Origin: a virus
Taxonomy: Duplodnaviria > Heunggongvirae > Uroviricota > Caudoviricetes
IMG/VR virus record: IMGVR_UViG_2617270938_000001
DNA: 23,613 bases
Reading direction: 5' to 3' (one strand)
Shown here: piece by piece, positions 1 through 23,613 of the stretch
How the letters are laid out: every line of letters starts with the position of its first letter
How positions within the stretch are numbered: position 1 is the first letter of the stretch
Position numbers and translations under genes: made by a program
The notes under the pieces: model-generated
Databases searched by the model: none
Told to the model about the DNA's origin: nothing
The model's input: the letters and a program-made list of their open reading frames with translations, nothing else

Positions 1-119
1 CAGTGTGGTACATGGATATCGATACCACGGCTAAGTACAAATCTGGTGTTACTACCGTAAAAGACTCGGTACGACTGGATCCGTGGGTGTTTATGTTCTC
101 CGCAGGATATCGTTTTTAA
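1..119 (+). CDS. 3' end of host gene for a beta-barrel outer-membrane protein (partial; enters from upstream of the window)
   Basis: Frame 3 is open from base 3 to TAA at 117-119, ending ...DPWVFMFSAGYRF, an aromatic-X-aromatic C-terminus typical of OMP beta-barrels. Lies just outside the int-proximal att region. Confidence 0.45.
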   Translation, partial: VWYMDIDTTAKYKSGVTTVKDSVRLDPWVFMFSAGYRF

Positions 120-123
120 TTTT

Positions 124-177
124 CTCTGCAAAACCTCTGCAAAACCCCTCTGCAAAACTGGTCATCAAATGACCAGT
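124..177. repeat. attL-proximal repeats: three tandem copies of CTCTGCAAAAC (124-134, 135-145, 148-158) followed by inverted repeat CTGGTCAT-caa-ATGACCAG (159-177)
   Basis: Read directly from the sequence. Located between the host gene stop and the int stop, where an attL core or integrase binding sites are expected; the inverted repeat overlaps the last int codons. Confidence 0.5.
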
Positions 178-1295
178 TTTTTCCATTCCTTACCGCGTGC
201 GTCGTTGTAAATATCGGTCATTTTTTGATTCGAATGGCCCAGCAAAATTTTGGTATCAACCCCCTGCTCTCTGAACAATCGCTCTGATAAAGATCTCTGC
301 TCATGGAAAGAGGGTGGGGTGCCATTAGCACGCCAGTTGTAATCCACAGAATCCCGGGCTTTTTTAAATGCAACGGTTAATGTTGCTGGCTTAACCATCC
401 CGCCGCGCTTAGCTGTCCCTTTCGCGTGATGGTGGTGCAATAGCCACGGACTAAGAACGCAATCGCGGCAGGATGACACCACATCATCTAGGGTGAGATT
501 TAATTTATCGCAACGCAGAGCCAGAGGGATGGCAATCCGGGTTCCTGTTTTTTGCTGTTCGACATGAAGATAACCATCCCGGATATCCGAAAATTGCATT
601 TTGCAAATATCTGAAAGGCGCTGGCCTGTCATCAGTGCCAGCAGCATACCGCGCTGTAAAAAGTAACCATCCTTTTCCGCTGCGTTATAAATCATCATCC
701 ACTCATCAAAAGTCAGTCGCTGTCTTGATATCCGCACCTGCGGTTTTTTTGCCGATTCTGCAGGGTTAAAGCCTGGCGGGACATCGCCCGTTTGCTGAGC
801 TTCCCGGAAAACATCGATCAGTACCTTCCTGAAAATTTGTCCCATTCTGTTATGTCCTCTGGCCTTGTACTCTTCCAGTACTGATACCACATCTTTTACG
901 GTTATGGCATCTAACGGTCTGGTGCCAAAACGTTCATCAAATACCCTGAGAGGGGCCGCTTTCTGTTTCAGCGTGTTGAGTTTGATCTCGCCGTTTTCAT
1001 ATCTTTCCTGTTGAATTTTTCTGTAATTATTCAGAAAAATGGTAACGGTTGATGAACCGCCGGTATCACTAATAATTTTCTCCTGCAGACTGAGCATTTG
1101 TTCCATTTGCTGCCGGGCAAGACGGCTGTTCGCTTCTGCTGCAATAGTTTCTGCCAGTTTCTGGTCAATACTGCCGAGACCGTGATTTTTGCCTGTTATG
1201 GGATGCCTGTAACGCCAGTAAACTTTGTTATTTCTTTTGTCAAAATACGGAGATAATCCCGGAACATTGGTTTTATATTTTCGCGGGCGCGCCAT
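165..1295 (-). CDS. int: phage integrase, tyrosine recombinase (lambda Int family)
   Basis: 376-aa ORF. C-terminal region resembles lambda Int as I recall it (RLTFDEW..., GQRLSDICKM, HEQRSLSERL, LLGHSNQKMTDIYNDARGKEW), including the His/Arg and Tyr catalytic motifs. Sits next to the host junction with xis overlapping upstream. Confidence 0.9.
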   Translation of the reverse strand: MARPRKYKTNVPGLSPYFDKRNNKVYWRYRHPITGKNHGLGSIDQKLAETIAAEANSRLARQQMEQMLSLQEKIISDTGGSSTVTIFLNNYRKIQQERYENGEIKLNTLKQKAAPLRVFDERFGTRPLDAITVKDVVSVLEEYKARGHNRMGQIFRKVLIDVFREAQQTGDVPPGFNPAESAKKPQVRISRQRLTFDEWMMIYNAAEKDGYFLQRGMLLALMTGQRLSDICKMQFSDIRDGYLHVEQQKTGTRIAIPLALRCDKLNLTLDDVVSSCRDCVLSPWLLHHHHAKGTAKRGGMVKPATLTVAFKKARDSVDYNWRANGTPPSFHEQRSLSERLFREQGVDTKILLGHSNQKMTDIYNDARGKEWKKLVI

Positions 1296-1521
1296 CTTCC
1301 AGTATCCTCTTCAAAGCAGGGTGATCTGTGGCGATCACCTCCGGCTTGTTTACCATTCCGACAAAGCGAGCTTGCGGATCCACTCGCCAGCGTCTTCCAA
1401 CTTTTTTGGGGAGAGGAAATATCATTCCGGCTTTAGCGTATTTACTTAACGTACTCGGAGTTGGGACCGGTTCACTGAATTCCTCTTTTGCCCACTCAGT
1501 GAGCAGAATAAGTCTTGCCAT
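1273..1521 (-). CDS. xis: excisionase (Xis-like DNA-binding protein)
   Basis: 82-aa basic ORF whose 3' end overlaps the int start by 23 bp, the lambda xis-int arrangement. Contains the FPLPKKVGRRWRV motif similar to lambda Xis. No clear SD upstream, so the start is uncertain. Confidence 0.7.
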   Translation of the reverse strand: MARLILLTEWAKEEFSEPVPTPSTLSKYAKAGMIFPLPKKVGRRWRVDPQARFVGMVNKPEVIATDHPALKRILEDGAPAKI

Positions 1522-1585
1522 GAGCGTCGTTCGCTAATCATGGTCGCCGCCACTATAGCTGGTGGGCAACGACCGGGGTTGAACA

Positions 1586-4057
1586 TTAAAAATCAGCCTG
1601 GTTCGGGATCAGTTTTTGCCAGATAACTGAAACGTATTTTGCCTGGTAACGGGCGTCATCAAGTGCATTATGGCGCTCACCTTCGAATGGAATAGCCGTT
1701 CTGGCATCGAAGTCTATGGCTTTCCCCAGCTCAACGATTGTGCGTACATCGCGATCGTTGTAGTAACGCCACGGGCAGGGGATCCCCTGCCGTTCGTATG
1801 AACGGCGCAAAATCGTGTTGTCGAAGTTGGCTCCATTTCCCCAGACCTGAACAAAAAATTCACCGGAGTTTTCGTCGATAAATTCCCGCAATTGTAACAG
1901 TGCATCATCTAACGGGATTTCATCGGTCATAATGGCAGACTGCGCTTCACGTGATTGCTTCAGCCACCTTTTAATGACGTCACGATCAATGACTCCGCCA
2001 GCAGTTTCCAGATCGATAGTCTTACTAAATTCCGGTCCCATATCTCCGGTTTGCGGATCGAAAAATATTGCACCTATTGAGATAATCGGGGCATCAGGAT
2101 TTTTTCCCATGGTTTCAAGGTCGATCATTAGATGGTCACACGTCCTGCTGGTGGATGTGATAACGTGATGACCGTTCATCGTAATTAAGGGATCTGCCGT
2201 CTCGCCAGTTTCACTATCGCTGGCGTGATCCTGAGCGCTACCAGCATTCTCCTTGTGTGGATGTTCAGCGCCTTCCATTTCCTTCGGATCATTTTCCTGA
2301 ACTTCAACCTGATTCTCTTCATCGAATGTTTCCTGGTATGTTGCGTCACCCATCACCGCGCCACAATCAGGGCAGTTGCCGCCACCGCTTTGACCGCAGG
2401 CGGTGCAGACTTTTTCCGGTTCCTGTTGCGCTACTGGCTCAGGTTGTTTCGTTTCTGGCTCGTTTTGTTGCGTATTTGGGCTGTTTTGTTCCGCTTTCTG
2501 GTCGTTCTGTTCCGATTCTTGCTGGTTCTGGTTTACAGAATCGCGGGTTTCAATCCCCTTTACCCATTTCGGATCATTCGGGTCGCTAATCCCTGCAACA
2601 AATTCTCCGCGAGAGGCAGCAAGCAACTTATCGGCGTCAGGCTGGCTGATATTGGCTGCCTGCATAATTTTGTTTACTTCGTCAGCGGTAACTTTTACCG
2701 GCTCTGGTTGTGCGGTCGTGTCAGATGCACCAGTATTTTGTTGTGAACCTGAGTACGTGCCGTTTTTACGTGCGAAGTATTCCTCTTTTGTGATTTCCGT
2801 AGCTCCCAAGGCTAGTGCTTTTTCCAGACCAGAAAGTTTGTTTGCGCGACCGTATTTTTCGCCATCCTTGTCGGTGAAGAGGAAGTAGAACGGCCCCTCA
2901 CGCTCTACAGATGGTTCGACTTCCACTTTGCATTCGGTTTTTTCGTTGCCCGGAATTGCCGTTTCCACTGCATCAGTTTCTGGTACTGGCGACGAGAGAG
3001 TATCAGTTGCGCTCTGATTTCTTCCTTCATCTTCAAACACGCCCTTTGTAGTCAGGTATTCAGTAATGTATTTGTTCAGTGCCACAGGGTCTTTGTGAAT
3101 GTCGATCGGACGTTCACGGACAAGGCCAAAAATAGTCTGGCGGTCGTAGCGAAGGGCATCAGGCTGTTTGCGCATTGATGCCGAGATACGCTTCCAGTCT
3201 TCGCGGTCGTTGTCGATAACTTCATTTTTTGCCCAGCGATGGATGCTGCCGTCAATGTTTCCGGCATCCACATCACCAGGCCAGAGAGCGTAGGCCAGTT
3301 CGTCATCCAGTGTTTTCCATGTCTGCTTGTATTCGCGATGAATGGCAGCAATGACCGGGCTGATTTTTCCTGTTGAATTTTCACTGTGCTGTTGATTGGT
3401 TCTGGCGCGGGCGAGATCAACAACAGACGTGTATTTTCCGGTTTCCTTGCGTTCACCTTCGCGACGTTTTTTCCAGATGCGCATCTCTGCCTGAATTTCG
3501 GGCCATTTGGCACCAGGCTTACATTTATGCTTAACCCACCCGATGGCATGCAGCTTAAGCTCCGGATACATGGCGTTAACTTCTGGCATTTTCATCAACG
3601 CTTCAACGATATGTCCGTCGAATGTTGCCATGTCTTCCTGCAACAATTCCTGTGCGCTAATAACCATATCAACGGTGATGTTTTCACATGTGTCGAACTT
3701 AACCATGACAGCGTTCTGTACTTCAGGGGCCAGCTTGTCAAAAGTGACGTTCATCGGATCGGATTCAGTCTCAACCGGGACAAAGGAAGCAGACTCCTCA
3801 TCCCAGCGGTTTTCCTGCATATATTCAGCATCCCAGGAATCGAGGGCAGGGCGGGGTATACCGGGTTTATCCTCGCAGACAAGAAATTTATAAGCGCAGT
3901 CCTGAGCAGCCGGATAATGCTCCAGGAATTGCCAGTGAAATTTTGCGCGGGCGCGACGTTCATCACCGGCTTCAATGGCAGTGGCTACAGCGACGGCACC
4001 TTCTTCCTTTATTGCCTGTTCGTCCGGAATGGCGGCGCAAATAAAGACTTTACTCAT
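1586..4057 (-). CDS. exodeoxyribonuclease VIII-like protein with C-terminal DEDDh (DnaQ-like) 3'-5' exonuclease domain
   Basis: 823-aa ORF. C-terminal ~180 aa has exo motifs (MIDLETMG..., WGNGANFDNTIL, HNALDDARYQAKY). Central Cys4 ribbon CTACGQSGGGNCPDCG and a Q/E/P-rich low-complexity linker. GAGG SD upstream of the ATG at 4057. Confidence 0.8.
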   Translation of the reverse strand: MSKVFICAAIPDEQAIKEEGAVAVATAIEAGDERRARAKFHWQFLEHYPAAQDCAYKFLVCEDKPGIPRPALDSWDAEYMQENRWDEESASFVPVETESDPMNVTFDKLAPEVQNAVMVKFDTCENITVDMVISAQELLQEDMATFDGHIVEALMKMPEVNAMYPELKLHAIGWVKHKCKPGAKWPEIQAEMRIWKKRREGERKETGKYTSVVDLARARTNQQHSENSTGKISPVIAAIHREYKQTWKTLDDELAYALWPGDVDAGNIDGSIHRWAKNEVIDNDREDWKRISASMRKQPDALRYDRQTIFGLVRERPIDIHKDPVALNKYITEYLTTKGVFEDEGRNQSATDTLSSPVPETDAVETAIPGNEKTECKVEVEPSVEREGPFYFLFTDKDGEKYGRANKLSGLEKALALGATEITKEEYFARKNGTYSGSQQNTGASDTTAQPEPVKVTADEVNKIMQAANISQPDADKLLAASRGEFVAGISDPNDPKWVKGIETRDSVNQNQQESEQNDQKAEQNSPNTQQNEPETKQPEPVAQQEPEKVCTACGQSGGGNCPDCGAVMGDATYQETFDEENQVEVQENDPKEMEGAEHPHKENAGSAQDHASDSETGETADPLITMNGHHVITSTSRTCDHLMIDLETMGKNPDAPIISIGAIFFDPQTGDMGPEFSKTIDLETAGGVIDRDVIKRWLKQSREAQSAIMTDEIPLDDALLQLREFIDENSGEFFVQVWGNGANFDNTILRRSYERQGIPCPWRYYNDRDVRTIVELGKAIDFDARTAIPFEGERHNALDDARYQAKYVSVIWQKLIPNQADF

Positions 4058-4149
4058 TTTGTTTTACCTCATTACAGATTTAAGGGTGAACAAATCCCTG
4101 CCATTGCTGGCATATAAGAATGAAACCGGATATTTATTACGGAACTGTT

Positions 4150-4341
4150 TTAAAGACCTGCCGGGATTTCGTTATTATCCTGGTGAATAACTTTATCGAC
4201 CGGGTAACAGTTACCGGGAATTTTCTGTTCGGTTGCTGCAGTCACACACTCCTGCATTGTCCTGTGAACACTGACTGCAATATCAACTGGCTCTCCGGAA
4301 ACAAGAAAAACTGTCAGAACAAGTGCAAATGCTGTATTCAT
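4150..4341 (-). CDS. small secreted protein (63 aa, predicted signal peptide), unknown function
   Basis: Start chosen at the internal ATG (MNTAFALVLTVFLVSG...) with AAAGGA upstream; hydrophobic N-terminus then VSG/EP cleavage-like site, two Cys. Its start overlaps the stop of the upstream gene (ATGA). The longer 81-aa start at 4395 is possible. Confidence 0.4.
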   Translation of the reverse strand: MNTAFALVLTVFLVSGEPVDIAVSVHRTMQECVTAATEQKIPGNCYPVDKVIHQDNNEIPAGL

Positions 4342-4526
4342 TGCCAGCATCCTTTTTGTATCGGACGTAAACGGGCCAGCATTGAAAGAATGCATATTTT
4401 ATTTAATAGCTCCCGTTCGTGTTTTCTCTTGTTAATGGCATCTTCAGTAAATACAGGGTTACTGATATTGACACCAATTTCAAAACAACCTTCAGACGTA
4501 TTAACGTTTGGTAATAACGTTTCCAT
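4338..4526 (-). CDS. hypothetical small protein (62 aa), early-left operon
   Basis: ATG preceded by GAGGA at 7 nt (METLLPNVNTSEGCFEIG...); ATGA-coupled to the next gene. The ORF track allows a longer 97-aa form starting at 4631. Confidence 0.4.
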   Translation of the reverse strand: METLLPNVNTSEGCFEIGVNISNPVFTEDAINKRKHERELLNKICILSMLARLRPIQKGCWQ

Positions 4527-5087
4527 TATCGCGTCCTCAACAATGAATTTTGTGATGCGGTGCCTGGTGCCTCCAGGTGACGTTAACCAGTTAACAATTA
4601 ACGCCGGATACAGAGAATCCACCCATAACACTGTTTTTGGTTTTAACTGTTCCGCGTGCGCTCAGCCGCATTCACCACATCACAAAATTCACTTTAAAAA
4701 GGGCGGCAGAGCAGTCACGGAGTAAAACTGATACCGCCAAACGTCACCAGAAAATTGATAACAGAGGGCGTTGCAGCGGGGTTGTCACTTAAGCGTATGG
4801 TCAACCTGACAACCCGGTGTCCTCAACGGGGAAGGAATACCCCCGCCATACTTACCGCCGCGCCATTTCGCGGAGTGCCACAACCGGAAGCGCACGGTCG
4901 ACGAAAATTTAACGACAGGCTATCTATGAACCAACAACTTCGCCGTGTGCTTTCGCGTTATGCCCTGACTTTTCAGGGAAATATCCTTTCAGTAAACTGT
5001 CAGTGCCGGATGCTCACCCGTGTCCGGCGCACGCACTCCACCTCACCCGTGGAGAACTCCTTAATCACCAACCCTCAGGAGGGTGAA

Positions 5088-5363
5088 ATGTCGACTGAAA
5101 ATGATGAAATCATTAACTCCCTGATACGCCAGATTAATAATTTTGATAAAGCATTGCAACATGCTGCGGCGCGTAGTGATATAACTCTTTTAGCAATTTC
5201 ATTTCTTGCATCTGTTATGGATAAAAATGAAGTCGTACGACAGAGTCTTGTTGATTATATCGACTCGCTTCAACCCGGCACTTTCAATCATGAGAGCTTC
5301 AATCATGAGAAAGAGCATGTTAAGTCTGTAATTAATTCTCTTATTTTGAATCAAAAGAATTAA
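5088..5363 (+). CDS. hypothetical protein (91 aa) on the opposite strand inside the leftward operon, AT-rich (moron-like)
   Basis: Strong SD AGGAGGG 4 nt before ATG 5088 (MSTENDEIINSLIRQINNF...). Low-GC segment. The upstream part of ORF 4755..5363 has no SD and looks like run-in. Confidence 0.5.
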   Translation: MSTENDEIINSLIRQINNFDKALQHAAARSDITLLAISFLASVMDKNEVVRQSLVDYIDSLQPGTFNHESFNHEKEHVKSVINSLILNQKN

Positions 5364-5661
5364 TGCTTTTTGTTGCAAAGTAATTTTCAAGGGGTTCTAT
5401 TCGAATCCCTTTCTTTTTCATTAACAAGCCAAACCCCTTATCAATGATGTCCATTAGATCCAGGAAGTATTTTTCATGTAAATCCTGGTTATCAGAGAGC
5501 TGCTTCTCTTCGTACAGCCCGATAAAGGCTCGGCGCACGTTACCGGATATAGTATCGATGGTTTCTTTTTCTATGGTACTCAGGTCAAGAGTCGCCAGTT
5601 GGGAACGAACTATAATCACTGCCATTTCCTGGAATTGCATTGGTAAATCTTTAAATTCCAT
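5341..5661 (-). CDS. hypothetical protein (106 aa)
   Basis: GAGG SD 7 nt upstream of the ATG at 5661; acidic protein MEFKDLPMQFQEM.... Its 3' end overlaps the 3' end of the convergent 5088..5363 gene by 23 bp. Confidence 0.5.
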   Translation of the reverse strand: MEFKDLPMQFQEMAVIIVRSQLATLDLSTIEKETIDTISGNVRRAFIGLYEEKQLSDNQDLHEKYFLDLMDIIDKGFGLLMKKKGIRIEPLENYFATKSINSFDSK

Positions 5662-5683
5662 TATTAGCCTCGTTGGTTAGCTA

Positions 5684-5902
5684 TTAACGTGGGTATGTAA
5701 TCATTCTGGCAATGCTTAATGCCGCTGCTTTTTCCAGCCTGGTGATATCCTGCTCCAGAGCGGACAGATTTTCAGCCTGCTTAGCCCTGGCTTCATTGGC
5801 CCATTTCAGATCCTGCGCTGCATTAATTTTCTGGCGCATCCACTCATAAAGTTCATCATCGGTATAGTCTGGCGCGATGATGACGGGTTCTCGTTTCTGC
5901 AT
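5684..5902 (-). CDS. hypothetical protein (72 aa, predicted helical)
   Basis: GAGGAA SD 7 nt upstream of the ATG; charged heptad-like sequence (...AQDLKWANEARAKQAENLSALEQDITRLEKAAA). Confidence 0.5.
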   Translation of the reverse strand: MQKREPVIIAPDYTDDELYEWMRQKINAAQDLKWANEARAKQAENLSALEQDITRLEKAAALSIARMITYPR

Positions 5903-5931
5903 ACTGATTCCTCGCGGTGCTGCTTCGCTTA

Positions 5932-6060
5932 TCAGCCGTTAGATTTTGCCGAGCTGGAAAGCGCCTGTTTAAACTCACTGAAGCTGAGAGCTTCTTCGCC
6001 TTCGGCAAGGCCTTCGAAGTATTCTTCGTAAGCCTTTTTCATGATTGTGTCGAAATCCAT
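5932..6060 (-). CDS. small acidic protein (42 aa), not in the ORF track (below its size cutoff)
   Basis: Hand-translated: MDFDTIMKKAYEEYFEGLAEGEEALSFSEFKQALSSSAKSNG. GGTGA SD upstream; start lies 1 nt after the stop of the upstream gene (tight coupling). Confidence 0.45.
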   Translation of the reverse strand: MDFDTIMKKAYEEYFEGLAEGEEALSFSEFKQALSSSAKSNG

Positions 6061-6061
6061 A

Positions 6062-6217
6062 TCACTCACCTGAGTTTCTTTCCAGCCAGCGACGGGCACC
6101 ATTTTCGGTTTTAAACGTTTTGCTTTTGGTATACGTCATCGCGGTGAATGTGCCGTCCTGGTTGGGAAACACGCCGTACACCAGAGATTCGTTGTTGCCA
6201 AGATCGATAGTATCCAT
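6062..6217 (-). CDS. small protein (51 aa), first gene of the leftward early operon
   Basis: Internal ATG with GAGG SD 5-6 nt upstream (MDTIDLGNNESLVYGVFPNQDGTF...). The longer 78-aa form (start 6298) has a weaker SD. Position matches small genes next to the repressor in Rac-type prophages. Confidence 0.45.
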   Translation of the reverse strand: MDTIDLGNNESLVYGVFPNQDGTFTAMTYTKSKTFKTENGARRWLERNSGE

Positions 6218-6402
6218 GTTGACCTCATTTCCCCTTAACGCCGGGGTAGCGGAACAAAAACCTGCTGCATAGTTATTAAAGTTGAACCCCGCCGTCATGT
6301 TCTTACGCCTCGGGCTGGCTACTTAACCCCTGACCACTGCCTGGTAACTCGAAGTATTGCCCTGCATTCTGTGGGGCGGGGTGGGTTGGTATGAAAAGAA
6401 GG

Positions 6403-6440
6403 ATACCCATAGGTATTTAAAAAGTAAATACCCATGGGTA
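6403..6440. promoter_or_regulatory. OL-like operator pair: ATACCCATAGGTAT (6403-6416) and TACCCATGGGTA (6429-6440)
   Basis: Two palindromes about 26 bp apart, centre to centre, in the gap between the repressor gene 3' end and the first leftward gene; same motif family as the sites in the cI-cro intergenic region. Confidence 0.6.
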
Positions 6441-6482
6441 ACTTTTTACGGTGTCTTAACTGGTGACTAGTTGTTTGGTGAG

Positions 6483-6902
6483 CTATGATGCGTTTTGTGC
6501 TTTCTTTTTACGGATTTCTTCGTAGATCATATTGTAATACTGTTTTTTCTCTTCAAGAGTTTTTAATAAGTTATCCGCTTCACTTTCTGGCAGTTCGTCT
6601 AAGAGATCTAAAAAAATACGTTGTCGTGGCGTTAGAACCCTTGTTTCATAACTGGAGGCTGTGTTCGTTGATGATGAAACGATACCATCCATCCATCCCC
6701 GGGGTAACCCAAAGGACTCTTCGATAATCTCCACCATATCATCAGCGATCCGTTTTTTTCCCTTTTTCCCCTCTGGGTACAACATTCTTGATACATAAGA
6801 AGGCTCGCGCCCGATCTTTCTGGCCACGTTAACCGCTTTACCATCGCATTTCTCATCACGAATTTTGATGAGTTGCTGTCGTCTAAATTCATATTTGTCC
6901 AT
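6483..6902 (-). CDS. prophage repressor, cI-like HTH protein without a LexA-type peptidase domain (RacR-like)
   Basis: 139-aa ORF with an HTH-like segment (GKAVNVARKIGREPSYVSRML); divergent from a cro-like gene with operators between them. Too short for a C-terminal S24 autocleavage domain. Confidence 0.75.
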   Translation of the reverse strand: MDKYEFRRQQLIKIRDEKCDGKAVNVARKIGREPSYVSRMLYPEGKKGKKRIADDMVEIIEESFGLPRGWMDGIVSSSTNTASSYETRVLTPRQRIFLDLLDELPESEADNLLKTLEEKKQYYNMIYEEIRKKKAQNAS

Positions 6903-6938
6903 AGGTAAATAATAGATGCGATTACTGCAAGGTAAACA

Positions 6939-6978
6939 ACCTGTGGGTATTGACTTTTGTTTACCTATGGGTATTCTT
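6939..6978 (+). promoter_or_regulatory. OR/pR-like region: half-palindromes ACCTGTGGGTAT (6939-6950) and TACCTATGGGTAT (6963-6975) overlapping -35 TTGACT (6950-6955) and -10-like TATTCT (6972-6977)
   Basis: Operator motif shared with 6403-6440. TTGACT with a 16-bp spacer to TATTCT, then SD TAAGGAG (6991-6997) and the cro-like ATG at 7003. Confidence 0.55.
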
Positions 6979-7002
6979 TGCTGTGTTTACTAAGGAGTAG
7001 CT

Positions 7003-7284
7003 ATGGAAGAATTAAGAATATTTCTCAATTCTCTTTCGTCAGATGAACAGCGTATGTTTGCATGCGAGTGTGGTACCAGCATCGGTTATCTAAGAAAGGC
7101 ATTGAGTAAAGGTCAAGTGTTAGGGGCATCGTTATGTGTCCTTATTGAGCGAGCCAGTAATGGTGAAGTTACACGTCAGCAACTAAGGCCTTTTGATTGG
7201 ATGAATATTTGGCCCGAGCTGGAAGATACCAAAATGTTAACACAACCACTTTCTAGGAGCTTGATTCATGAAAATCAAGCATGA
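7003..7284 (+). CDS. Cro/YdaS-like HTH transcriptional regulator
   Basis: 93-aa ORF, first gene rightward of the immunity region, strong SD; HTH-like segment (SIGYLRKALSKGQVLGASL). Followed by a YdaT-like gene, as in Rac. Confidence 0.7.
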   Translation: MEELRIFLNSLSSDEQRMFACECGTSIGYLRKALSKGQVLGASLCVLIERASNGEVTRQQLRPFDWMNIWPELEDTKMLTQPLSRSLIHENQA

Positions 7285-7693
7285 ACACATCCGCATGGCG
7301 ATGAATGCCTGGGCGCATCCGGACGGTGAAAAAGTTCCGGCAGCTGAAATAACCAGGGCTTATTTTGAACTGGGTATGACGTTCCCAGAACTGTATGACG
7401 ACAGCCATCCGGAAGCCCTGGCTCGCAATACCCAGAAAATTTTCCGCTGGGTAGAGAAAGACACCCCTGATGCAGTTGAAAAAATTCAGGCGTTGTTACC
7501 AGCTATCGAAAAAGCAATGCCACCTCTGCTGGTGGCCCGAATGCGCAGCCATAGCTCAGCCTATTTTCGGGAACTAGTGGAGACGCGGGAACGACTGGTG
7601 AGAGACGCTGATGATTTTGTCGCAGTGGCGATCGCTGGTTTCAACCAGATGAATCGTGGTGGCCCTGCAGGAAATATTGTGGCTGTGCATTGA
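7268..7693 (+). CDS. YdaT-family protein (partner of the YdaS-like regulator)
   Basis: 141 aa beginning MKIKHEHI..., the N-terminus I recall for E. coli Rac YdaT; overlaps the cro-like gene 3' end. Confidence 0.65.
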   Translation: MKIKHEHIRMAMNAWAHPDGEKVPAAEITRAYFELGMTFPELYDDSHPEALARNTQKIFRWVEKDTPDAVEKIQALLPAIEKAMPPLLVARMRSHSSAYFRELVETRERLVRDADDFVAVAIAGFNQMNRGGPAGNIVAVH

Positions 7694-7764
7694 CTCGCAA
7701 TATTCATACCGGATCACTTCCGGCAATTTGTGAGTAAAAAGATTCGGTATCAAAAGAGGTGAGT

Positions 7765-8835
7765 ATGGCTAACGCCTGGCTCAGATTATGGCATGACATG
7801 CCAAATGACCCTAAGTGGCGAACAATTGCCAGGGTGTCAGGACAGCCAATTGCAACAGTGATGGCAGTGTATATCCACCTCCTGGTGAGCGCGTCACGAA
7901 ATGTCACGCGAGGTCACATTGATGTCACGACAGAAGATTTGGCAAGTGCGCTCGACGTGACAGAAGAGGTAATTGATTCAATTTTGCAGACGATGCAGGG
8001 GCGGGTACTTGATGGTGATTTAATCACTGGATGGGAAAAACGCCAGGTGCTTAAAGAGGACAACGGCAATATTTCGCAAACCGCAAAATCTCCTGCAGAG
8101 CGCAAGAGGGCGCAGCGAGAGAGGGAAAGAAAGCGGGAACAAAATGGCGATTGTCACGGCGCGTCACGAAATGTCATGCACATGTCACGACGAGTCACGA
8201 CAGATAAAGATACAGATAAAGATACAGATCAAGAAGATCAAAACACTATGGTCCATGGCGTAAAAAACGCCACGAACCAGGCAGGGGATGTTCAGACCGT
8301 CACTCCTGGCCAGCCCGCAGGCACGACACCGGAAGCCGATTCAGCGTATGCGCTGAAAGCCGATTCGGGCGCTGTGCAGCAGGTGATGACCGCAAGGCAG
8401 GAGCAATCACACCAACTGCAGCAGCCTGAAGCCGATTCCGCCATTCAGCGGGAAGCCGATCGGGTAGTCCCGGAAAACACCGGGCAGTCTGTGGGACGAG
8501 TGGATTATCCGGATGTGTTCGAACAGGTCTGGCGGGAGTACCCGTTGCGTGCTGGGGCAAACCCGAAGAAATCCGCTTTCAGTGCCTGGAAGGCCAGATT
8601 ACGCGAGGGGGTGCCACCAGAGGCCATGCTGGATGGCGTGAGGCGTTACGCAAGATACCTGGCGGCTACCGGGAAAACGGGAACGGAATTTGTTCAGCGA
8701 GCGACGACTTTTTTTGGACCGGACCGGAATTTTGAGAACCCCTGGTTGCTCCCGGTAAGCGGCACGAACAACCAGCGTTGTGTGAATCATATTTCTGAAC
8801 CGGATACCGAAATTCCACCGGGCTTCAGGGGGTAA
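7765..8835 (+). CDS. phage replication initiator / replisome organiser (lambda O-like role) with internal iterons
   Basis: ATG 7765 with AAGAGG SD 5 nt upstream (the track ORF starts at GTG 7759). Position after the cro-like pair; contains two clusters of TGTCACG iterons (see repeat features), analogous to ori inside lambda O. Confidence 0.65.
   Translation: MANAWLRLWHDMPNDPKWRTIARVSGQPIATVMAVYIHLLVSASRNVTRGHIDVTTEDLASALDVTEEVIDSILQTMQGRVLDGDLITGWEKRQVLKEDNGNISQTAKSPAERKRAQRERERKREQNGDCHGASRNVMHMSRRVTTDKDTDKDTDQEDQNTMVHGVKNATNQAGDVQTVTPGQPAGTTPEADSAYALKADSGAVQQVMTARQEQSHQLQQPEADSAIQREADRVVPENTGQSVGRVDYPDVFEQVWREYPLRAGANPKKSAFSAWKARLREGVPPEAMLDGVRRYARYLAATGKTGTEFVQRATTFFGPDRNFENPWLLPVSGTNNQRCVNHISEPDTEIPPGFRG
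7889..7937. repeat. iteron cluster 1 (GTCACG-type repeats at about 10-bp spacing) inside the replication gene
   Basis: GCGCGTCACGAAATGTCACGCGAGGTCACATTGATGTCACGACAGAAG; a near-copy of cluster 2 about 270 bp downstream. Confidence 0.6.
8153..8230. repeat. iteron cluster 2 (five GTCACG/GTCATG repeats, 10-11 bp phasing) plus adjacent tandem ACAGATAAAGAT x2
   Basis: GTCACGGCGCGTCACGAAATGTCATGCACATGTCACGACGAGTCACGACAG followed by ATAAAGATACAGATAAAGATACAGATCAAG (encoding DKDTDKDTDQ). Confidence 0.6.
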
Positions 8836-8875
8836 GTGTGTATTTCTGGTCATGAGGTAATTTTCAGGAGGGCTT

Positions 8876-9298
8876 GTGGCAAAAGTTTTTACACAAGAAG
8901 AGCGGGAAAAAATTAAAGGGCAGGTTCTTGAACTCGTACGCCAGAGTGGGCGCGAGACGTTACGACAACTGGAAGCTAAAACTGGGGCAACAAGATATCT
9001 GATGAGCGTTCTGGCCAGAGAGCTGGTTGCCAGTGGCGATGTATACAACTCTGGTTACGGGTTATTCCCGTCTGAACAGGCGCGTAAGGACTGGCAAAAT
9101 GCCCGTAAAAAGCTCTCAAGGGCAAAGCTGAAGAAACCATCTGCGGTTGATCCGGACCTTATCTGGTCATTACCTGACGGAGAAATACGTCGCTACGACA
9201 GGCGTCAGAACATAATCTGTCGCGAGTGCCGGAAGAGCGAAGTTATGCAGCGCATATTGTCGTTTTATCAGGGTAATTTTCAGAAGGTGCTGTTGTGA
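8876..9298 (+). CDS. hypothetical basic protein (140 aa), occupies the slot where a helicase loader would be expected but is too short for one
   Basis: GTG start with AGGAGGG SD; Cys-X2-Cys (CRECRK) near the C-terminus. No recognisable motif. Confidence 0.5.
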   Translation: MAKVFTQEEREKIKGQVLELVRQSGRETLRQLEAKTGATRYLMSVLARELVASGDVYNSGYGLFPSEQARKDWQNARKKLSRAKLKKPSAVDPDLIWSLPDGEIRRYDRRQNIICRECRKSEVMQRILSFYQGNFQKVLL

Positions 9299-9403
9299 GC
9301 CAAATTAACAATCGGAACTTCGTGAAGAGAAAGCATAATCCAAATCTGAATAATTAAGTTCAGCACTGTAAATAAAATTTAATCCTTAACTGGAGGTATA
9401 TCT

Positions 9404-9616
9404 ATGTCAAATACACAGAAAATTATTAACACTGAAAAATATAACGAGTGGGTGAAAAAATTCTCTGAACAGATTTTTAAAATTACTGGCGACGAGAATG
9501 TGGCAAAAAATGAATTAGAACCGTGGACACCTGAAGGAAACGCACCAAATTATTGCTGGTGGGAAGTTGATCCGGTTGATGCTGCAAATGAAGCCATGAG
9601 TTACCACAACGATTAA
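9404..9616 (+). CDS. hypothetical protein (70 aa), AT-rich island
   Basis: GGAGG SD 7 nt upstream of the ATG; preceded by about 100 bp of AT-rich intergenic DNA. Confidence 0.55.
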   Translation: MSNTQKIINTEKYNEWVKKFSEQIFKITGDENVAKNELEPWTPEGNAPNYCWWEVDPVDAANEAMSYHND

Positions 9617-9648
9617 TGTCGGGAGGCCGCCCGAAAGGGCGGTAAGAA

Positions 9649-9867
9649 ATGACTACATTATTCAGAAAAGAATATCCGCAAAAAAGTAGAGCGACAGAAT
9701 TTTTGTTTCTCATTCTGTTTATCGTATTGATGATACCGATATCCCCTCTAATTTTTGTCTGGGCAATCGGGAAAATAATTGAGCCAGTTACTGAATTGTA
9801 TACCGACGTTGTATGGGCGTCGTTCAACACACTGCACAATAAAATTAATCCGTATAAGGAAAACTGA
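9649..9867 (+). CDS. small membrane protein (72 aa, one predicted TM helix)
   Basis: Hydrophobic stretch FLFLILFIVLMIPISPLIFVWAIG. The start is preceded by a CCGCCC-GAAA-GGGCGG hairpin. Confidence 0.5.
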   Translation: MTTLFRKEYPQKSRATEFLFLILFIVLMIPISPLIFVWAIGKIIEPVTELYTDVVWASFNTLHNKINPYKEN

Positions 9868-9868
9868 T

Positions 9869-10132
9869 ATGGCAACTTTGACAAAAAAAGAACGGGCATG
9901 GTTGAACGAATTACAGGAAGTTCTTGATCGCTGTCCATCACCGAAAAAAATTGGCTTTTACACCATTGGCGATAAAAGCATTTACCTGTATGACCTACGC
10001 CGCATGGATGAAATCATGGAGGCTCTTGATAATCGTTCGTCGATGGATTGGTGTGTTGCTGTTCATGATATGAATGCAGGGTTTGATGAAAAGATTTTGT
10101 TCCCCTCATCAGTTGAAAGCACTGCGGGTTAA
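9869..10132 (+). CDS. hypothetical protein (88 aa)
   Basis: ATG 9869 with AAGGA SD, 1 nt after the stop of the preceding gene (MATLTKKERAWLNELQEVLDRC...). The track ORF 9779..10132 is the same frame with upstream run-in. Confidence 0.5.
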   Translation: MATLTKKERAWLNELQEVLDRCPSPKKIGFYTIGDKSIYLYDLRRMDEIMEALDNRSSMDWCVAVHDMNAGFDEKILFPSSVESTAG

Positions 10133-10142
10133 GGAGTAACAC

Positions 10143-10310
10143 ATGACCACTATTACCAAAGAACGTATTGAATTGTTCATTAAAAACCCGCTTGAAAACG
10201 GGCTTACCCGTGGTGAACAAATGGAACTGGCACGGATTGCGCTGGCATCGCTGGAAGCAGAGCCGGTTGTGTTCTGGTTTGAAAAATATCAAGAAGGGGC
10301 TACGGCATGA
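10143..10310 (+). CDS. small protein (55 aa), short paralog of the next gene; not in the ORF track
   Basis: Hand-translated [55 protein letters not shown]; strong SD AAGGAG 6 nt upstream; its stop overlaps the next start (ATGA). Confidence 0.5.
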
Positions 10311-10651
10311 CGACTTTTACCAGAGAGCAGTTAATAGCTCACGCAGAGGAGACTATTGAAGCACAGAGACTGTGCATACCGGGCACAATCGACCATGACA
10401 TCATCCGCACATATAAGATGGATATTGCTGTTCTGGAAATCGCACTGGTATCGCTGGCAGCAGAGCCAGCCGGTAAATTGCATGAATACAAACCAGTGGG
10501 ATATCAGCGTCTGGTCGATGAGTTAACCATGCTGGTAAAGCAGTTAACCTGGCAACTGAGGAAAGCGAAGCCAGACTGCAAATTACCGGATAAGGCGATG
10601 AGTTATCTGGAGCGGAACGGACTGATAAGCGTGGAGGATATTTTACGATGA
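10307..10651 (+). CDS. hypothetical protein (114 aa), paralogous at the N-terminus and the ALxSLxAEP motif to the 55-aa gene
   Basis: [10 protein letters not shown]... with [10 protein letters not shown] versus [10 protein letters not shown] in the upstream gene; translationally coupled. Confidence 0.55.
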
Positions 10652-10731
10652 CCTGGCCTGAAGCATTAACAACGGTAGGAATTGCGATGGCGGTGGCGCT
10701 GGTGGTGTATTCGATTTGCCGCTGGGGATAA
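10648..10731 (+). CDS. possible 27-aa hydrophobic micropeptide ([27 protein letters not shown])
   Basis: ATGA overlap with the upstream stop and GGAGG about 10 nt upstream; a single TM-like segment. Very short, so speculative. Confidence 0.25.
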
Positions 10732-10942
10732 AAACGGTTTGCGGGAAAAGGAGAGTTAAGTAGAATTGCAGCGGGTGCTTGAGGCTATCTGTCTCAGGCA
10801 TGAACACCAAAAGGCAGATAGAGAAAAGCCCCAGTTAACATTACGCGTCCGGCAAGACGCTTAACATTAATCTGAGGCCATATCTATGCTCTACACACGT
10901 AGGTTAGCCTCTTACGTGCCGAAAGGCAAGGAGAAGCAGGCT

Positions 10943-11098
10943 ATGAAGCAGCAAAAGGCGATGCTAATCGCCCTGATCGTCATCTGTTTAACCGTCATTG
11001 TGACGGCACTGGTAACGAGGAAAGACCTCTGCGAGGTACGAATCCGAACCGGCCAGACGGAGGTCGCTGTCTTCACAGCTTACGAACCTGAGGAGTAA
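10943..11098 (+). CDS. hokD: Hok/Gef-family type I toxin (51 aa; matches my recollection of E. coli HokD/RelF)
   Basis: MKQQKAMLIALIVICLTVIVTALVTRKDLCEVRIRTGQTEVAVFTAYEPEE. AGGAGA SD 8 nt upstream. An in-frame upstream extension from ATG 10886 gives a 70-aa mok-like ORF. Confidence 0.9.
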   Translation: MKQQKAMLIALIVICLTVIVTALVTRKDLCEVRIRTGQTEVAVFTAYEPEE

Positions 11099-11165
11099 GA
11101 GACCAGGCGGGGGAGAATCCCTCGCCACCTCTGATGTGTCAGGCATCCTCAACGCACCCGCACTT

Positions 11166-11192
11166 AACCCGCTTCGGCGGGTTTTGTTTTTT
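11166..11192 (+). terminator. rho-independent terminator after hok
   Basis: AACCCGC-TTCG-GCGGGTT stem-loop followed by TTTTGTTTTTT. Confidence 0.7.
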
Positions 11193-11264
11193 CCTAGCAT
11201 TCTGGTTTACAATTCGCACACCAGCCTGAACAACTGGCACCTGCTGCGCCAGCAGAGACAACCG

Positions 11265-11543
11265 ATGGCGCACGATACCAAATTACACAATTCTGATGAT
11301 TCTGCCGTCTTTGCCAGCAGGCACGGGCGGCGTTCCCGCACTTTCAAATCTGACTGGTTCCAGCATCCCCCATGCACTGAAGAACAGGCCGAGTGGCTAA
11401 TTCAGTGCTACCGCAGACACGGATACGAGATTAAGAAAGCCCTCAGCCTCGATTATCGTCACTGGATAATCTCCGTCAGGCTTCCTTACTCCGAACGTCC
11501 ACCGCGTCCGTCCCGCACATTCCAGCAACGCATCTGGAGGTAA
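11265..11543 (+). CDS. hypothetical protein (92 aa), in the position of Rem in Qin
   Basis: ORF 11136..11543 overlaps the hok terminator, so a later start (ATG 11265, MAHDTKLHN...) is more plausible; weak SD. Ends 1 nt before the DUF968 gene start. Confidence 0.35.
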   Translation: MAHDTKLHNSDDSAVFASRHGRRSRTFKSDWFQHPPCTEEQAEWLIQCYRRHGYEIKKALSLDYRHWIISVRLPYSERPPRPSRTFQQRIWR

Positions 11544-11544
11544 C

Positions 11545-12591
11545 GTGCGGGTATTACTTCGACCTGTTCTGGTACCGGAACTCGGGCTGGTGATCGTTAA
11601 GCCGGGCCGTGAATCCATGCCGGTATTCCACAATACCCGGGTACTGGTGGAGCCGGAACCGAAAAGCATGCGTAATCTGCCGTCCGGGGTCGTTCCTGCC
11701 GTTCGCCAGCCGCTGGTGGAAGACAAAACATTGCTGCCGTTTTTCAGTAACGCACGGGTAATTCGTGCTGCTGGTGGTGCTGGTGCATTGTCTGACTGGC
11801 TGTTGCGCAATATTAAATCCTGCCAGTGGCCACACGGCGATTATCATCACAGCGAAACCGTTATTCACCGTTATGGTACCGGCGCAATGGTGTTGTGCTG
11901 GCACTGCGACAACCAGCTGCGTGACCAGACATCCGAATCACTCGAGCAACTTGCTCATCAAAACCTGTCAGCATGGATGATTGACGTCATCGGTCACGCA
12001 ATAAGCGGTACGCAGGAGCGTGAATTATCTCTGGCTGAATTATCCTGGTGGGCGGTCCGCAATCAGGTGGCGGACGCGCTACCGGAAGCGGTATTACGTC
12101 GTTCGCTGGGGTTGCGTGCGGAAAAAATCCGCTCAATGTACCGTGAAAGCGACATCGTACCGGGAGAGCAGACCGCCACCAGCATACTGAAGCAGCGCAC
12201 AAAAAATCTTGCGCCGCTGCCTCACGCCCACCAGCAAACCCCGCCACAGGAAGAGACGGTGGTCAGCATTGCCGTTGATCCTGAGTCTCCGGAATCTTTC
12301 ATGAAACGACCTAAACGTCGCCGCTGGGTTAACGAGAAATACACACGCTGGGTGAAGACACAGCCGTGTGCGTGTTGTGGTAAGCCAGCCGACGATCCCC
12401 ATCACCTGATTGGTCATGGTCAGGGCGGAATGGGGACAAAATCTCACGATATTTTCACGCTACCGCTGTGTCGGGAGCATCACAACGAGCTTCATGCGGA
12501 TCCTCTGGCGTTCGAAGAAAAGCATGGTTCTCAGGTTGATTTAATTTTTCGTTTTCTTGATCACGCCTTTGCAACTGGCGTGCTTGGGTAA
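11545..12591 (+). CDS. DUF968-family protein (YdfU-like) with C-terminal Cys/His zinc-binding, HNH-like motif
   Basis: 348 aa, GTG start with GGAGG SD. C-terminus: CACCGKPADDPHHLIGHGQGGMGTKSHDIFTLPLCREHHNELH. Position between hok and Q matches ydfU in Qin. Confidence 0.65.
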   Translation: MRVLLRPVLVPELGLVIVKPGRESMPVFHNTRVLVEPEPKSMRNLPSGVVPAVRQPLVEDKTLLPFFSNARVIRAAGGAGALSDWLLRNIKSCQWPHGDYHHSETVIHRYGTGAMVLCWHCDNQLRDQTSESLEQLAHQNLSAWMIDVIGHAISGTQERELSLAELSWWAVRNQVADALPEAVLRRSLGLRAEKIRSMYRESDIVPGEQTATSILKQRTKNLAPLPHAHQQTPPQEETVVSIAVDPESPESFMKRPKRRRWVNEKYTRWVKTQPCACCGKPADDPHHLIGHGQGGMGTKSHDIFTLPLCREHHNELHADPLAFEEKHGSQVDLIFRFLDHAFATGVLG

Positions 12592-12603
12592 AAGAGGTGA
12601 CTG

Positions 12604-12978
12604 ATGCTCATAGATTTGGTTTTACCTTACCCGCCGACGGTGAACACTTACTGGCGACGCCGTGGCAGCACATATTTTGTATCAAAAGCCGGGGAGCGTT
12701 ATCGCCGGGCAGTGGCGCTTATTGTTCGCCAGCAGCGGCTGAAATTAAGCCTGTCCGGAAGGCTGGCGATAAAGGTGATTGCAGAGCCACCGGATAAGCG
12801 TCGTCGCGACCTGGACAATATCCTGAAAGCACCGCTGGATGCGCTGACGCATGCGGGAGTGTTAATGGACGATGAGCAGTTTGATGAAATCAATATCGTT
12901 CGTGGTCAGCCAGTATCTGGTGGACGTCTGGGGGTGAAGATTTACCCCATAATGCATGAAGAGCAGGTCAAAAAATGA
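12604..12978 (+). CDS. rusA: Holliday junction resolvase RusA
   Basis: 124 aa with PPTVNTYWRRRG and RRRDLDNILKAPLDAL, matching the RusA motifs I recall (PPSNNRYYR... / RRRDLDNLQKA...). AGAGG SD. Confidence 0.85.
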   Translation: MLIDLVLPYPPTVNTYWRRRGSTYFVSKAGERYRRAVALIVRQQRLKLSLSGRLAIKVIAEPPDKRRRDLDNILKAPLDALTHAGVLMDDEQFDEINIVRGQPVSGGRLGVKIYPIMHEEQVKK

Positions 12979-13796
12979 AACTGGAAGATTTACCGAAATA
13001 CTACTCCCCAAAATCCCCCGGCCTGACTGATGCATCGGCCTCAACGTCGAAAGATGCGCTGAGTATCACTGATGTGATGGCCGCGCAGGGCATGACACAG
13101 AATCGGGCTGAGATGGGGTTTTCTGCGTTCCTTGGGAAAATGGGCATCAGTATGAATGACAGGGCGCGGGCAACAGAATTACTGGCAGATTATGCACTCA
13201 GTCGGTGCGATCGTGTGGCGGCGTTGAGAAAACTTCCGGCAGAAATAAAACCGGTAGTGATGCGCATTATGGCTTCGTACGCTTTTGAGGATTATGCCCG
13301 CAGCGCAGCGAGTAAAAAGCAGTGCCCTTGTTGCTATGGGGAAAAATTTATTGAAAGCATAGTTTTTACAAACAAGGTCCAGTATCCGGATGGTAAGCCG
13401 CCGGTATGGGCAAAGTGTACGAAAGGTGTGTATCCGTCTTACTGGGAAGAATGGAAAAAAGTCAGGGAGGTGGTAAAAGTTGCCTGTCCGGAGTGTGGCG
13501 GAAAGGGTGAGGTTTCCACCGCCTGTAAGGATTGCCGTGGGCGTGGTGTCGCCATTCATCGTGAAGAGTCGGTAAAACGTGGTATGCCTGTTATCAGAGA
13601 CTGCCAGCGTTGTGATGGTCGTGGCTGTGAAAGACTACCATCAACGGAGGCATTTAATGCCATACGCAAAGTGACGAGTGCTATCACGCTTGATACGTGG
13701 AAAAAATCAGTGAAACGCTTTTACGATACGTTGGTGGTTCGGTTTGACATTGAAGAGGCATGGGCGGAGCGGCAGTTAAAGAGGGTAACGCGATAG
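12975..13796 (+). CDS. late-gene antitermination protein Q (82/21/933W type)
   Basis: 273 aa with a Cys-rich zinc motif (CPECGGKGEVSTACKDCRGRG ... CQRCDGRG). Overlaps the rusA stop (ATGA); followed immediately by a promoter/terminator pair. Confidence 0.8.
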   Translation: MKLEDLPKYYSPKSPGLTDASASTSKDALSITDVMAAQGMTQNRAEMGFSAFLGKMGISMNDRARATELLADYALSRCDRVAALRKLPAEIKPVVMRIMASYAFEDYARSAASKKQCPCCYGEKFIESIVFTNKVQYPDGKPPVWAKCTKGVYPSYWEEWKKVREVVKVACPECGGKGEVSTACKDCRGRGVAIHREESVKRGMPVIRDCQRCDGRGCERLPSTEAFNAIRKVTSAITLDTWKKSVKRFYDTLVVRFDIEEAWAERQLKRVTR

Positions 13797-13900
13797 TGTT
13801 GTTGATTTTTCCCGAATCTGTGGTAAATTTGCTCTAACGATGGGCGTTTTATGCCTGACGTTAGAGGATTTTTACACCCCGCCGCCTGGCGGGTTTTTTA
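13797..13900 (+). promoter_or_regulatory. pR'-like late promoter with downstream tR'-like intrinsic terminator (CCCCGCC-GCCT-GGCGGG + TTTTTT at 13877-13899)
   Basis: TTGATT ... TGTGGTAAAT promoter-like elements directly after Q, then a GC hairpin with T-run about 50 bp downstream, the layout of the lambdoid short pR' transcript. Confidence 0.55.
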
Positions 13901-14021
13901 TGACTGAAATCGCGTCAGTACAGTAAACGCGCTGGTGGCGGTGAATACCTGTCTTTCAGCTTGCTGGCTTTTTCGACAAGAGTTATTGGTGTGTCACGTT
14001 AACCGGAAAAGGGAAAAAGAC

Positions 14022-14219
14022 ATGCTAAAACAGCAGGATATGACAGAAACCGCCAGAGTGGTGTTTAATGAATTAAGCGTTACCGACCCGGCGACAGTCG
14101 GGGAGATTGCGCAGAATACTTACCTTTCACGCGAACGCTGCCAGTTAATACTGACCCAGCTGGTTATGGCGGGTCTGGCAGACTATCAGTTCGGTTGTTA
14201 CAGACGCCTTCCGCAGTGA
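14022..14219 (+). CDS. small HTH/winged-helix-like DNA-binding protein (65 aa) upstream of the methyltransferase
   Basis: ATG 14022 with AAGGGA SD (MLKQQDMTETARVVFNELSVTDPATVGEIAQNTYLSRERCQLIL...). Terminator GCCTTC-loop-GAAGGC + T7 overlaps the stop (14206-14230). Confidence 0.5.
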   Translation: MLKQQDMTETARVVFNELSVTDPATVGEIAQNTYLSRERCQLILTQLVMAGLADYQFGCYRRLPQ

Positions 14220-14370
14220 AGGCTTTTTTTATTTGTGGTAAATGGGCGGCTGGTGGGTGTTAGGGGCACTCACCAGCCATCTGCTCATGCGTTGGGTTCA
14301 CAAGCAAACCTCAGGCCCACTGCTTTGCGCAAAAGCAGAATGAGCCTATCAGAGACAGGCTTAATGATCC

Positions 14371-15420
14371 ATGCTTAATACTGTAAAAATATCCAGTTGT
14401 GAGTTAATCAACGCCGACTGCCTGGAATTTATCCGGTCGTTACCCGAAAATTCTGTTGACCTGATAGTCACGGACCCGCCGTACTTTAAAGTGAAGCCTG
14501 AGGGCTGGGATAACCAGTGGAAGGGCGACGATGATTACCTGAAGTGGCTGGACCAGTGTCTGGCGCAGTTCTGGCGGGGGCTGAAACCTGCCGGAAGTCT
14601 TTACCTGTTCTGTGGTCATCGCCTGGCATCTGATATCGAAATCATGATGCGTGAACGCTTCAGTGTGCTGAACCATATTATCTGGGCGAAGCCGTCCGGA
14701 CGCTGGAACGGATGCAACAAGGAAAGCCTGCGGGCGTATTTCCCCGCCACAGAGCGCATTCTGTTCGCGGAACATTATCAGGGGCCGTATCGTCCGAAAG
14801 ATGCCGGGTATGCGGCGAAGGGCAGTGCACTGAAACAGCATGTGATGGCCCCGCTGATTTCTTACTTTCGTGATGCGCGCGCGGCCCTGGGGATAACGGC
14901 AAAACAGATTGCAGATGCCACAGGAAAGAAAAACATGGTGTCGCACTGGTTCAGTGCCAGTCAGTGGCAGCTACCGAACGAAAGCGATTATCTGAAATTA
15001 CAGTCGCTGTTTGCCCGGGTGGCAGAAGAGAAACATCAGCGGGGAGAACTGGAAAAGTCCCATTACCAACTGGTCAGCACATACAGTGAGCTGAACCGGC
15101 AGTATACGGAACTGCTGAGTGAATATAAAAATTTGCGGAGGTATTTCGGTGTGACGGTGCAGGTGCCGTACACCGATGTGTGGACGTATAAACCGGTGCA
15201 GTACTATCCAGGGAAACATCCGTGCGAAAAACCGGCAGAAATGCTGCAGCAGATAATCAGCGCAAGTAGTCGTCCTGGTGATCTGGTTGCGGATTTTTTC
15301 ATGGGGTCGGGTTCAACGGTAAAAGCGGCGATGGCACTGGGGCGTCGTGCGATTGGTGTTGAGCTGGAGACCGGACGTTTTGAGCAGACAGTCAGGGAAG
15401 TTCAGGATTTAATCGTTTGA
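14371..15420 (+). CDS. orphan DNA methyltransferase, beta-class amino-methyltransferase (N6-adenine or N4-cytosine)
   Basis: 349 aa. Motif IV DPPY near the N-terminus (LIVTDPPYF) and AdoMet motif I near the C-terminus (DFFMGSGST), the permuted order of beta-class MTases. No adjacent restriction endonuclease candidate. Confidence 0.85.
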   Translation: MLNTVKISSCELINADCLEFIRSLPENSVDLIVTDPPYFKVKPEGWDNQWKGDDDYLKWLDQCLAQFWRGLKPAGSLYLFCGHRLASDIEIMMRERFSVLNHIIWAKPSGRWNGCNKESLRAYFPATERILFAEHYQGPYRPKDAGYAAKGSALKQHVMAPLISYFRDARAALGITAKQIADATGKKNMVSHWFSASQWQLPNESDYLKLQSLFARVAEEKHQRGELEKSHYQLVSTYSELNRQYTELLSEYKNLRRYFGVTVQVPYTDVWTYKPVQYYPGKHPCEKPAEMLQQIISASSRPGDLVADFFMGSGSTVKAAMALGRRAIGVELETGRFEQTVREVQDLIV

Positions 15421-15469
15421 AACGGATGAGATTGCAGAATTAATTACGCACCATTATTATTCTGCTCCC

Positions 15470-15540
15470 GGCCCTTTAGCTCAGTGGTGAGAGCGAGCTA
15501 AAGGGCCGGGTCGCTGGTTCAAATCCAGCAAGGGCCACCA
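15470..15540 (+). tRNA. tRNA-Ile-like element with aberrant anticodon arm (probable tRNA pseudogene)
   Basis: Acceptor GGCCCTT/AAGGGCC, D-arm GCTC-AGTGGTGA-GAGC, T-arm GCTGG-TTCAAAT-CCAGC and 3' ACCA are intact. The anticodon-arm region is 12 nt (AGCTAAAGGGCC) instead of 17 and is perfectly complementary to the element's own 5' end. Confidence 0.5.
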
Positions 15541-15549
15541 TATCACATA

Positions 15550-15626
15550 CCACCATTAGCTCATCGGGATAGAGCGCCAGCCTTCGAAGCTGGTTGCGCG
15601 GGGTTCGAGTTCTCGATGGCGGTCCA
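15550..15626 (+). tRNA. tRNA-Arg (anticodon TCG)-like; candidate tRNA with imperfect stems
   Basis: D-arm GCTC-ATCGGGATA-GAGC; anticodon arm CCAGC-CTTCGAA-GCTGG; T-loop TTCGAGT; 3' CCA. One A-C mismatch in the acceptor stem and two G-T pairs in the T-stem. Confidence 0.45.
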
Positions 15627-15640
15627 TTTATCGGTATTCT

Positions 15641-15700
15641 GCGTTGTTAGCTCAGCCGGACAGAGCAATTGCCTTCTAAGCAGCTGTGGTTGCACTCCTG
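15641..15700 (+). pseudogene. tRNA-Arg (anticodon TCT)-like 5' fragment lacking a recognisable T-arm and 3' acceptor
   Basis: GCGTTGT-TA-GCTC-AGCCGGACA-GAGC-A-ATTGC-CTTCTAA-GCAGC resembles tRNA-Arg(UCU) through the anticodon loop, but the downstream sequence has no GGTTCGAATCC-like T-arm. Confidence 0.4.
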
Positions 15701-15882
15701 TTGTTTCTGGTGGTGATGGTGGACTTCAGCAGCCGGATAATGTCGGTGCTGTCTGATGGTGTTTTGGTGGCGGGTGTGTGGTTGTTGCTTTCCCGTTGCT
15801 GAAAAAGAAAGCATCAGGCGATTAGCAGGGTATCAGTTACCCGTTGAAATTTTTAAATACCTCACAATTCCACAGCTTGATG

Positions 15883-16080
15883 ATTGTCTGGCTGCCGGAG
15901 AATTTGTTAAAAATAACATCGCATGGTGAATCCCCCTCAGCGGCGGGGCATCTGGCAAAGTGTATGATCCAGAGAACATGCAAATTCAGTAGACAGGCTG
16001 AATTTACCGGGAGGCCCCTGGCACCATGCGACAGACAGAAATTAGGCTATACTTCAGCCCCTCTCCGGAGGGGCTTTTCT
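15883..16080 (+). ncRNA. candidate noncoding RNA element A (about 198 nt), paralog of element B, ending in intrinsic terminator AGCCCCTC-TCCG-GAGGGGCT + TTTT
   Basis: Shares blocks with 16352-16545 (ATTGTCTGGC, TTTGTTAAAAA, CGCATGGTGAATCCCCCT, GAATTnACCGGGAGGCnCCnGGCACCATGC, identical terminator hairpin). The overlapping ORFs are on different strands in the two copies, arguing against a shared protein. Confidence 0.45.
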
Positions 16081-16268
16081 GTGCAGGATGTGTCACAGTT
16101 TCCTGAATTCTGAGTACTGTCCTGTTACTCAGGGTGCTATATTTTCTGACGTGATGAAAGTCTGCCGGAAGGCGGAACGTATCGGAAATGACCCAGTAGA
16201 GAAAACGTTGACTCAGATACCGATGCTGAGTTACCGGGAAACCGGCATCACATGACCGCTATCCTTCC

Positions 16269-16292
16269 AGGCTCGCTCCGGCGGGCCTTTTT
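16269..16292 (+). terminator. intrinsic terminator between the two repeat elements (GGCTCGC-TCCG-GCGGGCC + TTTTT)
   Basis: GC-rich stem with tetraloop followed by a T-run; about 30 bp upstream lie TAAAAT and CATAAT -10-like hexamers preceding element B. Confidence 0.5.
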
Positions 16293-16351
16293 ACTGCAGA
16301 AAACAGTTTTCCCGTAAAATGCCACGTTGCTCATAATTCAGGCTGGCGATT

Positions 16352-16545
16352 ATTGTCTGGCCGGCGGGAAGTTTGTTAAAAAATTTCGCATGGTGAATCC
16401 CCCTGTGCGGAGGGGTAATCAGCGAGTAGGTATATGGGATAATCGCGGATTCAGGTGCTGGTACTGAATTCACCGGGAGGCACCCGGCACCATGCAATGG
16501 CACATAGCGCCACTCTCCAGCCCCTCTCCGGAGGGGCTGTTTATA
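16352..16545 (+). ncRNA. candidate noncoding RNA element B (about 194 nt), paralog of element A, same terminator hairpin (16519-16538)
   Basis: See element A. The conserved 5' block, the GGTGAATCCCCCT block, the GGGAGGC block and the terminator are retained while the middle has diverged. Confidence 0.45.
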
Positions 16546-16573
16546 TTGATTTTGTCAGATGTGAGTAAACTCC

Positions 16574-16909
16574 TTATGGACTTTGTTGTTTTAGTCCATA
16601 AGGACATATTTGCAGAGTGCAACGGTTATTAAAGCATTCATTCAATACGTTATCTGTATTTGTAGGGCATTCCTGGCTGTTTTTGATTAAATTCCAGAAT
16701 GTTTTATTGAATGGTACTACGTTGTAAATGGTTACAGGTAGCACTTTGTTATTGAGCATGATACCTGTGTGAGTCAGTGTAAATATACTTTCAGGAGGTA
16801 AGAAAGCATCCGATTGATACCAGATTATTAATTTTACTTTACTCCATATGACTGAAAAAGATATTCCGCATGATGGCTGGATAACTGTATCAATCACAAT
16901 CCACTTCAT
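16574..16909 (-). CDS. IraM/YcgW-family protein (anti-adaptor-like), AT-rich moron on the opposite strand
   Basis: 111 aa, [22 protein letters not shown]...IIWYQS...FLPP...ECP...ICPYGLK, matching my recollection of E. coli IraM from memory (not searched). AAGGAAG SD 6 nt upstream. Local GC is much lower than the flanks; a perfect 11-bp inverted repeat (16584-16615) covers the last codons. Confidence 0.6.
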
Positions 16910-17169
16910 TTAGCTTCCTTGTTTATGCCTTGCTGGTGATGTTCTGAAAAGTATAAATGATATTTTTGAATATAAACCATAGAGCAGAATTATTTTTCTG
17001 ATGTTGTTTATTGTTTATTTAAATGCAGGGTGGTTTATATCTCGTCTTGTAGTTTATCCATGCATATCTGCTTGATGATCAGGTTTCTATTTAAGGTATG
17101 GTTTTGTGTTTTTTCTGTGTTACATGTCTGGTATTTTAAAGAATTATTTTTCAGATGGTGGAAAGAACC

Positions 17170-17358
17170 ATGGCATTTAAACACTATGATGTTGTCAGGG
17201 CGGCGGCGCCGTCAGATCTTGCGGAAAAGCTGACACATAAACTGAAAGAGGGCTGGCAGCCGTTTGGTAGTCCGGTGGCCATAACCCCTTATACCCTGAT
17301 GCAGGCGATTGCAGCAGAAGGTGATGTGGTGGTCAGTGGTGCAACTGAGCCGGAGTGA
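17170..17358 (+). CDS. small conserved hypothetical protein (62 aa) upstream of the holin (possibly DUF1737-like)
   Basis: MAFKHYDVVRAAAPSDLAEKLTHKLKEGWQPFGSPVAI...; position just before the lysis cassette. Family name is recalled, not verified. Confidence 0.45.
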   Translation: MAFKHYDVVRAAAPSDLAEKLTHKLKEGWQPFGSPVAITPYTLMQAIAAEGDVVVSGATEPE

Positions 17359-17600
17359 TACTACGTCATCGTACTGGCCCGGCATTCCAGGCCATAAAAG
17401 ACGGTCTGGCAGTGGGACTAAATGCACTGACGCTGACGGATATTACCAAAAATGCAACGTATGGCGTTGAGATAGAAAGTCTGGTGCTGGAGATAAATAC
17501 ACCGGCATCATCATAAAAAGTGAGCCAGTCAAATGGAAGGTATCGTTAAACTCACCGGTAGTGTCAGTGGAGCGTCTGAGACGCTTGCATGAGTTATCAG

Positions 17601-17633
17601 AGCCATCAGTAGTTAACTGGTGGCTTTTTTATT
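17601..17633 (+). terminator. intrinsic terminator-like hairpin just upstream of the holin (AGCCATCAG-tagttaa-CTGGTGGCT + TTTTTTATT)
   Basis: 9-bp stem with one G-T pair followed by a T-run; promoter-like TTGAGA ... GATAAAT about 100-130 bp upstream. Confidence 0.5.
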
Positions 17634-17665
17634 GTTGTCAGCTTCCGGATAACGGGAGACGGGGT

Positions 17666-17881
17666 ATGGACCAGATGGAAAAAATCACAACAGGTGTGTC
17701 ATACACCACGTCAGCGGTGGGAACGGGCTACTGGTTCCTGCAGTTGCTGGACAGGGTTTCCCCGTCTCAGTGGGCGGCAATAGGCGTGCTGGGGAGTCTG
17801 CTGTTTGGGCTGCTGACATATCTGACTAACCTGTATTTCAAAATCAGAGAGGACCGTCGTAAGGCGGCACGGGGAGAGTAA
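17666..17881 (+). CDS. class II holin, phage 21 S21-type pinholin (71 aa) with dual-start motif
   Basis: [71 protein letters not shown], close to S21 as I recall it; Met1 and Met4 give the dual start. The track ORF 17561..17881 includes upstream run-in. Confidence 0.85.
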
Positions 17882-17885
17882 TTCA

Positions 17886-18236
17886 ATGACTCAAAACTAT
17901 GAACTGATTGTGAAAGGGATCCGCAATTTTGAGAATAAAGTTACGGTAACTTTAGCGTTACGGGACAAAAAACGCTTTGACGGTGAAATTTTTGACCTGG
18001 ACATCTCGCTGGACCGTGTTGAAGGTGCCGCGCTGGAGTTTTATGAGGCAGCAGCCAGAATGAGCATCAGACAGGTCTTCCTGGATGTTGCTGCCGGGTT
18101 ATGTGAAGGGGATGAGCAGTCGCCGGAAAAGCGCCCCGTAATTTTAGAGGCGCAGAATGTATGGATAACCTACAAAGGAAAGCTACCGGGAAGAATTACT
18201 GGTTCTCTGAAGACTCCTCCGGAATCACAACCTTAA
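17886..18236 (+). CDS. hypothetical protein (116 aa) embedded between holin and endolysin (YdfR-like position)
   Basis: GGGGAGAG SD; starts 5 nt after the holin stop. Some lambdoid prophages carry a gene at this position, but I cannot verify the family. Confidence 0.55.
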   Translation: MTQNYELIVKGIRNFENKVTVTLALRDKKRFDGEIFDLDISLDRVEGAALEFYEAAARMSIRQVFLDVAAGLCEGDEQSPEKRPVILEAQNVWITYKGKLPGRITGSLKTPPESQP

Positions 18237-18299
18237 GTCACTGACCGGAACAGATAAACCTGTCCGTGGGCAGAAACCGATAAATCCTGATAAATATCC

Positions 18300-18833
18300 A
18301 TGAACACCAAAATCAAATACGGCCTGTCGGCTGCCGTTCTGGCGCTGATTGCCGCTGGTGCGCCTGCGCCTGACATTCTCGACCAGTTTCTGGATGAAAA
18401 GGAAGGTAACCACACCACGGCATACCGTGATGGCGCGGGTATCTGGACCATCTGCCGCGGTGCCATCCTGGTGGATGGCAAACCTGTCGTTCCGGGCATG
18501 AAGTTGTCGAAGGAAAAATGCGACCGGGTTAACGCCATTGAGCGTGATAAGGCGCTGGCATGGGTGGAGAAAAACATCAAAGTGCCATTGAGCGAACCCC
18601 AGAAAGCGGGGATCGCGTCATTCTGTCCGTACAACATTGGTCCCGGTAAGTGTTTCCCGTCGACGTTTTATAAACGAATTAATGCAGGTGATCGCAGGGG
18701 AGCGTGTGAGGCGATTCGCTGGTGGATTAAGGACGGTGGCAGAGACTGCCGTATTCGTTCAAACAACTGCTACGGTCAGGTATCCCGTCGTGACCAGGAG
18801 AGCGCGCTGGCGTGCTGGGGTATCGACAGATAA
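18300..18833 (+). CDS. endolysin, lysozyme (T4-lysozyme / GH24-like) with N-terminal SAR (signal-anchor-release) domain
   Basis: 177 aa. Gly/Ala-rich weakly hydrophobic N-terminus (GLSAAVLALIAAGAPAP) followed by a lysozyme-like core (EGNHTTAYRDGAGIWTICRG ...), as in phage 21 R. Follows the pinholin. Confidence 0.85.
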   Translation: MNTKIKYGLSAAVLALIAAGAPAPDILDQFLDEKEGNHTTAYRDGAGIWTICRGAILVDGKPVVPGMKLSKEKCDRVNAIERDKALAWVEKNIKVPLSEPQKAGIASFCPYNIGPGKCFPSTFYKRINAGDRRGACEAIRWWIKDGGRDCRIRSNNCYGQVSRRDQESALACWGIDR

Positions 18834-18922
18834 GCAGAATATTTTGCTGAAAAATGCGGTTTGCTTACACGGACGGATAACACGAAATCCTGCGAACTGA
18901 CAAAAACTAAGTGAATAAAAGT

Positions 18923-18962
18923 AAAAACCCCGTTTGTTGGCTGCAAGCGGGGTTTTGTGTTT
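18923..18962 (+). terminator. intrinsic terminator-like hairpin inside the lysis cassette (AAAACCCCG ... CGGGGTTTT + GTGTTT)
   Basis: 9-bp stem with a 15-nt loop and U-rich 3' side, between the endolysin and the small TM ORF / Rz. Confidence 0.45.
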
Positions 18963-18992
18963 CCTGACTCTGGAAAAGTCAAAGGAGAAAGT

Positions 18993-19130
18993 GTGTTTGA
19001 TTTTAGCAAACTGATTCGGGAGATTCGAGTGATGGCTGAAAAATTATCCACCTGGAAGTTCATTCTTATCTGGCTGGTGTTTGTGATTATGGCCTCCGGT
19101 TATTTCATCGGTCAGATACGCTGGTGGTGA
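18993..19130 (+). CDS. small membrane protein (45 aa) immediately upstream of Rz; not in the ORF track
   Basis: GTG start with strong SD AAGGAG 5 nt upstream: (M)FDFSKLIREIRVMAEKLSTWKFILIWLVFVIMASGYFIGQIRWW. One TM segment; stop 1 nt before the Rz ATG. Confidence 0.4.
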   Translation: MFDFSKLIREIRVMAEKLSTWKFILIWLVFVIMASGYFIGQIRWW

Positions 19131-19131
19131 A

Positions 19132-19497
19132 ATGAACCGCGTACTGTGCGTGGTCATCATTGCCCTGCTGGTGGCCTGTGGTGCGCTTAGTCTGGGGCTG
19201 AATCATTACCGTGATAACGCCATAACCTACAAAGAGCAGCGCGATAAAAAAGTCAGTGAGCTGGAGCAGGCAAATGCAACCATTACTGATATGCAGCAGC
19301 GCCAGCGTGATGTTGCTGTACTTGATGCCAGATACTCGAGGGAATTAGCCGATGCGAGAGCTGAAAATGAAACTCTGCGCGCTGACGTTGCCGCTGGTCG
19401 TAAGCGCCTGCGGATCAACGCCACCTGCCCCGGTACCCGAACACGGCACTGGTCGGCGTGCAGGTGGACTCGGAACAGTTCGGCAGCCAGCAGGTGA
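19132..19497 (+). CDS. i-spanin Rz, N-terminal ~90 aa only; C-terminus replaced by out-of-frame J sequence (likely pseudogene); no Rz1 found
   Basis: [93 protein letters not shown] closely parallels lambda Rz; similarity is lost at about 19400-19420 where the J frame opens. Confidence 0.7.
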
Positions 19498-22280
19498 GCC
19501 GTAATTATCATCTTCGCGGGCGCATTCTGCAGGTGCCGTCGAACTATAACCCGCAGACGCGGCAATACAGCGGTATCTGGGACGGAACGTTTAAGCCAGC
19601 ATACAGCAACAACATGGCCTGGTGTCTGTGGGATATGCTGACCCATCCGCGCTACGGCATGGGGAAGCGTCTCGGTGCGGCGGATGTGGACAAATGGGCG
19701 CTGTATGTCATCGGCCAGAATTGCGACCAGTCGGTGCCGGATGGCTTTGGTGGCACGGAGCCGCGCATCACCTGTAATGCCTACCTGACCACACAGCGCA
19801 AGGCGTGGGATGTTCTCAGTGATTTCTGCTCGGCGATGCGCTGTATGCCGGTATGGAACGGGCAGACGCTGACGTTCGTGCAGGACCGACCGTCGGATAA
19901 GGTGTGGACCTATAACCGCAGTAATGTGGTGATGCCGGATGATGGCGCGCCGTTCCGCTACAGCTTCAGTGCCCTGAAGGACCGTCATAATGCCGTTGAG
20001 GTGAACTGGATTGACCCGGATAACGGCTGGGAGACGGCGACAGAGCTTGTTGAAGATACGCAGGCCATTGCCCGTTACGGTCGTAACGTCACGAAGATAG
20101 ATGCCTTTGGCTGTACCAGCCGGGGGCAGGCACATCGCGCCGGGCTGTGGCTGATTAAAACAGAACTGCTGGAAACGCAGACCGTGGACTTCAGCGTGGG
20201 TGCTGAAGGGCTTCGCCATGTGCCGGGCGATGTCATTGAAATCTGTGATGATGACTATGCCGGTATCAGCACCGGTGGTCGCGTGCTGGCGGTGAACAGC
20301 CAGACCCGGACGCTGACGCTCGACCGTGAAATCACGCTGCCATCCTCCGGTACCACGCTGATAAGCCTGGTTGACGGTCAGGGTAATCCGGTCAGCGTGG
20401 AGGTCCAGTCCGTCACCGACGGCGTGAAGGTGAAAGTGAGCCGTGTTCCTGACGGCGTTGCCGGATACAGCGTGTGGGGGCTGAAGCTGCCGACGCTGCG
20501 CCAGCGCCTGTTCCGCTGCGTGAGTATCCGTGAGAACGACGACGGCACGTATGCCATCACCGCCGTGCAGCATGTACCGGAAAAAGAAGCCATCGTGGAT
20601 AACGGGGCGCACTTTGACGGCGACCAGAGCGGCACGGTGAATGGTGTCACGCCGCCAGCGGTGCAGCATCTGACCGCAGAAGTCACCGCAGACAGCGGGG
20701 AATACCAGGTGCTGGCCCGCTGGGACACGCCGAAGGTGGTGAAGGGCGTGAGCTTCCTGCTTCGCCTGACCGTGGCAGCGGATGACGGCAGTGAGCGGCT
20801 GGTCAGCACGGCCCGGACGACGGAAACCACTTACCGCTTCACACAACTGGCTCTGGGGAACTACAGGCTGACAGTCCGGGCAGTAAATGCGTGGGGGCAG
20901 CAGGGCGATCCGGCGTCGGTATCGTTCCGGATTGCCGCACCGGCAGCGCCGTCGCGGATTGAGCTGACGCCGGGCTATTTTCAGATAACCGCCACGCCGC
21001 ATCTTGCGGTTTATGATCCGACGGTACAGTTTGAGTTCTGGTTCTCGGAAAAGCGGATTGCGGATATCAGGCAGGTTGAAACCACAGCACGCTATCTTGG
21101 GACGGCGCTGTACTGGATAGCCGCCAGTATCAATATCAGGCCGGGTCATAATTATTATTTTTACGTTCGCAGTGTGAACACCGTTGGCAAATCGGCATTC
21201 GTGGAGGCTGTTGGTCAGCCGAGTGATGACGCATCCGGCTATCTGGATTTTTTCAAAGGCGAGATAGGGAAAACCCATCTGGCTCAGGAGCTGTGGACGC
21301 AGATTGATAACGGTCAGCTTGCGCCTGACCTGGCTGAAATCAGAACATCCATTACGGATGTCAGCAATGAAATCACACAGACCGTCAATAAGAAACTGGA
21401 AGACCAGAGTGCGGCAATTCAGCAGATACAGAAGGTTCAGGTTGATACAAATAATAACCTGAACAGCATGTGGGCTGTGAAGCTGCAGCAGATGCAGGAC
21501 GGACGCCTTTATATCGCGGGTATTGGTGCCGGTATTGAGAACACCCCTGACGGCATGCAGAGTCAGGTGCTGCTGGCGGCAGACAGGATTGCGATGATTA
21601 ATCCTGCGAATGGCAACACAAAGCCGATGTTTGTTGGGCAGGGCGATCAGATATTCATGAACGACGTGTTCCTGAAACGCCTGACGGCTCCCACCATTAC
21701 CAGCGGCGGTAATCCTCCGGTATTTTCCCTGACACCGGACGGGCGGCTGACGGCGAAAAATGCCGATATCAGCGGTAACGTGAATGCGAACTCCGGGACG
21801 CTCAACAACGTCACGATTAACGAGAACTGTCGGGTTCTGGGAAAACTGTCTGCGAACCAGATTGAAGGCGATCTCGTTAAAACAGTGGGCAAAGCTTTCC
21901 CCCGGGACTCCCGTGCACCGGAGCGGTGGCCATCAGGGACCATTACCGTCAGGGTTTATGACGATCAGCCGTTTGACCGGCAGATTGTTATTCCCGCGGT
22001 GGCGTTTCGTGGCGCTAAACATGAGCGGGAGAATAACGATATTTATTCGTCATGCCGCCTGATGGTGAAGAAAAACGGTGCTGAAATTTATAACCGTACC
22101 GCGCTGGATAATACGCTGGTTTATACAGGTGTTATTGATATGCCTGCTGGTCGCGGTCACATGACGCTGGAGTTTTCGGTATCAGCGTGGCTGGTAAATG
22201 ACTGGTATCCCACAGCCAGTATCAGTGATTTGCTGGTTGTGGTGATGAAGAAATCCACAGCAGGTATCACGATTAGCTGA
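19404..22280 (+). CDS. J: tail-tip host specificity protein J, 5'-truncated (C-terminal ~940-960 codons; no upstream J sequence, start codon or promoter of its own)
   Basis: Long high-GC ORF with the size, position (immediately before lom and stf) and motifs expected of lambda J's C-terminal two-thirds. The frame is open from 19404; the track ORF begins at GTG 19458. Head and tail-shaft genes are absent upstream. Confidence 0.8.
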
Positions 22281-22297
22281 ATTTTCATAACCCATAT

Positions 22298-22326
22298 GCG
22301 GGCGCCATTTCTGGCGCCTTTTTTAT
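22298..22326 (+). terminator. intrinsic terminator after J (GGCGCC-ATTTCT-GGCGCC + TTTTTTATT)
   Basis: Perfect 6-bp GC stem plus T-run directly after the J stop. Confidence 0.7.
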
Positions 22327-22348
22327 TGCAGAAAAGCGAGAGGTAATT

Positions 22349-22948
22349 ATGCGTAAAGTTTGTGCAGCCATTTTGTCCGCAGCCATCTGTCTGGCCGTAT
22401 CCGGTGCGCCTGCATGGGCGTCTGAGCAGCAGGCCACACTGAGCGCAGGGTATCTTCATGCCCGTACGAACGCTCCCGGCAGCGATAATCTGAACGGGAT
22501 TAACGTGAAATACCGTTATGAGTTTACGGACACGCTGGGGCTGATTACGTCATTCAGTTATGCCAACGCTGAAGATGAGCAAAAAACGCATTACAGCGAT
22601 ACCCGCTGGCATGAGGATTCCGTGCGTAACCGCTGGTTCAGCGTGATGGTGGGGCCGTCTGTGCGCGTGAATGAATGGTTCAGCGCGTATGCGATGGCGG
22701 GTGTGGCTTACAGCCGTGTGTCGACTTTCTCCGGGGATTATCTCCGCGTAACTGACAACAAGGGGAAAACGCACGACGTGCTGACCGGAAGTGATGACGG
22801 TCGCCACAGCAACATGTCTCTGGCGTGGGGGGCTGGCGTGCAGTTTAACCCGACCGAATCCGTGGCCATTGATGTCGCTTATGAAGGCTCCGGCAGTGGC
22901 GACTGGCGCACTGACGGTTTCATCGTGGGTGTCGGTTATAAGTTCTGA
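22349..22948 (+). CDS. lom: Lom outer-membrane protein (Ail/Lom/PagC family)
   Basis: 199 aa; signal peptide, GINVKYRYE motif and C-terminus AYEGSGSGDWRTDGFIVGVGYKF, the same C-terminus as lambda Lom as I recall it. Confidence 0.9.
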   Translation: MRKVCAAILSAAICLAVSGAPAWASEQQATLSAGYLHARTNAPGSDNLNGINVKYRYEFTDTLGLITSFSYANAEDEQKTHYSDTRWHEDSVRNRWFSVMVGPSVRVNEWFSAYAMAGVAYSRVSTFSGDYLRVTDNKGKTHDVLTGSDDGRHSNMSLAWGAGVQFNPTESVAIDVAYEGSGSGDWRTDGFIVGVGYKF

Positions 22949-22974
22949 TTAGCCAGGTAACACAGTGTTATGAC

Positions 22975-23002
22975 AGCCCGCCGGTTCAGGCGGGCTTTTT
23001 TG
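22975..23002 (+). terminator. intrinsic terminator after lom (AGCCCGCC-GGTTCA-GGCGGGCT + TTTTTT)
   Basis: Perfect 8-bp stem plus T-run. Confidence 0.75.
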
Positions 23003-23012
23003 TGGGGTGAAT

Positions 23013-23613
23013 ATGGCAGTAAAGATTTCAGGTGTACTGAAAGACGGTGCAGGTAAACCGGTACAGAACTGTACAATCCAGCTGAAAGCAAAACGTAACA
23101 GCACCACGGTGGTGGCGAACACGGTGGCCTCAGAAAATCCGGATGAAGCCGGGCGTTACAGCATGGACGTTGAGTACGGTCAGTACAGCGTTATTCTGTT
23201 GGTGGAAGGCTTCCCGCCATCGCATGCCGGGACCATCACCGTGTATGAAGACTCACAACCGGGTACGCTGAATGATTTTCTCGGTGCCATGACGGAGGAT
23301 GATGTCCGTCCGGAGGCACTGCGCCGCTTTGAACTGATGGTGGAAGAGGTGGCGCGTAACGCGTCCGCAGTGGCACAGAACACAGCAGCCGCGAAGAAGT
23401 CAGCCGGCGATGCCAGCACATCAGCCCGTGAGGCGGCAACCCGTGCGACTGATGCTGCAGGCTCAGCACGTGCAGCCAGCACGTCAGCCGGACAGGCCGC
23501 GTCGTCGGCTCAGTCAGCGTCTTCCAGCGCAGGAACGGCATCAGCAAAGGCCACTGAAGCATCAAAAAGTGCTGCCGCCGCAGAGTCTTCAAAAAGCGCG
23601 GCAGCCACCAGTG
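23013..23613 (+). CDS. stf: side tail fibre protein Stf, N-terminal part (partial; runs off the window end)
   Basis: ATG 23013 with GGGGTGA SD: MAVKISGVLKDGAGKPVQNCTIQLKAKRNSTTVVANTVASENPDEAGRYSMDVEYGQYSVIL..., closely matching the lambda Stf N-terminus from memory. No stop before base 23613, so it is absent from the ORF track. Confidence 0.85.
   Translation, partial: MAVKISGVLKDGAGKPVQNCTIQLKAKRNSTTVVANTVASENPDEAGRYSMDVEYGQYSVILLVEGFPPSHAGTITVYEDSQPGTLNDFLGAMTEDDVRPEALRRFELMVEEVARNASAVAQNTAAAKKSAGDASTSAREAATRATDAAGSARAASTSAGQAASSAQSASSSAGTASAKATEASKSAAAAESSKSAAATS

Follow-up and report, generated by a model that had tools for sequence, protein, structure and literature searches.

Prophage PPompW has its attachment core inside ompW and carries a substitute end of the gene, predicted arm-type integrase sites, and a probable bidirectional terminator

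Results

The Attachment Core Lies Inside ompW

The element in the window (the whole stretch of 23,613 nt that was analysed) is the known lambdoid prophage PPompW integrated in ompW, and its crossover must lie at positions 1–28, inside the gene and ∼100–150 bases upstream of the tandem repeats and hairpin found near the end of int. We consider it likely that a core crossover at this place goes together with 11-mer repeats serving as arm-type sites for the integrase (Int) and with a hairpin serving as a bidirectional terminator supplied by the phage. The initial annotation had described the sequence at 120–181 accurately, and its view of this region as an attL between ompW and a prophage int is supported, but its main inference, that the core crossover is inside this ∼60-bp stretch, was wrong. 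Positions 120–181 are entirely phage DNA, the outer part of the P′ arm.

The evidence comes from the ompW locus with and without prophage. Between K-12, in which the site is empty, and the lysogen UTI89, identity is ∼98% up to GATACCAC. Past that point the two diverge strongly, become nearly identical again as far as the stop codon, and share no similarity beyond it. Comparison with a prophage-free strain had been named at the outset as the way to delimit the core, and it puts the junction inside ompW at 1–28. When attL, attR, K-12 attB, and the window are aligned, a single block, CAGTGTGGTACATGGATATCGATACCAC, is identical in all four; it is window 1–28 and the sole block identical in attL, attR, attB, and attP. 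This common core is found in attL (the window and prophage record L003), attR (L003, 43883–43910), attB (K-12, L001, 6541–6568), and attP (L008, 1001–1028); the attR copy, which the initial annotation had proposed to search for, thus corresponds to 1–28 and not to 120–181. The right flank of the core is a divergent version of the gene end in attL and the K-12 version plus the native ompW terminator in attR; the left flank of the attR core is phage DNA. Beyond the core, comparison of K-12, attR, and attP with attL reveals an imperfect duplication that extends to ∼121.

Seen from the window alone, 120–181 does resemble a boundary, as it sits between two convergent stop codons and begins where phage/host similarity ends (position 121). 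If the host/phage junction and the crossover were there, the ompW stop at 119 would be host sequence. There is practically no chance of this, since 122–181 has no counterpart by alignment in either attB (K-12) or attR, divergent phage-type sequence (29–78) is already present upstream of 120–181 and is found 3′ of the core in attP, and the published att (PMC8112680) equals window 1–121.

Genome counts and published records agree with the alignments. An attR query has matches in 4,736 of 5,426 complete Escherichia coli genomes and, among the matches listed, starts exactly at the first core base in all genomes with an intact ompW. Phage record CP025907 (L008) and three IMG/VR contigs (L042, L086, and L093) contain an intact attP, in which the P arm is followed by the core, the divergent ompW tail, the 11-mers, and int. 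Window 1–1600 is 99.7% identical to LC567822 (PPompW_132418) and related GenBank records, and LC567822 is annotated with a 121-bp "duplication due to insertion" at both ends, the left copy of which is window 1–121. Nakamura et al. (2021, PLoS Pathog, PMC8112680) describe PPompW of STEC and EPEC with a 121-bp attL/R and report that att was confirmed by sequencing attP from excised circles. We place the crossover at 1–28 because the attL/attR/attB/attP alignments, the genome counts, and the published att all agree.

Within the core, GTGGTA (5–10) and TACCAC (23–28) form a 6-bp perfect inverted repeat, which we read from the sequence as putative core-type half-sites, and a central region of ∼6–8 bp between them, near 13–20, is the presumed overlap region. 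Core positions 1–8 read CGGTCTGG or CAGTCTGG in natural variants, and the changes at core positions 2 and 5 suggest that the crossover could be narrowed to about 6–28. Int-mediated strand exchange inside this 28-bp ompW core integrates the phage.

Some junctions depart from the usual arrangement. In O157:H7 PV15-279 (L011, 500–900), the P arm, core, phage ompW tail, and int follow one another within the chromosome, an attP-like junction of the kind that tandem or nested prophages would produce. In E. albertii (L012) and in IMG/VR 643886067_000001 (L084/L135), the core, ompW tail, 11-mers, and int are preceded by a left flank that is neither ompW nor a known P arm, and the L084 core has ACGGTCTGG as its left part. 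Possible explanations are secondary integration sites and the "attB-in-PP_3" copies reported by Nakamura et al. NZ_AP042500.1 (1897771–1897848) contains only the equivalent of window 1–78 (97.4% identity), i.e., the core and divergent phage tail with the rest missing, in a gene annotated "hypothetical protein."

The Phage Supplies the 3′ End of ompW

The plus-strand segment at 29–119 is a phage-borne substitute ompW 3′ end of 30 codons and a stop codon, which restores the frame after integration. It closes an OmpW-family ORF fragment (Pfam OmpW, E = 3.7e-12) with a TAA stop at 117–119. Differences from K-12 are unevenly spread, with 0 of 28 nucleotides in 1–28, 25 of 50 in 29–78, and 1 of 43 in 79–121. 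The same tail follows the core in the four attP records (L008, L042, L086, and L093), and the K-12–type native tail is left behind at attR. The stop codon at 119, which had been taken for that of the host, is therefore supplied by the phage. ompW stays intact because the phage brings its own last 30 ompW codons, and since the host/phage boundary is inside the gene, the OmpW C terminus is phage encoded in lysogens.

The phage tail keeps the final strand VRLDPWVFMFSAGYRF exactly, and the segment preceding it (window 29–78) is rewritten, ANYKLGGAQQHDS in K-12 versus AKYKSGVTTVKDS in the window. Other prophage variants (seen with L004, L005, L014, and L015) have ASYKSNGTPVKDA, or AKYKSDGRKLAKGSYSDN with a 5-codon insertion. 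From the barrel topology, we take the rewritten segment to be the last extracellular loop of OmpW, and integration may therefore change a surface receptor.

Three Tandem 11-mers Are Predicted Arm-Type Sites for a λ-Like Integrase

The three tandem 11-mers noted at the outset are real. Exact plus-strand copies of CTCTGCAAAAC are found in the P′ arm at 124–134, 135–145, and 148–158, with start-to-start spacings of 11 and 13. The third ends 7 nt before the int stop codon, and its last five bases belong to the outer stem of the hairpin. Tandem Repeats Finder scores the array at 52–54. With one mismatch allowed, the 23.6-kb window contains three copies versus 0.54 expected, all of them in the tandem array and none elsewhere. 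The conserved unit of the repeats is YCTGCAAAAC. Site 2 alone has a core substitution in relatives (CAGCAAAAC in L015, L106, and L116), and site 3 is invariant as TCTGCAAAAC in all six aligned lineages. In SCPM-O-B-7615 and O157:H7 Rafaela_II (L006, 1501–1696, and L007, 1501–1698), there are four copies and not three, with insertions of 11 or 13 nt.

The adjacent minus-strand int gene (165–1295, TGA stop at 165–167) encodes a 376-aa λ-type tyrosine integrase with an N-terminal arm-binding domain. Its product matches Arm-DNA-bind_1 (PF09003, E = 1.2e-21), Phage_integrase (PF00589, E = 1.3e-16), and also PF22022, and residues 14–375 align to 12–354 of the 356-residue λ Int chain (5J0N, 1Z1B, and 1Z1G) with E = 1e-55. 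The corresponding domain of λ Int recognizes five arm-type sites distributed over the P and P′ arms (PMC4880445).

A copy of the repeat is present in the P arm too. It reads TCTGCAAAAC in L008 and CCTGCAAAAC in L003, has the same orientation as the triplet, and occupies −128 to −119 from the first core base, or approximately −145 to −136 from the presumed center. In the L008 attP, the P′ copies of YCTGCAAAAC are at +125, +136, and +149. When both strands of the 44,350-bp prophage record L003 were searched, TGCAAAAC was found only four times, namely as the P′ triplet and the P-arm copy, which share one orientation. Furthermore, homology between two unrelated P-arm lineages starts exactly at the P-arm 11-mer copy. 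An IHF-like sequence, AATCAATCAGTTA, is found in the P arm at −100 to −88, with 0 or 1 mismatch to WATCAANNNNTTR in the two lineages. A scan for the IHF consensus between the core and the P′ repeats (+29 to +123, 95 bp, up to two mismatches) gave none. The P arm gave no acceptable candidate for an inverted second site of the P2 type, the matches there being weak (7–8/10), with one of them immediately next to the core.

Taken together, these features are those of a λ-type attP, in that Int has arm-binding, core-binding, and catalytic domains, a short noncore repeat occurs in both arms, and the site follows the integrase family, any change of its sequence being shared by both arms (see below). 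Judged by sequence comparison, the 11-mers are most likely arm-type sites for the λ-like integrase. The N-terminal domain of Int would bind the three P′ 11-mers, and the triplet together with the P-arm copy would let Int bridge arms and core in integrative and excisive complexes, as P1 and P′1–P′3 do in λ. The initial suggestion that the repeats are integrase or accessory-factor sites is thus well supported in its integrase part by comparison with other elements.

The accessory part of that suggestion is improbable. It would have the 11-mers bind excisionase (Xis) or another DNA-bending protein and not Int, and it draws on an excisionase gene next to int: xis (1273–1521, minus strand) encodes an 82-aa protein of the Exc family (Pfam Exc, E = 1.3e-7), called excisionase in RefSeq and xisE in LC567822. 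λ Xis, too, binds three tandem sites, X1, X1.5, and X2 (PMC4880445). However, λ Xis sites are confined to the P arm, while the motif here is found in both arms, the single P-arm 11-mer is approximately at the position of λ P1, and in prophage e14 the motif sequence has changed in both arms together.

The Three-Plus-One Layout Is Conserved in Relatives

Integrases 65–69% identical to that of the window (from Kluyvera, Raoultella, and an Enterobacteriaceae genome) are accompanied by three copies of C(T/A)GCAAAAC at the 11/13 spacing, amid variable flanks and intersite letters. In IMG/VR, a pattern scan returned 38 loci with the triplet, representing 23 distinct variants of triplet plus downstream flank, again with the 11/13 spacing unchanged and the intersite letters variable. 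For 21 of these 23, an int ORF of 374–381 aa (one truncated by the end of the locus) ends 3–21 nt past the third repeat. Among diverged integrases, 17 of 18 are 49–64% identical to the window Int in the N-terminal domain and 37–50% in the core-binding domain, their most diverged part, the exception being L119 (66 and 64%, respectively); three further contig integrases are near-identical to that of the window, one of them truncated at the N terminus. Such N-terminal conservation and core-binding divergence would be expected if arm recognition were shared and core specificity had diverged. Overall, the triplet is retained beside integrases only 45–69% identical to the window's in other genera and viral contigs.

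Prophages at icd extend this picture. Contig L116 is the attP of an icd phage, with a substitute icd end in its P′ arm and a further TCTGCAAAAC 363 nt upstream of the triplet. In e14 of E. coli K-12, whose IntE is 49% identical to the window Int, TTATCAAAA occurs at 1444, 1455, and 1468 of L137, again with 11/13 spacing and just past a phage-borne icd tail and hairpin. One more copy is in the e14 P arm, 127 nt before the core; the 18 kb searched contain no plus-strand copy besides these four. Both the three-plus-one architecture and the spacing are thus conserved, and e14 repeats the layout with a different site sequence, one that has changed in both arms together.

These comparisons also bear on a trivial origin of the array. 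Functionless tandem repeats could have arisen by replication slippage in a noncoding gap, and the three window copies are indeed identical and the copy number polymorphic (four in SCPM-O-B-7615 and Rafaela_II); slippage-prone repeats vary in copy number as these do (three or four), which counts against arm-type sites. Yet slippage would leave unexplained a 9-bp core and 11/13 spacing kept beside such distant integrases while the intersite letters vary, the additional P-arm copy, and the recurrence of the layout in e14 with another sequence, and we regard it as quite improbable.

In e14, L013, and L017, int is 1.5–3 kb off, beyond cargo genes, yet the repeats keep their place next to att, which ties them to recombination and not to int expression. 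In Kluyvera georgiana (L013, 4082–4125) and Enterobacter bugandensis (L017, 4082–4124), the repeat-plus-hairpin module is ∼1.5 kb past the int stop, with a gene between, and int has a different C terminus, KEWKKIII. The coding arm of the hairpin would read KLVT and a stop there, reminiscent of the KLVI end of the window Int, and may be an older int 3′ remnant. A test of covariation between int and the repeats in these two lineages, where no repeats adjoin int, showed that the module has not been lost: inserted cargo has moved it by ∼1.5 kb, to the point where the locus stops.

The Hairpin Is Probably a Phage-Supplied Terminator

The inverted repeat over the end of int and the T run following it, both recorded initially, are real, and the repeat is longer than first noted: CTGGTCAT/ATGACCAG (158–165/169–176) extends to AAAACTGGTCAT/ATGACCAGTTTT (154–165/169–180). 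The resulting hairpin, at 154–182, has a perfect 12-bp stem, a CAA loop, and A4 and T6 flanks; the six T residues are T177–T182, the first four of which are also in the outer stem. The int TGA (165–167) straddles stem and loop, with one base at the end of the left arm and two at the start of the loop. Predicted folding energies are −14.4 kcal/mol for the plus strand and −14.9 kcal/mol for the minus strand, and none of 200 shuffled sequences was as stable. The hairpin starts 35 nt past the stop of the hybrid ompW, and on the minus strand it is followed by UUUUG. Its stem has only four G–C pairs, and the hairpin was not listed by a consensus terminator scan.

The hairpin is kept in all PPompW-type lineages examined, and substitutions mostly keep pairing via G–U. 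Strand preference, as judged from such wobble changes, is mixed. In E. coli 510016, L013, and L017, it is the plus strand on which the changes are G–U compatible, although good folding is retained by either strand. The L016 hairpin forms only on the int-sense (minus) strand, by means of three G–U pairs (−10.7 versus −0.8 kcal/mol); in this locus, the gene upstream is provided with a terminator of its own.

We conclude that the hairpin is probably a bidirectional intrinsic terminator that the phage supplies for the hybrid ompW on the plus strand and for int on the minus strand. The hybrid gene needs a new terminator because the native one stays at attR after integration, and without it the hybrid transcript would run antisense into int. 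The hairpin would stop the transcript before this happens and would also end that of int. An early proposal of a reconstituted terminator for the host gene therefore survives for the hairpin and not for the 11-mers, and the terminator would be provided by the phage rather than assembled from host and phage halves.

The L016 hairpin, folding on the int-sense strand only, indicates selection on RNA for the hairpin itself. It could be extended to the notion that repeats and hairpin together act as RNA, for example as an ompW 3′ untranslated region element or a stabilizer or processing site of int mRNA, and have no part in recombination. This is very improbable, since an Rfam scan of window 1–1700 (both strands, E up to 1) gave no match, the repeats of e14, L013, and L017 remain with the att end despite the distance to int, and the P-arm copy is outside the 3′ ends of the ompW and int transcripts. 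The repeats as arm-type sites and the hairpin as a terminator remain our preferred assignments.

The position of the hairpin differs between groups: in e14 (L137, 1374–1480) and L116 (−80 to 0 from the triplet), a G+C-rich hairpin comes before the repeats, right after the icd stop, and in PPompW the hairpin comes after the repeats.

Discussion

The PPompW element and its 121-bp att are already published. In the passages of Nakamura et al. (2021, PMC8112680) that were consulted, we found no description of the 11-mers, the hairpin, or arm-type sites, and neither the arm-type assignment nor the three-plus-one layout was found in the literature searched. Otherwise, the module is conventional, an ordinary λ-style integration module. 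A query with window 1–185 has matches in 1,731 of 5,426 complete E. coli genomes, nearly all lysogens with int adjacent, and carriers of this junction include O157:H7, O145, O111, and UTI89. The prophage-junction map is therefore corrected for approximately one third of complete E. coli genomes, and the candidate arm-type site set for the e14/PPompW integrase family could aid att prediction in related prophages and the use of integrases as tools. Elsewhere in the element, the window has a single tRNA-Arg gene (anticodon tcg, 15550–15626) at the place where PPompW_132418 has three tRNA genes (Met, Lys, and Arg).

A bolder idea, which we find possible but rather doubtful, is that the integrases of PPompW, e14, and icd phages build an intasome whose geometry is unlike that of λ and that integration doubles as lysogenic conversion of the outer-membrane receptor OmpW, the latter because the phage tail rewrites what should be its last surface loop. 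If true, the three P′ sites would be used from beyond a translated gene tail, 110–270 bp from the crossover and with no recognizable IHF site between, and the single P-arm site would be fixed at about −125.

Comparison with λ reveals both likenesses and differences. The λ arm-type consensus is C/AAGTCACTAT, and three matches to it are found at 286–316 of L018, ∼10 bp apart, the last overlapping the int stop (313–315). These matches, at 27785–27815, do not coincide with the λ GenBank feature "int 4" (27814–27854), and the λ positions given here rest on the sequence and on the consensus, not on that feature. As in λ, PPompW has a heterobivalent Int with an N-terminal arm-binding domain, and the int stop adjoins three tandem sites spaced by approximately one helical turn. 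The single P-arm copy occupies nearly the position of λ P1, which has the same orientation and lies at −143 to −134 from the overlap center. Unlike in λ, the PPompW site sequence is YCTGCAAAAC, and the core is inside a protein-coding gene. The P′ sites are at about +108 to +142 from the presumed center in PPompW and at approximately +234 in e14, compared with +53 to +84 in λ; those of PPompW are ∼55 bp farther out than in λ because the translated gene tail intervenes, and the geometry may differ therefore. Moreover, one P-arm copy was found in PPompW versus two in λ, and neither an H′-like IHF site nor an inverted P2-like site was detected in the scans described above. The greater distance of the P′ sites from the core, the missing P′ IHF-like site, the single P-arm copy, and the variation between three and four P′ repeats among strains lower our confidence in a strictly λ-like geometry, but they do not affect the location of the crossover.

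The closest parallel is with phages that integrate at icd. Prophage e14 and phage 21 insert in the 3′ end of this protein gene and carry a replacement for it. e14 differs from PPompW in its target (icd versus ompW), in its site (TTATCAAAAC), in the distance of the repeats from the core (∼234 bp), and in having three cargo genes between the repeats and int. In other respects, PPompW resembles e14 and the icd phages of the phage 21 type: their integrases are homologous (49% identity for e14 IntE), both target the 3′ end of a protein gene and bring a substitute tail, both have three direct repeats at 11/13 after the tail and one P-arm copy 125–130 nt before the core, and both supply a hairpin after the substitute stop codon.

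Follow-up and report, generated by a model that had tools for sequence, protein, structure and literature searches.

An 823-aa prophage protein joins a RecE-related scaffold to a DexA-like DEDDh exonuclease domain and has no recognisable annealase partner

Annealase partners of recombination nucleases load onto 3' overhangs that are produced by 5'-3' exonucleases. RecE of the Rac prophage is a nuclease of this polarity. It is a large protein (866 aa) of the early-left operon, it carries PF06630 and the PD-(D/E)XK domain PF12684 (aa 615-850; structure 3H4R), and its locus has recT, ralR and rcbA downstream. The N-terminal part of RecE is dispensable for nuclease activity and its function is unknown (PMC11611040).

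T4 DexA (exonuclease A; structures 8KEL and 8KEN) is a phage-encoded protein of the PF16473 family, free-standing, 227 aa long, with extra loops, and it comes from a virulent phage. DEDDh enzymes in general are 3'-5' exonucleases, and Rv2179c, the founding member of PF16473, was reportedly described as an exoribonuclease by Abendroth et al. in 2014. DexA is a 3'-5' DNA exonuclease with roles in scavenging of host DNA and at double-strand breaks in intron homing, and its residues W152 and D169 were assigned to 5hmC recognition (PMC12153337). EcD, an E. coli DexA homologue for which a defence named HREX is proposed, degrades T4 DNA, does not degrade unmodified dsDNA, and protects against T4; a prophage origin of EcD is not stated (PMC12153337).

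We analyzed a gene in the virus record IMGVR_UViG_2617270938_000001 (Caudoviricetes); below, the window is the whole stretch of 23,613 nucleotides. The gene is an ORF of 823 aa at 1586..4057 on the minus strand, as are the other genes and segments described here. It starts with ATG at 4057, has a GAGG Shine-Dalgarno sequence 9 nt upstream and ends with a TAA stop at 1586-1588. Its product matches phrog_2082 ('exonuclease') over its entire length (1-823 of 823), and it is a real gene. It is also already catalogued and very common in E. coli prophages: the NCBI names are 'exonuclease' or '3'-5' exonuclease', and several phage records label the protein 'exodeoxyribonuclease VIII' or 'exonuclease VIII, ds DNA exonuclease'. 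In a literature search we found no published function for the prophage protein and no paper connecting it with the terms Rv2179c-like, DEDDh or ydfE. The protein consists of three units, a scaffold of about 470 aa, a flexible linker with a Cys4 motif, and a DEDDh domain.

The next gene downstream is xis, as was described before, namely an excisionase at 1273..1521 (PF07825, E 1.3e-7; annotated xisE in PPompW phages). It is followed by a tyrosine integrase at 165..1295, at the prophage end (ORF list and phage-record match). The adjacent gene on the upstream side is ydfD-like (DUF1482; 4150..4395; PF07358, E 7.8e-25), and farther upstream lies the cell-division inhibitor gene dicB at 4338..4631 (PF05358, E 4e-36); both belong to the same early-left operon. 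The Pfam match to DicB extends over aa 36-97, so the true start of dicB is probably internal. We also detected the DicF sRNA at 4701..4752 (Rfam RF00039, 76.7 bits), and therefore this is an early-left operon of the Qin/dicB type. The operon logic is the same as in Rac: division inhibitor, nuclease, then xis-int. Between ydfD and the 823-aa gene we observed no promoter-like site and only a weak terminator-like hairpin with a 5-bp stem (4112..4099), which favours co-transcription with the dicB operon. The numbers of promoter and terminator candidates around the gene equalled the shuffled expectation.

The DEDDh 3'-5' exonuclease domain occupies aa 627-823 (1589..2179). Its Pfam core (aa 642-813) is Rv2179c-like, PF16473, with E 3.1e-63 and 213 bits against a cutoff of 27, and covers profile positions 2-177 of 177. 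Among 19 homologues including T4 DexA, residues D646, E648, H796 and D801 were invariant and D746 nearly so. D646/E648/D746/H796/D801 align with DexA D7/E9/D119/H186/D191, that is with the Exo I DxE, the Exo II D and the Exo III H-x4-D. The AF2 model of the C-terminus (pLDDT 88, pTM 0.85) gave DexA 8KEL as the best Foldseek match (E 1.5e-11, TM 0.72), followed by RNase T and Orn, and T4 DexA was the sole PDB sequence match of the domain (about 21-27% identity). PF12684 was not found by Pfam in the 823-aa protein, the C-terminal model had no PD-(D/E)XK match in Foldseek, and the C-terminus of RecE had no tblastn match within the window. The preliminary description had proposed a DEDDh-type C-terminal domain and had named a lambda-exo-like PD-(D/E)XK fold as the finding that would speak against it; the domain and structure searches bore out the former and did not find the latter. 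We consider it solid that the C-terminal domain is a T4-DexA-like DEDDh exonuclease with an intact two-metal active site. It differs from DexA in that it is fused to a 626-aa RecE-like scaffold and encoded by a temperate phage.

Membership in a family named for the M. tuberculosis exoribonuclease Rv2179c could mean that the protein acts on RNA, trimming or degrading 3' ends of, for example, early-left transcripts, DicF precursors or int mRNA. In the structure comparison DexA was followed by RNase T and oligoribonucleases, the gene sits between DicF and xis-int, and the xis-int counterparts of lambda are regulated via RNA 3'-end decay. However, DexA, which is a DNA exonuclease, is both the sole match among PDB sequences and the closest in structure, RNase T acts on DNA too, the domain takes the place of a DNA nuclease on the RecE scaffold, and no direct link to RNA was seen. 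We regard an RNA exonuclease as very unlikely.

The preliminary description had suggested DNA processing or anti-defence as possible contexts. The evidence favours DNA processing, while a role in defence or anti-defence has no direct support. An anti-defence factor would destroy a nucleic acid on which host immunity relies, for example retron msDNA or signalling oligonucleotides. An early-operon position suits a counter-defence gene, Orn and REXO2 are among the structural neighbours, and DEDDh enzymes of this kind degrade dinucleotides. The domain is nevertheless nearer to DexA than to the oligoribonucleases, and neither specific evidence nor a literature match was found for such a role, which we consider highly improbable.

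The N-terminal module (aa 1-257; 3287..4057) matches phrog_5943 and is not RecE-like. It is predicted by AF2 to form a small alpha/beta domain and a helical domain. The same module is present as an IS2-truncated remnant, covering the N-terminal ~255 aa of the 823-aa gene at 96% DNA identity (H37, H38), in the complete genomes of C600 and ER1821R, both of the K-12 lineage. We take this remnant to be ydfE of the Qin prophage. In contrast to the 823-aa gene, these copies are broken by IS2 and have no nuclease domain. An ExoVIII-family-like N-terminal region (PF06630) had been expected, but Pfam did not match PF06630 in the 823-aa protein, whereas true RecE, used as a control, carries it at aa 2-178 (E 6e-97). 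The expectation did not hold, as aa 1-245 are not RecE-like, although sister alleles with a PF06630-type N-terminus exist.

The part related to RecE begins in the middle region (aa 258-470; 2648..3286), which was identified by BLASTP to RecE and by NCBIfam NF007259 (model positions 271-603). In the AF2 prediction, a helical domain (aa 245-344, pLDDT ~90), homologous to RecE 278-336, is followed by a disordered stretch and a small beta/alpha module (aa 386-436, pLDDT ~80). A module at aa 220-340 is found across many architectures. As modelled, the ~470-aa scaffold has no recognisable fold, and one helical module (aa 245-344) is common to it and RecE. The composite architecture proposed before is thus correct in its linker, Cys4 motif and DEDDh domain, and incorrect in the position of the RecE-like part.

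The low-complexity linker (aa 500-547; 2417..2560) is rich in Q (23%), E (17%), N (12%) and P (10%). The DNA that encodes it contains imperfect tandem repeats of 21 bp (2424-2530; TRF, 74-77% matches), in agreement with the earlier observation of a Q/E/P-rich linker mirrored in repeated DNA. It is followed by the Cys4 motif CTACGQSGGGNCPDC (C551, C554, C562, C565; 2363..2407), which is nearly identical in RecE. Its spacing, C551-x2-C554-x7-C562-x2-C565, is conserved in genuine RecE, and from this sequence pattern the motif would be expected to bind zinc. A Cys4 ribbon, as described earlier, is present as a motif, with a weak Pfam zinc-ribbon match (DZR, E 0.11). The acidic linker (aa 566-626; 2180..2362) is the last segment common to RecE, and BLASTP homology ends here. 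Overall, aa 262-626 correspond to RecE 278-592 (BLASTP, 39% identity, E 3e-63), with much higher identity from approximately aa 470 on, and DNA identity to recE spans window positions 2184-2486 only (H39, 83.9%). The RecE equivalog NF007259 reached 283 bits against a cutoff of 1269, matching aa 246-626 to model positions 271-603 of 877. RecE homology stops exactly where the PD-(D/E)XK domain of RecE would start, and the mosaic junction lies at about 2180-2184, at the 3' end of the acidic linker.

Compared with RecE, the protein is similar in size, has a homologous middle region, and has a near-identical Q/E/P-rich linker, Cys4 motif and acidic tail. It carries neither PF12684 nor PF06630, its gene has none of recT, ralR or rcbA downstream, and its polarity, judged by the domain it carries, is expected to be the opposite of that of RecE. 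The 823-aa protein lacks each defining feature of RecE except the linker.

The annealase partner was already considered missing or located elsewhere, and our searches found it missing. Among the sizeable ORFs of the window, none matched an annealase family in Pfam and PHROG scans. RecT, Bet and Erf gave no tblastn match in the window, and none of them lies between the 823-aa gene and the excisionase, so that an overlooked adjacent annealase gene, which the preliminary description had allowed for, was not found. We extended the analysis to 80 loci with the DEDDh domain (56 with a ydfE-type and 18 with a RecE-type N-terminus). RecT, Bet, Erf, lambda Exo, Gam, Abc2 or the RecE C-terminus were present in 0 of the 80. 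The annealase searches used three seed proteins together with Pfam and PHROG scans of selected ORFs; they also took in the window and 10 other loci, for a total of ~1.0 Mb, and positive controls worked. An annealase of a novel type may have escaped these searches. For 111 representative ORFs from the 80 loci the Pfam scan returned the best 25 of 125 matched families, from which rare annealases could escape. By Pfam, the ten most frequent same-strand ORFs of these loci were repressors or unknowns throughout. The complete phage Tritos has a gene of the 823-aa type and no recognisable annealase. Absence of an annealase is systematic, which supports the previously suggested functional context different from that of a RecET-type recombinase.

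For comparison, 80 loci with the PD-(D/E)XK form of RecE were analyzed, and recT followed at an offset of -4 (4-base overlap) in 80 of 80. One of these 80 loci has a window-type N-terminus. Both sets consist of close relatives from E. coli prophages, and therefore neither represents 80 independent events. Two chimeras mark the exchange: P0124 has RecE 1-592 followed by the DEDDh domain, while L107 has a window-type N-terminus (89-92% identity, aa 1-470) with PD-(D/E)XK and recT. Since recT and the PD-(D/E)XK domain co-segregate strictly, the alternatives that are exchanged are [nuclease domain + recT] and [DEDDh domain], each attached at the conserved linker. The 823-aa gene is a cassette-exchange variant of RecE. 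This co-segregation, together with a junction inside the gene at a low-complexity linker, makes a clean example of mosaicism at the level of domains.

The DEDDh cassette was present in 4052 of 5426 complete E. coli genomes (75%), with up to 7 nuclease-cassette copies per genome, and RecE-RecT in 1728 of 5426 (32%). An exonuclease of this kind with no adjacent annealase had been presented as an anomaly; the premise is weak, because the DEDDh form is commoner than recE-recT and is the majority form in E. coli. The DEDDh protein is the commonest early-left-operon nuclease of E. coli lambdoid prophages, and many functional lambdoid phages have no annealase whatsoever.

These numbers bear on the reading that the protein is a recombination exonuclease which uses host RecA/RecFOR, an annealase supplied in trans (e.g. 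Rac RecT) or an unrecognised phage annealase. With recE-recT in about a third of the genomes, supply in trans is possible in some hosts. The RecE middle region and linker are kept at high identity, and DexA helps in break processing during T4 intron homing. [quoted passage not shown] However, a DEDDh enzyme removes 3' ends, while the known annealases load on 3' overhangs, and none of the 80 DEDDh loci carries an annealase, whereas every PD-(D/E)XK cassette has recT in translational coupling with it. In addition, the AF2 model of the 470-aa N-terminal part showed no Rad52-, RecT- or Erf-like fold, and free-standing versions of the domain have no scaffold at all. A recombination role of this kind is in our opinion quite unlikely. 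As the 823-aa gene never occurs with a RecT partner, it is not a RecE-type recombinase. No adjacent co-transcribed annealase (RecT/Bet, Erf, Rad52-like), by which an exonuclease-plus-annealase (SynExo) recombinase is recognized, was found, and most likely the protein is not the resection half of one. Prophage mining for RecET-like recombineering should leave out the 823-aa DEDDh protein.

In prophages of E. coli, Salmonella and Citrobacter, free-standing DEDDh homologues of 180-190 aa immediately precede xis-int. These Rv2179c-like exonucleases (for example P0070 from E. coli, P0119 from Salmonella and the phiNP exonuclease) are 52-90% identical to the C-terminal domain. They take the same slot as the 823-aa gene, that of the last gene before xis-int, with no annealase nearby; in contrast to the 823-aa protein they have no scaffold, linker or Cys4 motif. 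Locus L005 has three separate ORFs (456, 157 and 183 aa) across this region. A RecE unit was exchanged for a DEDDh nuclease that also circulates in free-standing form, and therefore the nuclease most likely works alone. The best explanation, which we hold to be rather probable, is that the protein acts alone after induction as a Mg2+-dependent 3'-5' DNA exonuclease of the early-left operon. We infer its polarity and DNA preference from family membership at about 21-27% identity to DexA, and we also infer its independence of a partner and the timing of its expression. According to this proposal, the RecE unit (PD-(D/E)XK 5'-3' nuclease and recT) would have been replaced at the conserved linker by the DEDDh nuclease. 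The nuclease would be made after prophage induction and work with no partner, trimming or degrading free 3' ends. Ends processed in this way may be passed on to the RecA pathways of the host, or the DNA may be broken down and its nucleotides salvaged, as with T4 DexA. Should the conserved scaffold serve to direct the nuclease to a particular partner, the description of it as acting alone would be an oversimplification.

High prevalence and multiple copies in E. coli are also what is expected of a prophage gene that benefits the host, and the protein could be a defence nuclease of the HREX/EcD type, expressed in the lysogen, degrading modified (e.g. 5hmC) phage DNA and sparing that of the host. 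Neighbouring genes of the dicB operon are reportedly involved in phage exclusion (Ragunathan and Vanderpool are said to have described this in 2019). The domain is a DexA homologue in sequence and fold, and EcD, likewise a DexA-family DEDDh exonuclease of E. coli, provides the precedent of protection against T4 (PMC12153337). The start of EcD, MIDTET (known from the cloning primers), resembles MIDLET, which occurs at M644 and with which the free-standing prophage versions begin. EcD itself is free-standing, whereas the domain studied here is fused, and the comparison with EcD is by published residues and primers alone. In a MAFFT alignment, on which these assignments depend, DexA W152 corresponds to Y766 and D169 to A780 in the 823-aa protein; most other homologues have Trp at the W152 position, and the D169 column is poorly conserved. 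The DexA tetramer residue D90 is retained as D718, and S87 corresponds to P715, again depending on the alignment. In EcD the Trp and Asp used for recognition are present and D90 is replaced by Ala, so the 823-aa protein differs from it at all three positions. No sigma-70-like promoter was seen upstream on the strand of the gene, which lies deep in a repressor-controlled early-left operon, and PADLOC returned a generic DEDDh match only (E 1.5e-5). The defence reading is weakened because the 5hmC-recognition residues are not kept and no separate lysogen promoter was seen, and we judge it unlikely. In view of the 2025 report on T4 protection by EcD, a test for defence would nevertheless be worthwhile and cheap. 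In genome and viral contigs, the 20-nt gene-specific stretch of the EcD (HAK9828821.1) reverse primer gave nothing but chance matches, among the genome contigs to an Acetatifactor MAG. A homologue search seeded with T4 DexA returned T4-like DexAs only, and the MIDTET start was not found among the proteins fetched.

That one scaffold bears two unrelated nucleases offers a way into the role of the N-terminal two thirds of RecE. It is conceivable, though we find it doubtful, that the RecE-type scaffold and Cys4 linker are a general delivery platform which takes interchangeable nucleases to one common cellular target or DNA structure, and that the DEDDh version is a prophage immune or host-takeover nuclease, for example an HREX-like one directed against modified or foreign DNA, and not an end-trimmer. 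If this were true, the N-terminal two thirds of RecE would gain a testable function.

All four segments of the gene are under purifying selection: dN/dS was 0.23 for the whole gene (47 distinct 823-aa alleles) and 0.15-0.28 across the four segments. The possibility that the gene is a pseudogene or relic was ruled out by these values, which hold in every segment. Frameshifted and internally deleted copies of the gene do occur.

The 823-aa protein is encoded by a minus-strand ORF (1586..4057), whose start ATG is preceded by GAGG. A Pfam scan found a single strong domain, PF16473 (Rv2179c-like 3'-5' exonuclease; aa 642-813, E 3.1e-63), and did not find PF06630. In an alignment of 19 homologues including DexA, the exonuclease A of T4, residues D646, E648, H796 and D801 were invariant and D746 nearly so. 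D646, E648, D746, H796 and D801 aligned with D7, E9, D119, H186 and D191 of DexA, respectively (DexA residues taken from PMC12153337). We modelled aa 627-823 with AlphaFold2 (pLDDT 88, pTM 0.85). The best PDB matches of the model were DexA structures (8KEL/8KEN; E 1.5e-11, TM 0.72); RNase T, REXO2 and oligoribonucleases ranked next. All of these are DEDDh enzymes, and DexA was also the sole PDB match by sequence. A C-terminal DEDDh domain, as proposed in the preliminary description, is therefore confirmed, and the PD-(D/E)XK fold that might have taken its place is absent.

The NCBIfam RecE equivalog model matched only aa 246-626 (283 bits, cutoff 1269). We compared the protein directly with a genuine RecE from a Rac prophage, which carries PF06630 at 2-178 and a PD-(D/E)XK domain, PF12684, at 615-850. 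Homology was restricted to aa 262-626 (RecE 278-592) and ended exactly at the start of RecE's nuclease domain. From about aa 470 on, over the linker, the Cys4 motif (C551-x2-C554-x7-C562-x2-C565) and the acidic tail, identity was much higher. At the DNA level, identity to recE was found only over 2184-2486. Tandem Repeats Finder detected imperfect 21-bp repeats at 2424-2530, which encode a Q/E/N/P-rich stretch (aa 500-547). Since the homology covers only aa 262-626, the ExoVIII-like region that the preliminary description had placed at the N-terminus corresponds to the middle plus the linker; apart from this one misplacement, the description was largely correct. The protein thus shares the linker scaffold of RecE but falls outside the RecE family, which is the first addition to what was known.

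Residues 1-257 form a separate module (phrog_5943). It also occurs, cut short by IS2, in two genomes of the K-12 lineage, C600 and ER1821R; we take this remnant to be ydfE of the Qin prophage. AlphaFold2 prediction for the N-terminal 470 residues (32-sequence alignment) gave three confident modules, aa 1-204 and 245-344 (pLDDT about 90 each) and aa 386-436 (about 80), with disordered linkers between them. Precomputed Pfam data place two newer families, PF27430 and PF27432, in roughly the first 133 residues of proteins of this kind. The function of RecE's own N-terminal part is unknown; the nuclease functions without it, and it boosts linear-linear recombination (2023 review, PMC11611040).

The absence of an adjacent annealase proved to be real and systematic. 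A Pfam scan of all sizeable ORFs in the window, beginning with int and ending with the Q antiterminator, returned no annealase. Further, we collected 80 IMG/VR prophage loci in which the DEDDh domain is ≥96% identical, together with as much as 10 kb of upstream sequence. A tblastn panel (Rac RecT, lambda Bet, P22 Erf, lambda Exo, lambda Gam, P22 Abc2 and the RecE C-terminus; E < 0.01) gave no matches in these loci, the window and 10 other loci (~1.0 Mb), and all positive controls worked. The commonest same-strand ORFs across the 80 loci were repressors or unknowns. A gene with 94% identity is present in phage Tritos (complete, 46 kb), which has no annealase in its annotation or among its hypothetical early proteins (PHROGs). 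As a converse control we fetched 80 loci through the PD-(D/E)XK domain of RecE; recT began 4 bases before the recE stop in 80/80, each 80-locus set consisting of close relatives and thus sampling few independent events many times. It is possible that an annealase acts in trans.

N-termini in the DEDDh loci were of ydfE type in 56 and of RecE/PF06630 type in 18. One relative, P0124, consists of RecE 1-592 followed by the DEDDh domain studied here. The reciprocal natural chimera (L107:6153-9615) joins a window-type N-terminus and middle (89-92% identity over 470 aa) in frame to PD-(D/E)XK, followed by recT. The N-terminal type does not predict the presence of recT. As recT tracks the nuclease cassette and chimeras occur in both directions, the exchanged unit is the nuclease domain with recT on one side and the DEDDh domain on the other. 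The junction of the exchange is intragenic, at the low-complexity linker, which is conserved. The second addition is that recT follows the PD-(D/E)XK cassette rather than the scaffold.

Homologues of the DEDDh domain (180-190 aa, 52-90% identity) also occur as separate genes. Those of E. coli (P0070), Salmonella (P0119) and the Citrobacter phage phiNP take up the slot of the present gene, in the last position before xis-int. No annealase family was found among the called or annotated genes around these three, and the tblastn panel had no match in the loci from E. coli and Salmonella. In one lineage of E. coli prophages (L005:737-3127), three consecutive ORFs (456, 157 and 183 aa) make up the region; the 183-aa one encodes the DEDDh protein P0070, which is conserved as a product of its own in 277 member sequences. 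In a Salmonella prophage (L012:2462-3641) a dATP/dGTP pyrophosphohydrolase gene (PF04447) immediately precedes the free-standing Rv2179c-like exonuclease, which hints at a link to nucleotide metabolism. The domain family was present in 1293 of 50,697 phage records, temperate and virulent, T4-like DexAs included, and a representative-level search returned >10,000 relatives in many architectures.

The gene is no oddity but an abundant, already catalogued prophage exonuclease. The full gene was matched (≥80% coverage) in 3533 of 5426 complete E. coli genomes, at up to 10 places per genome. The DEDDh cassette alone was found in 4052 of them (8113 places, up to 7 per genome), and the recE C-terminus plus recT in 1728 (1841 places). 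Compared with the canonical recE-recT cassette, the DEDDh cassette thus occurs in more than twice as many genomes and at over four times as many places. NCBI genome annotation names the product 'exonuclease', '3'-5' exonuclease' or '3'-5' exoribonuclease domain-containing protein'. Calculated over 47 distinct alleles of 823 aa, dN/dS was 0.15 (N-terminus), 0.28 (middle), 0.28 (linker) and 0.22 (nuclease), so all parts of the gene are maintained by selection. Copies with frameshifts or internal deletions were also found: L001:1676-4143 is frameshifted and annotated as a pseudogene in phage PPompW_132418, and in P0051, P0065 and P0078 internal deletions leave aa 1-63, 1-133 or 1-103 fused to a C-terminal part that starts at aa 672 or 709 and ends at 822.

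The host element is a lambdoid E. coli prophage of Qin/dicB type, integrated at ompW. Its minus-strand order is a cI/DicA-like repressor (6483-6902), small ORFs, the DicF antisense sRNA (4701-4752; Rfam RF00039, 76.7 bits) just upstream of dicB (4338-4631), a ydfD-like gene (DUF1482; 4150-4395), the exonuclease gene, xis and int; dicB and the ydfD-like gene belong to the early-left operon. Between the ydfD-like gene and the exonuclease gene no promoter-like site was found, only a weak terminator-like hairpin. The evidence fits best with an exonuclease that stands alone, depends on metal and degrades DNA 3'-5'; we infer polarity, DNA substrate and timing. It would be produced after induction from the repressor-controlled early-left operon and would act on free 3' ends, probably not as the resection partner of an annealase. 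T4 DexA, the closest characterised relative, serves in host-DNA scavenging and in 3'-5' processing at double-strand breaks in intron homing (PMC12153337). An RNA exonuclease is possible because of the founding member of the PF16473 family. A defence role is possible, since EcD, a homologue of DexA from E. coli, has been reported to degrade 5hmC DNA and to confer protection against T4 (PMC12153337). However, conservation is lacking at the residues to which that study attributes 5hmC recognition and the dimer-only state (Y766, A780 and D718 in the present protein), and PADLOC gave only a generic DEDDh match. For an anti-defence role we found no evidence.

The prophage looks defective (~17000-22280). 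Past Q, the methylase and the lysis region, the next large ORF (19458-22280, 940 aa) encodes a tail-tip protein resembling lambda J, in which the first Pfam domain begins at aa 111. Between the lysis region and this ORF there are no genes for terminase, portal or head proteins, which suggests a large deletion of morphogenesis genes. A 202-aa ORF (4755-5363, +), which runs against the early-left operon and is flanked by DicF and the next genes on the leftward strand, had no Pfam or PADLOC matches; the PPompW annotation has only a short 78-aa CDS there. We also observed a sok antitoxin RNA of a hok/sok-type toxin-antitoxin module (10773-10948, +), two tRNA genes (15470-15623, +) downstream of the Q antiterminator and DNA methylase, and two copies of the STnc100 sRNA (15891-16084 and 16360-16548, +).

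Follow-up and report, generated by a model that had tools for sequence, protein, structure and literature searches.

A variable slot for convergent gene pairs between ydfC and dicF in prophage dicBF operons

In the dicBF operon of the K-12 prophage Qin, DicF and DicB come from one transcript, which starts at dicBp upstream of ydfA and has no internal promoter (PMC10448788), and dicF and dicB are toxic when overexpressed (PMC10448788; PMC5069750). The interval between ydfC and dicF, 340 nt long in K-12, is described simply as a 'long untranslated region' (PMC5069750), and no genes are mentioned there in two dicBF papers or in a cell-division screen. (The ydfA of the IbfA paper is an unrelated plasmid gene.) In the Rac prophage, the small RNA kilS followed by the cell-division inhibitor kilR takes the place of DicF followed by dicB, and the corresponding slot holds sieB, on the opposite strand and overlapping ydaF by 4 bp. 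The prophage expresses its sieB (PMC10883804), in keeping with the lysogenic expression typical of prophage accessory loci (bioRxiv 10.1101/787010). A lambdoid precedent for convergent antisense control is given by OOP, which overlaps the 3' end of cII (bioRxiv 10.1101/787010).

We have analysed the same interval in a window of 23,613 nucleotides, by which we mean the whole stretch of DNA studied; its features are listed in Table 1. A sequence-only reading had placed a leftward operon here, and this is specifically a Qin-type dicBF operon, as identified by DicF, DicB, DUF1482/YdfD, DUF1391/YdfA and ydfC. DicF is followed by dicB and preceded by ydfA- and ydfC-type genes, all on one strand, and the homologs of DicF, dicB, ydfC, ydfA and ydfD stand in the same order and with the same ydfC–dicF spacer as in K-12 Qin. 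The open reading frame listed for dicB reaches a GTG at 4631, the DicB domain being its last 62 aa; the DUF1482/YdfD domain was found with Pfam, and the DUF1391 gene is homologous to ydaF DNA of Rac. Unlike K-12 Qin, where the slot is empty, the window carries two genes between ydfC and DicF, both additions to the published description. One, on the operon strand, belongs to a gene family described below (the family gene), and the other faces it from the plus strand (the partner gene, here of type A), giving the order ydfA-like, ydfC, family gene, opposed partner, DicF, dicB, ydfD-like.

Table 1 Positions and supporting evidence for features of the ydfC–dicF region in the window
Feature	Position	Strand	Evidence and remarks
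dicB (cell-division inhibitor)	4338..4526	-	Pfam PF05358, E 4e-36
DicF sRNA	4701..4752	-	Rfam RF00039, 76.7 bits, E 1.3e-15
Conserved GC-rich spacer, DicF to slot	4753..5073		Shared by empty sites, solo sites and every state with a partner
Candidate promoter for partner gene, TTTTCA-N17-TAAACT	4970..4998	+	Best PWM score
Structured leader	5003..5087	+	Hairpin 1, 5003-5030; hairpin 2, 5036-5054; hairpin 3, 5065-5086
Two-gene cassette	5074..5663		Insertion relative to empty sites, from partner Shine-Dalgarno to family gene start codon; blastn and junction alignment
Shine-Dalgarno AGGAGGG of partner gene	5077..5083	+	4 nt 5' of ATG
Partner gene, type A	5088..5363	+	91 aa; ORF, dN/dS, 56/56 copies intact
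15-nt tandem repeat within partner gene (FNHES/FNHEK)	5283..5312	+	1, 2 or 3 copies by allele, always in frame
3'-end overlap of the two coding regions	5341..5363		23 bp; length varies among alleles and partner types
Family gene	5341..5661	-	106 aa; operon strand; ORF list
Terminator-like hairpin and T-run	5389..5420	+	9 bp, -11.6 kcal/mol; 26 nt past partner stop; family gene codons 81-91
ydfC homolog	5684..5902	-	Annotated ydfC / YdfC family in matching phages; directly upstream of family gene
ydfA/ydaF-type DUF1391 gene	6062..6298	-	Pfam PF07151, E 5e-28; first part of early-left operon

The plus-strand gene had been noted as 91 aa long with an excellent Shine–Dalgarno sequence, AGGAGGG, and both it and its coordinates are borne out exactly by the sequence and the ORF list (ATG at 5088–5090, TAA at 5361–5363). 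The AGGAGGG forms part of a conserved left junction, CTCAGGAGGGTGAA, common to partner types A, B, D, H and J. Against an allele of 79% identity the frame has a dN/dS of 0.28, the lowest among six frames, and 18.8 of 43 changes are synonymous where ~21% would be expected (p on the order of 3e-4, estimated from these counts). Conservation of the frame in related prophages, which the earlier reading had made a test of the gene, is found throughout: every complete copy in related contigs is intact, the frame is maintained at 76–79% identity, and the indels among the copies, three different ones, are all in frame. Partner A is present in 198 of 5426 E. coli genomes, and its homologs are close ones of at least 76% identity; by this distribution it is an orphan family, almost exclusively of E. 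coli prophages.

It could be supposed that the plus ORF is a product of chance or annotation and that the minus gene alone is real. The DNA is AT-rich (GC 0.35 in the gene), the homologs are limited to close relatives, no match was found in PHROGs or among 50,697 phage records, and pipelines call the start differently, giving 91-aa and 145-aa forms. We consider this scarcely credible in view of the selection on the frame, its persistence through divergence and indels, the perfect Shine–Dalgarno sequence so close to the ATG, and eight other unrelated ORFs that take up this position, each following the same Shine–Dalgarno sequence or an equivalent one. An in-frame upstream extension (4926–5087) was rejected as coding, there being no selection signal in it and a stop interrupting it in one related locus (L061). 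The minus ORF has a dN/dS of ~0.35, and on these substitution patterns both ORFs look like genuine genes under purifying selection.

The minus-strand gene agrees with the ORF list in the extent and length first assigned to it. Its ATG is the complement of 5659–5661, with GAGG 6 nt upstream, and in other alleles the product is 109 or 124 aa long. The protein consists of a conserved N-terminal two-helix module of ~55 aa (pLDDT 85–90 at residues 1–50) and a variable C-terminal region, of which at least five unrelated types occur in the 239 distinct related loci that make up our survey set. Its likeness to PHROGs 6937, 1363, 2151 and 9419 is confined to the N-terminus, and the module recurs in 30 clusters among 1.84 billion representatives, in every case placed N-terminally. 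All 229 close homologs are annotated 'hypothetical', and sequence comparison places the gene in a narrow enterobacterial prophage family.

Together the two genes make up an insert of 590 bp within the long leader that runs from ydfC to DicF. Comparison with two empty sites, in phage vB_EcoS-640R1 and K-12 Qin, by blastn and junction alignment gives sharp indel boundaries, and PPompW phages carry a different gene pair at the same two junctions. A small convergent gene lies behind a conserved plus-strand leader in 92% of the surveyed loci. These partners are of nine mutually unrelated types, all convergent and 57–148 aa long, and those of every type start directly after one of two conserved leaders; in the six types measured the GC is 0.35–0.42, against ~0.5 in the flanks. 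Family genes of C-terminal type 0 pair with partner A, B, I or none, those of type 2 with F or H, and those of type 3 with D or J, and no partner type is common to two C-terminal types in the 239 loci. Judged from these pairings, the partner has been exchanged on its own, with the family gene left as it was.

Such a locus has the marks of a moron: it is present or absent at a fixed site in similar prophages, with alternative occupants, and its composition deviates towards AT. Like morons and the known defence hotspots (the repressor–N interval with rexAB/bstA, and the P2/P4 hotspots), it combines a fixed site and conserved flanks with presence/absence and replacement polymorphism among close relatives, and with unrelated AT-rich occupants that bring their own translation signals. 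It differs from them in lying within a small-RNA leader inside an early operon, in its tiny single ORFs without recognisable defence domains, in the structured leader with a hairpin pairing the Shine–Dalgarno sequence that its occupants share, and in the nearly constant company of one particular modular gene. We favour, with about even confidence, the reading that this is a prophage accessory (moron) payload slot, a positional analogue of sieB, with probable expression in the lysogen and with early transcription bound for dicF/dicB running into it head-on.

What speaks against the moron reading is the association of partner with family gene, which is much closer than a moron standing by itself would need. 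In partner-seeded searches the family gene was present in 32 of 32 cases for type B, 74 of 74 for type G and 55 of 56 for type H, and for type A a search with the partner only and one with the whole cassette each returned 198 genomes. The one exception (L328), which has lost the N-terminal module, keeps the C-domain ORF beside partner H. The partner could thus act on or with the variable C-domain of the family protein, as inhibitor or immunity to an effector or as self-immunity to a defence, with the cassette moving and diversifying as a unit. This would fit an insert that holds exactly both genes, the restriction of each partner type to one C-terminal type, and the partner-less state, whose different left junction is consistent with secondary deletion of the partner. 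However, one C-terminal type takes three unrelated partners or none, and the 124-aa form of the minus gene is intact without a partner in 12 distinct solo loci; strict linkage is also expected without any functional tie, because recombination cannot separate adjacent or overlapping genes. The genes lie on opposite strands and would be under different control, they match no toxin, antitoxin or defence family, and neither product is a hydrophobic peptide. We judge a functionally linked two-gene module of this kind possible but doubtful. Rather unlikely, in our estimate, is a more elaborate version: a novel diversifying two-component system in the slot, made up of the modular early protein and a lysogen-expressed convergent partner whose translation would be gated by the leader that sequesters its Shine–Dalgarno sequence, the two serving as a defence/counter-defence pair with self-immunity and antisense pairing coupling their activity to the lysis–lysogeny state.

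The sequence-only reading had drawn attention to a 23-bp overlap of the two 3' ends in low-GC DNA, and the overlap and its setting are as described, the GC being 0.34–0.41 over 5100–5700 and 0.44–0.55 in the flanks. Its further suggestion, that convergent overlap implies interference or antisense control, holds in part. A conflict of transcription is geometrically unavoidable and concerns the whole plus gene: an operon transcript would read antisense through all of it, beyond the last 23 bp, because the K-12 DicF/DicB transcript starts upstream of ydfA without an internal promoter. The overlap as a conserved regulatory feature does not stand. Across alleles and alternative occupants the coding overlap is 32, 23, 11, 41, 131 or 0 bp, or is replaced by a gap of ~80 nt, and because of this range we take the overlap in the window to be incidental and the convergent orientation to be the conserved feature. 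The arrangement resembles OOP/cII of lambda and 3'-overlapping type I toxin–antitoxin pairs such as txpA/RatA in that RNA from the opposing gene is complementary to the 3' portion of the operon-strand message, and an RNase III-sensitive duplex would be expected. It departs from those systems in that the opposing transcript codes for a conserved protein, complementarity would extend over a whole gene and not just a short tail, the gene on the operon strand does not specify a small hydrophobic toxin, and the overlap is unconserved.

For the expression of the partner, consensus and PWM scans found no significant sigma-70 site upstream of it. The best candidate has a PWM score of 9.0, where the maxima of shuffled sequences have a median of 7.8 and a 95th percentile of 11.0, so that it is not significant alone; its two hexamers are invariant in nine aligned states, and the spacer between them varies. 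Folded as plus-strand RNA, the leader has an MFE of -37.3 (z -4.1, none of 200 shuffles being equally stable), against a z of -0.8 as minus-strand RNA, and its hairpin 3 pairs the Shine–Dalgarno sequence with upstream bases. The second leader family has the same strand asymmetry. Variation within each family is too low for covariation and the two are too divergent to align, and energy and strand asymmetry were used instead. This plus-strand-specific structure gives indirect support for a transcription unit of the partner's own. The hairpin beyond the partner stop possibly terminates its transcripts. We rejected it as proof of a transcription unit, since it is family gene coding sequence in all states, the partner-less included. 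Together with the spacer and leader hairpins 1 and 2 it is also present at loci without a partner gene, and these elements may serve the dicF precursor or another function.

The same elements allow a reading at the RNA level, in which a plus-strand transcript from the spacer, active in the lysogen, is an antisense or head-on brake on leakage from dicBF and the ORFs came second, riding on that transcript. Empty and solo sites, too, conserve the spacer, both hexamers of the candidate promoter and the leader hairpins. Folding is stable on the plus strand only, a transcript of the operon has to pass through the region before it reaches the toxic dicF/dicB (PMC10448788; PMC5069750), and OOP/cII provides a lambdoid parallel. 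The selection on the ORF, its strong Shine–Dalgarno sequence at fixed spacing and its intact copies argue instead that the protein matters; the promoter is without statistical support, and the K-12 study reported no antisense RNA here, though none was sought. Such a brake as the main function appears to us unlikely.

Homology and structure searches, proposed at the outset as a check, returned no family, fold or defence-database match that would give a function. Neither protein matched a toxin–antitoxin, defence or toxin family in Pfam, NCBIfam or PADLOC (best E 0.014–0.043, far below the curated cut-offs), and for both proteins and the eight alternative partners, Pfam, PHROGs, PADLOC and NCBIfam gave just unknown-function PHROGs and sub-threshold noise. 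Partner I has a weak RTasSLATT match (E = 0.002), a lead at most. From Foldseek comparisons of the AlphaFold models (pLDDT about 69–70) with PDB and BFVD, and from HMM searches of PDB sequences, the one match below E ~0.01 was a 52-aa uncharacterised phage protein, which matches the N-terminal module. Both proteins are acidic and predicted to be helical and soluble; partner A has a pI of 5.4 and four predicted helices (model pLDDT 69).

A toxin–antitoxin arrangement, one of two suggested earlier, is not supported in its classical form. The genes of a type II pair would be co-transcribed on one strand, and these converge; neither carries a recognisable toxin or antitoxin domain. Co-occurrence points both ways, the partner almost never being without the family gene while the latter stands alone in the solo loci and takes three unrelated partners. 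Nor does the pair resemble type I, as neither product is a hydrophobic toxin (maximum 19-residue Kyte–Doolittle means 1.43 and 1.09) and the convergent transcript, in place of a non-coding antitoxin, carries a selected ORF with a strong Shine–Dalgarno sequence.

The other suggestion, an exclusion module, finds a precedent in sieB of Rac, which has the same place and orientation; no SieB match to either protein was obtained with Pfam or PHROGs. The flanking DNA of Rac and the window is homologous, and by the Rac annotation sieB too lies on the opposite strand and converges on the upstream early gene; the kilS–sieB spacer shows no homology to that of the window at blastn level. sieB has no sequence similarity to partner A or the family gene. 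SieB is a membrane protein and larger, 162 aa in the Rac annotation, whereas partner A is without a hydrophobic segment of transmembrane length. The window also differs from Rac in having the family gene interposed between ydfC and the gene on the opposite strand, and in that the occupant of the slot is hypervariable.

On the payload-slot reading, the minus gene would be an ordinary operon member, silent under a DicA/cI-like repressor, and the plus gene an interchangeable payload that a fixed platform expresses from the plus strand. The platform would comprise the conserved spacer with its candidate promoter, the structured leader of ~85 nt with its last hairpin pairing the Shine–Dalgarno sequence, that strong sequence at a fixed distance, and a possible terminator within the 3' end of the minus gene. 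As with sieB of Rac and other morons, synthesis of the payload would take place in the lysogen, and its small acidic helical product may bind a phage or host protein, most likely for exclusion or defence or to modulate the host. Upon induction, early transcription towards dicF/dicB would collide with that of the payload, and a long sense/antisense duplex with the payload mRNA could switch the payload off. Before induction, this head-on geometry would oppose leaky read-through into the toxic dicF–dicB. The overlap was probably a by-product of the joining of the payload to the minus gene, which would have cost the 124-aa form its last ~18 codons.

The ydfC–dicF region can thus be described as a hotspot, where a modular gene family is joined by small orphan genes of at least nine unrelated kinds behind a shared structured leader. 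Its occupants form a defined list of genes in which exclusion, defence or host-modulating activity can be sought. A head-on gene that separates the operon promoter from the toxic dicF/dicB also raises the question of its effect on their expression. If the occupants are ordinary morons, the value lies mainly in cataloguing and annotation, for example in correcting the frequent 145-aa mis-call of the plus gene. About 80% of complete E. coli genomes have the DicF leader, and several copies per genome are common: DicF with its spacer occurs in 4326 of the 5426 genomes at 8998 places, and type A occupies 201 of these.

The convergent pair described in the sequence-only reading, a plus-strand gene of 91 aa behind an AGGAGGG Shine–Dalgarno sequence (SD) and a minus-strand gene of 106 aa sharing its last 23 bp in low-GC DNA, was confirmed in every particular from the sequence and the ORF list. 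GC is 0.34–0.41 over 5100–5700 compared with 0.44–0.55 in both flanks. Judged from their substitution patterns, both ORFs are genes. The plus ORF occurs as two main alleles, 79% identical; comparing them gives a dN/dS of 0.28, lower than in any of the other five frames, and 18.8 of 43 changes are synonymous against ~21% expected (p on the order of 3e-4, our estimate from the change counts). Its variants show in-frame events only (a 15-nt repeat present once, twice or three times, a deletion of 9 codons and another of a single codon), and the frame is conserved in relatives, being intact in 56 of 56 complete copies on the fetched contigs. The minus ORF has a dN/dS of ~0.35, the best or joint-best frame on the few differences available. 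Annotation pipelines often include an in-frame upstream extension of the plus ORF starting at 4755 or 4926, as in the 145-aa call P0122 (481 member sequences). Coding extension over 4926–5087 (+) was rejected, since it is without coding signal and a stop interrupts it in one related locus (L061); the 145-aa call is likely to be a systematic mis-annotation.

Its gene content marks the leftward operon as the early-left operon of a lambdoid prophage, of the dicBF (Qin) type. The order in K-12 Qin is identical, ydfA-ydfB-ydfC-dicF-dicB-ydfD, with only 340 nt from ydfC to dicF, an interval that has been called a long untranslated region (PMC5069750); gene order and interval therefore place the pair within the dicF leader. 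In K-12, DicF and DicB are processed, by RNases III and E, from a single transcript that begins at dicBp, upstream of ydfA, and has no internal promoter (PMC10448788).

Features of the window in and around the dicF leader, with side features elsewhere in the prophage
Feature	Position	Strand	Basis or remark
823-aa exonuclease-like protein	1586–4057	-	C-terminal Rv2179c-like 3'-5' exoribonuclease domain (E 3e-63); holds position of RecE/exodeoxyribonuclease VIII
DUF1482 (YdfD)	4150–4395		Pfam
DicB	ORF ending at 4338		Pfam
DicF sRNA	4701–4752	-	Rfam, 76.7 bits
Invariant spacer blocks	4781–4819, 4846–4897, 4958–5037
K-12 RNase III site (190-nt DicF species)	~4890		within an invariant block
Candidate promoter	4970–4998	+	TTTTCA-N17-TAAACT
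SD AGGAGGG	5077–5083	+	ahead of ATG
Plus gene (partner A)	5088–5363	+	91 codons; ATG at 5088, TAA at 5361–5363
15-nt tandem repeat	5283–5312	+	FNHES/FNHEK; copy number varies across alleles, always in frame
Shared bases	5341–5363		23 bp
Minus gene (family gene)	5661–5341	-	106 codons
Terminator-like hairpin and T-run	5389–5420		26 nt beyond partner's stop
ydfC	5684–5902		annotation in matching phages
DUF1391 (YdfA/YdaF)	6062–6298		Pfam
sok antitoxin RNA	10773–10948	+	Rfam RF01794, 117 bits
Two tRNA genes, then two STnc100 sRNA copies	15470–15623, 15891–16084, 16360–16548	+	STnc100 139 and 133 bits

Alignment to phage vB_EcoS-640R1 stops at 5073 and resumes at ~5664, and the empty site in that phage reads ...TTACCAACC up to the junction and TTAGCTTCGTTGG... 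beyond it. The insert therefore runs from the SD of the plus gene through the start codon of the minus gene, and from this comparison the two-gene cassette is an insertion with sharp ends. PPompW/Stx2a phages carry another convergent pair (77 aa + 135 aa) at the identical two junctions, its overlap also being 23 bp, by coincidence.

The minus gene belongs to a modular family. PHROGs 6937, 1363, 2151 and 9419 match it only over residues 1 to 55–66, and residues 1–58, searched against 1.84 billion cluster representatives, matched just 30 clusters, always at the extreme N-terminus of proteins 31–208 aa long. Named sources are Escherichia, with a few E. albertii, E. marmotae and Salmonella, and all are labelled 'hypothetical'. 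The N-terminal module is predicted as a two-helix hairpin (pLDDT 85–90), the remainder less confidently, and is followed by one of the at least five unrelated C-terminal types, of which we distinguished five. About 480 related loci were collected, from IMG/VR among other sources; 239 remained as distinct loci once duplicates were removed, and these were sorted by what stands downstream of the family gene.

C-terminal types of the family gene and the partners found with them (distinct loci in brackets)
C-type	Length (aa)	Partners
0 (type of the window's gene)	106/109/124	A (50), B (6), I (4); no partner, intact 124-aa gene (12)
1	about 212	G (61)
2	133	H (36), F (14)
3	135 or 201	D (43), J (4)
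4	129	K (1)

The nine partner types (57–148 aa; GC 0.35–0.42 in the six measured) have no similarity to each other detectable by BLASTP, and all of them run against the operon. The start codon of each partner ORF follows directly on a conserved leader, of which there are two: A, B, D, H and J have ...CTCAGGAGGGTGAA-ATG, and F, G and K have ...AATGGAGGATAAA-ATG. Partner and family gene share 23 or 32 bp of coding sequence in A, 11 in B, 23 in D, 41 in H, 131 in K and 0 in G, and F and I are separated from the family gene by a gap of ~80 nt. Orientation and expression platform are thus conserved, and overlap length is not; a purposeful 23-bp overlap finds no support in a length that ranges from 131 bp to a gap. 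In type A, the join costs the 124-aa form of the family gene its last ~18 codons, and the final seven codons of the partner are the antisense of ancestral family-gene sequence. In all overlapping types the overlap is 2 mod 3 (the same relative frame), which may only reflect the antisense frame poorest in stop codons.

Of 5426 complete E. coli genomes, 198 have partner A and the same number have the whole cassette; partner A is absent from all sequenced phage records searched. Searches seeded with the partners found a convergent family gene in 32/32 loci for B, 74/74 for G and 55/56 for H. In the sole exception (L328) the N-terminal module is missing, and a 67-aa ORF with the C-domain and a new start (1739–1942, -) is retained, still paired with convergent partner H (1501–1779, +). 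No partner type was found with two different C-types in the 239 distinct loci. Such tight linkage keeps alive the main rival explanation, that the two genes form a coupled functional module, but it is expected anyway, because recombination cannot part abutting or overlapping genes. That one and the same C-type goes with three unrelated partners, or with none at all, speaks against cognate protein–protein specificity, and we regard a coupled module as rather unlikely.

The best-supported explanation, held with moderate confidence, is that the plus gene is an exchangeable, probably lysogen-expressed payload in a conserved dicF-leader slot. DicF is separated from the slot by a 320-nt spacer that shows high conservation in all states, empty sites included, and DicF with the spacer occurs at 8998 places in 4326 of the 5426 E. 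coli genomes. Three blocks of the spacer are invariant even in two loci (L084, L087) where a shorter hairpin RNA, retaining 5' UUUCUGGUGA, stands in for DicF. The hexamers of the top plus-strand promoter candidate are invariant across states while the intervening bases vary; its PWM score of 9.0 lies within the range of shuffled sequences (median maximum 7.8, 95th percentile 11.0), so we call it a candidate only. As plus-strand RNA, the 85-nt leader ahead of the ATG adopts a three-hairpin fold (MFE −37.3 kcal/mol, z = −4.1), a stability matched by 0 of 200 shuffles, whereas as minus-strand RNA z = −0.8. By our reading, hairpin 1 contains several G·U pairs. The same strand asymmetry holds for the second leader family. 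By our reading of the sequences, that family has a hairpin of another sequence at the hairpin 2 position, and an upstream CUCC(U/A) could pair with the GGAG of the SD in both families; the leaders vary too little for covariation statistics. The terminator-like hairpin is compatible with termination of the partner transcript but not diagnostic, because in every state the hairpin lies within the coding part of the family gene. Between that gene and dicF, terminator prediction gave nothing on the minus strand.

If the K-12 single-transcript rule applies, early transcription would cross the whole plus gene in antisense and, with both strands active, polymerases would collide and a duplex of ~330 bp could form. 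In the lysogen, with the operon repressed, the plus gene would be free for expression; induction would shut it down, and its own transcription would oppose leaky read-through into dicF and dicB.

The closest precedent is Rac, whose flanks are homologous to the window: there ydaF (DUF1391) and sieB converge and overlap by 4 bp, and the sRNA kilS and then kilR come next (L089, 3906–4812). sieB acts in exclusion and is expressed by the prophage (PMC10883804). The plus gene corresponds to sieB in position without being homologous to it. From the parallel, these prophage early-left operons seem to share a design in which an opposite-strand gene stands just upstream of an sRNA and division-inhibitor pair. 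Among lambdoid phages, convergent antisense transcription has its precedent in OOP/cII; here the transcript is a protein-coding mRNA. Of the earlier interpretation, antisense conflict and an exclusion-like role remain plausible, given the predicted crossing of the dicBF transcript and the sieB analogy. A toxin–antitoxin pair is unsupported: the two genes show neither the co-transcription and known domains that define type II systems nor the hydrophobic peptide and non-coding antisense that define type I. The slot as a whole behaves as a moron or accessory-gene hotspot. As far as searchable papers show, it is previously undescribed, within a much-studied operon, and its occupants are a defined panel of orphan genes for testing.

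Homology and structure searches assigned no function to either protein: Pfam, NCBIfam and PADLOC gave no match above noise, the PHROGs matching the family protein are all of unknown function, partner A matched no PHROG, and Foldseek and PDB sequence searches were uninformative. Partner A is acidic (pI 5.4), with four helices predicted at moderate confidence and no hydrophobic stretch of transmembrane length. Partner I (L154; convergent ORF ending 79 nt beyond the family-gene stop) has 148 aa and two TM-like segments, and weakly matches a PADLOC model of a DRT-associated SLATT-type defence effector (E = 0.002); it is the sole occupant hinting at a known defence-effector fold, and we take the match as a lead only. 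Elsewhere in the prophage, the sok RNA implies a hok/sok-type type I toxin–antitoxin locus, and the tRNA and STnc100 stretch probably lies in the late-regulatory region.

Follow-up and report, generated by a model that had tools for sequence, protein, structure and literature searches.

How is lysogeny held, and how might it be given up, when a prophage repressor of only 139 residues sits between two sets of operator-like palindromes? The question is raised by a locus in the 23,613-nt stretch of viral DNA analysed here (the window). Taken together, the results below make it probable that about 6387–7255 is the immunity module of a lambdoid prophage, working as a lambda-style bistable switch with a chimeric repressor that is not autocleaved.

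Domain composition of the repressor

The repressor gave no Pfam match at E ≤ 0.1, hence no Peptidase_S24 match, and the domain search for an S24 peptidase found none in the protein. The proposal that this 139-residue repressor lacks an S24 domain was borne out by the absence of any Pfam domain, by the prediction of two helices at the C-terminus and by homology of the tail to that of DicA. In the AF2 model (pLDDT 84) a helical HTH head is followed by a disordered linker and two C-terminal helices, and a Foldseek search with this model matched XRE folds, C-protein folds and, as a weak match, the SPC32H Rep protein of a Rep–Ant complex. Z-alpha winged-helix matches in PDB sequence searches with the protein and with a head profile were insignificant (E 0.08–0.7) and were dismissed. 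In RefSeq the repressor is labelled a hypothetical protein.

Residues 1–75 are 64–82% identical to many PF00717 proteins. These S24 relatives of the head retain the cleavage motif V(S/Q)AG together with GDSM and the Lys residue; in the alignment all three motifs (AG, GDSM and K) lie beyond the end of the window protein. The C-terminal 46 residues, on the other hand, are 33% identical to DicA (E 1e-7) and also match NF007257. A full HMMER scan was needed, as the tail used by itself in a word-indexed protein search gave fragments only; in the HMMER scan the tail matched solely at the extreme C-terminus of proteins of 117–216 residues (bar fragments of 51–90 residues), most of them with HTH_3 heads. 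Unrelated HTH heads carry the tail too, among them that of the phage Tritos CI. The 139-residue repressor is a natural chimera of an S24-CI-type head and a short DicA-type tail. In the mechanism that we propose the XRE-like HTH head, with its predicted recognition helix at residues 34–40 (SYVSRML), would bind 14-bp palindromes as a dimer, and the two-helix tail of about 50 residues that stands in place of the S24 domain presumably provides dimerisation.

Operator palindromes and their conservation

In the window a 14-bp palindrome with the family consensus TTACC-N4-GGTAA occurs five times: three copies are in the 100-bp gap between the repressor and cro genes and two downstream of the repressor gene (Table 1). 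A script check located all four sites named in the sequence-only reading (OL1, OL2, O2 and O1). That reading counted two intergenic sites; both exist, but the count is wrong as there is a third, O3. Likewise O2 is there as a copy of the motif but is a weak one, half-conserved and three mismatches from the family consensus. When the whole 23.6-kb window was searched with the 14-mer ATACCCATGGGTAT, allowing up to three mismatches, no copies were found beyond the named sites, and just three of those four were matched (0.77 matches expected by chance). TACC-N4-GGTA with at most one mismatch matched 12 times, where 4.84 matches would be expected for the window; five of the 12 lie inside 570 bp (6404–6973), for which the expectation is 0.12 (Poisson P = 1.6e-7). 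An extra site over the repressor ATG (6895–6908, TTACCTATGGACAA) is specific to the window and owes one half to the conserved MDKY codons, and was therefore rejected as a feature of the family. Literature searches with the operator strings and with mEp043 found no description of these operators.

Table 1. Features of the immunity region and their positions in the window
Feature	Position	Strand	Sequence	Basis and remarks
PL -10	6400-6405	-	TATCCT	Putative; overlaps outer 3 bases of OL1; mirrors PR
OL1 operator palindrome	6403-6416		ATACCCATAGGTAT	Downstream pair with 24-26 bp spacing kept in ~30 related loci
PL -35	6423-6428	-	TTTACT	Putative; between OL2 and OL1; family consensus GGTAT running into TGAC, giving TTGAC
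OL2 operator palindrome	6428-6441		ATACCCATGGGTAA	25 bp centre to centre from OL1
Repressor gene, 139 aa	6483-6902	-		ORF; stop codon 6483-6485; phrog_5736 transcriptional regulator, 4.4e-70
Repressor DicA-type helical tail, residues 88-139	6486-6641	-		Tail searches and AF2 model
Repressor disordered linker, residues 76-87	6642-6677	-		AF2 model
Repressor head, residues 1-75	6678-6902	-		Common to S24 repressors
PRM -10	6909-6914	-	TATTAT	Promoter scan (TTTACC-16-TATTAT); ends 7 nt before A of repressor ATG (6902)
O3 operator	6922-6935		TTACTGCAAGGTAA on +; TTACCTTGCAGTAA on -	Covers PRM -35 and spacer; missed in the sequence-only reading
PRM -35	6931-6936	-	TTTACC	Promoter scan; embedded in left half of O3; conserved ATTTACC in O3 logo
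O2 operator	6937-6950		CAACCTGTGGGTAT; ATACCCACAGGTTG on -	Abuts PR -35; one half-site alone conserved; centre 41.5 bp upstream of predicted PRM start
PR -35	6950-6955	+	TTGACT	Promoter scan; TTGAC next to O2 kept across family (gtcaATACC)
O1 operator	6961-6974		TTACCTATGGGTAT	Between PR -35 and -10, overlapping -10
PR -10	6972-6977	+	TATTCT	Promoter scan
SD-like sequence of cro-like gene	6993-6998		AGGAGT	
cro-like gene, 93 aa (YdaS-like)	7003-7284	+		YdaS_toxin 25.8 bits, below 30-bit gathering cut-off (weak assignment); phrog_35; 73% identical to mEp043 Cro
Inverted repeat	7261-7278		TTGATT-N6-AATCAA	Perfect, 0 mismatches; over ydaT start codon
YdaT-family CII-like gene, 141 aa	7268-7693	+		PF06254 39.6 bits (cut-off 21); phrog_163 CII-like activator

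The window was compared with 43 loci encoding the same N-terminal domain, drawn from Enterobacterales, Aeromonas, Xanthomonas, Neisseria and Burkholderiales. Relative to the repressor ATG, TTACC-N4-GGTAA sites occur at −72 to −76 in 38 of the 43, at −47 to −51 in 26 and at −33 to −36 in 36. The density between −90 and −15 is 0.031 per bp (101 sites over the 43 loci), 41 times the 0.00074 per bp of the remaining sequence of these loci, and the clusters stand at −73, −48 and −33 whether the repressor C-terminus is S24 or short. We regard the function of the palindromes as operators as strongly supported by this comparison. From Enterobacterales to Neisseria and Xanthomonas the head and its operators are kept in one fixed geometry, and together with Cro they may form a single specificity unit.

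Phage mEp043, with a head 76% identical to that of the window and a similar Cro (Table 1), has the same operators. Tritos, by comparison, has a tail 72% identical but a different head, a Cro unrelated to that of the window and palindromes of the GTACT/AGTAC type, and in Advenella loci both the recognition helix and the palindromes are altered. Among the loci compared it is the head and Cro, and not the tail, that operator specificity follows; the head, operators and Cro of the window are of the mEp043 immunity type. The repressor probably binds the palindromes; it should be noted that the comparison cannot tell it from Cro as their binder, because both travel together with the operators.

Promoters and predicted working of the switch

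A promoter scan recovered the PR hexamers that had been proposed for the cro-like gene (spacer 16 nt) and also a PRM candidate for the repressor. The repressor and cro genes are divergent, the three sites in the 100-bp gap between them lying over promoter-like hexamers on both strands, and over the whole region the palindromes overlap three promoter-like elements: PR for cro, its mirror image PL, and PRM. As the PRM −10 hexamer ends so close to the repressor ATG, the mRNA is predicted to be leaderless. The family carries the same signature, a −10 element ending 7–8 nt from the ATG with no SD: TANNNT is found at −12/−13 in 22 of the 43 loci, nearly all the Enterobacterales among them, and 37 of the 43 have no SD-like 4-mer.

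From this layout the working of the module as a bistable, lambda-style switch appears most likely. Repressor at O1 and O2 would occlude the PR −10 and lie on either side of the PR −35, silencing cro, ydaT and replication; O2, with its centre 41.5 bp upstream of the predicted start of the repressor transcript, would be placed to stimulate the weak PRM; and O3, over the PRM −35, would allow repressor synthesis to be shut off at high repressor concentration. Cro would be expected to compete with the repressor for the same sites. We infer this promoter use, and activation from O2, from the positions of the elements. The O2–O3 distance is 15 bp, unlike the 23 bp of lambda, so the cooperative logic may differ.

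Prophage setting

The module is common, at least 80% of a 1-kb query being found in 822 of 5,426 complete E. coli genomes, and an identical copy lies in the Rac-site prophage of one E. coli strain, a defective element next to kilR. The prophage itself is degraded, with truncated terminase and tail genes in a relative. Such a setting, with so many genomes carrying the module (the defective Rac-site element included) and no induction gene found in the window, is what one would expect if the module were a locked remnant that never switches, in which the operators are real and the repressor has been domesticated as a silencer of toxic dicBF and replication genes. We consider this unlikely: cro and ydaT are intact and the YdaT operator is perfect, which suggests selection on the switch as a whole; plaque-forming phages, Tritos among them, have the tail too; and switches controlled by DicA and PaaR2 flip spontaneously (PMC10448788, PMC8630535).

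The downstream palindrome pair

The two palindromes downstream of the repressor lie 42 and 67 nt after its stop codon, and the next gene beyond them is DUF1391/ydfA-like. The earlier description of this pair as an OL-like leftward operator gained support from some 30 related loci in which both the pair and a TTGAC −35 between its sites are kept, the sites being 24–26 bp apart on either side of the conserved hexamer. In the window the putative PL mirrors PR (GGGTAT-TTACT-17 nt-TATCCT compared with GGGTAT-TGACT-16 nt-TATTCT). It was not called by the promoter scan, because TTTACT/TATCCT match the consensus at just eight of 12 positions. In the mechanism proposed the two OL sites, 25 bp apart, would cover PL driving a dicBF-type leftward operon.

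The same 6403–6441 palindromes could be read mainly as an intrinsic terminator of the repressor transcript and not as a leftward operator. On the minus strand OL1 and OL2 fold as RNA into one long hairpin (−24.1 kcal/mol, z-score −4.3 relative to shuffles) that begins 42 nt after the repressor stop codon and is followed by a U-rich tract, and 6440..6404(−) is called in a terminator scan as a stem of 16 pairs with TCCTTCTTTT as its tail. Lambda has a terminator, t-imm, between the cI operon and PL, which counts in favour of this reading. However, such a hairpin arises automatically from any two copies of one palindrome, only five of the 16 pairs in the predicted stem are G–C, and the T-rich tract is found only in the window and in Klebsiella loci, whereas it is the 25-bp-spaced pair with its intervening TTGAC that is kept across the related loci. 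In many of these loci other genes come between the repressor stop and the pair, which are 400–1800 bp apart, and the mEp043 pair is just ahead of gene N. A role mainly in termination is therefore decidedly unlikely, although it is possible that the pair acts as both operator and terminator.

Routes of induction

RecA-stimulated autocleavage had been thought unlikely for this repressor and, with no S24 domain in the protein, we consider it very unlikely; replacement of the self-cleaving domain by the helical tail excludes it from the proposed model. Derepression, if it takes place, would depend on an antirepressor acting in trans (like GfoA of Gifsy or Rem of Qin) or on stochastic switching, by analogy with related systems: the Gifsy repressors answer to LexA-controlled antirepressors (PMC3121763), and DicA and its antirepressor Rem provide a further precedent (PMC10448788). 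No homologue of Rem was found by comparison with the ORF at the equivalent position (11136–11543) or by tblastn of the whole window, and no antirepressor was annotated when the small nin-region ORFs (9404–10651 and 11136–11543) and two left-arm ORFs were scanned against PHROG. A LexA-box search of the window found no perfect CTGT-N8-ACAG, and the matches with one mismatch are not in promoter-like positions. With neither an antirepressor gene nor a LexA box, the window offers no physical candidate for the induction step. Another prophage could supply an antirepressor in trans, and as the present prophage is degraded it may not be inducible at all.

A direct response of the repressor to SOS or other stress with no antirepressor involved, by host-protease degradation via the linker or tail or by an ImmA-type protease in trans, would fit the predicted disorder at residues 77–87, the ImmA/IrrE-like gene in the nin region of the sibling phage Tritos and the failure to find an antirepressor in the window, but is highly improbable given that the window has no ImmA gene (the interval from hokD to the DUF968 gene is just ~450 bp), that the LF82 prophages reported to be induced by ciprofloxacin do not include Tritos, which plaques spontaneously (PMC9928086), and that the experimentally supported routes in the closest analogues are only antirepressors (PMC3121763, PMC10448788) and stochastic switching (PMC8630535, PMC10448788).

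Relationship to known immunity systems

The repressor belongs to the known Gifsy/DicA/PaaR2 class of short repressors, GfoR, GtgR and PaaR2 being likened to it by description. With the Gifsy/DicA type (GfoR, GtgR and DicA; Lemire et al., 2011, PMC3121763; Ragunathan et al., 2023, PMC10448788) it shares a length of ~135–139 residues, the lack of S24 and of Ala-Gly and Ser-Lys motifs, and a gene at the cI position of a lambdoid prophage. As with DicA, the gene is located upstream of an operon of the ydfA-ydfC-DicF-dicB type, but homology to DicA is confined to the tail, the window head not being DicA's HTH_3 head and being missed by Pfam. The operators also differ from those of this type, and in the window no cognate antirepressor (Rem or GfoA-like) or LexA box was found.

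The OR sites at −73, −48 and −33, the paired OL and the promoter placement are shared with mEp043 (PV340537 / NC_019706) and with S24 relatives in Salmonella, Klebsiella, Edwardsiella and Pantoea. The mEp043 CI, however, has 228 residues with an S24 autocleavage domain, and its cII and N genes are lambda-type, whereas the window has a DicA-type tail in place of S24 and YdaT in place of a lambda-like CII.

In the CP-933P PaaR2/YdaS/YdaT switch the repressor mRNA is leaderless and OR and OL match (PMC8630535; Jurenas et al., 2021). The window shares with it a short CI analogue that is not cleavable (and whose mRNA is predicted from sequence to be leaderless too), an intergenic region of ~100 bp, compared with 97 bp in CP-933P, in which PR and PRM overlap and several operators lie, an OL that repeats PR elements, and a YdaS-like Cro with a YdaT CII analogue, although the YdaS assignment is weak. 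The perfect repeat at the 3' end of the cro-like gene, over the ydaT start codon, has the sequence type and position of the footprinted YdaT operator OM (PMC9986795; Prolic-Kalinsek et al., 2023). In contrast, the CP-933P operators have a different consensus (GTTTAGTAA-type repeats), which rules out PaaR2 operator specificity for the window, and no paaA2-parE2 toxin–antitoxin genes lie behind the window repressor.

The region had also been likened to Rac-type immunity regions. This holds for the gene order and for the YdaS-like and YdaT-family genes to the right, which fit Rac (RacR/YdaS/YdaT), but not for the repressor, which is unlike RacR and has a tail of the Qin/DicA type; homology to RacR was rejected as BLASTP gave no meaningful alignment (E 1.7). 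Shared with lambda CI/Cro are the divergent genes, a tripartite OR (over the PR −10, between the −35 elements at −41.5 from PRM, and over PRM), an O1–O2 spacing of 24 bp like that of OR1–OR2, the leaderless repressor mRNA (predicted in the window) and a second operator set at PL. The differences from lambda are the lack of S24, the O2–O3 distance, two OL sites instead of three, an OL ~0.5 kb from OR and another half-site sequence.

Discussion

The module is a clear but in essence unremarkable example of an established kind of immunity region; what the analysis adds is a consensus for the operators, the geometry of the three sites and the chimeric nature of the repressor. Two alternative C-terminal modules are encountered, S24 autocleavage and a portable DicA-type helical tail, the latter on many unrelated HTH heads. 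As a tentative proposal, to which we give rather less than even weight, a specificity unit of head, TTACC-N4-GGTAA operators and Cro may be recombined with such modules as alternative 'induction-input' parts, so that a tail swap would rewire stress sensing under the same immunity. If this is true, with the tail as a docking or oligomerisation surface that chooses the antirepressor, or none, a swap would change stress sensing and not immunity, and the prophage would be homoimmune with mEp043 yet not SOS-inducible. Cross-immunity is predicted between a cryptic prophage and a plaque-forming phage, and the mEp043 CI (S24) and the window repressor (DicA-type tail) form a natural pair on the same operators for the role of the C-terminus in induction. 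The repressor most likely silences a dicBF-type cell-division-inhibitor operon together with the prophage replication genes. Current understanding is not overturned by these results, which contribute one well-resolved case to the lambdoid repressors that depend on an antirepressor or are uninducible.

Probable operator palindromes flanking the repressor gene

All four palindromes named by the sequence-only reading are present: O1 and O2 in the repressor/cro gap (OR), and OL1 and OL2 downstream of the repressor gene. A motif search for further copies added a fifth clustered match, O3, which was absent from that list and is the conserved third operator. Over the whole 23.6 kb the 14-mer consensus (three or fewer mismatches) has matches at just three of the four named sites (0.77 expected), while five of the 12 near-matches to TACC-N4-GGTA in the window lie inside 570 bp (0.12 expected, P = 1.6e-7). 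Chance does not explain the palindromes. A near-palindrome that covers the repressor start codon and predicted transcription start is restricted to this module, being absent from 42 related loci, and could be either an autoregulatory site peculiar to the window or a chance effect of the MDKY codons.

The sites were compared across 43 loci, made up of 41 fetched by alignment to the repressor head (residues 1-75) at one genome per species (Enterobacterales, Aeromonas, Xanthomonas, Stenotrophomonas, Neisseria and Burkholderiales), phage mEp043 and the window, with a site defined as TTACC-N4-GGTAA with at most two mismatches. Site density is 41-fold higher between -90 and -15 relative to the repressor ATG (76 bp) than elsewhere (0.031 versus 0.00074 per bp) and these upstream sites sort into three tight position classes. 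Class O1 (-72 to -76; 38/43 loci) has the logo TTACCC-nT-AGGTAA, class O2 (-47 to -51; 26/43) has a single good half-site (CAATACC-nnn-AGG-nn-ATT) and class O3 (-33 to -36; 36/43) reads ATTTACC-nnnn-GGTAA; the window's own sites lie at -72, -48 and -33. Also conserved are the -35 TTGAC of the cro promoter (PR), adjoining O2, and the -35 TTTACC of the repressor promoter (PRM), within O3. Beyond the repressor operon, paired sites spaced 24-26 bp with TTGAC in between recur in about 30 loci, a pattern that the OL pair of the window fits.

Features of the immunity region and other loci in the window
Feature	Position	Strand	Sequence or description	Basis
DicF sRNA	4701-4752	-		Rfam RF00039, 76.7 bits
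Small ORFs	5684-5902; 5932-6102
DUF1391/ydfA-like gene	6062-6298
Terminator-like segment	6399-6445	-	TCCTTCTTTT tract	terminator score
OL1	6403-6416		ATACCCATAGGTAT	sequence check
OL2	6428-6441		ATACCCATGGGTAA	sequence check
PL (putative)	-35 6428-6423; -10 6405-6400	-		likeness to PR
Repressor ORF	6483-6902	-	139 aa	ORF call, family scans
Near-palindrome	6895-6908	-	TTACCTATGGACAA
PRM	-35 6936-6931; -10 6914-6909	-	TTTACC, 16-nt spacer, TATTAT	consensus scan
O3	6922-6935		TTACTGCAAGGTAA	motif search
O2	6937-6950		CAACCTGTGGGTAT	sequence check
PR	-35 6950-6955; -10 6972-6977	+	TTGACT, 16-nt spacer, TATTCT	consensus scan
O1	6961-6974		TTACCTATGGGTAT	sequence check
cro-like ORF	7003-7284	+	93 aa	ORF call, family scans
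Inverted repeat	7261-7278		TTGATTCATGAAAATCAA
YdaT-family, CII-like ORF	7268-7693	+		ORF call, family scans
hok/sok-type locus	10773-11098		hokD-like ORF ends at 11098
sok antitoxin RNA	10773-10948			Rfam, 117 bits
ORF downstream of hok/sok	11265-11540		92 aa
tRNA genes	15470-15537; 15550-15623
STnc100 sRNA, tandem copies	15891-16084; 16360-16548

Promoters and layout of the switch

A consensus promoter scan of 6000-7400 returned exactly two promoter-like sites: PR, recovered with the -35 and -10 elements that had been proposed for it, and the divergent PRM. The PRM -10 ends 7 nt upstream of the repressor ATG (A at 6902) with no Shine-Dalgarno sequence between them, the signature of a leaderless mRNA such as those of lambda cI and CP-933P paaR2 (PMC8630535). 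Among the 43 loci a TANNNT hexamer at -12/-13 is found in 22, including nearly all Enterobacterales, and an SD-like 4-mer is absent in 37. The minus strand 3' of the repressor gene carries GGGTAT-TTACT-(17)-TATCCT, a near-duplicate of GGGTAT-TGACT-(16)-TATTCT at PR, and here we place a putative leftward promoter, PL, which is below calling strength in the scan.

The predicted OR/OL layout reproduces the logic of lambda. O1 overlaps the PR -10, O3 covers the PRM -35, and O2 is flanked by the two -35 elements, its centre 41.5 bp upstream of the predicted PRM start. O2 would be placed for activation of PRM through sigma contact, this distance being the classic position for such activation, as established for lambda CI at OR2. 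O1 and O2 are 24 bp apart, just as OR1 and OR2 of lambda are; the two OL sites are 25 bp apart, and about 0.5 kb separates OR from OL. PL would drive the ydfA-like gene and, further on, DicF, which would make it the counterpart of dicBp of Qin; together with the small ORFs these genes point to a dicBF-type cell-division-inhibitor operon, as also found in Qin and phage Tritos. On the other side lies a perfect TTGATT-N6-AATCAA inverted repeat that overlaps both the ydaT ATG and the cro 3' end. Its sequence type and position are those of OM, the operator footprinted for YdaT in CP-933P (PMC9986795), which suggests a CII/PRE-like establishment circuit. The repeat sits at a mosaic junction with Tritos (about 7256).

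The OL pair could instead be only a terminator of the repressor transcript, as its RNA can form a hairpin (-24.1 kcal/mol) with a U-rich tract behind it and the segment scores as an intrinsic terminator. However, a hairpin of this kind is automatic for any two copies of one palindrome, the T-rich tract is common only to the window and three Klebsiella loci (L004, L008 and L010) and most related loci lack it, and the pair has been kept together with a promoter -35 while its distance from the repressor stop varies, that of mEp043 lying immediately before gene N. A terminator alone is therefore unlikely, although a dual role as operator and terminator is possible. The -35 between the OL sites has degenerated to TTAT or TTAC in L004, L008, L010 and a few other loci (such as L013 and L034).

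Architecture of the repressor

A Pfam search found no domain in the 139-aa repressor. Over residues 1-75 it shows 64-82% identity to the N-terminal regions of many 221-242-aa Peptidase_S24 (PF00717) proteins from Salmonella, Edwardsiella, Klebsiella, Pantoea and others; fewer proteins, of 135-140 aa, also have its short C-terminus. Three parts can be seen in the AlphaFold2 model (mean pLDDT 84): a helical head (helix 3-18, HTH of helices 23-30 and 34-40, basic loop 41-53, helix 54-63), a disordered linker (77-87) and two C-terminal helices (92-103 and 106-138). Foldseek with the head returned XRE and C-protein folds, the top match, a weak one (E 1.6e-3), being the Rep protein of the SPC32H Rep-Ant complex. 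The tail (residues 88-139) resembles the C-terminal end of DicA (NCBIfam NF007257 positions 81-131, E 2.8e-5; BLASTP 33% identity over 46 residues, E 1e-7). An exhaustive HMMER scan with the tail gave 40 representatives (117-216 aa, short fragments aside), with the tail at the extreme C-terminus in all 40. When 31 of the hits were aligned with the window repressor, DicA and Tritos CI, 27 of the 34 sequences had an HTH_3 head and eight a Phage_CI_repr match. As it occurs C-terminally on varied heads the DicA-type tail is a portable module, and the repressor is a chimera of an S24-family head and this tail, without a peptidase.

The S24 relatives keep the V(S/Q)AG cleavage motif, GDSM and a conserved Lys. 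The repressor terminates before all three, so that RecA-stimulated autocleavage is ruled out to the extent that sequence allows; the claims that an S24 domain is lacking and autocleavage unlikely are both upheld. The 'Rac-type' label given to the immunity region holds for the YdaS-like and YdaT genes only, as sequence comparison showed the repressor to be unrelated to RacR. Among the E. coli database proteins, some of 135-136 aa (P0012, P0018) begin in an overlapping alternative frame (MNLDD...) before entering the repressor frame (window 6632-6892, minus strand) and are frameshifted copies of the gene.

Operator specificity and module exchange

Family scans and the annotation of close E. coli relatives give the window an integrase, exonuclease, dicBF-type left arm, replication genes, Q-like gene, lysis genes and tail remnants, the content of a degraded lambdoid prophage; two tRNA genes and two tandem copies of STnc100 lie downstream of the Q-like and methyltransferase genes. 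Tritos, on sequence a near-sibling, is 97% identical left of 6386 and 96% right of 7256. Its 139-aa CI has an ordinary XRE head but shares 72% identity with the window repressor in the tail; its Cro is unrelated and its palindromes are of a different, GTACT/AGTAC type. Because the two are near-identical outside and differ in head, Cro and palindromes within, the exchangeable immunity module spans about 6387-7255. The plaque-forming lambdoid phage mEp043 has a 228-aa CI with an S24 domain, a head 76% and a Cro 73% identical to the window's and an operator layout identical in arrangement. In Advenella homologues the predicted recognition helix SYVSRMLY has become ASISHMLY or ATISHLLL and the upstream palindromes have changed to CATACCGC...GCGGTATG. 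Palindrome specificity thus tracks the head and Cro, not the tail. Locus comparison cannot tell the repressor from Cro as the putative binder; in lambdoid phages both bind the operators.

A Rac-site prophage of one strain (ttcA-intR...kilR-sieB-ydaF; L001, NZ_CP021726.1, 12184-13394) has an identical immunity module, and the ompW-site prophage closest to the window (L002, NZ_CP101240.1, 7645-8978) has racR immunity instead; the two lineages evidently swap modules. Several genomes (H4-H6) have an IS1 insertion within the module.

Induction and significance

The best-supported analogies for induction are antirepressors, such as GfoA, GfhA and FsoA of the Gifsy repressors (PMC3121763) and Rem of DicA (PMC10448788); analogues also show spontaneous bistable switching (PMC8630535, PMC10448788). 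Tritos, with the same tail, is released spontaneously to form plaques, and the LF82 prophages that are reported to be ciprofloxacin-induced do not include it (PMC9928086). No Rem homologue, annotated antirepressor or perfect LexA box was found in the window. The ORF downstream of the hok/sok-type locus occupies the Qin rem position and is 90% identical to TRITO_42 of Tritos; it was rejected as Rem, to which it is unrelated. The induction step may rely on another prophage or be non-existent. That the repressor is a permanently locked silencer seems improbable, and its inactivation by a protease more improbable still.

Previous work has already described short lambdoid repressors that cannot be cleaved, their OR/OL layouts, the leaderless mRNAs that encode repressors, and YdaS/YdaT partners. 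The TTACC-N4-GGTAA consensus with its three-site geometry, the conservation of the operators over gamma- and beta-proteobacteria and the occurrence of one head/operator/Cro unit with an S24 domain in some cases and a DicA-type tail in others appear undescribed in the searchable literature. This last pairing is a useful natural experiment on the exchange of induction inputs.

Follow-up and report, generated by a model that had tools for sequence, protein, structure and literature searches.

A replication gene of a lambdoid prophage carries two runs of short repeats within its coding sequence, which raises the question of whether replication of the prophage begins here or whether the repeats serve another function. 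The gene lies in a window of 23,613 nucleotides, by which we mean the whole stretch of DNA that was analysed. We conclude from the sequence analysis that the locus is likely an iteron-type, theta-type origin located in the gene of its own initiator, in which the second repeat cluster and the A-rich tract behind it would form the core and the first cluster an auxiliary element. The principle is already known, as iteron origins in initiator genes are textbook knowledge for lambda and SPP1. For this initiator family or the origin of its module, we found no published study, and a literature search with the motif string returned primer sequences only.

Two phased repeat arrays lie within the replication gene

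The features of the putative origin are the following:

7765..8835, + strand: replication initiator gene ('phage replisome organizer', 356 aa), an ORF containing the whole putative origin
7893..7929, + strand: iteron cluster 1, cores GTCACG, GTCACG, GTCACA and GTCACG, spacing 10, 10 and 11 bp
7956..7961, - strand: single inverted iteron core (GTCACG on the - strand), 27 bp past cluster 1
8153..8199, + strand: iteron cluster 2, cores GTCACG, GTCACG, GTCATG, GTCACG and GTCACG, spacing 10, 10, 11 and 10 bp
8200..8247, + strand: A-rich purine-strand tract, ACAGATAAAGAT twice, ACAGATCAAGAA and GATCAAAAC.., with two GATC sites
8249..8279, no strand assigned: imperfect hairpin with a 13-bp stem, directly after the tract; membership in the origin uncertain

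The sequence-only reading had described two copies of a segment about 270 bp apart with GTCACG cores every 10-11 bp, or one helical turn, and we confirmed this arrangement, with four cores in the first copy and five in the second. On the + strand, the cores start at positions 7893, 7903, 7913 (GTCACA) and 7924 in cluster 1 and at 8153, 8163, 8173 (GTCATG), 8184 and 8194 in cluster 2, giving nine direct GTCACG-type cores and one inverted copy, all within the replication gene. The cores are asymmetric 6-mers and the two clusters are around 260 bp apart; their segments have GCGCGTCACGAAATGTCAYGC (95%) and GTCACGACAGA (100%) in common at an offset of 270 bp. The window contains 18 exact copies of GTCACG, 8 of which are found between 7893 and 8199, whereas in none of 300 Markov-1 simulations did a 310-bp span hold more than 3. 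No other hexamer of the window is clustered locally as strongly as CGTGAC/GTCACG.

The repeats are conserved as DNA

Each cluster reads its cores in different frames. The cores sit in all three codon phases (2, 3, 1, 3 and 1 in cluster 2) and encode the residue pairs SR, VT, GH and VT in cluster 1 and CH, SR, VM, SR and VT in cluster 2, which argues for a repeat at the DNA rather than at the peptide level. The repeated peptides that had been pointed out, SRNVTRGHIDVTT and SRNVMHMSRRVTT, are indeed both found in the ORF translation, but they are a by-product of the DNA repeats, as the cores are read in all three phases. In a set of 22 diverged homologues drawn from different genera, codons that overlap the cores hardly vary (V47 GTC, T48 ACG, G50 GGT and V54 GTC in 22 of 22 and H51 CAC in 21 of 21), and R49, which lies between two cores, is encoded by four different codons. 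Across these homologues, the mean codon entropy is 0.16 over the cores versus 1.48 elsewhere (p 3.7e-6), with free variation at other conserved codons. The inverted core is likewise kept in Aeromonas and Pseudomonas phage homologues, and the V65 codon within it is GTG in 19 of 19 genes. Loss of the repeats from homologous genes had been named as the outcome that would speak against an origin; this comparison was run, and homologues of 37-99% identity retain the repeats with frozen synonymous sites. The repeats and the tract are conserved DNA elements, selected at the nucleotide level. The locus is also a natural example of dual coding, in which the constraint on predicted DNA-binding sites freezes the codons of a folded domain.

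It is hardly credible that the repeats reflect a peptide-level or segment duplication without a function of the DNA. The two clusters are in part an in-frame copy at an offset of 270 bp that yields similar peptides, as such a duplication would produce, but within each cluster the cores differ in codon phase and in the residues encoded, the synonymous sites over the cores are frozen, and lineages that adopted a different core did so alike in both clusters. We rejected a peptide-level repeat on the basis of codon phase and the synonymous-site test.

The gene also contains GAAGCCGAT repeats at 8332-8460, which are all in one phase and represent an in-frame duplication, an example of a true peptide-level repeat; as such they were set aside.

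An A/T-rich tract adjoins cluster 2

A tandem repeat directly after the second cluster had also been noted, and ACAGATAAAGAT is indeed present at 8200 and 8212 (both 100%) and at 8224 (83%). The search for an AT-rich unwinding element nearby led back to this same repeat: the GC content of 0.28 at 8200-8249 is the lowest in the profiled stretch from 7400 to 9000, and we presume that the tract at 8200-8247 is the DNA unwinding element. Family-wide, the equivalent tract after cluster 2 has an A+T content of 0.69 versus 0.45, and its codons are shifted accordingly, with GAT:GAC at 125:5 versus 247:333 (p 1e-33) and AAA:AAG at 110:26 versus 204:218. The tract is kept A/T-rich against codon usage. 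Cluster 2 is presumed to be the core initiator-binding array of the candidate origin and cluster 1 an auxiliary one.

Initiator-bound arrays could also act mainly in regulation, be it autorepression, a transcription roadblock or copy control by 'handcuffing', with the start site located elsewhere. Iteron plasmids such as P1 and F provide a precedent, as they use a second array for control, and the presence of two separate arrays in the same orientation, the first of which has no adjoining A-rich tract and is dispensable in some lineages, would fit such a role. We nevertheless regard regulation as an unlikely main function, since cluster 2 is always followed directly by an A/T-rich tract held against codon usage, the hallmark of an unwinding element, and since the complete 46,360-bp genome of the relative Tritos contains no GTCACR clusters besides the two in the replication gene. 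A regulatory role for cluster 1 alone may well exist and is compatible with the locus being an origin.

In lambda, a palindrome follows the A-rich tract. The hairpin at 8249-8279 has the same position relative to the tract; however, in 40 family members the stems formed at this position do not surpass those of shuffled sequence, and we therefore rejected a conserved palindrome past the tract as a family feature.

Repeats, tract and N-terminal domain move as one cassette

The layout is widespread among homologous genes. In 53 of 66 genes, from many bacterial groups, a hexamer occurs in 10-bp-phased chains of at least four copies, compared with 0 of 480 control segments; both clusters are found at the same offsets in 48 of the 66 genes, and most of the genes that seem to lack the layout have degenerate versions of it. 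Cluster 1 is missing in at least eight family members, and a cluster at the position of cluster 2 is nearly universal. Steps of 10 bp (n=117) outnumber those of 11 bp (n=25). The core itself varies by lineage (GTCACG, GTAACG, CGAACG or GCAACG), but within any one gene clusters 1 and 2 use the same core and lineages switch both together. Some lineages have whole iterons inserted into the loop of the N-domain. PACT201 (L007) was left out of the comparison due to frameshifts in its sequence, a search for homologous proteins yielded mostly fragments, many of them frameshifted, and a scan of viral contigs returned identical E. coli prophage copies only and added no diversity. This comparative evidence strongly supports the proposal that the replication gene contains a candidate origin, with the repeats as its iterons and an unwinding element beside them.

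The Stx phage 75/02 shares only the protein from aa 158 onward (65% identity) and has an unrelated N-terminal half; N-domain, repeats and tract are replaced together, with the joint at aa 158. The repeats and the tract always accompany the winged-helix N-domain of this family and were shown to move with it as one cassette. It is very improbable that the region is mainly a recombination joint, in which repetitive or low-complexity DNA is kept for module exchange between phages. The boundary of homology with phage 75/02 coincides exactly with the end of the A-rich tract and the C-terminal modules vary among homologues, as one would expect from such a joint, but a junction at a domain boundary is expected anyway, and the 10-bp phasing, the frozen cores, the use of one core in both clusters and the lineage-specific switches would be left unexplained.

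Binding of the repeats by another protein, either the CII-like activator encoded just upstream or a host factor, is improbable as well. The targets of lambda CII are direct repeats 10 bp apart, and CII switches on antisense promoters that lie within genes; a CII-like/YdaT-like gene lies directly upstream of the replication gene, and a weak promoter-like match is found on the - strand inside cluster 2 (8177-8150). However, only 3 promoter-like sites were found versus 3.6 expected in shuffled sequence. The core type is tied only weakly to the N-domain phylogeny (identity 0.69 vs 0.60), which might also hint at a different binder, and with the nearest neighbour having the same core in just 38 of 57 cases we do not claim strict co-evolution of the two. 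Against such a binder, the upstream genes of 50 loci belong to 40 unrelated families, 18 of them among the GTCACG loci, the downstream genes vary equally, and the repeats accompany the N-domain into Pseudomonas, Ralstonia and other contexts without an annotated CII-like gene. A neighbour-encoded, CII-like binder was rejected because the neighbouring genes are too variable.

The initiator combines a winged-helix domain with an exchangeable C-terminal module

Three regions can be distinguished in the encoded protein:

7765..8049, + strand: N-terminal winged-helix domain, approximately aa 1-95, the presumed iteron-binding domain
8236..8832, + strand: exchangeable C-terminal module, aa 158-356, the presumed contact with host replication proteins
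8761..8832, + strand: C-terminal tail, aa 333-356, ..VNHISEPDTEIPPGFRG, matching the extreme C-terminus of host DnaT

The gene starts at the same position as TRITO_36 of Tritos, and its product matches PHROG 3729, 'replication initiation protein' (E 3e-256); no Pfam family is matched above threshold. The gene had been called O-like, a label that does not hold by homology: Phage_rep_O is matched neither by the whole protein (E<=0.01) nor by either half (E<=1), and only a sub-threshold full-length match to Phage_rep_org_N (PF09681) was obtained, with residues 5-123 aligned to profile positions 1-119 of 121 (E 0.013; 15.9 bits vs a cut-off of 23.3). PF09681 is matched by 7 of 48 homologues, with a best E of 3e-4, and judged by these profile matches the N-domain may be distantly related to phage replisome organizers. 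In its fold it is a winged helix that resembles the N-domain of DnaD. We infer, by association and predicted fold only, that the N-domain binds the cores.

The part of the N-domain encoded by cluster 1 is a loop (aa 44-55) that connects two helices, and cluster 2 lies in the region coding for the interdomain linker. At aa 67-77, where a recognition helix would normally be expected, the helix EEVIDSILQTM is acidic and hydrophobic; this is unusual for a segment that reads DNA and counts against the proposed binding. The loop encoded by cluster 1 is rich in R, N, T, H and Q. One might speculate, although we consider this a long shot, that the loop itself reads the iterons, in which case site and reader would reside in the same nucleotides and a new core would by itself entail a new reading loop. 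Such an arrangement would account for the repeated core switches on a conserved scaffold, the composition of the loop beside an acidic canonical recognition helix and the insertion of whole iterons into the loop in some lineages. The trivial alternative, that the loop merely tolerates what the DNA dictates, is more likely.

The C-terminal module matches PHROG 1701, 'DnaD-like helicase loader' (E 1e-62); a Foldseek search with its poor model (pLDDT 65) gave no fold match. The C-terminal tail matches the NCBIfam DnaT family with an E of 0.0015. The tail aligns with the DnaT chains 6aep, 2ru8 and 9zbt_D in an end-anchored but statistically weak manner over around 24 residues (E 0.02-0.07), and these last residues alone resemble DnaT, the DnaT DNA-binding domain (PF17948) not being matched in the window protein. 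An Aeromonas phage homologue, by comparison, has a full DnaT C-terminal domain (E 5.5e-17; PF17948 E 1.6e-16) and is followed by a gene for a DnaC-like loader. C-terminal modules differ among homologues, and relatives pair the cassette with a DnaT C-terminal domain and a DnaC-like loader, with a DnaB-like helicase or with a primase-helicase. In the window, the next gene downstream is DUF977/Ren-like, and the annotation of the close relative Tritos shows neither a loader nor a helicase in its replication region.

Comparison with known origins

Lambda iterons are about 19 bp long and are the binding sites of O dimers; between phages, the N-terminal part of O is swapped as a unit with its ori type, and the C-terminal part contacts the helicase-delivery partner. 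In lambda and Stx phages, ori lies inside the O gene, where translated initiator-binding repeats are followed directly by an AT-rich tract, and the lambda ori consists of a single array of four iterons, each of which is an inverted repeat (PMC7466680). The window resembles this arrangement in that the repeats are inside the initiator gene with the AT-rich tract directly after them (8153-8199, then 8200-8247), and in that the gene occupies the same genomic position, after cro and a cII-like gene, and is transcribed rightward. The arrangement had been described as the same as that of lambda; it is analogous only, as the window has two arrays of asymmetric 6-bp cores instead of one array of inverted-repeat iterons, and the first of these is inside the region coding for the DNA-binding domain. 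In addition, no P-like helicase-delivery gene follows the initiator. Judged by its sequence anatomy, the candidate origin is lambda-like logic in an initiator family unrelated to O.

SPP1 offers a second comparison and is, like lambda and the Stx phages, an experimentally proven precedent for this logic. Its oriL is located in gene 38, of which 356 bp are sufficient in vitro, and the organizer G38P, an initiator without an AAA+ domain, binds repeated boxes beside an AT-rich DUE in its own gene (PMC5737612). The window gene likewise embeds repeated boxes, which are putative organizer sites, and an AT-rich tract; its N-domain gives the sub-threshold match to Phage_rep_org_N described above, and the NCBI protein name is 'phage replisome organizer'. 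In contrast to the E. coli module, SPP1 encodes its own loader and helicase, and it infects a host of a different phylum. SPP1 also has a distant second G38P-binding region, oriR; an equivalent of this region was rejected, as the complete Tritos genome has none.

Direct repeats with an adjoining AT-rich region and an own winged-helix initiator are also found in iteron plasmids (P1, F, R6K and pPS10) and in the phage P4 ori/crr, where of two separate arrays one can act in control or as a cis-acting enhancer. Plasmid iterons are around 17-22 bp long with a spacing of about 22 bp, and the Rep proteins have two WH domains (Rep_3), whereas the arrays in the window are inside coding sequence and consist of 6-bp cores at 10-11 bp; the window protein has no Pfam match to Rep_3.

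Host DnaT is directed by PriA and PriB to fork structures and not to a sequence-specific origin. The C-terminal domain of DnaT assembles into filaments on ssDNA and designates the site of helicase loading (PMC13377028). The DnaT tail (SEPD..IPPGFRG) also forms the end of the window protein, which differs from DnaT in having no detectable DnaT DNA-binding domain.

Proposed mechanism of initiation

We propose that initiator molecules would occupy cluster 2 (8153-8199) head-to-tail through their N-domains, all on the same face of the helix. Cluster 1 (7893-7929), around 25 turns upstream, may raise the local initiator concentration, loop to cluster 2 or serve in copy control. Aided by supercoiling and by transcription running rightward through the gene, the nucleoprotein array would melt the (GATAAA)n-type tract at 8200-8247, and the exchangeable C-terminal module would then bring in the replicative helicase. 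The E. coli version has the DnaT tail motif at the end of its protein and lacks a phage gene for a helicase or loader downstream, so that it probably recruits host DnaB-DnaC by a DnaT-like contact.

Prevalence and significance

Of 5,426 complete E. coli genomes, 2,210 (41%) carry the module, with up to four copies per genome, and its protein appears in RefSeq only as 'hypothetical protein' or 'phage replisome organizer'. A known origin would allow replication of these prophages to be mapped and cross-talk or incompatibility between co-resident prophages with identical iterons to be predicted. The family could also be a source of compact initiator-dependent replicons, for which several apparently orthogonal cores are available. 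Lastly, the DnaT tail and the pairing of a DnaT domain with a DnaC-like protein in relatives point to a helicase recruitment unlike that by lambda P, and they may bear on the source of the host dnaT-dnaC pair.

A candidate origin inside the replication gene

The repeats lie within a 356-aa open reading frame, and from the comparison of sequences we consider it probable that this initiator gene harbours a phage origin of the iteron type. The gene order around the replication gene is that of a lambdoid early-right operon.

Features of the replication region (core positions by direct reading)
6483-6902, - strand: CI-like repressor gene, first in the gene order, then a Cro-like gene and a CII-like/YdaT-like gene
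7765-8835, + strand: 356-aa replication gene, followed by a DUF977/Ren-like gene
7893, 7903, 7913 (GTCACA), 7924, + strand: core starts of cluster 1, in steps of 10, 10 and 11 bp
7956-7961: single inverted core copy
8153, 8163, 8173 (GTCATG), 8184, 8194, + strand: core starts of cluster 2, in steps of 10, 10, 11 and 10 bp

Clusters 1 and 2, arrays of GTCACG-type hexamers (cores), are partly duplicated at a 270-bp offset (GCGCGTCACGAAATGTCAYGC with a 95% match, GTCACGACAGA with 100%), and three copies of ACAGATAAAGAT start at 8200 (100%, 100% and 83%). The core repeats, spacing, duplication and tandem repeat described in the sequence-only reading were confirmed in every detail, and both peptides quoted there were found in the translated ORF. 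Eight of the 18 exact GTCACG sites of the window fall within this 310 bp, whereas the maximum in any 310-bp span of 300 Markov-1 simulations was three copies; when all hexamers were compared, GTCACG was the most locally clustered in the window.

Near-identical DNA is present in temperate coliphages such as Tritos, Evi and vB_EcoS-689R5, in which the gene is annotated as 'DNA replication protein O', 'primosomal protein I' or 'N-terminal phage replisome organiser', and the module is very common: 2,210 of 5,426 complete E. coli genomes carry it, in up to four copies each. The window protein matches PHROG 3729 ('replication initiation protein') from end to end; a Pfam search with it returned no family above threshold and no Phage_rep_O match. 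The earlier proposal of an origin inside an O-like gene therefore holds for the iteron-type layout, which the comparison supports, but not for the gene, which does not belong to the lambda O family. Against Phage_rep_org_N, to which it may or may not belong, the N-terminal domain gives a full-length match below the Pfam cut-off (15.9 versus 23.3 bits, E 0.013). The candidate is of the same kind as ori-lambda and SPP1 oriL, both iteron-type origins inside an initiator gene. It differs from them in that its short asymmetric cores, spaced by one helical turn, form two arrays, one of which lies inside the coding region of the presumed DNA-binding domain, and in that it has no second distant site. 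An origin within its initiator gene is expected in principle, and the family is widespread and unstudied in the searchable literature; no published description of this origin was found in the literature searched, the coverage of which is incomplete, so that absence is not proven.

Conservation of the layout

A tblastn search with the N-terminal 160 aa as query identified homologues of ~70% identity in the Aeromonas phage pAEv1818 and Pseudomonas D3-like phages, and of 35-48% identity in Ralstonia, Microcystis and uncultured phages. In the genes from Aeromonas and Pseudomonas, the offsets of the GTCACG cores are unchanged, the inverted copy is retained and cluster 2 is followed by a GATAAAGAT-type tract. 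More distant genes show this layout with a different core: in the Ralstonia phage Firinga, four copies of GCAACG, a gap of ~250 bp and five further copies are followed by an A/G-rich tract, and a Manatee Spring phage has CGAACG three times, then five times, then AGATAAAGAAGAAGAAGA. A scan of one genome per bacterial species added 65 loci. In a total of 66 genes, we searched the first 700 bp for the hexamer most often repeated in chains with steps of 9-12 bp. Its chain total reached at least 4 in 53 genes, usually 5 to 9, compared with none of 480 flanking control segments. Both clusters occur at the same offsets in 48 genes (about +130 to +160 and about +345 to +490), and single clusters were scored as downstream-only in eight and upstream-only in one, L013, which on inspection has both clusters, as GTCAC. 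Most of the nine 'negative' genes possess degenerate AACG-type repeats, then the same tract. Core-to-core steps are 10 bp (n=117) or 11 bp (n=25) with a mean of 10.18, and the sites therefore lie on one face of the helix. This comparative signal is unusually clean.

Selection on the DNA rather than the peptide

The repeats could in principle reflect a repeated peptide. However, as the 10-11 bp spacing is not a multiple of three, the cores are read in differing codon phases (3, 1, 2, 1 in cluster 1 and 2, 3, 1, 3, 1 in cluster 2) and encode different residues. We compared synonymous codons at conserved residues in 22 homologous genes from different genera with the same core and an ungapped N-domain (predicted winged helix, ~aa 1-95). 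Over the cores, codons are nearly fixed: S44 TCA 21/22, V47 GTC 22/22, T48 ACG 22/22, G50 GGT 22/22, H51 CAC 21/21, V54 GTC 22/22 and T55 ACG 21/22, and V65, within the inverted copy, is GTG in 19/19. At 43 other conserved degenerate codons most synonyms are in use, and the mean codon entropy is 0.16 over cores versus 1.48 elsewhere (Mann-Whitney p = 3.7e-6). R49, located between two cores with its third base in the spacer, uses CGA, CGT, CGC and CGG. The sequence-only reading had named loss of the repeats from genes that keep the protein as evidence against an origin; followed through synonymous codons, the outcome was the opposite. A peptide-level repeat is thus excluded by the codon phases and the frozen synonymous sites, and the comparison indicates that the nucleotide sequence of the cores is itself under selection.

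A second repeat family, RAAGCCGAT, occurs four times in the gene (8332, 8356, 8428 and 8452; spacings 24, 72 and 24; region 8332-8460) and five times in the window (expected number, 0.41). The four copies in the gene share one codon phase and encode E/K-A-D, so that a segment duplicated in frame within the linker of the C-terminal module seems a better description of them than an iteron. The family is also found in the gene of Stx phage 75/02.

The tract after cluster 2

Within the profiled stretch 7400-9000, GC content is lowest at 8200-8249 (0.28). Across 40 loci, GC-rich hosts among them, the 40 nt after the last core have an A+T content of 0.69, compared with 0.45 for the gene, and a + strand purine content of 0.74 versus 0.57. 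Codon choice is skewed accordingly, with GAT:GAC at 125:5 in the tract versus 247:333 elsewhere (p 1e-33) and AAA:AAG at 110:26 versus 204:218 (p 1e-11). The tract, too, is therefore kept as a DNA element. The lambda and SPP1 origins have an unwinding element at the matching position (PMC7466680, PMC5737612), and the AT-rich element that the sequence-only reading had suggested looking for nearby is thus found directly after cluster 2. A purely regulatory role of the arrays is possible for cluster 1, where it is compatible with the origin reading, but unlikely for cluster 2, given the adjoining tract and the lack of a further cluster in the complete genome of Tritos.

Two GATC (Dam) sites (8227-8230 and 8236-8239) lie within the A-rich tract, adjoining the iterons, and recall the GATC clustering of oriC. 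An imperfect hairpin with a 13-bp stem (8249-8279) directly follows the tract. A scan reports it as resembling a - strand terminator, and other family members show no conservation of it at the equivalent position.

Candidate binder and cassette exchange

Binding of the repeats by a neighbouring or host protein is disfavoured. The genes immediately upstream belong to 40 unrelated families in 50 loci (18 among GTCACG loci) and those downstream to 29 families in 41 loci. Only the domain in which the repeats lie accompanies them throughout, and this makes the CII-like protein, or another neighbour, an unlikely binder.

In Stx phage 75/02 (L154 1194-2282, Shigella phage 75/02 Stx gp15), only aa 158-356 are shared, with 65% identity, and similarity begins exactly where the A-rich tract ends (joint at about window 8236). 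The N-half is unrelated and lacks GTCACG repeats, but contains others, with GGGGCTTCnAAnGG found at 1380, 1391 and 1454, as well as a purine tract of the (CAGGAA)n type at 1659-1688. In this gene the shared C-terminal module is probably joined to a different origin cassette. The position of the break indicates that the N-domain moves between phages together with the repeats and the tract, as a single cassette; in lambdoid phages, ori and the N-terminal part of O likewise move together. One might instead regard the region simply as a recombination joint. Such a joint is real, as the break with 75/02 shows, but insufficient, since it leaves the phasing and the frozen cores unaccounted for.

Outside the loop aa 43-56, N-domain similarity is 0.60 between core types and 0.69 within, and the nearest neighbour has the same core type in only 38/57 cases; the core has therefore changed several times over while the scaffold was conserved. 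Among the protein segments, only the loop that cluster 1 encodes varies systematically with the core, and an acidic helix occupies the usual recognition position. We nevertheless consider it very doubtful that this loop takes part in reading the iterons; more likely, it simply follows the DNA sequence. The loop accepts whole-iteron insertions: an Escherichia albertii locus (L009, about 2630-2680) has a 21-bp insertion in cluster 1, corresponding to two extra iterons and 7 aa in the winged-helix loop, and L035 and L050 have larger expansions built from iteron-like units. The number of iterons thus changes through the in-frame insertion of units into a folded domain.

Proposed helicase recruitment

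The cassette partner is a DnaC-like loader in the Aeromonas phage and Stx phage 75/02, a DnaB-like helicase in Firinga and, in Pseudomonas phi1, a 609-aa protein annotated 'replication protein P', which we read as a primase-helicase. No loader or helicase gene of these kinds follows the replication gene in the window or in Tritos. The window protein ends in ..VNHISEPDTEIPPGFRG and E. coli DnaT in ..INSVSEPDNHIPPGFRG, a tail match that is statistically weak on its own. The Aeromonas homologue contains a complete DnaT C-terminal domain (6aep E 5.5e-17; PF17948 E 1.6e-16), and this domain forms filaments on ssDNA and marks the DnaB-DnaC loading site (PMC13377028). It is therefore a reasonable guess that the window version would make a DnaT-like contact with the host loading machinery. 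The structure model of the C-domain was too poor to classify.

In pAEv1818 (L002 2429-4101), a window-type N-domain with iterons is fused to a genuine DnaT C-terminal domain and the DnaC-like loader is the next gene, an order as in the E. coli dnaT-dnaC operon, which may have a bearing on a phage origin of dnaT.

Other features of the prophage

The early-left region encodes a DicF antisense sRNA (4701-4752, - strand; Rfam, 76.7 bits), and in Tritos dicB and ydfD are annotated beside DicF. A sok antitoxin RNA (10773-10948, + strand; Rfam, 117 bits) overlaps a 70-aa Hok-like ORF (10886-11098), forming a hok/sok-type toxin-antitoxin locus within the prophage; Tritos has a HokD toxin annotated downstream of its replication gene. 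Further along (region 15470-16548), a tRNA-like gene detected by Rfam only, with no ARAGORN call (15470-15537), and a tRNA-Arg with anticodon tcg (15550-15626) are followed by two tandem copies of the STnc100 sRNA (15891-16084 and 16360-16548).

Follow-up and report, generated by a model that had tools for sequence, protein, structure and literature searches.

Organization of the locus

The window, by which we mean the whole stretch of 23,613 nucleotides analysed here, is a Rac-like lambdoid prophage adjoining ompW in E. coli, with a gene set comprising int, xis, exo, dicB/DicF, racR, ydaS, ydaT and an O-like gene. Six small genes are situated between its replication genes (the O-like gene and a DUF977 gene) and a hokD/sok locus. 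The features of this block are as follows.

9299–9403, + strand: AT-rich intergenic spacer after the DUF977 gene, GC content 0.31, 3′ end TTTAATCCTTAACTGGAGG
9392–9396, + strand: GGAGG, Shine-Dalgarno sequence (SD) of the 70-aa gene, within TTTAATCCTTAACTGGAGG at the end of the spacer
9404–9616, + strand: 70-aa acidic protein of the narrow family phrog_4659
9621–9626, + strand: strong SD GGGAGG, separated from the DUF4014 start codon by 22 nt
9627–9642, + strand: hairpin CCGCCC-GAAA-GGGCGG with a GNRA tetraloop, wholly between SD and AUG
9649–9867, + strand: DUF4014 protein of 72 aa with a single membrane pass; homologues include 933W L0067 and epsilon15 gp46
9869–10132, + strand: 87-aa protein (phrog_1714), found in Enterobacterales prophages only
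10143–10310, + strand: 55-aa protein, a stand-alone Eaa-type N-module with a 14-aa tail (phrog_3323, phrog_60, phrog_660)
10307–10651, + strand: 114-aa minimal two-module Eaa-type protein (N-module, residues 1–55; linker; C-module, residues 70–114)
10648–10731, + strand: gene for a 27-aa hydrophobic micropeptide, overlapping the upstream stop codon by ATGA

The genes follow one another closely, with gaps of 32 nt between the 70- and 72-aa genes, 1 nt between the 72- and 87-aa genes and 10 nt between the 87- and 55-aa genes, and with ATGA overlaps at the 55/114 and 114/27 junctions. Every gene of the block has an SD at 6–10 nt spacing except DUF4014. All six small ORFs of the initial annotation are present at the coordinates it gave, and the RefSeq/PGAP annotation of a 99.6%-identical genome (L001) also calls the first five, omitting the 27-aa ORF. 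The drop in GC content that had been described after the replication module is a property of the first part of the block, where values are 0.31 for the spacer, 0.37 for the 70-aa gene, 0.36 for DUF4014 and 0.42 for the 87-aa gene; it does not extend to the last three genes, at 0.46–0.54 against a window mean of 0.50.

Downstream of the block, the sole convincing intrinsic terminator lies at 11166–11193, and none was found before 11166. Promoter-like sites in the region numbered 3, against 3.8 expected from shuffled sequence. From the packed and overlapping genes and the lack of a terminator before 11166 we infer co-transcription, the sole basis on the side of signals being the absence of consensus sequences, and the six cassettes most likely belong to the rightward early operon as its distal portion. 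In L001, the DUF968, RusA and Q genes are found farther to the right within the prophage, and the window carries ORFs of matching size at 11545–13796.

Family membership and mosaicism

The block is an ordinary mosaic cluster of "ea-type" accessory genes from existing families, which bears out its earlier description as a small accessory cluster. Searches of Pfam, NCBIfam, PHROGs and PADLOC with the block products returned matches only to families without an assigned function. By Pfam, NCBIfam and PHROG, no product belongs to a nin-region family or to one of known benign function, and models of the nin region (NinB, NinG, NinH, Rus or similar) matched none of the six. DUF4014 was the only Pfam match at E ≤ 0.001, while the 27-aa ORF gave a weak, sub-threshold match to DUF883_C (E = 0.029; 14.5 bits, cut-off 27). 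PADLOC-DB yielded zero families at E ≤ 0.1 for the six products and the DUF977 protein, PDB sequence searches returned nothing for the 70-, 87- and 114-aa proteins, and no structural neighbour of the block products was informative.

The 70-aa protein matches phrog_4659 at E = 4.8e-51 and has no match in Pfam, NCBIfam, PADLOC or the PDB. An exhaustive search placed it among only about four related clusters (50% identity) in 1.84 billion representatives; matches to giant proteins in that search were discarded as spurious.

In other phages, the cassettes of the block are situated in the P22/Stx "ea" region. ArgO145 carries the 70-aa, DUF4014 and 114/27-aa units, but apart from each other and in its leftward ea region, with the 70-aa homologue at a different position of that region than in the window and an HNH gene in place of the 87- and 55-aa genes. 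The DUF4014 gene of epsilon15, g341c and ES18 is located between eaD/eaE-like and eaA-like genes, and HK225 features ea-type genes between ren and the nin region, an arrangement shared with the window. The block is best viewed as a mosaic of early accessory "ea-type" cassettes, each independently mobile, within a Rac-like lambdoid prophage.

The 55-aa and 114-aa Eaa-type proteins

The N-terminal likeness of the 55- and 114-aa proteins noted in the initial annotation is real, with 33% identity over 54 columns (BLASTP, E = 1e-5), and their best PHROG matches have E-values of 1.3e-19 and 8e-43, respectively. Both feature a module of about 50 residues, MTTxT(K/R)E..., which is common to Eaa, DUF550 and DUF551 proteins and for which phrog_3323, phrog_60, phrog_660 and phrog_5117 make up an informal set. 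Alignment reveals a family architecture of N-module, variable middle and C-module; among 120 listed homologues of the 114-aa protein, 17 have the N-module only, 57 the C-module only and 46 both. The AlphaFold2 model of the 114-aa protein is all-alpha, with the N-module forming a helical hairpin at a pLDDT of about 90, and this protein has no match in the PDB by sequence or by fold.

The likeness had been attributed to tandem duplication with divergence. The two genes are indeed adjacent, overlap by ATGA and have MTTxT...IALxSLxAEP in common, but the wider family argues strongly against a local origin of the pair. Each N-module is 96–100% identical to N-modules elsewhere and only 33% identical to that of its neighbour. 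The first 42 or so residues of the 55-aa protein are 85–100% identical in homologues named Eaa, DUF550 or DUF551, and the N-module of the 114-aa protein is 96–100% identical to that of the DUF551 proteins P0304 and P0306. Moreover, chimeras exist, such as P0271, which joins the N-module of the 55-aa protein to the C-module of the 114-aa protein, and the 14-aa tail that ends the 55-aa protein is found attached to three distinct N-module variants. We consider local duplication highly improbable. The products are instead two members of an Eaa module family, in which a shared helical-hairpin N-module is followed by a variable middle and, optionally, a shared C-module; module shuffling appears to have brought them together.

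This organization is aligned with that of P22 eaA and the lambda/Stx Ea22/Ead-like proteins, which are likewise early accessory proteins with a shared N-terminal segment, interchangeable C-terminal domains and tandem arrays (PMC10834534, PMC7093339). In contrast to Ea22/Ead, the window proteins are far shorter, have no long central coiled coil and match neither the Ead/Ea22 model nor the lambda Ea22 C-terminal domain. At E ≤ 0.1 they have no Pfam or NCBIfam match, Ead_Ea22 (IPR025153) included, and phmmer searches against the Ea22 chains in the PDB returned no match for either. The pro-lysogenic phenotype reported for Ea22 is thus not transferable to them. In the K-12 prophage CPS-53, which has YfdT along with YfdS, YfdT shares the N-module (MTTFT...IALVSLEVEP; a 54-residue alignment with the 114-aa protein at 41% identity, E = 2e-5) and differs in its C-terminal half. 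A multicopy effect on oriC initiation required yfdQ and yfdR (Noguchi & Katayama 2016, PMC4776307); both are absent from the window block.

The DUF4014 membrane protein

The 72-aa protein matches PF13198 over its full length (residues 1–72 to model positions 1–72; 91.8 bits, cut-off 23.2) and phrog_1832 at E = 2e-45. It contains one hydrophobic span at about residues 17–40, with a maximum 15-residue Kyte-Doolittle hydropathy of 3.02 at residues 18–32, preceded by four basic residues (R6, K7, K12 and R14). Its start is fixed at 9649 by an in-frame TAA at 9643–9645, two codons upstream of the ATG. Homologues in E. coli lambdoid and Stx phages are more than 90% identical, and all 28 variants are 72 aa long; those in epsilon15, g341c, ES18 and HK225 are 47–51% identical. 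The family (933W L0067, epsilon15 gp46, ES18 gp39, HK225 gp56; phrog_1832) is alike in length, in its single transmembrane segment and in its ea-gene neighbourhood. It differs in the mode of initiation, with a hairpin-type region in the window and translational coupling to the upstream gene in epsilon15, ES18, g341c and HK225.

Two functional labels attached to homologues were set aside. "O-polysaccharide acetyltransferase inhibitor" is inherited from an older epsilon15 annotation, whose current record lists gp46 as hypothetical, and "released from the phage upon host infection" is likewise inherited and not traceable to any experiment. Searching the literature for DUF4014 or for the acetyltransferase-inhibitor label returned nothing.

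Architecture of the DUF4014 initiation region

A single-pass membrane protein preceded by a hairpin (9627–9642) between GGGAGG (9621–9626) and the ATG at 9649 is present as first described, and this arrangement at a gene start is the only one of its kind in the window. Of the 22 nt that separate the end of GGGAGG at 9626 from the AUG, the hairpin fills 16, leaving 6 nt, or 5 nt if an additional G9626-U9643 pair forms. The stem alone has a free energy of -12.4 kcal/mol (-14.4 kcal/mol with the G9626-U9643 pair) and a formation probability of about 1.0 in a 141-nt context, and the 37-nt hairpin region folds with z = -4.3 relative to shuffles. The SD core GGAG is unpaired with a probability of 0.68–0.93 and the AUG region is mostly unpaired, minimum-free-energy folds showing weak 3–4 bp pairings that touch the UG of the AUG. 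No GGAG or GAGG lies within 4–12 nt of the DUF4014 AUG, and the GGAGG upstream of the hairpin has no other start codon to serve. A weak SD-like AAGGG (9635–9639) is located inside the hairpin, 9 nt from the AUG, so some sequestration of a secondary site is real.

The initial annotation proposed that the hairpin may occlude a ribosome-binding site. With both the SD core and the AUG accessible, a spacing reduced from 22 nt to about 6 nt and only the weak AAGGG sequestered, the structure points the other way. The DUF4014 gene appears to carry its own initiation cassette, consisting of a strong SD, a stable 16-nt GNRA hairpin, 6 nt and the AUG. When folded, the hairpin would loop out 16 of the 22 nt and restore a workable SD-AUG spacing, and on this analysis it probably aids DUF4014 translation as a positive, "split" ribosome-binding site.

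The SD, hairpin and spacer are conserved as a unit in 66 of 84 loci, across two unrelated upstream contexts, while the remaining 18 lack the hairpin and have a plain SD at 4–6 nt from the start. With a single exception, the hairpin-type loci retain the SD as (A/G)GGAGG regardless of the upstream sequence, and loci without the 70-aa gene carry, about 25 nt before the SD-hairpin, the same TTTAATCCTTAAC(C/T)GGAGG motif as is seen at the end of the spacer here. The six variants of the hairpin include C-to-T changes in the 5′ arm and in the 3′ arm (G-U kept), a GGAA loop, which is still of the GNRA type, and two singletons that each break one pair; this variation is too sparse to reveal covariation and includes no double compensatory change. 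The IMG/VR loci scanned for covariation were too alike, and a scan of genome contigs gave 3 loci. Conservation of the hairpin is not separable from the overall conservation of the cassette, which exceeds 90%, and the divergent DUF4014 homologues (47–64% identity) have no hairpin.

Four other roles for the hairpin were considered and rejected. An intrinsic terminator is contradicted by the TAAGAAATGACT that follows the stem, which contains no U-run, and the terminator scan listed the site on neither strand. A lambda-type nut/boxB element would feature a pentaloop rather than a tetraloop; no boxA is present and the position is mid-operon. The stem is too short for an RNase III site and, at -12 to -14 kcal/mol, too stable for a thermosensor to be likely.

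To our knowledge, split ribosome-binding sites have been documented so far only in T-even phages, in genes 38 and 25. These T4 initiation regions were reportedly described by Nivinskas et al. in 1999 and by Malys and Nivinskas in 2009. In them, the hairpin shortens the SD-AUG spacing from 22 to 5 nt (gene 38) and from 27 to 11 nt (gene 25), and mutations that destabilise it reduce translation (PMC3014915). The window region shares with both a strong SD at an excessive distance from the AUG (22 nt, as in gene 38) and a stable hairpin wholly between the two, leaving 5–11 nt in T4 and 6 nt here. It also resembles gene 25 in that close relatives have the structure and distant ones do not. In contrast to the T4 cases, it belongs to a temperate lambdoid prophage rather than a T-even phage, has no sequence similarity to them, and consists of a 6–7 bp stem with a GNRA tetraloop that directly abuts the SD, read here from sequence and folding.

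The 27-codon gene

The hydrophobic ORF of 27 codons said to overlap the last stop is, from its sequence conservation, a genuine conserved gene. It has its own GGAGG 7–10 nt upstream and is 27 codons long in every intact allele, with frameshifted or truncated copies in a few loci; dN/dS is 0.13–0.63 between alleles down to 67% nucleotide identity. Among 5426 complete E. coli genomes, 1634 (about 30%) carry the ORF, at up to 7 copies per genome; it is also present in 91 phage records and occurs behind various upstream genes and before various downstream sequences. It is unannotated in 933W, WGPS2, POCJ13 and PGAP genomes, although a few submitter annotations exist. The peptide was also considered as a C-terminal tail of DUF551 proteins; DUF551 sequences end in ...PPQEVNQ without it, so their apparent clustering is an artefact. 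A literature search with the peptide sequence returned nothing. The gene is predicted to encode a translationally coupled small membrane protein that closes the operon.

Discussion

The gene content, family membership, mosaicism and conservation of the block, together with the thermodynamic anatomy of its hairpin, are directly observed; what we infer from them is that the genes are transcribed together, that the hairpin enhances translation and that the 27-aa peptide is made. Taken as a whole, an array of mosaic ea-type cassettes with module shuffling, a split ribosome-binding site and a coupled 27-aa gene is the best explanation, and one that we hold with somewhat better than even confidence.

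Two other readings concern the function of the hairpin. It might be a negative element that sequesters a ribosome-binding determinant and keeps DUF4014 translation low unless it is melted or unfolded by an upstream ribosome. Small membrane proteins are often toxic and held at low levels, and AAGGG, whose 9 nt to the AUG would be a workable spacing, is buried in the loop and 3′ arm. The SD also contributes a base, G9626, that is paired with U9643 at a probability of 0.94, and minimum-free-energy folds include a weak outer helix (GUCG 9617–9620 with UGAC 9650–9653) that leaves the SD within an internal loop and reaches the AUG. That helix comprises only 3–4 bp, however, and the strong, conserved GGGAGG/AGGAGG lies outside the stem with its core 68–93% unpaired. 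With an open hairpin, 22 nt would separate this SD from the AUG and make it useless; its strict conservation is explained only if the hairpin is folded during initiation. In addition, the 70-aa gene stops 10 nt before the stem, and a terminating ribosome therefore need not melt it. We regard a negative role as unlikely. Slightly less so, though still improbable, is a hairpin unrelated to initiation, serving either mRNA stability or processing or as a conserved recombination sequence at a module boundary. As a stability element it could shield the 3′ end of the upstream cistron or, following cleavage, protect a 5′ end, and GC-rich GNRA hairpins are generic exonuclease barriers. The hairpin is intergenic, 10 nt past the 70-aa stop codon, and flanking sequences differ between loci, so that it sits at a mosaic joint. 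Its register, however, is constant at 0 nt from the SD and always 6 nt from the AUG of DUF4014, whereas its distance to the upstream gene varies, from 10 nt here to about 66 nt in ArgO145, and it is neither a terminator (no U-run, on either strand) nor a nut site.

At the level of the whole block, a moron or defence island whose genes are expressed while the prophage is repressed, with exclusion mediated by the two membrane proteins or with host-takeover toxins, would be consistent with the low GC content of the first three genes, which is typical of acquired cargo, with two products being small membrane proteins, with the match of the neighbouring DUF977 protein to a PHROG labelled "Ren-like exclusion protein" and with the hok/sok addiction module after the block. 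We nevertheless doubt it. No PADLOC model matches, promoter-like sites are no commoner than in shuffled sequence, and the genes are packed into the early operon in a block without its own terminator. Stx and P22-like phages that are lytic-competent also carry these cassettes, in their early-left operon, and the functional labels on DUF4014 homologues are inherited annotations.

The main value of these results lies in annotation. The adjacent 55- and 114-aa "hypothetical proteins" can be assigned to a module-shuffled Eaa family rather than to a duplicated pair, and RefSeq annotation of well-studied phages, 933W among them, overlooks the conserved 27-codon gene for a membrane peptide. If the hairpin is a split ribosome-binding site, it would provide a compact natural example outside the T-even phages. 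Its confirmation would mean that start-codon and ribosome-binding-site predictors based on linear SD spacing can misjudge such genes.

The block leaves the picture of lambdoid biology unaltered. More tentatively, and as a possibility to which we give rather less than even weight, the SD-hairpin-AUG unit of this temperate lambdoid phage may function as a split ribosome-binding site, alongside an expressed, largely unannotated family of 27-aa inner-membrane peptides that closes ea operons. In that case, the amount of DUF4014 membrane protein made would be governed by the split site, and the 27-aa peptide and DUF4014 might work together at the envelope, with exclusion, lysis timing and transporter modulation as examples of such a role.

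Genomic context and gene organisation

The small-gene block lies in a region (8800–11200) that matches E. coli chromosomes at 99–100% identity, with at least 80% of it carried by 104 of 5426 complete E. coli genomes. The annotated order in a 99.6%-identical genome is ompW, integrase, excisionase, exonuclease, dicB, racR, an HTH gene (ydaS-like), ydaT, an O-like replication gene and a DUF977 gene, followed by five small hypothetical CDS, hokD and, further right, DUF968, RusA and antiterminator Q. Rfam matches in the window comprise DicF, a sok/hok element (10773–10948), two STnc100 copies and two tRNAs. From this neighbourhood and the Rfam elements, the block therefore belongs to a Rac-like lambdoid prophage, with the replication genes on one side and a type I toxin–antitoxin locus on the other. 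The mok ORF of that locus (10886–11098) carries the Hok Pfam domain, and a strong terminator lies at 11166–11193.

Features of the block and its surroundings
4701–4752, minus strand: DicF antisense sRNA (Rfam)
9404–9616, plus strand: 70-aa ORF (ORF call)
9621–9626, plus strand: GGGAGG Shine–Dalgarno (SD) sequence (read from the sequence)
9627–9642, plus strand: hairpin CCGCCC-GAAA-GGGCGG (read from the sequence)
9649, plus strand: DUF4014 ATG (read from the sequence)
9649–9867, plus strand: 72-aa ORF, DUF4014 (ORF call)
9869–10132, plus strand: 87-aa ORF (ORF call)
10143–10310, plus strand: 55-aa ORF (ORF call)
10307–10651, plus strand: 114-aa ORF (ORF call)
10648–10731, plus strand: 27-aa ORF (ORF call)
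10773–11193, directly 3′ of the block: complete hokD/mok/sok type I toxin–antitoxin locus (Rfam sok, 117 bits; mok ORF; terminator)
15470–15623, plus strand: two tRNAs (Rfam)
15891–16084 and 16360–16548, plus strand: two tandem copies of the sRNA STnc100 (Rfam, 139 and 133 bits)

All six ORFs of the initial annotation were recovered in place by ORF calling, with a 1-nt gap or an ATGA overlap at three of the five junctions. The GC drop it described is real from the spacer (0.31) through the 70-aa (0.37), DUF4014 (0.36) and 87-aa (0.42) genes, but is absent from the last three (0.46–0.54), which are level with the mean for the window (0.50). From the replication genes to 11166–11193 no terminator-like site was found, however weak, and promoter-like matches in the region are no commoner than in shuffled sequence. 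These observations are most simply explained if the six genes are distal members of the rightward early operon, co-expressed with replication functions on induction.

Several features of related sequences and of the wider window were also observed. Phage 933W matches the gene order at the 3′ end of the block (Ea-type gene, 27-aa ORF, sokW/hokW). The sole 100%-identical genome in the collection (NZ_AP022105.1, 2680869–2684617; hit H26) has a ~1.35-kb IS421 (IS4-like) insertion within the counterpart of 8800–11200, which the window lacks. Two strong compositional islands are present: one with a GC of 0.32–0.34 within 16600–17200 surrounds a minus-strand 111-aa ORF (16574–16909), iraM-like according to a related genome's annotation, and one of 0.58–0.65 within 19400–21000 lies inside a 940-aa ORF (19458–22280).

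Mobile accessory cassettes

The block was read initially as uncharacterised accessory cargo, and its matches are indeed to Pfam and PHROG families of unknown function; searches of its products against NCBIfam, PADLOC and PDB sequences gave no match. The 70-aa and 87-aa proteins each match a single PHROG of unknown function (phrog_4659 and phrog_1714, respectively), the former family being very narrow, with about four 50%-identity clusters in 1.84 billion representatives. The 72-aa protein matches DUF4014 over its full length (Pfam, 91.8 bits; cut-off 23.2) and, as proposed, has one hydrophobic segment, preceded by a basic N-terminus. In E. coli lambdoid and Stx phages DUF4014 is invariably 72 aa and more than 90% conserved (L0067 in 933W); epsilon15 gp46, g341c gp23, ES18 gp39 and HK225 gp56 are 47–51% identical. 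Two functional labels on some homologues were set aside as inherited: "O-polysaccharide acetyltransferase inhibitor", from an older epsilon15 record (gp46 is hypothetical in the current one), and "released from the phage upon host infection".

Phage ArgO145 has the 70-aa, DUF4014 and 114/27-aa units with other genes between them, in the leftward part of its genome close to int; where the window has its 87-aa and 55-aa genes, ArgO145 carries one for an HNH endonuclease. The DUF4014 gene of epsilon15, g341c and ES18 is flanked by eaD/eaE-like and eaA-like genes, and in HK225, as in the window, ea-type genes lie between ren and the nin region. These differing positions indicate that the block genes are early accessory cassettes of the "ea-type", independent of position, rather than genes of the nin region. 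Two SD-containing motifs (9378–9403 and 9617–9626; compared with locus L002, 5298–5384) flank the 70-aa gene, which resembles a cassette inserted between them. In loci without it, TTTAATCCTTAACCGGAGG precedes AGGAGG and the hairpin by ~25 nt, and the intervening GGAGGGATTTCTGCACCCTC could fold into a small stem.

Modular relationship of the 55-aa and 114-aa proteins

The N-terminal likeness of the 55-aa and 114-aa proteins is real (33% identity, E = 1e-5), and their first ~50 residues match one common PHROG set. Tandem duplication, proposed initially, was not borne out: these are members of a large modular family, and their N-parts are 85–100% identical to those of proteins elsewhere against 33% between the neighbours. 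Proteins named Eaa, DUF550 and DUF551 share the first ~42 residues of the 55-aa protein at 85–100% identity. Among 120 listed homologues of the 114-aa protein, 17 share only its N-part, including DUF551 proteins 96–100% identical to residues 1–52, 57 only its C-terminal 45 residues, and 46 both. The aligned family consists of an N-module (MTTxT(K/R)E...), a variable middle and an optional C-module (ELTMLVKQL...), the 114-aa protein being the minimal N-plus-C form. In the alignment, the natural protein P0271 joins the 55-aa protein's N-module to the 114-aa protein's C-module. Three different N-module variants are followed by the 14-residue tail seen in the 55-aa protein; this short form is therefore a maintained type rather than a random truncation. 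Shared N-modules, the P0271 chimera and the recurring tail thus argue for module shuffling in a large family, not local tandem duplication.

In an AlphaFold2 model of the 114-aa protein the N-module is a helical hairpin predicted with confidence (pLDDT ~90), and loosely connected helices make up the remainder; the model had no specific match among solved structures. Neither protein matches the Pfam Ead/Ea22 model. YfdT of the K-12 prophage CPS-53 shares the N-module: over 54 residues it is 41% identical to the 114-aa protein (E = 2e-5). Its gene lies at 7874–8179 of locus L214 (E. coli K-12 NC_000913.3), the 101-aa product starting with the N-module. In a published study, multicopy yfdQ and yfdR with either yfdS or yfdT inhibited oriC initiation (PMC4776307), the sole experimental handle found for any N-module protein. 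A natural deletion variant, P0269 (corresponding to 10307–10731; 11 member sequences, 7 contigs), fuses the 114-aa protein's N-part in frame to the 27-aa peptide, giving a 114-aa product with a membrane tail.

A candidate split ribosome-binding site

The hairpin, GGGAGG and ATG are placed as initially described, but the proposed occlusion of the ribosome-binding site probably has the direction of effect wrong. The stem alone has −12.4 kcal/mol (−14.4 including a G9626–U9643 pair) and folds with a probability of ~1.0 in a 141-nt context. With it folded, the SD core GGAG is 68–93% unpaired and the spacer and AUG are mostly unpaired; the hairpin therefore covers neither the strong SD nor the start codon, although a weak SD-like AAGGG, 9 nt from the AUG, is sequestered within it. 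Weak outer pairings of 3–4 bp touch the AUG in some folds. The hairpin was ruled out as a terminator, having no following U-run, and does not look like a nut site.

From SD end to AUG is 22 nt, far beyond the functional range, and the hairpin takes out 16 nt to leave 6; all other block genes have an SD 6–10 nt from the start. The GGAGG 5′ of the hairpin has no other start codon to serve. Among 84 close-homologue loci, 66 have the exact unit (A/G)GGAGG, hairpin, TAA(G/T)(A/G)A and ATG, and 18 have an ordinary SD 4–6 nt from the start and no hairpin. The (A/G)GGAGG–hairpin–ATG unit follows two unrelated upstream sequences. No other gene start in the window has this arrangement (every ATG, GTG or TTG opening a frame of at least 40 codons, both strands). 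Of six hairpin variants, two preserve pairing through G–U, one retains a GNRA loop, and two, each seen once, disrupt a single pair; no double change that compensates was seen.

In T4, intervening hairpins reduce the SD–AUG distance from 22 to 5 nt in gene 38 and from 27 to 11 nt in gene 25; translation falls when they are destabilised, and the structure is common to close relatives only (PMC3014915). The gene 38 gap equals that before the DUF4014 start, with a residual spacing of 5 nt against 6 nt here. The best reading by this analogy, for which comparative support is weak, is a candidate split, structure-bridged ribosome-binding site, in which the folded hairpin would bridge the SD and AUG of DUF4014 and raise initiation.

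The 27-aa peptide gene

There is good evidence from sequence comparison that the 27-aa ORF is a real gene for a small predicted membrane protein. Intact homologues always have 27 codons, and a few loci have frameshifted or truncated copies. As noted initially, the ORF overlaps the preceding stop codon; so do its homologues, whether they follow a C-module ending ...VEDILR or a DUF551 protein ending ...PPQEVNQ. GGAGG lies 7–10 nt upstream of them; what follows on the 3′ side is a hok/sok locus in some cases and one of various terminators in others. Alleles down to 67% nucleotide identity keep W-P-(E/D)-A-F, G11 and I-C-R-W-G, with pairwise dN/dS of 0.13–0.63. The ORF occurs in 91 phage records (tblastn) and 1634 of 5426 complete E. 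coli genomes (blastn), at up to 7 copies per genome. It is unannotated in 933W, WGPS2, POCJ13 and the PGAP genome examined, although a few submitters have annotated it.

The 90%-identity clusters of proteins P0369 and P0384 place the peptide together with DUF551 proteins of 121 and 185 aa that lack its sequence, and the grouping appears to be a clustering artefact. It could mislead automated naming; some peptide copies are called "DUF551 domain-containing protein".

The peptide and DUF4014 are predicted inner-membrane proteins. Everything in the block is of known kinds: Pfam and PHROG families, lambdoid mosaicism and an initiation architecture with a precedent in T4. Of modest interest are the peptide gene, which is under-annotated, and the candidate split ribosome-binding site.

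Follow-up and report, generated by a model that had tools for sequence, protein, structure and literature searches.

Previously Described hok/sok Loci

In the hok/mok/sok locus of plasmid R1, the mok reading frame is out of frame with hok (mok ATG at 116–118 and hok ATG at 174–176 in the numbering of Le Rhun 2022, PMC9841398), and it is the translation of mok that matters there, not the Mok product (PMC9841398). According to the same source, the lock formed by pairing of the tac and fbi elements is a defining trait of hok mRNAs. As for the chromosomal loci, silence was argued for hokA, hokB and hokC. [quoted passage not shown]

A close relative of the locus analysed here is hokW-mokW-sokW of the Stx2 phage 933W and of Sakai prophage Sp5. 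The GenBank record of 933W already annotates mokW, hokW and sokW, and a study of 2021 characterised the copy of Sp5. According to that study (Takada et al. 2021, PMC8621323), HokW is toxic, and this toxicity is suppressed by sokW under the control of its own promoter. The sokW RNA of Sp5 is visible on northern blots, mutations of the sokW promoter in Sp5 abolish the suppression of HokW toxicity, and sokW supplied in trans restores it. At its native position, the hokW-sokW locus raises the release of Sp5 phage about twofold (same source).

The locus described below is a structurally complete and quite ordinary representative of this already known module, nearly identical to those present in thousands of genomes. 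It lies within a 23,613-nt stretch of viral DNA (IMG/VR record IMGVR_UViG_2617270938_000001; hereafter, the window), of which positions 10761–11192 represent, with high confidence, a complete canonical hok/mok/sok type I toxin–antitoxin cassette regulated by Sok RNA from the antisense promoter TTGCCT-17-TAACCT.

Genomic Context and Distribution

The cassette is carried by a lambdoid (lambda-like) E. coli prophage and is located at the early-to-late junction. It is neighboured by small early-region ORFs on one side and by a DUF968 gene, identified by profile search at 11545–12591, on the other. In the closest annotated genome, the DUF968 gene is followed by genes for RusA and the Q antiterminator. 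An Rfam scan of the whole window detected DicF, two tRNAs and two copies of STnc100, and the matching E. coli prophages carry annotated integrase, exonuclease and tail genes.

At the megablast level, a 501-nt query matched 4,961 of the 5,426 complete E. coli genomes, with a best identity of 99.4%, and identical copies of the Mok/Hok protein were found in dozens of IMG/VR prophage contigs. In RefSeq genomes, PGAP names the locus hokD and annotates a hokD CDS alone, omitting mok and the Sok RNA.

Scanning of the whole window also revealed a match of positions 10773–10948 to the full Rfam model (1–157) of RF01794 'sok', which is built on the hok-leader strand, with a score of 117.1 bits (E = 2e-26; gathering score, 59). 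The predicted fold of the full-length mRNA (10773–11192) has an energy of −169.6 kcal/mol and z = −7.3. Based on these two results, the locus as a whole is above chance.

The Toxin Gene and Its Upstream Extension

The following coding features were identified:

10943–11098, plus strand: hok ORF, encoding a 51-aa membrane toxin that matches Pfam HOK_GEF; SD GGAG at 10930–10933
10886–11098, plus strand: mok ORF, 70 aa, in frame with hok; product 91% identical to MokW
11081–11084, plus strand: TACG motif with the codon for Tyr47 inside; candidate site of A-to-I editing by TadA (Tyr to Cys)

The original prediction had placed here a 51-aa Hok-family toxin gene with its own SD, and the searches bore this out: the translated ORF 10943–11098, preceded by GGAG, matched HOK_GEF (PF01848) with 82.9 bits and its 70-aa form with 81.6 bits, the cut-off being 22. 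The amino acid sequence of Hok is 100% identical to that of K-12 HokD/RelF and 43% identical to that of R1 Hok, with the conserved residues retained. The mRNA of hokD was reported to be edited at the Tyr equivalent to that of the TACG motif (PMC5630033).

The in-frame ATG at 10886, proposed to open a 70-aa mok-like ORF, was also found. An SD of its own (GAGG, 10874–10877) lies 8 nt before this ATG, which is unchanged among the 78 unique full-length relatives. A mok frame starting 5' of hok, overlapping it and having its own SD is present, and its translation is probably coupled to that of hok. Such an arrangement is the usual one in the nearest relatives, as mokC and hokC of K-12 end at a common stop codon, and so do mokW and hokW of 933W. 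To our knowledge, the extended Mok peptide has never been excluded as a product of the in-frame members.

The mok frame is in frame in the R1-type locus used for comparison (an IncFII plasmid copy encoding a Hok 100% identical to that of R1) and out of frame in K-12 mokB, as it is in R1 itself. This variability among members fits the published view that the translation of mok counts, not its product. The 70-aa in-frame product was considered as the toxin and set aside, given the R1 requirement for mok translation rather than for Mok (PMC9841398).

Predicted Antisense Promoter and Sok RNA

On the opposite strand, and in the mRNA segment facing it, three features are relevant:

10901–10929, minus strand: Sok promoter, with −35 TTGCCT (10929–10924), a 17-nt spacer and −10 TAACCT (10906–10901)
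10824–10894, minus strand: predicted Sok antisense RNA of ~71 nt, its coordinates transferred from sokW of 933W
10874–10910, plus strand: Sok target hairpin, in which the mok SD GAGGC (10874–10878) pairs with dcb GCCUC (10906–10910); loop at 10889–10897

TTGCCT and TAACCT, 17 nt apart on the minus strand, are both present at the positions claimed for them. The pair matches 7 of the 12 consensus positions, and the antisense promoter was not called by the consensus promoter scan. Nor was the pair above chance: 7 sites at least as good as TTGCCT-17-TAACCT occur in 10740–11192, compared with 3.05 ± 1.7 in dinucleotide shuffles, and at least one such site was found in 95% of the shuffles. Since the hexamers are at chance level, their resemblance to the consensus gives no argument for promoter strength, and the Sok promoter owes its credibility to homology and conservation.

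In the alignment, the Sok hexamers share columns with TTGCGC-17-TATCCT of the R1-type IncFII plasmid. The promoter segment TAGGTTAGCC...AAAGGCAAGG is the same in the window and in 933W, base for base, over its entire length, and the annotated sokW of 933W maps to 10824–10894 of the minus strand, which places TAACCT 7 nt upstream of the RNA 5' end. Exact TTGCCT-17-TAACCT was found in 84 of 100 relatives, and the spacer is 17 nt in 99 of the 100, even where the hexamers are others. Positions 10905 and 10901, the most critical ones of the −10, do not vary among the 78 unique full-length relatives.

The RNA predicted from this promoter folds into a single-stranded 5' tail, a long hairpin and a U-rich 3' end (z = −4.6). 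It would cover the SD and start codon of mok, like sokC and sokW, with a Sok/mok overlap of 9 nt; the overlap is likewise 9 nt for sokC and sokW, and 11 nt for sokB. The sok-like geometry across the mok start, suggested in the original prediction, thus appears well founded, being supported by the columns shared with the R1-type locus, the identity to 933W and the overlaps of sokC, sokB and sokW. Judging from these alignments, the locus contains a putative cis-encoded Sok gene, with a promoter in the dcb/hok-SD region and an RNA that would extend over the mok initiation region.

An alternative explanation is that the antisense hexamers resemble a promoter by chance, that no Sok is made, and that Hok is restrained by mRNA folding (mok/tac/fbi) alone. 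The 7/12 consensus match, the failure of the scan to call the promoter and the abundance of equally good sites in shuffles speak for such an explanation; moreover, the −35 extends into the sequence immediately 5' of the hok SD and the −10 falls within dcb, and constraint on the mRNA could account for the conservation of both. Nevertheless, this explanation is highly improbable. The promoter sequence is identical to that of 933W, and mutation of the sokW promoter in Sp5 removes antitoxin activity (PMC8621323). The geometry is that of the annotated sokC, sokB and sokW, a hairpin with a U tail is rightly placed to be a minus-strand terminator, and the 17-nt spacer is kept even where the hexamers differ.

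Regulation by Sok is therefore the preferred reading, and the question of whether such a locus is regulated has largely been answered by experiment for the 94%-identical hokW-sokW (PMC8621323). The accompanying statement that chromosomal hok loci lack a functional sok is imprecise: the published work makes no claim that sok is missing from them, and K-12 has annotated sokC and sokB.

Folding and Conservation of the hok mRNA

The mRNA and its elements are as follows:

10761–10766, plus strand: −10 TAGAAT of the hok promoter, 6 nt 5' of the inferred mRNA start; assigned by homology
10773–11192, plus strand: full-length hok (mok-hok) mRNA, ~420 nt, delimited by the Rfam model start (10773) and the terminator (11166–11183)
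10773–10784, plus strand: tac, GGGUGCUUGAGG, pairing with 11147–11159
10785–10821, plus strand: 5' hairpin, CTATCTGTC...GGCAGATAG, predicted in the full-length fold
10828–10834, plus strand: ucb (anti-SD) GCCCCAG, predicted to sequester the mok SD in the full-length mRNA; element defined in PMC9841398
11106–11126, plus strand: 3'-UTR stem-loop, GGCGGGGGAG/CCCTCGCC, predicted in the full-length and truncated folds
11147–11159, plus strand: fbi, CCUCAACGCACCC, pairing with tac; nearly invariant in relatives
11166–11192, plus strand: intrinsic terminator of the hok mRNA, a 7-bp stem (11166–11183) followed by a T run

The hok −10 aligns with TATGAT of the R1-type locus. The −35 (TTTGCG, ~10738–10743) is weak, and the consensus promoter scan did not call the hok promoter. 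At the other end of the transcript, the terminator expected after hok is present, both as a stem and as a T run.

In the fold of the full-length mRNA, long-range pairing of tac with fbi is predicted in the MFE and centroid structures alike. The ucb/mok-SD pairs of the MFE structure are G56-C106, C57-G105, C58-G104 and C60-G102, with GCCCC corresponding to 10828–10832. The inverted repeat that had been noticed in the leader is real, but its arms are located at 10785–10793 and 10813–10821, slightly to the left of the interval 10794–10823 first given for it. When folded in isolation, 10871–10912 forms the SD/dcb target hairpin, with the mok AUG in the inner stem and a 9-nt loop; this hairpin is part of the Rfam consensus structure.

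In the MFE structure of the 3'-truncated mRNA, the 5' end refolds onto the segment immediately downstream, a predicted rearrangement that resembles the described metastable or tac hairpin. The tac/ucb stem is absent from this MFE; drawn manually, it would have 7 bp and a single bulged U, in the geometry of the R1 pairs U6-A70, C5-G71 and G4-C72 (PMC9841398). The open conformation is thus inferred rather than predicted, as the MFE of the truncated RNA lacks the tac/ucb stem. By analogy with R1 (PMC9841398), the stem-loop 11106–11126 probably protects the mRNA at its 3' end once it has been processed.

For the analysis of conservation, protein-seeded scans yielded 61 genomic loci and 80 loci on viral contigs. 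The sample for which variation was counted comprises 78 unique full-length relatives and is biased toward near-identical IMG/VR matches. Within it, the conserved block has sharp edges, at ~10758 (by the hok −10 TAGAAT) and at ~11186 (at the end of the terminator); the share of variant sequences is 35–50% upstream of the first edge and 0–22% at the hok −10. The positions of tac, fbi, the mok ATG and the Sok −35 are variant in 0–3% of these relatives.

The predicted full-length structure of the window was then scored for covariation on an alignment of 77 sequences. In total, 95.9% of the cells can pair, compared with 34–43% when the partners are slid by 1–3 columns, but this measure is inflated, as the window, whose own fold supplied the structure, is among the aligned sequences. 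The counts of double changes are for this reason more meaningful: 34 pairs changed on both sides, compared with 13.3 ± 2.4 in shuffles and 12–22 in the slid controls. In the same 77 sequences, the following was found for the individual helices. The tac/fbi helix is 99% paired. The 5' hairpin 10785–10821 has 96% of its cells paired and 3 pairs changed on both sides, and for the helix that unites the Sok hairpin and the ucb/mok-SD pairing, the paired share is 97.4% and 4 pairs are compensatory. The stem-loop 11106–11126 is 98.4% paired, one of its pairs being changed from G-C to A-U in 13 sequences, and 6 pairs of the terminator changed on both sides.

Compensatory changes in tac/fbi were observed in hokB (U7-A to C-G and G12-C to A-U) and in Citrobacter L057, where a change of GAGG to GAAG is matched by that of CCUC to CUUC. 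Comparison of the duplex energies of cognate and swapped tac/3'-UTR pairs for nine tac variants revealed that non-cognate pairs bind as well; this matrix is uninformative, since tac hardly varies, and the argument is based on the single compensatory changes and on the count of changed pairs. Taken together, the conservation of all regulatory elements, the sharp edges of the block and the compensatory changes imply selection on the whole circuit.

Variability of the Target Loop

The most variable patch of the module is the target loop (10889–10897), to which the 5' tail of Sok is complementary. Up to 54% of the 78 relatives are variant there, compared with 0–5% in the flanking stem, mok ATG and promoter, and more than 15 loop alleles were counted. 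In two genomes with several copies, the three loci of S. flexneri SFBU1023 and the four of E. coli ECMA0423, the copies residing together differ in the loop throughout.

This pattern might be taken to indicate that the loop 10889–10897 is a specificity determinant under diversifying selection, which keeps the cassettes of co-resident prophages orthogonal, the allele of the window being one 'incompatibility type' recognised without a canonical U-turn. Such an explanation seems rather doubtful. The loop of the 5' hairpin (10802–10812) is about as variable as the target loop among the 78 relatives, and relaxed constraint in an unpaired sequence that encodes no functional peptide explains the observations equally well and is the simpler reading. 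Diversifying selection was therefore not adopted, on account of the variability of 10802–10812 and of the bias of the sample toward near-identical IMG/VR matches.

The loop of the window, CUCUACACA, has no YUNR, while 933W, hokC and the R1-type locus have this motif there. The YUNR/U-turn reportedly has a role in the hok/sok target loop (Franch et al. 1999), and the lack of this motif could lower the rate of Sok binding.

The missing motif also bears on whether the locus works at all. It might be a structurally intact but functionally silent hitch-hiker in lambdoid prophages, releasing too little Hok to matter; four K-12 loci have been described as inactive, and the hok promoter hexamers of the window are weak. 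A silent copy is nonetheless unlikely, as every regulatory element is conserved, the module has sharp edges, and compensatory changes have accumulated. Phenotypes of the 94%-identical hokW-sokW have been measured at the native locus (PMC8621323), and the HokD peptide, which is identical to Hok of the window, is toxic when expressed.

Proposed Mechanism and Biological Role

A functional cassette, which remains the favoured reading, would most likely act in the way known from R1 and hokW-sokW. The Sok transcript, the function of its promoter and the toxicity of Hok have been demonstrated for close homologues only, and the scheme below would extend those results to the window by homology.

The weak promoter TAGAAT (10761–10766) would give rise to a stable mRNA of ~420 nt. 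In its closed form, tac (10773–10784) would be paired with fbi (11147–11159), and ucb (10828–10834) would hold the mok SD (10874–10877), so that neither ribosomes nor Sok could act on it. Slow trimming from the 3' end would then remove fbi, the 5' end would refold, and the target hairpin (10874–10910) would form. Processing of this kind is inferred for the hok mRNA, and the position of the stem-loop 11106–11126, 5' of fbi, would fit that of a protective end. Translation of mok from 10886 would open the hok start at 10943, and the 51-aa Hok would insert into the inner membrane and kill the cell or arrest its growth.

On the minus strand, TTGCCT-17-TAACCT would direct synthesis of a short, unstable Sok, from ~10894 to 10824. 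As Sok would be perfectly complementary to the SD and start codon of mok, it would be expected to block translation of mok and hence of hok, and the Sok–mRNA duplex would be marked for RNase III. Once Sok synthesis stops, Hok would be made.

The role of the cassette, as judged from hokW-sokW, is most probably to aid lysis and phage release upon induction: prophage induction would lead to the loss of Sok, the production of Hok and, in turn, to assisted lysis and release of phage. The same mechanism may serve mainly another purpose, either retention of the prophage by post-segregational killing or abortive infection/phage exclusion. This is conceivable, though the less probable option, considering that hok/sok of R1 stabilises plasmids and reduces plating of T4 (as cited in PMC8621323), whereas in the only direct data for this clade the locus enhances the release of phage after induction, and no enrichment of hok beside defence systems was found. 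With the role in release retained as the preferred one, the cassette may plausibly modulate the timing of lysis and the yield of phage when its host prophage is induced.

As a discovery the locus has little significance, since the module is widespread and annotated, and a homologue has been characterised. Its value is for annotation: the name 'hokD' hides the complete, regulated form of the truncated hokD of K-12.

Comparison with Known Systems

Alignment to hok/sok of R1 and to the chromosomal hok loci had been proposed as a check. With the R1-type locus, the Sok hexamers are matched by column. R1 hok/mok/sok (parB) has tac, ucb, the mok SD, dcb with the Sok promoter inside it, and fbi in the order observed in the window. 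It differs in its mok, which is out of frame by the numbering of PMC9841398, in being plasmid-borne and in having proven post-segregational killing; in addition, the Sok hairpin is longer in the window than in R1.

The hokC (gef)/mokC/sokC locus has an in-frame mok and the same tac sequence, and its Mok/Hok is 72% identical to that of the window. Its Sok hairpin is shorter, and the antisense-promoter hexamers at the aligned columns are different. Furthermore, hokC of K-12 is flanked by IS186 and is not prophage-borne.

The hokD (relF) gene of the Qin cryptic prophage of K-12 encodes the same Hok peptide and has the same downstream synteny, with DUF968 (ydfU) followed by Q. However, K-12 hokD matches the window only from ~10929 on, as relBE takes the place of tac, ucb, the mok start and sok; four further loci also match the window only from ~10929 onward. 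The arrangement typical of K-12 hokD, with hok just after relBE and without the mok start, tac and sok, is not that of the window. Since K-12 hokD has no leader, the window carries the complete, untruncated form of the locus.

The hokW-mokW-sokW locus of 933W and Sp5 (AF125520; PMC8621323) is 93.6% identical to that of the window at the DNA level over 470 nt. It has the same architecture, with an in-frame 70-aa mok, and is likewise carried by a lambdoid prophage; relative to hokC, both share a Sok hairpin that is ~18 nt longer. In the mok-start/target-loop region, which corresponds to the 5' tail of Sok, 6 of ~20 nt differ (CUCUACACA in the window and CUGAACACA in 933W), and the C-terminus of Hok is TAYEPEE in the window, compared with VDYESEK in HokW. 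After fbi, 933W departs from the window and does not have its terminator sequence. The locus of 933W also occupies a different place in the prophage genome, and its flanking genes are unlike those of the closest annotated genome.

Allelic Variation in the Target-Hairpin Loop

The most variable patch of the hok/mok/sok module was found in the loop of the mok SD/dcb target hairpin (10889-10897, with 10879-10898), where up to 54% of the 78 relatives are variant and more than 15 alleles occur, while the mok ATG and the stems adjoining the loop are fixed. The loop is complementary to the 5' tail of the predicted Sok RNA. The window carries the allele CUCUACACA, which is devoid of the YUNR motif, whereas this motif is present at the target loop of the Stx2 phage 933W, the chromosomal hokC locus and the R1-type locus (CUGA). 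In both S. flexneri SFBU1023 and E. coli ECMA0423, the co-resident copies each differ from one another at loop 10889-10897.

Other Signals and RNAs in the Window

The consensus scan called a sole site, TTAACA-18-TATGCT (9/12), at 10861-10890 on the plus strand. It sits inside the hok leader, where it overlaps the Sok hairpin as well as the mok ATG, and is probably a by-product of these constrained sequences. Just upstream of the hok promoter, a hydrophobic 27-aa ORF (10648-10731, plus strand) was found, the start of which overlaps the stop of the preceding 114-aa ORF (ATGA, 10648-10651). A Pfam search with this ORF gave no match; its product could be a small membrane peptide. Elsewhere in the window, Rfam models identified the following RNAs, which are cargo typical of lambdoid prophages:

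4701-4752, minus strand: DicF sRNA
15470-15623, plus strand: two tRNAs
15891-16084 and 16360-16548, plus strand: STnc100-family sRNA, two copies in tandem

Within hok itself, the Tyr47 codon is contained in a TACG motif (11081-11084), making it a candidate editing site, and a second TACG is located at 11037. TACG is the context for A-to-I editing by TadA, and edited hokD mRNA with a Tyr to Cys change has been reported at the equivalent Tyr (PMC5630033).

Annotation and Host Labels of Related Copies

At the NZ_CP025903 locus (L147, 5244-5399), as in RefSeq copies generally, the sole PGAP annotation is the hokD CDS; mok and the Sok RNA are left out, although the Rfam model detects the hok leader with a score well over its threshold. 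Near-identical copies of the E. coli-type locus were also found under non-E. coli labels (loci L010, L014, L042, L048 and L055; search hit H2), namely a Veillonella parvula MAG, Xanthomonas pisi, Acinetobacter idrijaensis, Candidatus Scatousia and a Haemophilus MAG; another is labelled "Actinobacillus phage vB_Apl-pPE4". These are short contigs in most cases, and most likely reflect contamination or mis-binning rather than true host range.

Comparison with R1 and K-12 hokD

In the R1-type IncFII plasmid locus (L003, 444-659), the Hok of which is identical to R1 Hok, an upstream ATG lies 57 nt before hok and in frame with it, whereas in the R1 numbering mok is one nucleotide out of frame with hok (PMC9841398), a 1-nt length difference in the mok 5' region of R1-type copies. 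Five partial loci, the K-12 Qin hokD (L004) along with L016, L017, L056 and L060, show similarity to the window only downstream of a breakpoint at about 10929, which falls inside the Sok -35 element. In K-12 hokD, relBE stands in place of everything upstream of this point; the window carries the hokD locus in its untruncated form.

Follow-up and report, generated by a model that had tools for sequence, protein, structure and literature searches.

Sequence comparison identifies the interval between antiterminator Q and the holin of a defective Escherichia coli prophage as homologous to the stx2-flanking region of Stx phages, but without stx

According to our sequence comparisons, the 3.9 kb separating Q from the lysis genes in a lambda-Q-type, now defective E. 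coli prophage are the same cargo slot that holds Shiga toxin in Stx phages, and are homologous to the region flanking stx2 in those phages while lacking stx itself. In the stretch of DNA analysed (the window, 23,613 nt), the gap between Q and the S21-type holin amounts to 3,869 nt, compared with 676 nt in lambda; a sequence-only reading had placed about 3.8 kb of cargo there, and its coordinates and inventory are essentially right, with the corrections given below (Table 1). We consider it quite likely that this late-promoter cargo ("moron") slot follows a two-tier logic, in which sense-strand cargo would need Q read-through, and the anti-adaptor gene iraL, the small RNAs and the short pR' RNA would be autonomous. 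The earlier, hedged proposal of late and/or autonomous control fits with the sigma70 promoter of iraL mapped in strain CFT073, and with STnc100 small RNA copies having their own terminators. The slot is real but largely ordinary, because its passengers have already been described (IraL anti-adaptor, M.EcoGII-type methylase, STnc100 small RNAs, decayed tRNAs), and the cargo-slot idea itself dates from 2014 (PMC4104026). Separate papers exist for each of iraL, M.EcoGII, STnc100/EcOnc27/PasD and nanS-p. For one feature, a structured leader upstream of the methylase, Rfam gave no match.

Table 1. Features of the Q-holin interval and its flanks (window coordinates).
Feature	Position	Strand	Characteristics and support
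Antiterminator Q	12975..13796	+	273 aa, lambda-Q family, DnaJ-like CxxCxGxG zinc-finger insert
Lambda-type late promoter pR'	13802..13841	+	-35 TTGATT (13802-13807), -10 TAAATT (13824-13829)
Short pR'-tR' transcript (predicted), ~64 nt	13836..13899	+	fold -21.9 kcal/mol, z -2.1
tR' terminator	13878-13899	+	hairpin 13878-13893, then T-run; terminator scan
65-aa winged-helix protein gene	14022..14219	+	AF2 model and Foldseek
Conserved structured leader	14233..14370	+	main feature: long hairpin P1, 14248-14278
M.EcoGII-family beta-class non-specific adenine DNA methyltransferase (predicted)	14371..15420	+	349 aa, DPPY and FxGxG motifs
ileZ-like tRNA (CAU) pseudogene	15470..15537	+	Rfam tRNA at 51.5 bits
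tRNA-Arg (anticodon UCG), argN-like	15550..15626	+	ARAGORN; Rfam at 44.9 bits
argO-like tRNA-Arg(UCU) 5' half	15641..15682	+	sequence comparison; cut after anticodon loop
DUF3927 mini-ORF, 38 aa, hydrophobic	15683..15799	+	PF13064 at 42 bits (cut-off 25)
STnc100-family sRNA copy 1	15884..16084	+	RF02076 match 15891-16084, 138.8 bits (gathering score 47)
Degenerate STnc100-like copy	16120..16295	+	RF02076 at 30 bits, E 8e-4, under gathering score
STnc100-family sRNA copy 2	16353..16548	+	RF02076 match 16360-16548, 132.5 bits
iraL, RssB anti-adaptor, with own promoter	16574..16955	-	CDS 16574-16909
nanS-p (sialate O-acetylesterase) pseudogene	17155..17516	+	PF08410 at 61 bits
Structured pre-holin RNA	17517..17636	+	fold -37.9 kcal/mol, z -3.1
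Lysis cassette	17666..18833	+	PF04971, PF07041, PF00959
S21-type class II holin	17666-17881	+	PF04971 (S21 holin) at 112 bits
DUF1327/YdfR	17886-18236	+	PF07041
Lysozyme with hydrophobic N-terminus	18300-18833	+	PF00959

When aligned with the Stx2a phage Stx2_EH1910 (LC567834), the window shows 92% identity between Q and the midpoint of the third tRNA, roughly 72% over the stretch comprising STnc100, the iraM-like gene and the beginning of nanS-p, and 93% at the holin. The homology stops at 15682, the left BLAST breakpoint with Stx phages, and restarts at 15862; since it breaks in the third tRNA and resumes at the STnc100 sRNA, stx2AB is simply absent. The Q-pR'-tRNA-cargo-S order, previously said to mirror that of Stx phages, can thus be described more sharply from this alignment as homologous to the stx locus. 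In a survey of 5,426 E. coli genomes, at least 80% of a 5.4-kb query was covered in 774, the exact slot content of the window was found in 426, and iraL was present in 1,446; the arrangement is common but not uniform. Relatives hold IS200C, stx2AB or hicAB at the same place, and therefore the interval is not a universally conserved core module, which would have spoken against the earlier interpretation. The passengers are modular and can be swapped between phages; in relatives, the winged-helix-methylase cassette, the tRNA genes, stx or an sRNA, and also iraL and nanS-p, are each found independently of the others.

The window Q (Pfam PF03589 at 169 bits; PF00684 at E 4e-6) matches lambda Q in PDB 7ubm at E 1.4e-38. 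The pR' promoter scored 8/12 and its +1 would be located at 13836, where an AACGAT(GGG) element begins (13836-13844); we take this to be a sigma70 pause-inducing element, the roles of the pR' elements being those established for lambda pR'. The block GGTAAATTTG..AACGATGGG is invariant among lambda, the window and the Stx2a phage EH1910 (alignment A1). By position, the short pR'-tR' RNA may be an analogue of lambda 6S RNA and of StxS (PMC7547250). The interval has more terminator-like sites than expected (16 against 3.3 ± 1.7), and six strong + strand intrinsic terminators lie between pR' and the holin (at 13878, 14206, 16056, 16269, 16518 and 17599).

Downstream of tR', the small HTH protein proposed from the sequence agrees with the AF2 model of the 65-aa ORF (pLDDT 85.4, H-H-H-beta-beta topology), whose best Foldseek matches are winged-helix domains (TMq 0.7-0.8). 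Homologues carry names such as TrmB-family or DprA-like WH, and the stop codon of the gene lies inside the hairpin/terminator at 14206-14232. The leader that follows was found across Enterobacterales, highly conserved and covarying, usually adjoining the winged-helix gene (alignments A3 and A4); it had no Rfam match at E<=1, and its covariance model finds one site per locus at a constant offset. Hairpin P1 displays compensatory changes in 7 of its 13 pairs (RNAalifold and pair counts) and 97% of cells paired, compared with 30-42% when slid, values reached by none of 500 shuffles.

The adjacent gene had been regarded as an orphan methyltransferase forming part of a regulatory cargo. Instead, its predicted product (PF01555 at 147 bits) belongs to the M.EcoGII family, with 336 of 350 residues (~96%) identical to the M.EcoGII sequence printed in supplement file 5 of PMC11551740, V70G being among about 12 differences; because that sequence was machine-read, misreading may account for a few of the mismatches. 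Identity to the methylase of phage 1720a-02 is 93%. M.EcoGII is a toxic, non-specific adenine methylase, silent in the lysogen and deleterious under constitutive expression (PMC5778455). For the window enzyme, a role in lytic-phase DNA protection is proposed.

All three tRNA-like elements noticed earlier were located, but two are dead, and two changes weaken the third, so that only one looks usable. ARAGORN called only tRNA-Arg(UCG), giving no tRNA call at the ileZ-like element, whose anticodon arm has been replaced relative to intact 76-nt copies; its 5' end is consequently a perfect 13-bp hairpin (GGCCCTTTAGCTC...GAGCTAAAGGGCC), and the pseudogene folds as a hairpin. This variant was present in none of the 5,426 complete E. 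coli genomes (best match 91%). The weakening changes of the argN-like tRNA, compared with the Stx2a phage copy, are an A3.C70 mismatch and G53.U61. The DUF3927 mini-ORF, annotated in strain MS 85-1, starts at the tRNA junction. As for the sRNA-like repeats, the two that had been reported correspond to two full Rfam STnc100 copies, to which an additional degenerate copy has to be added. The full copies, in tandem with the degenerate third, are ~73% identical to each other, and copy 2 is the orthologue of the single CFT073 copy (97.5% identity). Terminators were found at 16056-16075 (copy 1), 16518-16539 (copy 2) and 16269-16288 (degenerate copy, which has kept it and lost the promoter-like block). 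That block is conserved in alignment A5, and its reading as promoters would give a -35 TTGTCT at 15884-15889 with an extended -10 TGT-TAAAAA at 15905-15913 for copy 1, and a -35 at 16353-16358 with an extended -10 at 16374-16382 for copy 2. EcOnc27/sRNA103, which binds Hfq, is the STnc100 copy located downstream of stx2B (PMC12711010).

The opposite-strand IraM-like gene was identified as iraL, which together with 245 nt upstream, the mapped promoter included, displays 98.1% nucleotide identity to CFT073. Its product belongs to the NCBIfam IraM family (NF007393, 161 bits, cut-off 121), matches PDB 8twd (IraM) at E 8e-32, and is 62% identical to K-12 IraM. The TSS is located at 16942 with a -10 TATACT at 16955-16950, and the 5' end of the CFT073 iraL mRNA, ACATCACCAGCAAGGCATAAACAAGGAA, matches the window; in CFT073, iraL has its own sigma70 promoter with the TSS mapped by 5'-RACE, and IraL binds RssB and stabilises RpoS (PMC4045071).

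The 62-aa gene of the sequence-only reading exists as an ORF, but is a deletion stump, namely the DUF1737 N-terminal remnant (17155/17170-17358) of nanS-p (domain layout in PMC10462455), followed by a 3' remnant of 53 codons (17355-17516); relative to the full gene of strain B-1109, ~1.49 kb encoding the SASA domain were deleted between 16-bp repeats. The pre-holin RNA ends in a strong terminator (17599-17627) plus T-run, and from 17597 on ~93% identity is common to many Stx1 and Stx2 phages. A truncated Rz is joined to a J gene that lacks its 5' part, and thus all head and tail genes are gone: the prophage is defective, having lost its terminase-to-tail (morphogenesis) genes. This loss corrects the earlier interpretation of the element. 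With these genes lost, two tRNAs dead and nanS-p deleted, decay is under way in parts of the slot, and the methylase may no longer exercise a lytic-phase role.

In the two-tier explanation, RNA polymerase would initiate constitutively at the lambda-like pR' (+1 near 13836), pause at AACGAT and stop at tR', freeing the ~64-nt RNA; only once Q is made would it become terminator-resistant and cross the six + strand terminators, expressing the winged-helix gene, the M.EcoGII-type methylase, the tRNA remnants and finally the holin-endolysin genes. This Q-dependence is suggested by position and by lambda and Stx-phage precedent. The methylase would shield replicating phage DNA from restriction, and would be too toxic for expression in the lysogen. 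There, iraL would be transcribed from its own opposite-strand sigma70 promoter and its product would block RssB, stabilising RpoS, judging from the 98%-identical CFT073 gene, and the STnc100 sRNAs would each be produced from the promoter-like block and end at their own terminator; relatives of these sRNAs are Hfq-bound in EHEC.

That all cargo forms a single Q-dependent late operon, like stx2 in 933W, and that nothing is expressed autonomously in the lysogen, seems highly improbable: all elements but iraL do lie on the + strand downstream of pR', and a sigma70 scan detected no + strand promoter at its threshold, but iraL is antisense to the late transcript and its sigma70 TSS was RACE-mapped in the nearly identical CFT073 locus. 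Moreover, STnc100 relatives are discrete Hfq-bound sRNAs in uninduced EHEC (PMC12711010), the window copies having terminators of their own and the conserved promoter-like block, and in lambda and Stx phages the pR' promoter is active constitutively (PMC7547250). We also regard as unlikely, though less so, that the interval consists for the most part of inert debris from a dying prophage, with passengers eroding by deletion and mutation and only iraL serving the host. The Rz-J fusion and missing head and tail genes, the defects of the three tRNAs (no anticodon arm, two weakening changes, half a molecule), the lost nanS-p catalytic domain and the degenerate middle STnc100 copy agree with such erosion; against it, the ORFs for Q, the winged-helix protein, the methylase, IraL, the holin and the endolysin are all intact, both full STnc100 copies reach roughly threefold the Rfam gathering score, the same arrangement occurs at 97-99% identity in hundreds of genomes, and CFT073 iraL is demonstrably functional (PMC4045071).

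Somewhat less doubtful, though still tentative, is the possibility that the winged-helix gene and the methylase constitute a self-regulating cassette, in which the protein and/or the leader gates translation or processing of the toxic enzyme; Q read-through would then be required for making the methylase, but would not suffice by itself. In E. coli, Klebsiella and Salmonella, the pair sits between Q and holin in phages whose Q proteins represent three families and whose holins also differ. Of 80 loci, ranging from Escherichia to Proteus and Xenorhabdus, 59 have the winged-helix ORF immediately 5' of the methylase; however, about 20 of the 80 have leader and methylase without this gene, and the winged-helix protein therefore cannot be obligatory. 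The ~130-nt leader is better conserved than the coding DNA, and its covarying hairpin includes G.U wobbles. The methylase ATG (14371) has no evident Shine-Dalgarno sequence ahead of it, its AUG is paired in the minimum-free-energy fold of the window leader, and the Foldseek matches of the modelled protein include the RNA-binding SelB winged helix. Conversely, our reading of alignment A4 places covariation in P1 only, the AUG-sequestering helix having none that is consistent, and the inverted repeat could be a DNA operator, though its G.U pairs favour RNA.

Regarding known systems, Stx2a phages with a quuQ-type Q, such as Stx2_EH1910 (Q, 65-aa ORF, methylase, three tRNAs, stx2AB, STnc100, iraM-like gene, yjhS, holin), share with the window Q, pR'/tR', the 65-aa ORF, the methylase and the tRNA array, and, in the same order downstream, STnc100, the opposite-strand iraM/iraL-like gene, the nanS-p start and the S21-type holin. 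Unlike this phage, the window has no stx2AB, its third tRNA is cut at the anticodon loop and followed by the DUF3927 mini-ORF and extra STnc100 copies, its anti-adaptor is only 72% identical to the counterpart, its nanS-p is internally deleted, and its host element is a defective prophage. The CFT073 potB-island prophage (Hryckowian et al. 2014, PMC4045071), ordered Q, IS200C, three tRNAs, DUF3927, STnc100, iraL, the same nanS-p stump and holin, resembles the window in Q (93%), tRNAs, STnc100 copy 2, iraL with its promoter, the nanS-p deletion stump and the holin at 97.5% identity; in contrast, IS200C replaces the winged-helix/methylase cassette, the three tRNAs are all intact, and STnc100 is single. 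The prophage sRNAs STnc100, EcOnc27 (sRNA103) and PasD likewise belong to RF02076, lie between the stx slot and nanS-p and have a 3' terminator, whereas the window carries two diverged full copies and a degenerate third in tandem. M.EcoGI and M.EcoGII of E. coli O104:H4 C227-11 (Murray et al. 2018, PMC5778455) are also prophage-borne, of 349 aa, with DPPY and FxGxG motifs.

Phage lambda and the window have in common the Q family, a TAAATT -10 and the AACGATGGG pause element, which in both is closely followed by a terminator; the lambda Q-S interval, however, holds no cargo, the 6S RNA of lambda measures 194 nt compared with ~64 nt, the window Q has the zinc-finger insert, and the sequence from -35 to -10 (QBE region) differs. 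In phage Mu, Com, a zinc finger protein, gates mom. By functional analogy, com-mom may resemble the putative cassette in having a small gene directly 5' of a toxic DNA-modification gene, a leader with a conserved stem-loop and late expression, whereas the proteins are unrelated in sequence and fold (zinc finger in Com, winged helix here), and the small gene is missing from a fifth of loci.

The stretch between the Q stop codon (13796) and the holin start codon (17666) spans 3,869 nt, versus 676 nt in phage λ, which bears out the long Q-holin gap claimed in an earlier sequence-only reading. A Q module stands at its start, constituted by a Q protein of a known family (carrying an inserted DnaJ-like zinc-finger segment), a pR' promoter with a promoter-proximal pause element, and tR' soon after. 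The GGTAAATTTG..AACGATGGG block located right after Q, which contains the -10 element TAAATT and a sigma70 pause-inducing element (-10-like AACGAT), is invariant among λ pR', the window and the Stx2a phage used for comparison, Stx2_EH1910 (LC567834). By homology, pR' transcription would start at about position 13836, and tR', a 6-bp all-GC stem (13878-13893) followed by TTTTTT, would release a ~64-nt RNA, a putative positional counterpart of both λ 6S RNA and the Stx-phage RNA StxS (PMC7547250). In a sigma70 scan, promoters on the + strand were not found above chance (5 found versus 5.1 expected); homology and conservation were therefore the basis for assigning promoters. Coordinates of the main features are listed below.

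Features of the prophage, with scores and remarks where available
Feature	Coordinates	Strand	Remarks
Integrase	165-1295	-	
DicF antisense RNA	4701-4752	-	77 bits; further regulatory RNA, early region
sok antitoxin RNA of hok/sok module	10773-10948	+	117 bits; further regulatory RNA, early region
Q	12975-13796		λ Q family; PF03589, 169 bits; PDB 7ubm (λ Q), E 1.4e-38
tR', whole terminator	13878-13899		
Winged-helix ORF (65 aa)	14022-14219		
Methylase leader	14233-14370	+	~130 nt, within the ~150 nt between winged-helix ORF and ATG
Leader hairpin P1	14248-14278		
ileZ-like tRNA	15470-15537		
argO-like tRNA	15641-15682 (then DUF3927 mini-ORF, to 15799)		
STnc100 copy 1	15884-16084		
STnc100 middle copy	16120-16295		
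STnc100 copy 2	16353-16548		
Pre-holin structured RNA	17517-17636		z -3.1
Holin	17666-17881		phage-21 S type; PF04971, 112 bits
Truncated Rz and overlapping J-encoding ORF	19132-22280		

The interval holds far more terminator-like sites than expected, 16 versus 3.3 +/- 1.7 in shuffled sequences, and six of them are good terminators in the late direction (13878, 14206, 16056, 16269, 16518 and 17599). Position and the λ precedent thus suggest that a polymerase started at pR' would reach the holin gene only if rendered terminator-resistant; as in the λ Q module, Q would bind the QBE and confer such resistance. Most likely, the slot works in a two-tier mode. The winged-helix gene, the methylase, the tRNA remnants, the nanS-p stump and the lysis genes would depend on Q-modified polymerase, and the short pR' RNA, iraL and the STnc100 sRNAs would be autonomous units active in the lysogen. 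The iraL part of this scheme has been demonstrated in a near-identical locus, and we infer the rest.

The methylase (349 aa) displays the beta-class motif order, namely DPPY (VTDPPYF), target recognition domain and FxGxG (FFMGSGST), and among solved structures only distant relatives were found (E about 1e-26). It is identical in 336 of 350 residues to the M.EcoGII sequence from the PMC11551740 supplement, and 93% identical to the methylase of phage 1720a-02, named as a close relative in the M.EcoGII paper (PMC5778455). Judging by this likeness, the enzyme is a member of the M.EcoGI/GII family, predicted to methylate adenine in any context. M.EcoGII itself methylates adenine non-specifically, shows no activity in the lysogen, and harms cells when constitutively expressed (PMC5778455), a toxic, lysogen-silent behavior in keeping with the location of the gene downstream of both tR' and a second terminator. 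Codon 70 of the gene (14578-14580) encodes Gly in the window; the residue is Val (FWRVLKPAGS) in M.EcoGII, in the 1720a-02 enzyme and in reconstructed ancestors (PMC11551740).

A scan of one genome per species yielded 80 loci with a 60-96% identical methylase, spanning Escherichia to Proteus, Xenorhabdus and Photorhabdus. The 65-aa ORF upstream, described previously as a small HTH protein, is predicted to adopt a winged-helix fold, as supported by an AF2 model (pLDDT 85) whose best structural matches are winged-helix domains. This ORF lies directly upstream of the methylase in 59 of the 80 loci; about 20 have no such ORF and yet possess the leader, which weakens the notion of the winged-helix protein as an obligatory methylase partner. 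Across the comparison loci with an M.EcoGII-type methylase (L009-L093), the two genes travel together as a cassette, found between Q and holin in phages of three Q families (PF03589, PF06323 and PF06530-like).

In E. coli, Klebsiella and Salmonella, the leader preceding the methylase shows higher conservation than the coding DNA on either side. RNAalifold analysis of a 34-sequence alignment predicted a long hairpin, P1, with compensatory changes in 7 of its 13 pairs and frequent G.U pairs; 97% of its cells were paired, versus 30-42% when the partners were slid, and the observed values were reached in 0 of 500 shuffles. A covariance model of the hairpin region gave a single match in the window and, in about 57 loci of Enterobacterales, one match each, at a constant distance from the methylase. 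A second, weaker copy (33.6 bits) was observed in the Trabulsiella locus L018 (2525-2587), ~840 nt upstream of the main one. An Rfam search of 13700-18000 at E<=1 returned no family matching the leader, and no match to the anti-sRNAs AgvB and AsxR.

Two other readings of the leader were weighed. It could encode a protein, as a 47-codon ORF (14235-14378) runs through it, a reading that was rejected because homologues carry 1-nt indels inside that frame. Alternatively, it could hold a conserved helix sequestering the start codon: the AUG is paired in the minimum-free-energy fold of the window, and no Shine-Dalgarno sequence was found before the methylase ATG, but the substitutions of other species do not compensate consistently, so this helix was rejected as a conserved feature. 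The leader may be a cis-regulatory RNA that has so far gone undescribed; its conservation extends from Escherichia to Proteus and Photorhabdus. That it acts in cis as a processing or translational gate on the toxic methylase, possibly together with the 65-aa protein, is a tentative proposal that we hold with considerable doubt. If true, the methylase would be made in the lytic phase only, by means of a Com/mom-like safety catch on top of Q antitermination; such a leader could explain the silencing of a methylase that is lethal when constitutive, and would be relevant to users of M.EcoGII as a tool enzyme. We consider it a modest new lead, and the one item that could repay work.

Following the methylase, the three tRNA-like elements recognized in the sequence-only reading are indeed present, but only tRNA-Arg(UCG), which carries A3.C70 and G53.U61, was called by ARAGORN, the others being decayed. 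The array is therefore not one of three complete cloverleaf tRNAs (ileZ-argN-argO): tRNA 1 has no anticodon arm, and of tRNA 3 there is only the 5' half (42 nt). In the ileZ-like element, the reverse complement of the tRNA's own 5' end stands in place of the anticodon arm, so that a perfect 13-bp hairpin is formed; this variant was found in 0 of 5,426 complete E. coli genomes (best match 91%), and has the look of either a templated mutation at a quasi-palindrome or an artefact of assembly. The argO-like element is cut after the anticodon loop, precisely at the GTG start codon of a DUF3927 mini-ORF; CFT073, a strain with a potB-island prophage, has this tRNA intact, with its DUF3927 ORF 500 nt farther along. 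A literature search for ileZ, argN and argO returned nothing.

The opposite-strand gene had been termed IraM-like, and its family membership holds (NF007393, 161.4 bits versus a cut-off of 121; PDB 8twd, E 8e-32). Sequence comparison places it as iraL rather than in the iraM clade: the gene with 245 nt upstream (581 nt) is 98.1% identical to CFT073, so that identity is at least 95% with the promoter included, and the transcription start site sequence of CFT073 iraL (PMC4045071) matches the window. Its product shares 62% amino-acid identity with K-12 IraM (66/107 residues), the same relationship as the 58.9% obtained by ClustalW for IraL and IraM (PMC4045071). CFT073 IraL binds RssB and stabilizes RpoS in log phase (PMC4045071), and the allele in the window would be expected to do likewise, on the strength of the CFT073 protein. 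iraL is present in 1,446 of the 5,426 complete genomes.

The repeats previously regarded as sRNA-like correspond to two full copies of STnc100 (RF02076), scoring 138.8 bits (copy 1) and 132.5 bits (copy 2) versus a gathering threshold of 47 bits, and a degenerate middle copy that falls below it (30 bits). Copy 1 is only ~73-77% identical to the single copy of CFT073, which is the orthologue of copy 2; therefore, the array is no recent duplication. Both full copies share a common upstream block (-35 TTGTCT, 18 nt, TGT-TAAAAA), which the middle copy does not have, and each has its own terminator. The stx2-adjacent relative of STnc100 is the Hfq-bound EcOnc27/sRNA103, and discrete Hfq-associated expression of the RNAs in the window would be expected by analogy with EcOnc27.

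The 62-aa gene proposed near the holin did not stand as a gene, being only a stump, the DUF1737 N-terminal remnant of nanS-p (PF08410): of DUF1737, SASA and the C-terminal region, DUF1737 alone is present. Relative to strain B-1109, which keeps a full-length nanS-p, about 1.49 kb including the SASA esterase domain are missing between 16-bp repeats, a deletion shared by CFT073 and MS 85-1. Immediately downstream, a structured RNA ends in a 12-bp terminator right before the holin ribosome-binding site, and a large number of Stx1 and Stx2 phages share its terminator portion. Like PasA and PasC, this RNA could be an sRNA derived from the 3' end of the nanS-p transcript; its identification as PasA of phage YYZ-2008 (NC_011356) was rejected, as the similarity of that phage to the window begins only at the holin coding region.

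The window comprises an almost entire lambdoid prophage of E. coli, arranged in the order integrase, DicF RNA, hok/sok, DUF968, RusA, Q, lysis genes and tail-tip gene. Downstream of the holin lie a DUF1327/YdfR gene and a lysozyme (PF00959, 85 bits) with a hydrophobic N-terminus (MNTKIKYGLSAAVLALIAAGAPAP); by domain criteria, holin and lysozyme would form an S21-type pinholin/SAR-endolysin cassette, the SAR behavior being predicted. Of Rz, only Pfam profile positions 1-83 of 126 remain, and the truncated gene overlaps an ORF for the final 940 residues of the tail-tip protein J. Since truncated Rz is fused to a 5'-truncated J, the genes for terminase, head and tail have been deleted, the prophage is defective, and virions cannot be made. 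The lytic-phase functions may thus be relics, and the parts likeliest to be of consequence for the present-day host are iraL and the sRNAs.

The structural analogy to the stx locus drawn in the sequence-only reading proved right. Stx2_EH1910 is the best toxin-carrying phage relative of the interval, with the same Q and 65-aa ORF followed by a DNA methylase, three tRNAs, stx2A, stx2B, an opposite-strand 'iraM', yjhS (nanS-p), two small ORFs and the holin. By BLAST, identity is 92% from Q to window position 15682, in the middle of the third tRNA; the stx2AB segment (4789-6199 of the Stx2_EH1910 locus) has no counterpart in the window, and homology picks up again at the STnc100 element, the identity blocks flanking the break being of 92%, 72% and 93%. 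No stx ORF was found in the window between the tRNAs and nanS-p. This homology of the flanks, with stx2AB skipped, argues that the interval is, beyond resemblance, a stx-less homologue of the stx-flanking region; the majority of the 398 matched phage records are Stx-converting.

The slot content varies among relatives: CFT073 carries IS200C in place of the ORF-methylase pair and has all three tRNAs intact, and Klebsiella prophages harbor hicAB between methylase and holin. A 5.4-kb query spanning the region was covered to 80% or more in 774 of the 5,426 complete E. coli genomes, and 426 have the exact slot content of the window. The concept of a site at PR' where morons insert, with sRNAs associated, has been published before (PMC4104026), as have links of PasD/STnc100 and the PasA/PasC sRNAs with Stx phages and the esterase-holin region (bioRxiv 10.64898/2026.05.13.724894); the finding is real, but its novelty is low, as the architecture and almost all passengers had been described previously. 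Taken together, the late-promoter slot of Stx phages is retained in a stx-less prophage that is common among commensal and extraintestinal E. coli, and in this slot lytic-phase tools (the non-specific methylase) are mixed with lysogen-phase host regulators (IraL and Hfq-type sRNAs), which provides useful context for stx gain and loss and for strain differences in RpoS control.

Follow-up and report, generated by a model that had tools for sequence, protein, structure and literature searches.

The question raised by the locus

The DNA analysed here, called the window below, is a stretch of 23,613 nucleotides from a virus of the class Caudoviricetes. It carries a DNA methyltransferase gene directly behind a small gene for an HTH-like protein, and the pair raises the question of what a methylase with such a companion is for. 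The original prediction named an anti-restriction device, an epigenetic module and the remnant of a restriction-modification (R-M) system. The reading favoured here, with good confidence, is that the pair belongs to a late-operon methylase cassette of a lambdoid prophage, dependent on the antiterminator Q and serving anti-restriction. The enzyme and its context are already known; the leader RNA of the methylase gene and the 65-aa companion are parts that have not been described.

Setting of the cassette

The window is a lambdoid Escherichia coli prophage, similar to Stx phages but devoid of stx and partly deleted. Its features are collected in Table 1. Every coordinate in the original prediction proved correct. 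The closest genome is that of E. coli MS 85-1 (99.3% identity over 13700-17700). Both the window and annotated phages and genomes show the order Q, promoter, terminator, small ORF, terminator, leader, methylase, tRNAs, (stx) and lysis genes, and the Q gene is annotated in relatives as antitermination protein or quuQ. Downstream of the methylase are tRNAs, two STnc100 sRNAs, iraM (IraM) and the lysis genes. Relatives have the tRNAs ileZ/argN/argO and then stx2A/B, so that in Stx phages stx comes after the tRNA cluster; in the window the third tRNA is truncated, the first has a damaged anticodon arm, and stx is absent. The head and tail genes have also been lost, and the lysis genes abut a J-like tail gene.

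The same cassette is found between Q and the lysis genes in prophages of Klebsiella, Salmonella and Buttiauxella, behind three unrelated Q families (including PF06323 and PF06530). The stretch from Q to the cassette is a cargo site, its content differing from locus to locus; phage phiP27 has a T5orf172/MUG113 protein there, and one locus (L024) has GmrSD_N and HEPN genes on the opposite strand.

Table 1. Features of the window that bear on the methylase cassette
Feature	Coordinates	Strand	Details
Integrase gene	165-1295
DUF968, RusA and 273-aa Q antiterminator genes	11545-13796
Q antiterminator gene, 273 aa	12975-13796	+	PF03589 Antiterm, E 1.9e-50
pR'-like late promoter (candidate)	13802-13829	+	TTGATT, 16 nt, TGgTAAATT (extended -10); includes first TGTGGTAAAT
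First TGTGGTAAAT	13819-13828	+	exact copy
tR'-like intrinsic terminator	13878-13899	+	CCCGCC-GCCT-GGCGGG, then T6; terminator scan; -12.6 kcal/mol
65-aa winged-helix protein (predicted fold), phrog_331 family	14022-14219	+	ATG start; phrog_331 E 2.8e-37
Hairpin enclosing small-ORF stop codon	14206-14230	+	GCCTTC-CGCAGT-GAAGGC at 14206-14223, T7 to 14230; terminator scan
Structured leader RNA of methylase gene, 143 nt	14230-14373	+	second TGTGGTAAAT at 5' edge; last three bases are the methylase ATG
Second TGTGGTAAAT	14234-14243	+	exact copy
First-fold helices of the leader		+	P1 UGGGC:GCCCA; P2 12-bp hairpin; P3 UUCGCU:AGCGAA; P4 CUGCUUU:AAAGCAG; P5 GUGAGC:GCUUAC (AUGAGC:GCUUAA in the window, with an A-A mismatch as outermost pair)
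M.EcoGI/M.EcoGII-family N6-adenine DNA methyltransferase, 349 aa	14371-15420	+	DPPY 14473-14484; FMGSG 15298-15312
tRNA cluster 3' of the cassette	15470-15626	+	ileZ-like pseudo-tRNA 15470-15537; tRNA-Arg 15550-15626

The methylase and the search for a nuclease

The enzyme has the beta-class motif order that had been proposed for it, with DPPY (aa 35-38) ahead of FMGSG (aa 310-314), and matches PF01555 (N6_N4_Mtase; E 8e-43) from aa 29 to 340. Judged by alignment it is an already known enzyme of the M.EcoGI/M.EcoGII family, almost identical to M.EcoGII, with agreement at 336 of 350 aligned positions, at least 96% over the full length, a lower bound since the reference was the sequence printed in the supplement of PMC11551740, whose machine-read copy has reading errors (NHHIWA, GRRRAIG). 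Identity to the enzyme of phage 1720a-02 is 93%. The allele belongs to the WP_000935533 family. At the DNA level the gene matches 288 phage records, nearly all of them Stx-converting phages, in which it is annotated as "DNA methylase" and followed by ileZ/argN/argO and stx.

M.EcoGII is a characterised non-specific adenine methyltransferase of 349 aa, which N6-methylates adenine whatever the sequence context; its paralogue M.EcoGI, likewise non-specific, has 333 of 349 residues in common with it (PMC5778455). M.EcoGII is carried by a prophage, and phage 1720a-02 and other enterobacterial phages encode close homologues; the lysogen does not express it, its constitutive expression is deleterious, and its presumed role is to counter host restriction (PMC5778455). 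For homologues in O111 STEC, with 92-93% similarity, the published listing reads "nonspecific", and lysogens yielded no motif that could be attributed to them (PMC6602927). Given its identity to M.EcoGII, the window allele probably methylates without specificity as well, though about 10 residues differ. An anti-restriction role, one of those first suggested, agrees with the published account of the family (PMC5778455).

The description as an orphan beta-class adenine methylase also holds with respect to its surroundings. There is no restriction endonuclease gene in the window, where DUF968, RusA and Q lie upstream and the tRNAs, STnc100 sRNAs, IraM and lysis genes downstream. Nor did a search for a linked nuclease in about 250 related loci, including sets of 80 IMG/VR loci found via the small ORF, 55 species-level loci found via the methylase and 80 loci found via the leader pattern, yield a lost endonuclease of the kind that the original prediction had proposed to look for. 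Two candidates were rejected as unrelated cargo: L22 of phiP27 (annotated GIY-YIG), which is the T5orf172/MUG113 protein and lies upstream of pR', and the GmrSD_N and HEPN genes of L024, which are on the opposite strand.

Probable late expression and silence in the lysogen

The methylase is located on the late strand, between Q, pR' and tR' on one side and the lysis genes on the other, and no promoter of its own was found: a scan of the + strand from 12900 to 16500 detected no sigma-70-like promoter. We infer pR', which was read from the sequence, from its position directly after Q and before a terminator and from a weak consensus match (8/12, under the scan cut-off of 9/12, hence unlisted by the scan). 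At the tR' position a hairpin and T-run are conserved in relatives. The stop codon of the small ORF does lie inside an intrinsic terminator, as first noticed, and the scan lists it (fold -8.9 kcal/mol). Klebsiella, Salmonella and Buttiauxella also have a hairpin at the stop codon, formed there by other sequences (-10.6 to -11.4 kcal/mol) and lacking a T-run; five or more T stand just 5' of the leader in 101 of 234 loci, and no T-run in 133. Because the T-run is missing in other genera, this second terminator, which is modest in strength, is not a general feature of the cassette. For transcripts from pR' in the window it is probably a second obstacle to read-through.

As the methylase stands behind Q, pR' and tR' without a promoter of its own, and in the same place behind three Q families, the simplest reading of this layout is that it would be a Q-dependent late gene. 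In the lysogen, transcripts from pR', a constitutive promoter, would stop at tR', and the harmful methylase would not be made. Upon induction, Q would render RNA polymerase terminator-resistant, and through read-through the small ORF, leader and methylase would be co-transcribed with the tRNAs and lysis genes (and stx where present). Replicating and packaged phage DNA would then be heavily adenine-methylated and would escape many restriction systems in the next host. In the strain of the window this protection of progeny DNA may no longer operate, since the prophage has no head and tail genes.

Silence of the family in lysogens has been reported, and was published without a mechanism (PMC5778455, PMC6602927); the late-strand layout behind Q, pR' and tR' would explain it. 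A paper on the pR' regions of Stx prophages (PMC6266700) mentions neither the methylase nor the small ORF.

The small winged-helix protein

A dN/dS of 0.06-0.14 against other genera and a confident AlphaFold (AF2) winged-helix model mark the 65-aa ORF as a real gene, and the RefSeq annotation of E. coli MS 85-1 includes the same CDS. The 5' UTR of the small ORF, at 13960-14021, is conserved. The model (pLDDT 92.8) is a three-helix winged helix with the topology H-H-H-beta-beta and a beta hairpin as wing, and its putative recognition helix is unusually hydrophobic (CQLILTQLVMAGL). Foldseek matches the model to winged-helix domains of MarR/OhrR and IclR proteins (TM 0.75-0.80, E ~1e-3) and to the N-terminal winged-helix domain of SAM-dependent O-methyltransferases (E ~1e-3), matches that are generic for the predicted fold. 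The protein is thus HTH-like, as the original prediction had it, in the sense of a predicted winged helix (AF2 and Foldseek). The further suggestion that it is controller-like found no counterpart: it is a bare 65-aa winged helix, matches no HTH_3 model of Pfam, and keeps no company with a nuclease gene.

All winged-HTH families of Pfam score under their gathering cut-offs on the small protein (TrmB 17.3 bits against 25.6, MarR_2 14.3 bits against 27), so that the NCBI name "TrmB family regulator" is a fold-level label. No NCBIfam family matches it, PADLOC gives only a weak chance-level match (E 0.0058), and a sequence search of solved structures with the small-protein profile returned nothing significant. 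The family is narrow, with 61 cluster representatives among 1.84 billion, and the source names in the first homology search were all enterobacterial.

A small ORF has the methylase behind it at a constant distance; the sole exception with enough sequence is L024, which has an AraC-type gene in place of the methylase. The converse does not hold. Upstream sequence is available for 45 enterobacterial species-level methylase loci. The small ORF precedes the methylase in 28 of them and is missing from 17, and 15 of these 17 retain the leader; it is also absent from 11 of the IMG/VR loci that have room for it upstream. Identical small proteins occur with methylases differing by up to 16%. Because 17 of the 45 methylase loci do without it, the small protein is a frequent but dispensable companion of the methylase and not an R-M controller. 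It may be a nucleic-acid-binding or methylase-associated accessory.

The conserved leader

The small ORF and the methylase are 150 nt apart, and between them lies the leader. It was found by nhmmer in 255 of 269 loci, always with a methylase 3' of it, and its covariance model gives exactly one match per locus (129 bits, E 2e-31 in the window). A further match, 5' of an Acinetobacter methylase of 39% identity (L147, E 0.0096), probably arose by chance and inflates the count of double-change pairs. Rfam 15 has no match to the leader at gathering thresholds, and at E up to 5 there are only chance-level matches, all on the opposite strand. Between genera the leader is 0.69-0.88 identical, against 0.24-0.53 at the four-fold degenerate sites of the methylase gene, which points to purifying selection on the leader.

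The folding z-score of the window leader is -3.68. In a mutual-information scan of all column pairs, one pair (56:80 in alignment A2) is far ahead and is 100% canonical (CG 19, UA 8, AU 7, UG 3); its counts in a set of 71 sequences are CG 29, AU 22, UA 13 and UG 6. In the window this pair is T14282:A14306. A first fold of five helices (Table 1) has 94% of cells paired, against 33-46% with the partners slid, and eight pairs changed on both sides, in sequences that are 84% identical on average and in which most pairs are invariant. A model-fitted alignment of 75 sequences gives higher pairing figures; it leans towards the model and includes the doubtful Acinetobacter match. A second fold (RNAalifold) fits almost equally well with less covariation, pairing AUGGGC with GCUCAU and GGUC..AAGC with GCUU..GAUC, and the latter pairing covers positions -1 to -12 of the methylase start codon. 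The abundant U-G and G-U pairs of the leader would be mismatched if read from the opposite strand, which points to an RNA read from the + strand.

The methylase start codon has no Shine-Dalgarno sequence, and the conserved fold adjoins it, so that the leader most likely sets or gates translation of the harmful enzyme. A more specific reading, to which we give slightly less than an even chance, is that the leader is an undescribed cis-regulatory RNA dedicated to M.EcoGII-type genes: a folded, possibly two-state 5' UTR that would gate translation, perhaps via the 65-aa protein (in a circuit analogous to com-mom of phage Mu) or via the enzyme itself. A leader peptide from the ATG at 14242 (MGGWWVL...) was considered and set aside: its length among relatives is 7, 16 or 33-34 codons, it has no proper Shine-Dalgarno sequence, and it was treated as a by-product of the hairpin.

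The repeated 10-mer

The 10-mer TGTGGTAAAT of the candidate promoter does recur as a second exact copy on the + strand behind the small-ORF terminator. Counting sites with up to one mismatch gives 6 where 1.7 are expected, for a pair that was chosen post hoc. When relatives are aligned, homology to the methylase module starts exactly at this leader-edge 10-mer, whatever is upstream, be it the small ORF, what is left of its 3' hairpin, unrelated genes or tR' itself. The edge element reads CTGTGAAAAT in 76 loci, TGTGGTAAAT in 43, TTGTGGTAAT in 39 and CTGTGGAAAT in 19, and an identical upstream copy is found in only 26 of the 43 TGTGGTAAAT loci, those with the Q type of the window. Because the edge element varies and the identical upstream copy is restricted to one Q type, the repeat is a coincidence of one mosaic combination, with no duplicated regulatory site. 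For the same reasons a duplicated promoter or Q site was rejected. The second copy, first taken for a duplicate of the pR' motif, marks the 5' edge of the conserved leader and is not conserved as one of a pair in relatives. An internal promoter at this copy was likewise rejected, as the scan finds none and the -10-like hexamers there are without key bases.

Weighing the alternatives

If the cassette were the remnant of an R-M system, the 65-aa protein would be its controller (C) protein, and the nuclease gene would have been lost. A small HTH-type ORF directly 5' of a methylase does recall the layout of C-M-R operons, and the methylase matches the PADLOC Type II methylase model at E 2e-165, though this model recognises the methylase family only. 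Against this, the small protein has no HTH_3/XRE match and is predicted to be a winged helix, and a nuclease is missing from the window and from the related loci; the sole nearby nuclease-like gene in a relative, L22 of phiP27, lies upstream of the late promoter. The characterised enzyme, moreover, has no sequence specificity that a cognate nuclease could match (PMC5778455). The late-operon position is fixed across genera: in E. coli, Salmonella, Klebsiella, Buttiauxella and others the cassette occupies the same place, whichever of three unrelated Q families precedes it, and never with a nuclease. The remnant reading is therefore already largely refuted, with next to no probability left to it. 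Only a little more can be said for an epigenetic module expressed in the lysogen. Here an internal promoter, with the second TGTGGTAAAT as its extended -10, would be under the control of the winged-helix protein, and the methylase would modify the host chromosome. The 10-mer is identical to the -10 region of pR', and it comes after a terminator, as expected for the promoter of an independent unit. However, taking TG as the extended element leaves TAAATG as the hexamer, with the final T missing; the element reads TGTGAAAAT or TGTGGAAAT in most relatives; a T-run is absent 5' of it in 133 of the 234 loci; and the + strand promoter scan is empty. The region is also conserved as base-paired RNA, with U-G pairs valid on the + strand only. 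With two terminators upstream, no promoter found, and a family that has no detectable methylation in lysogens (PMC5778455, PMC6602927), such a module is very unlikely.

A third alternative takes the small gene and the methylase as one regulatory unit resembling com-mom, in which the 65-aa protein would bind the folded leader or the methylase and so activate or limit translation. In phage Mu, mom encodes a harmful late anti-restriction adenine-modifying enzyme, whose translation is made possible when Com (62 aa) binds to a hairpin in the leader of mom. The combination here of a small ORF, a structured leader and a harmful, presumably late adenine-modifying enzyme in fixed order and spacing, at 28 of the 45 species-level loci and at nearly all E. 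coli loci, would suit such a circuit, as would a start codon that is without a Shine-Dalgarno sequence and that one of the two fitting folds pairs from -1 to -12. The hydrophobic recognition helix and the presence of O-methyltransferase N-terminal domains among the best structural matches are consistent with it as well. It is opposed by the 17 loci that have the methylase without the small ORF, 15 of them with the leader, although the small protein may be supplied there in trans by another prophage. Other points against it are the pairing of identical small proteins with divergent methylases and the generic nature of the fold matches (E ~1e-3); RNA binding by the small protein is hypothetical. 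As a whole the com-mom-like circuit is unlikely, though distinctly less so than the remnant or the epigenetic module. The late-operon anti-restriction cassette remains the preferred reading.

Implications

Since members of the enzyme family are already sold as a reagent and recognised as an anti-restriction device of phages, finding the enzyme itself adds little. What is new is a concrete genetic reason for silence in lysogens, namely pR' and tR', with a second terminator in E. coli. Also new are the strongly conserved structured leader and the narrow-family winged-helix companion, both undescribed. In Stx phages the methylase would share its Q-dependent transcript with stx, and methylase and toxin should therefore be co-induced. 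Should the leader indeed control translation, it would reveal how a genome-wide adenine methylase is kept by phages from doing harm before lysis, and would provide a compact control element for expressing such enzymes.

Comparison with known systems

The nearest characterised enzymes are M.EcoGI and M.EcoGII from prophages of E. coli O104:H4 C227-11 (Murray et al. 2018, PMC5778455). The window enzyme has the same length as M.EcoGII (349 aa), is at least 96% identical to it, and shares the order of DPPY, target recognition domain and FxGxG; it is also prophage-borne, orphan and expected to be silent in the lysogen. The window allele differs by about 10 substitutions, and neither the companion ORF nor the leader is described in the published work, nor is the location downstream of Q, pR' and tR'. 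Phage phiP27 (L23-L24), phage 1720a-02 and Stx2a/2c/2d phages share the small ORF, leader, methylase and tRNAs at 86-93% DNA identity, but have stx after the tRNAs, where the window has none and its tRNAs are damaged.

In R-M systems, C proteins such as C.PvuII and C.AhdI form all-helical dimers of the XRE type; they act on C-boxes and set the timing of nuclease expression. The likeness is that of a small DNA-binding-type protein encoded just 5' of a methylase; the window protein has a different predicted fold, and there is no nuclease. With the MarR, TrmB and IclR regulators it shares the winged-helix fold in the predicted model (TM 0.75-0.80), but it is sub-threshold in Pfam and is a bare 65-aa winged helix without their dimerisation helices and ligand domains.

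Com of phage Mu is a zinc-finger RNA-binding protein, and com overlaps mom. In contrast, the protein here is a predicted winged helix, the genes do not overlap (they stand 150 nt apart), the enzyme is a SAM-dependent methylase, and there is no homology. The likeness would be one of mechanism, with an ORF of about 60 aa, a structured leader and a harmful adenine-modifying enzyme that would be expressed late, and com-mom is the closest functional analogy known to us.

Upstream Region and Central Domain of the Methylase

The 5' untranslated region of the small ORF (the 65-aa winged-helix gene upstream of the M.EcoGII-family methylase), compared with the same region in five related loci (L003, L004, L086, L089 and L092), is kept across genera as CTTGCTGG, about 12 nt, and AGAGTTATYRGTRTGTCAY. 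It is promoter-like, with TTGCTG separated by 17 nt from TATYRG, although TATYRG does not end in the T of a -10 element. Within the methylase, the central region is presumed to be the target recognition domain; the HTH_3-like match at residues 167–195 is weak and falls below threshold (E 0.029).

The conserved 143-nt folded leader RNA, which directly precedes the methylase ATG in the window, also occurs in a locus of Enterobacter sp. Bisph1 (L145), together with a methylase gene that is truncated and carries a mutated ATG. Both lie directly 3' of the terminator of a chromosomal gene ending in ...KLLKCSEFGDAIIANM, which resembles the end of icd. The end of icd is a known prophage attachment site, so this locus is probably a decayed prophage end. 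In Erwinia endophytica (L109) and Pantoea sp. (L127), the leader and the small ORF are both missing upstream of position 2501; their methylases are 72–76% identical to that of the window, so not every lineage strictly requires the leader. Between the antiterminator gene Q and the methylase cassette, the cargo varies from prophage to prophage, examples being GmrSD_N and HEPN genes, a T5orf172/MUG113 protein and several ORFs without a family, and this segment appears to be a hotspot for defence-type cargo.

Positions of features in the prophage and of the variable cargo segment in related loci (window coordinates unless a locus is named)
Feature	Position	Strand	Remarks
DicF sRNA	4701–4752	-	76.7 bits; early region
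hok/sok-type sok antitoxin RNA	10773–10948	+	117 bits; early region
Small-ORF 5' UTR	13960–14021		
HTH_3-like match in methylase	14869–14955		
ileZ-like tRNA	15470–15537		anticodon arm damaged
argO-like tRNA (third)	15637–15700		ends after anticodon arm
STnc100 sRNA, first copy	15891–16084		139 bits
Terminator-like hairpin	16056–16075		
Second terminator-like hairpin	16269–16288		
STnc100 sRNA, second copy	16360–16548		133 bits
iraM	16574–16909	-	after STnc100 pair
Lysis genes to tail-tip gene	17500–22280		
Tail-tip J-like gene	19458–22280		940 aa; Phage-tail_3, Ig_J, GpJ_C
Leader and truncated methylase	L145 2356–2779		
Variable cargo segment	L024 898–2747	-	
Variable cargo segment	L004 1700–2929		
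Variable cargo segment	L092 2053–3662	-	
Variable cargo segment	L103, L105, L104, L110		upstream regions

tRNAs, Small RNAs and Late Genes

The ileZ-like tRNA is probably a pseudo-tRNA. It reads GAGCTA-----AAGGGCCGGG, where the best-matching E. coli genome, MS 85-1, and a Stx2a phage have GAGCGACTCATAATCGCCAGG; ARAGORN made no call at this position, and the Rfam tRNA model still scored it at 51.5 bits. The argO-like tRNA is shortened in both the window and MS 85-1. At the position of the break, Stx phages carry the remainder of the tRNA and then stx2A/B, so in the window stx is either missing or has been deleted.

Two members of the STnc100 family lie in tandem. The terminator scan placed a hairpin at the 3' end of the first copy only, with none at the end of the second; a further hairpin sits between the two.

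The lysis genes are followed almost at once by the tail-tip gene, and most morphogenesis genes seem to have been lost from this prophage. MS 85-1 differs, in that terminase, portal and head genes come after its lysis genes.
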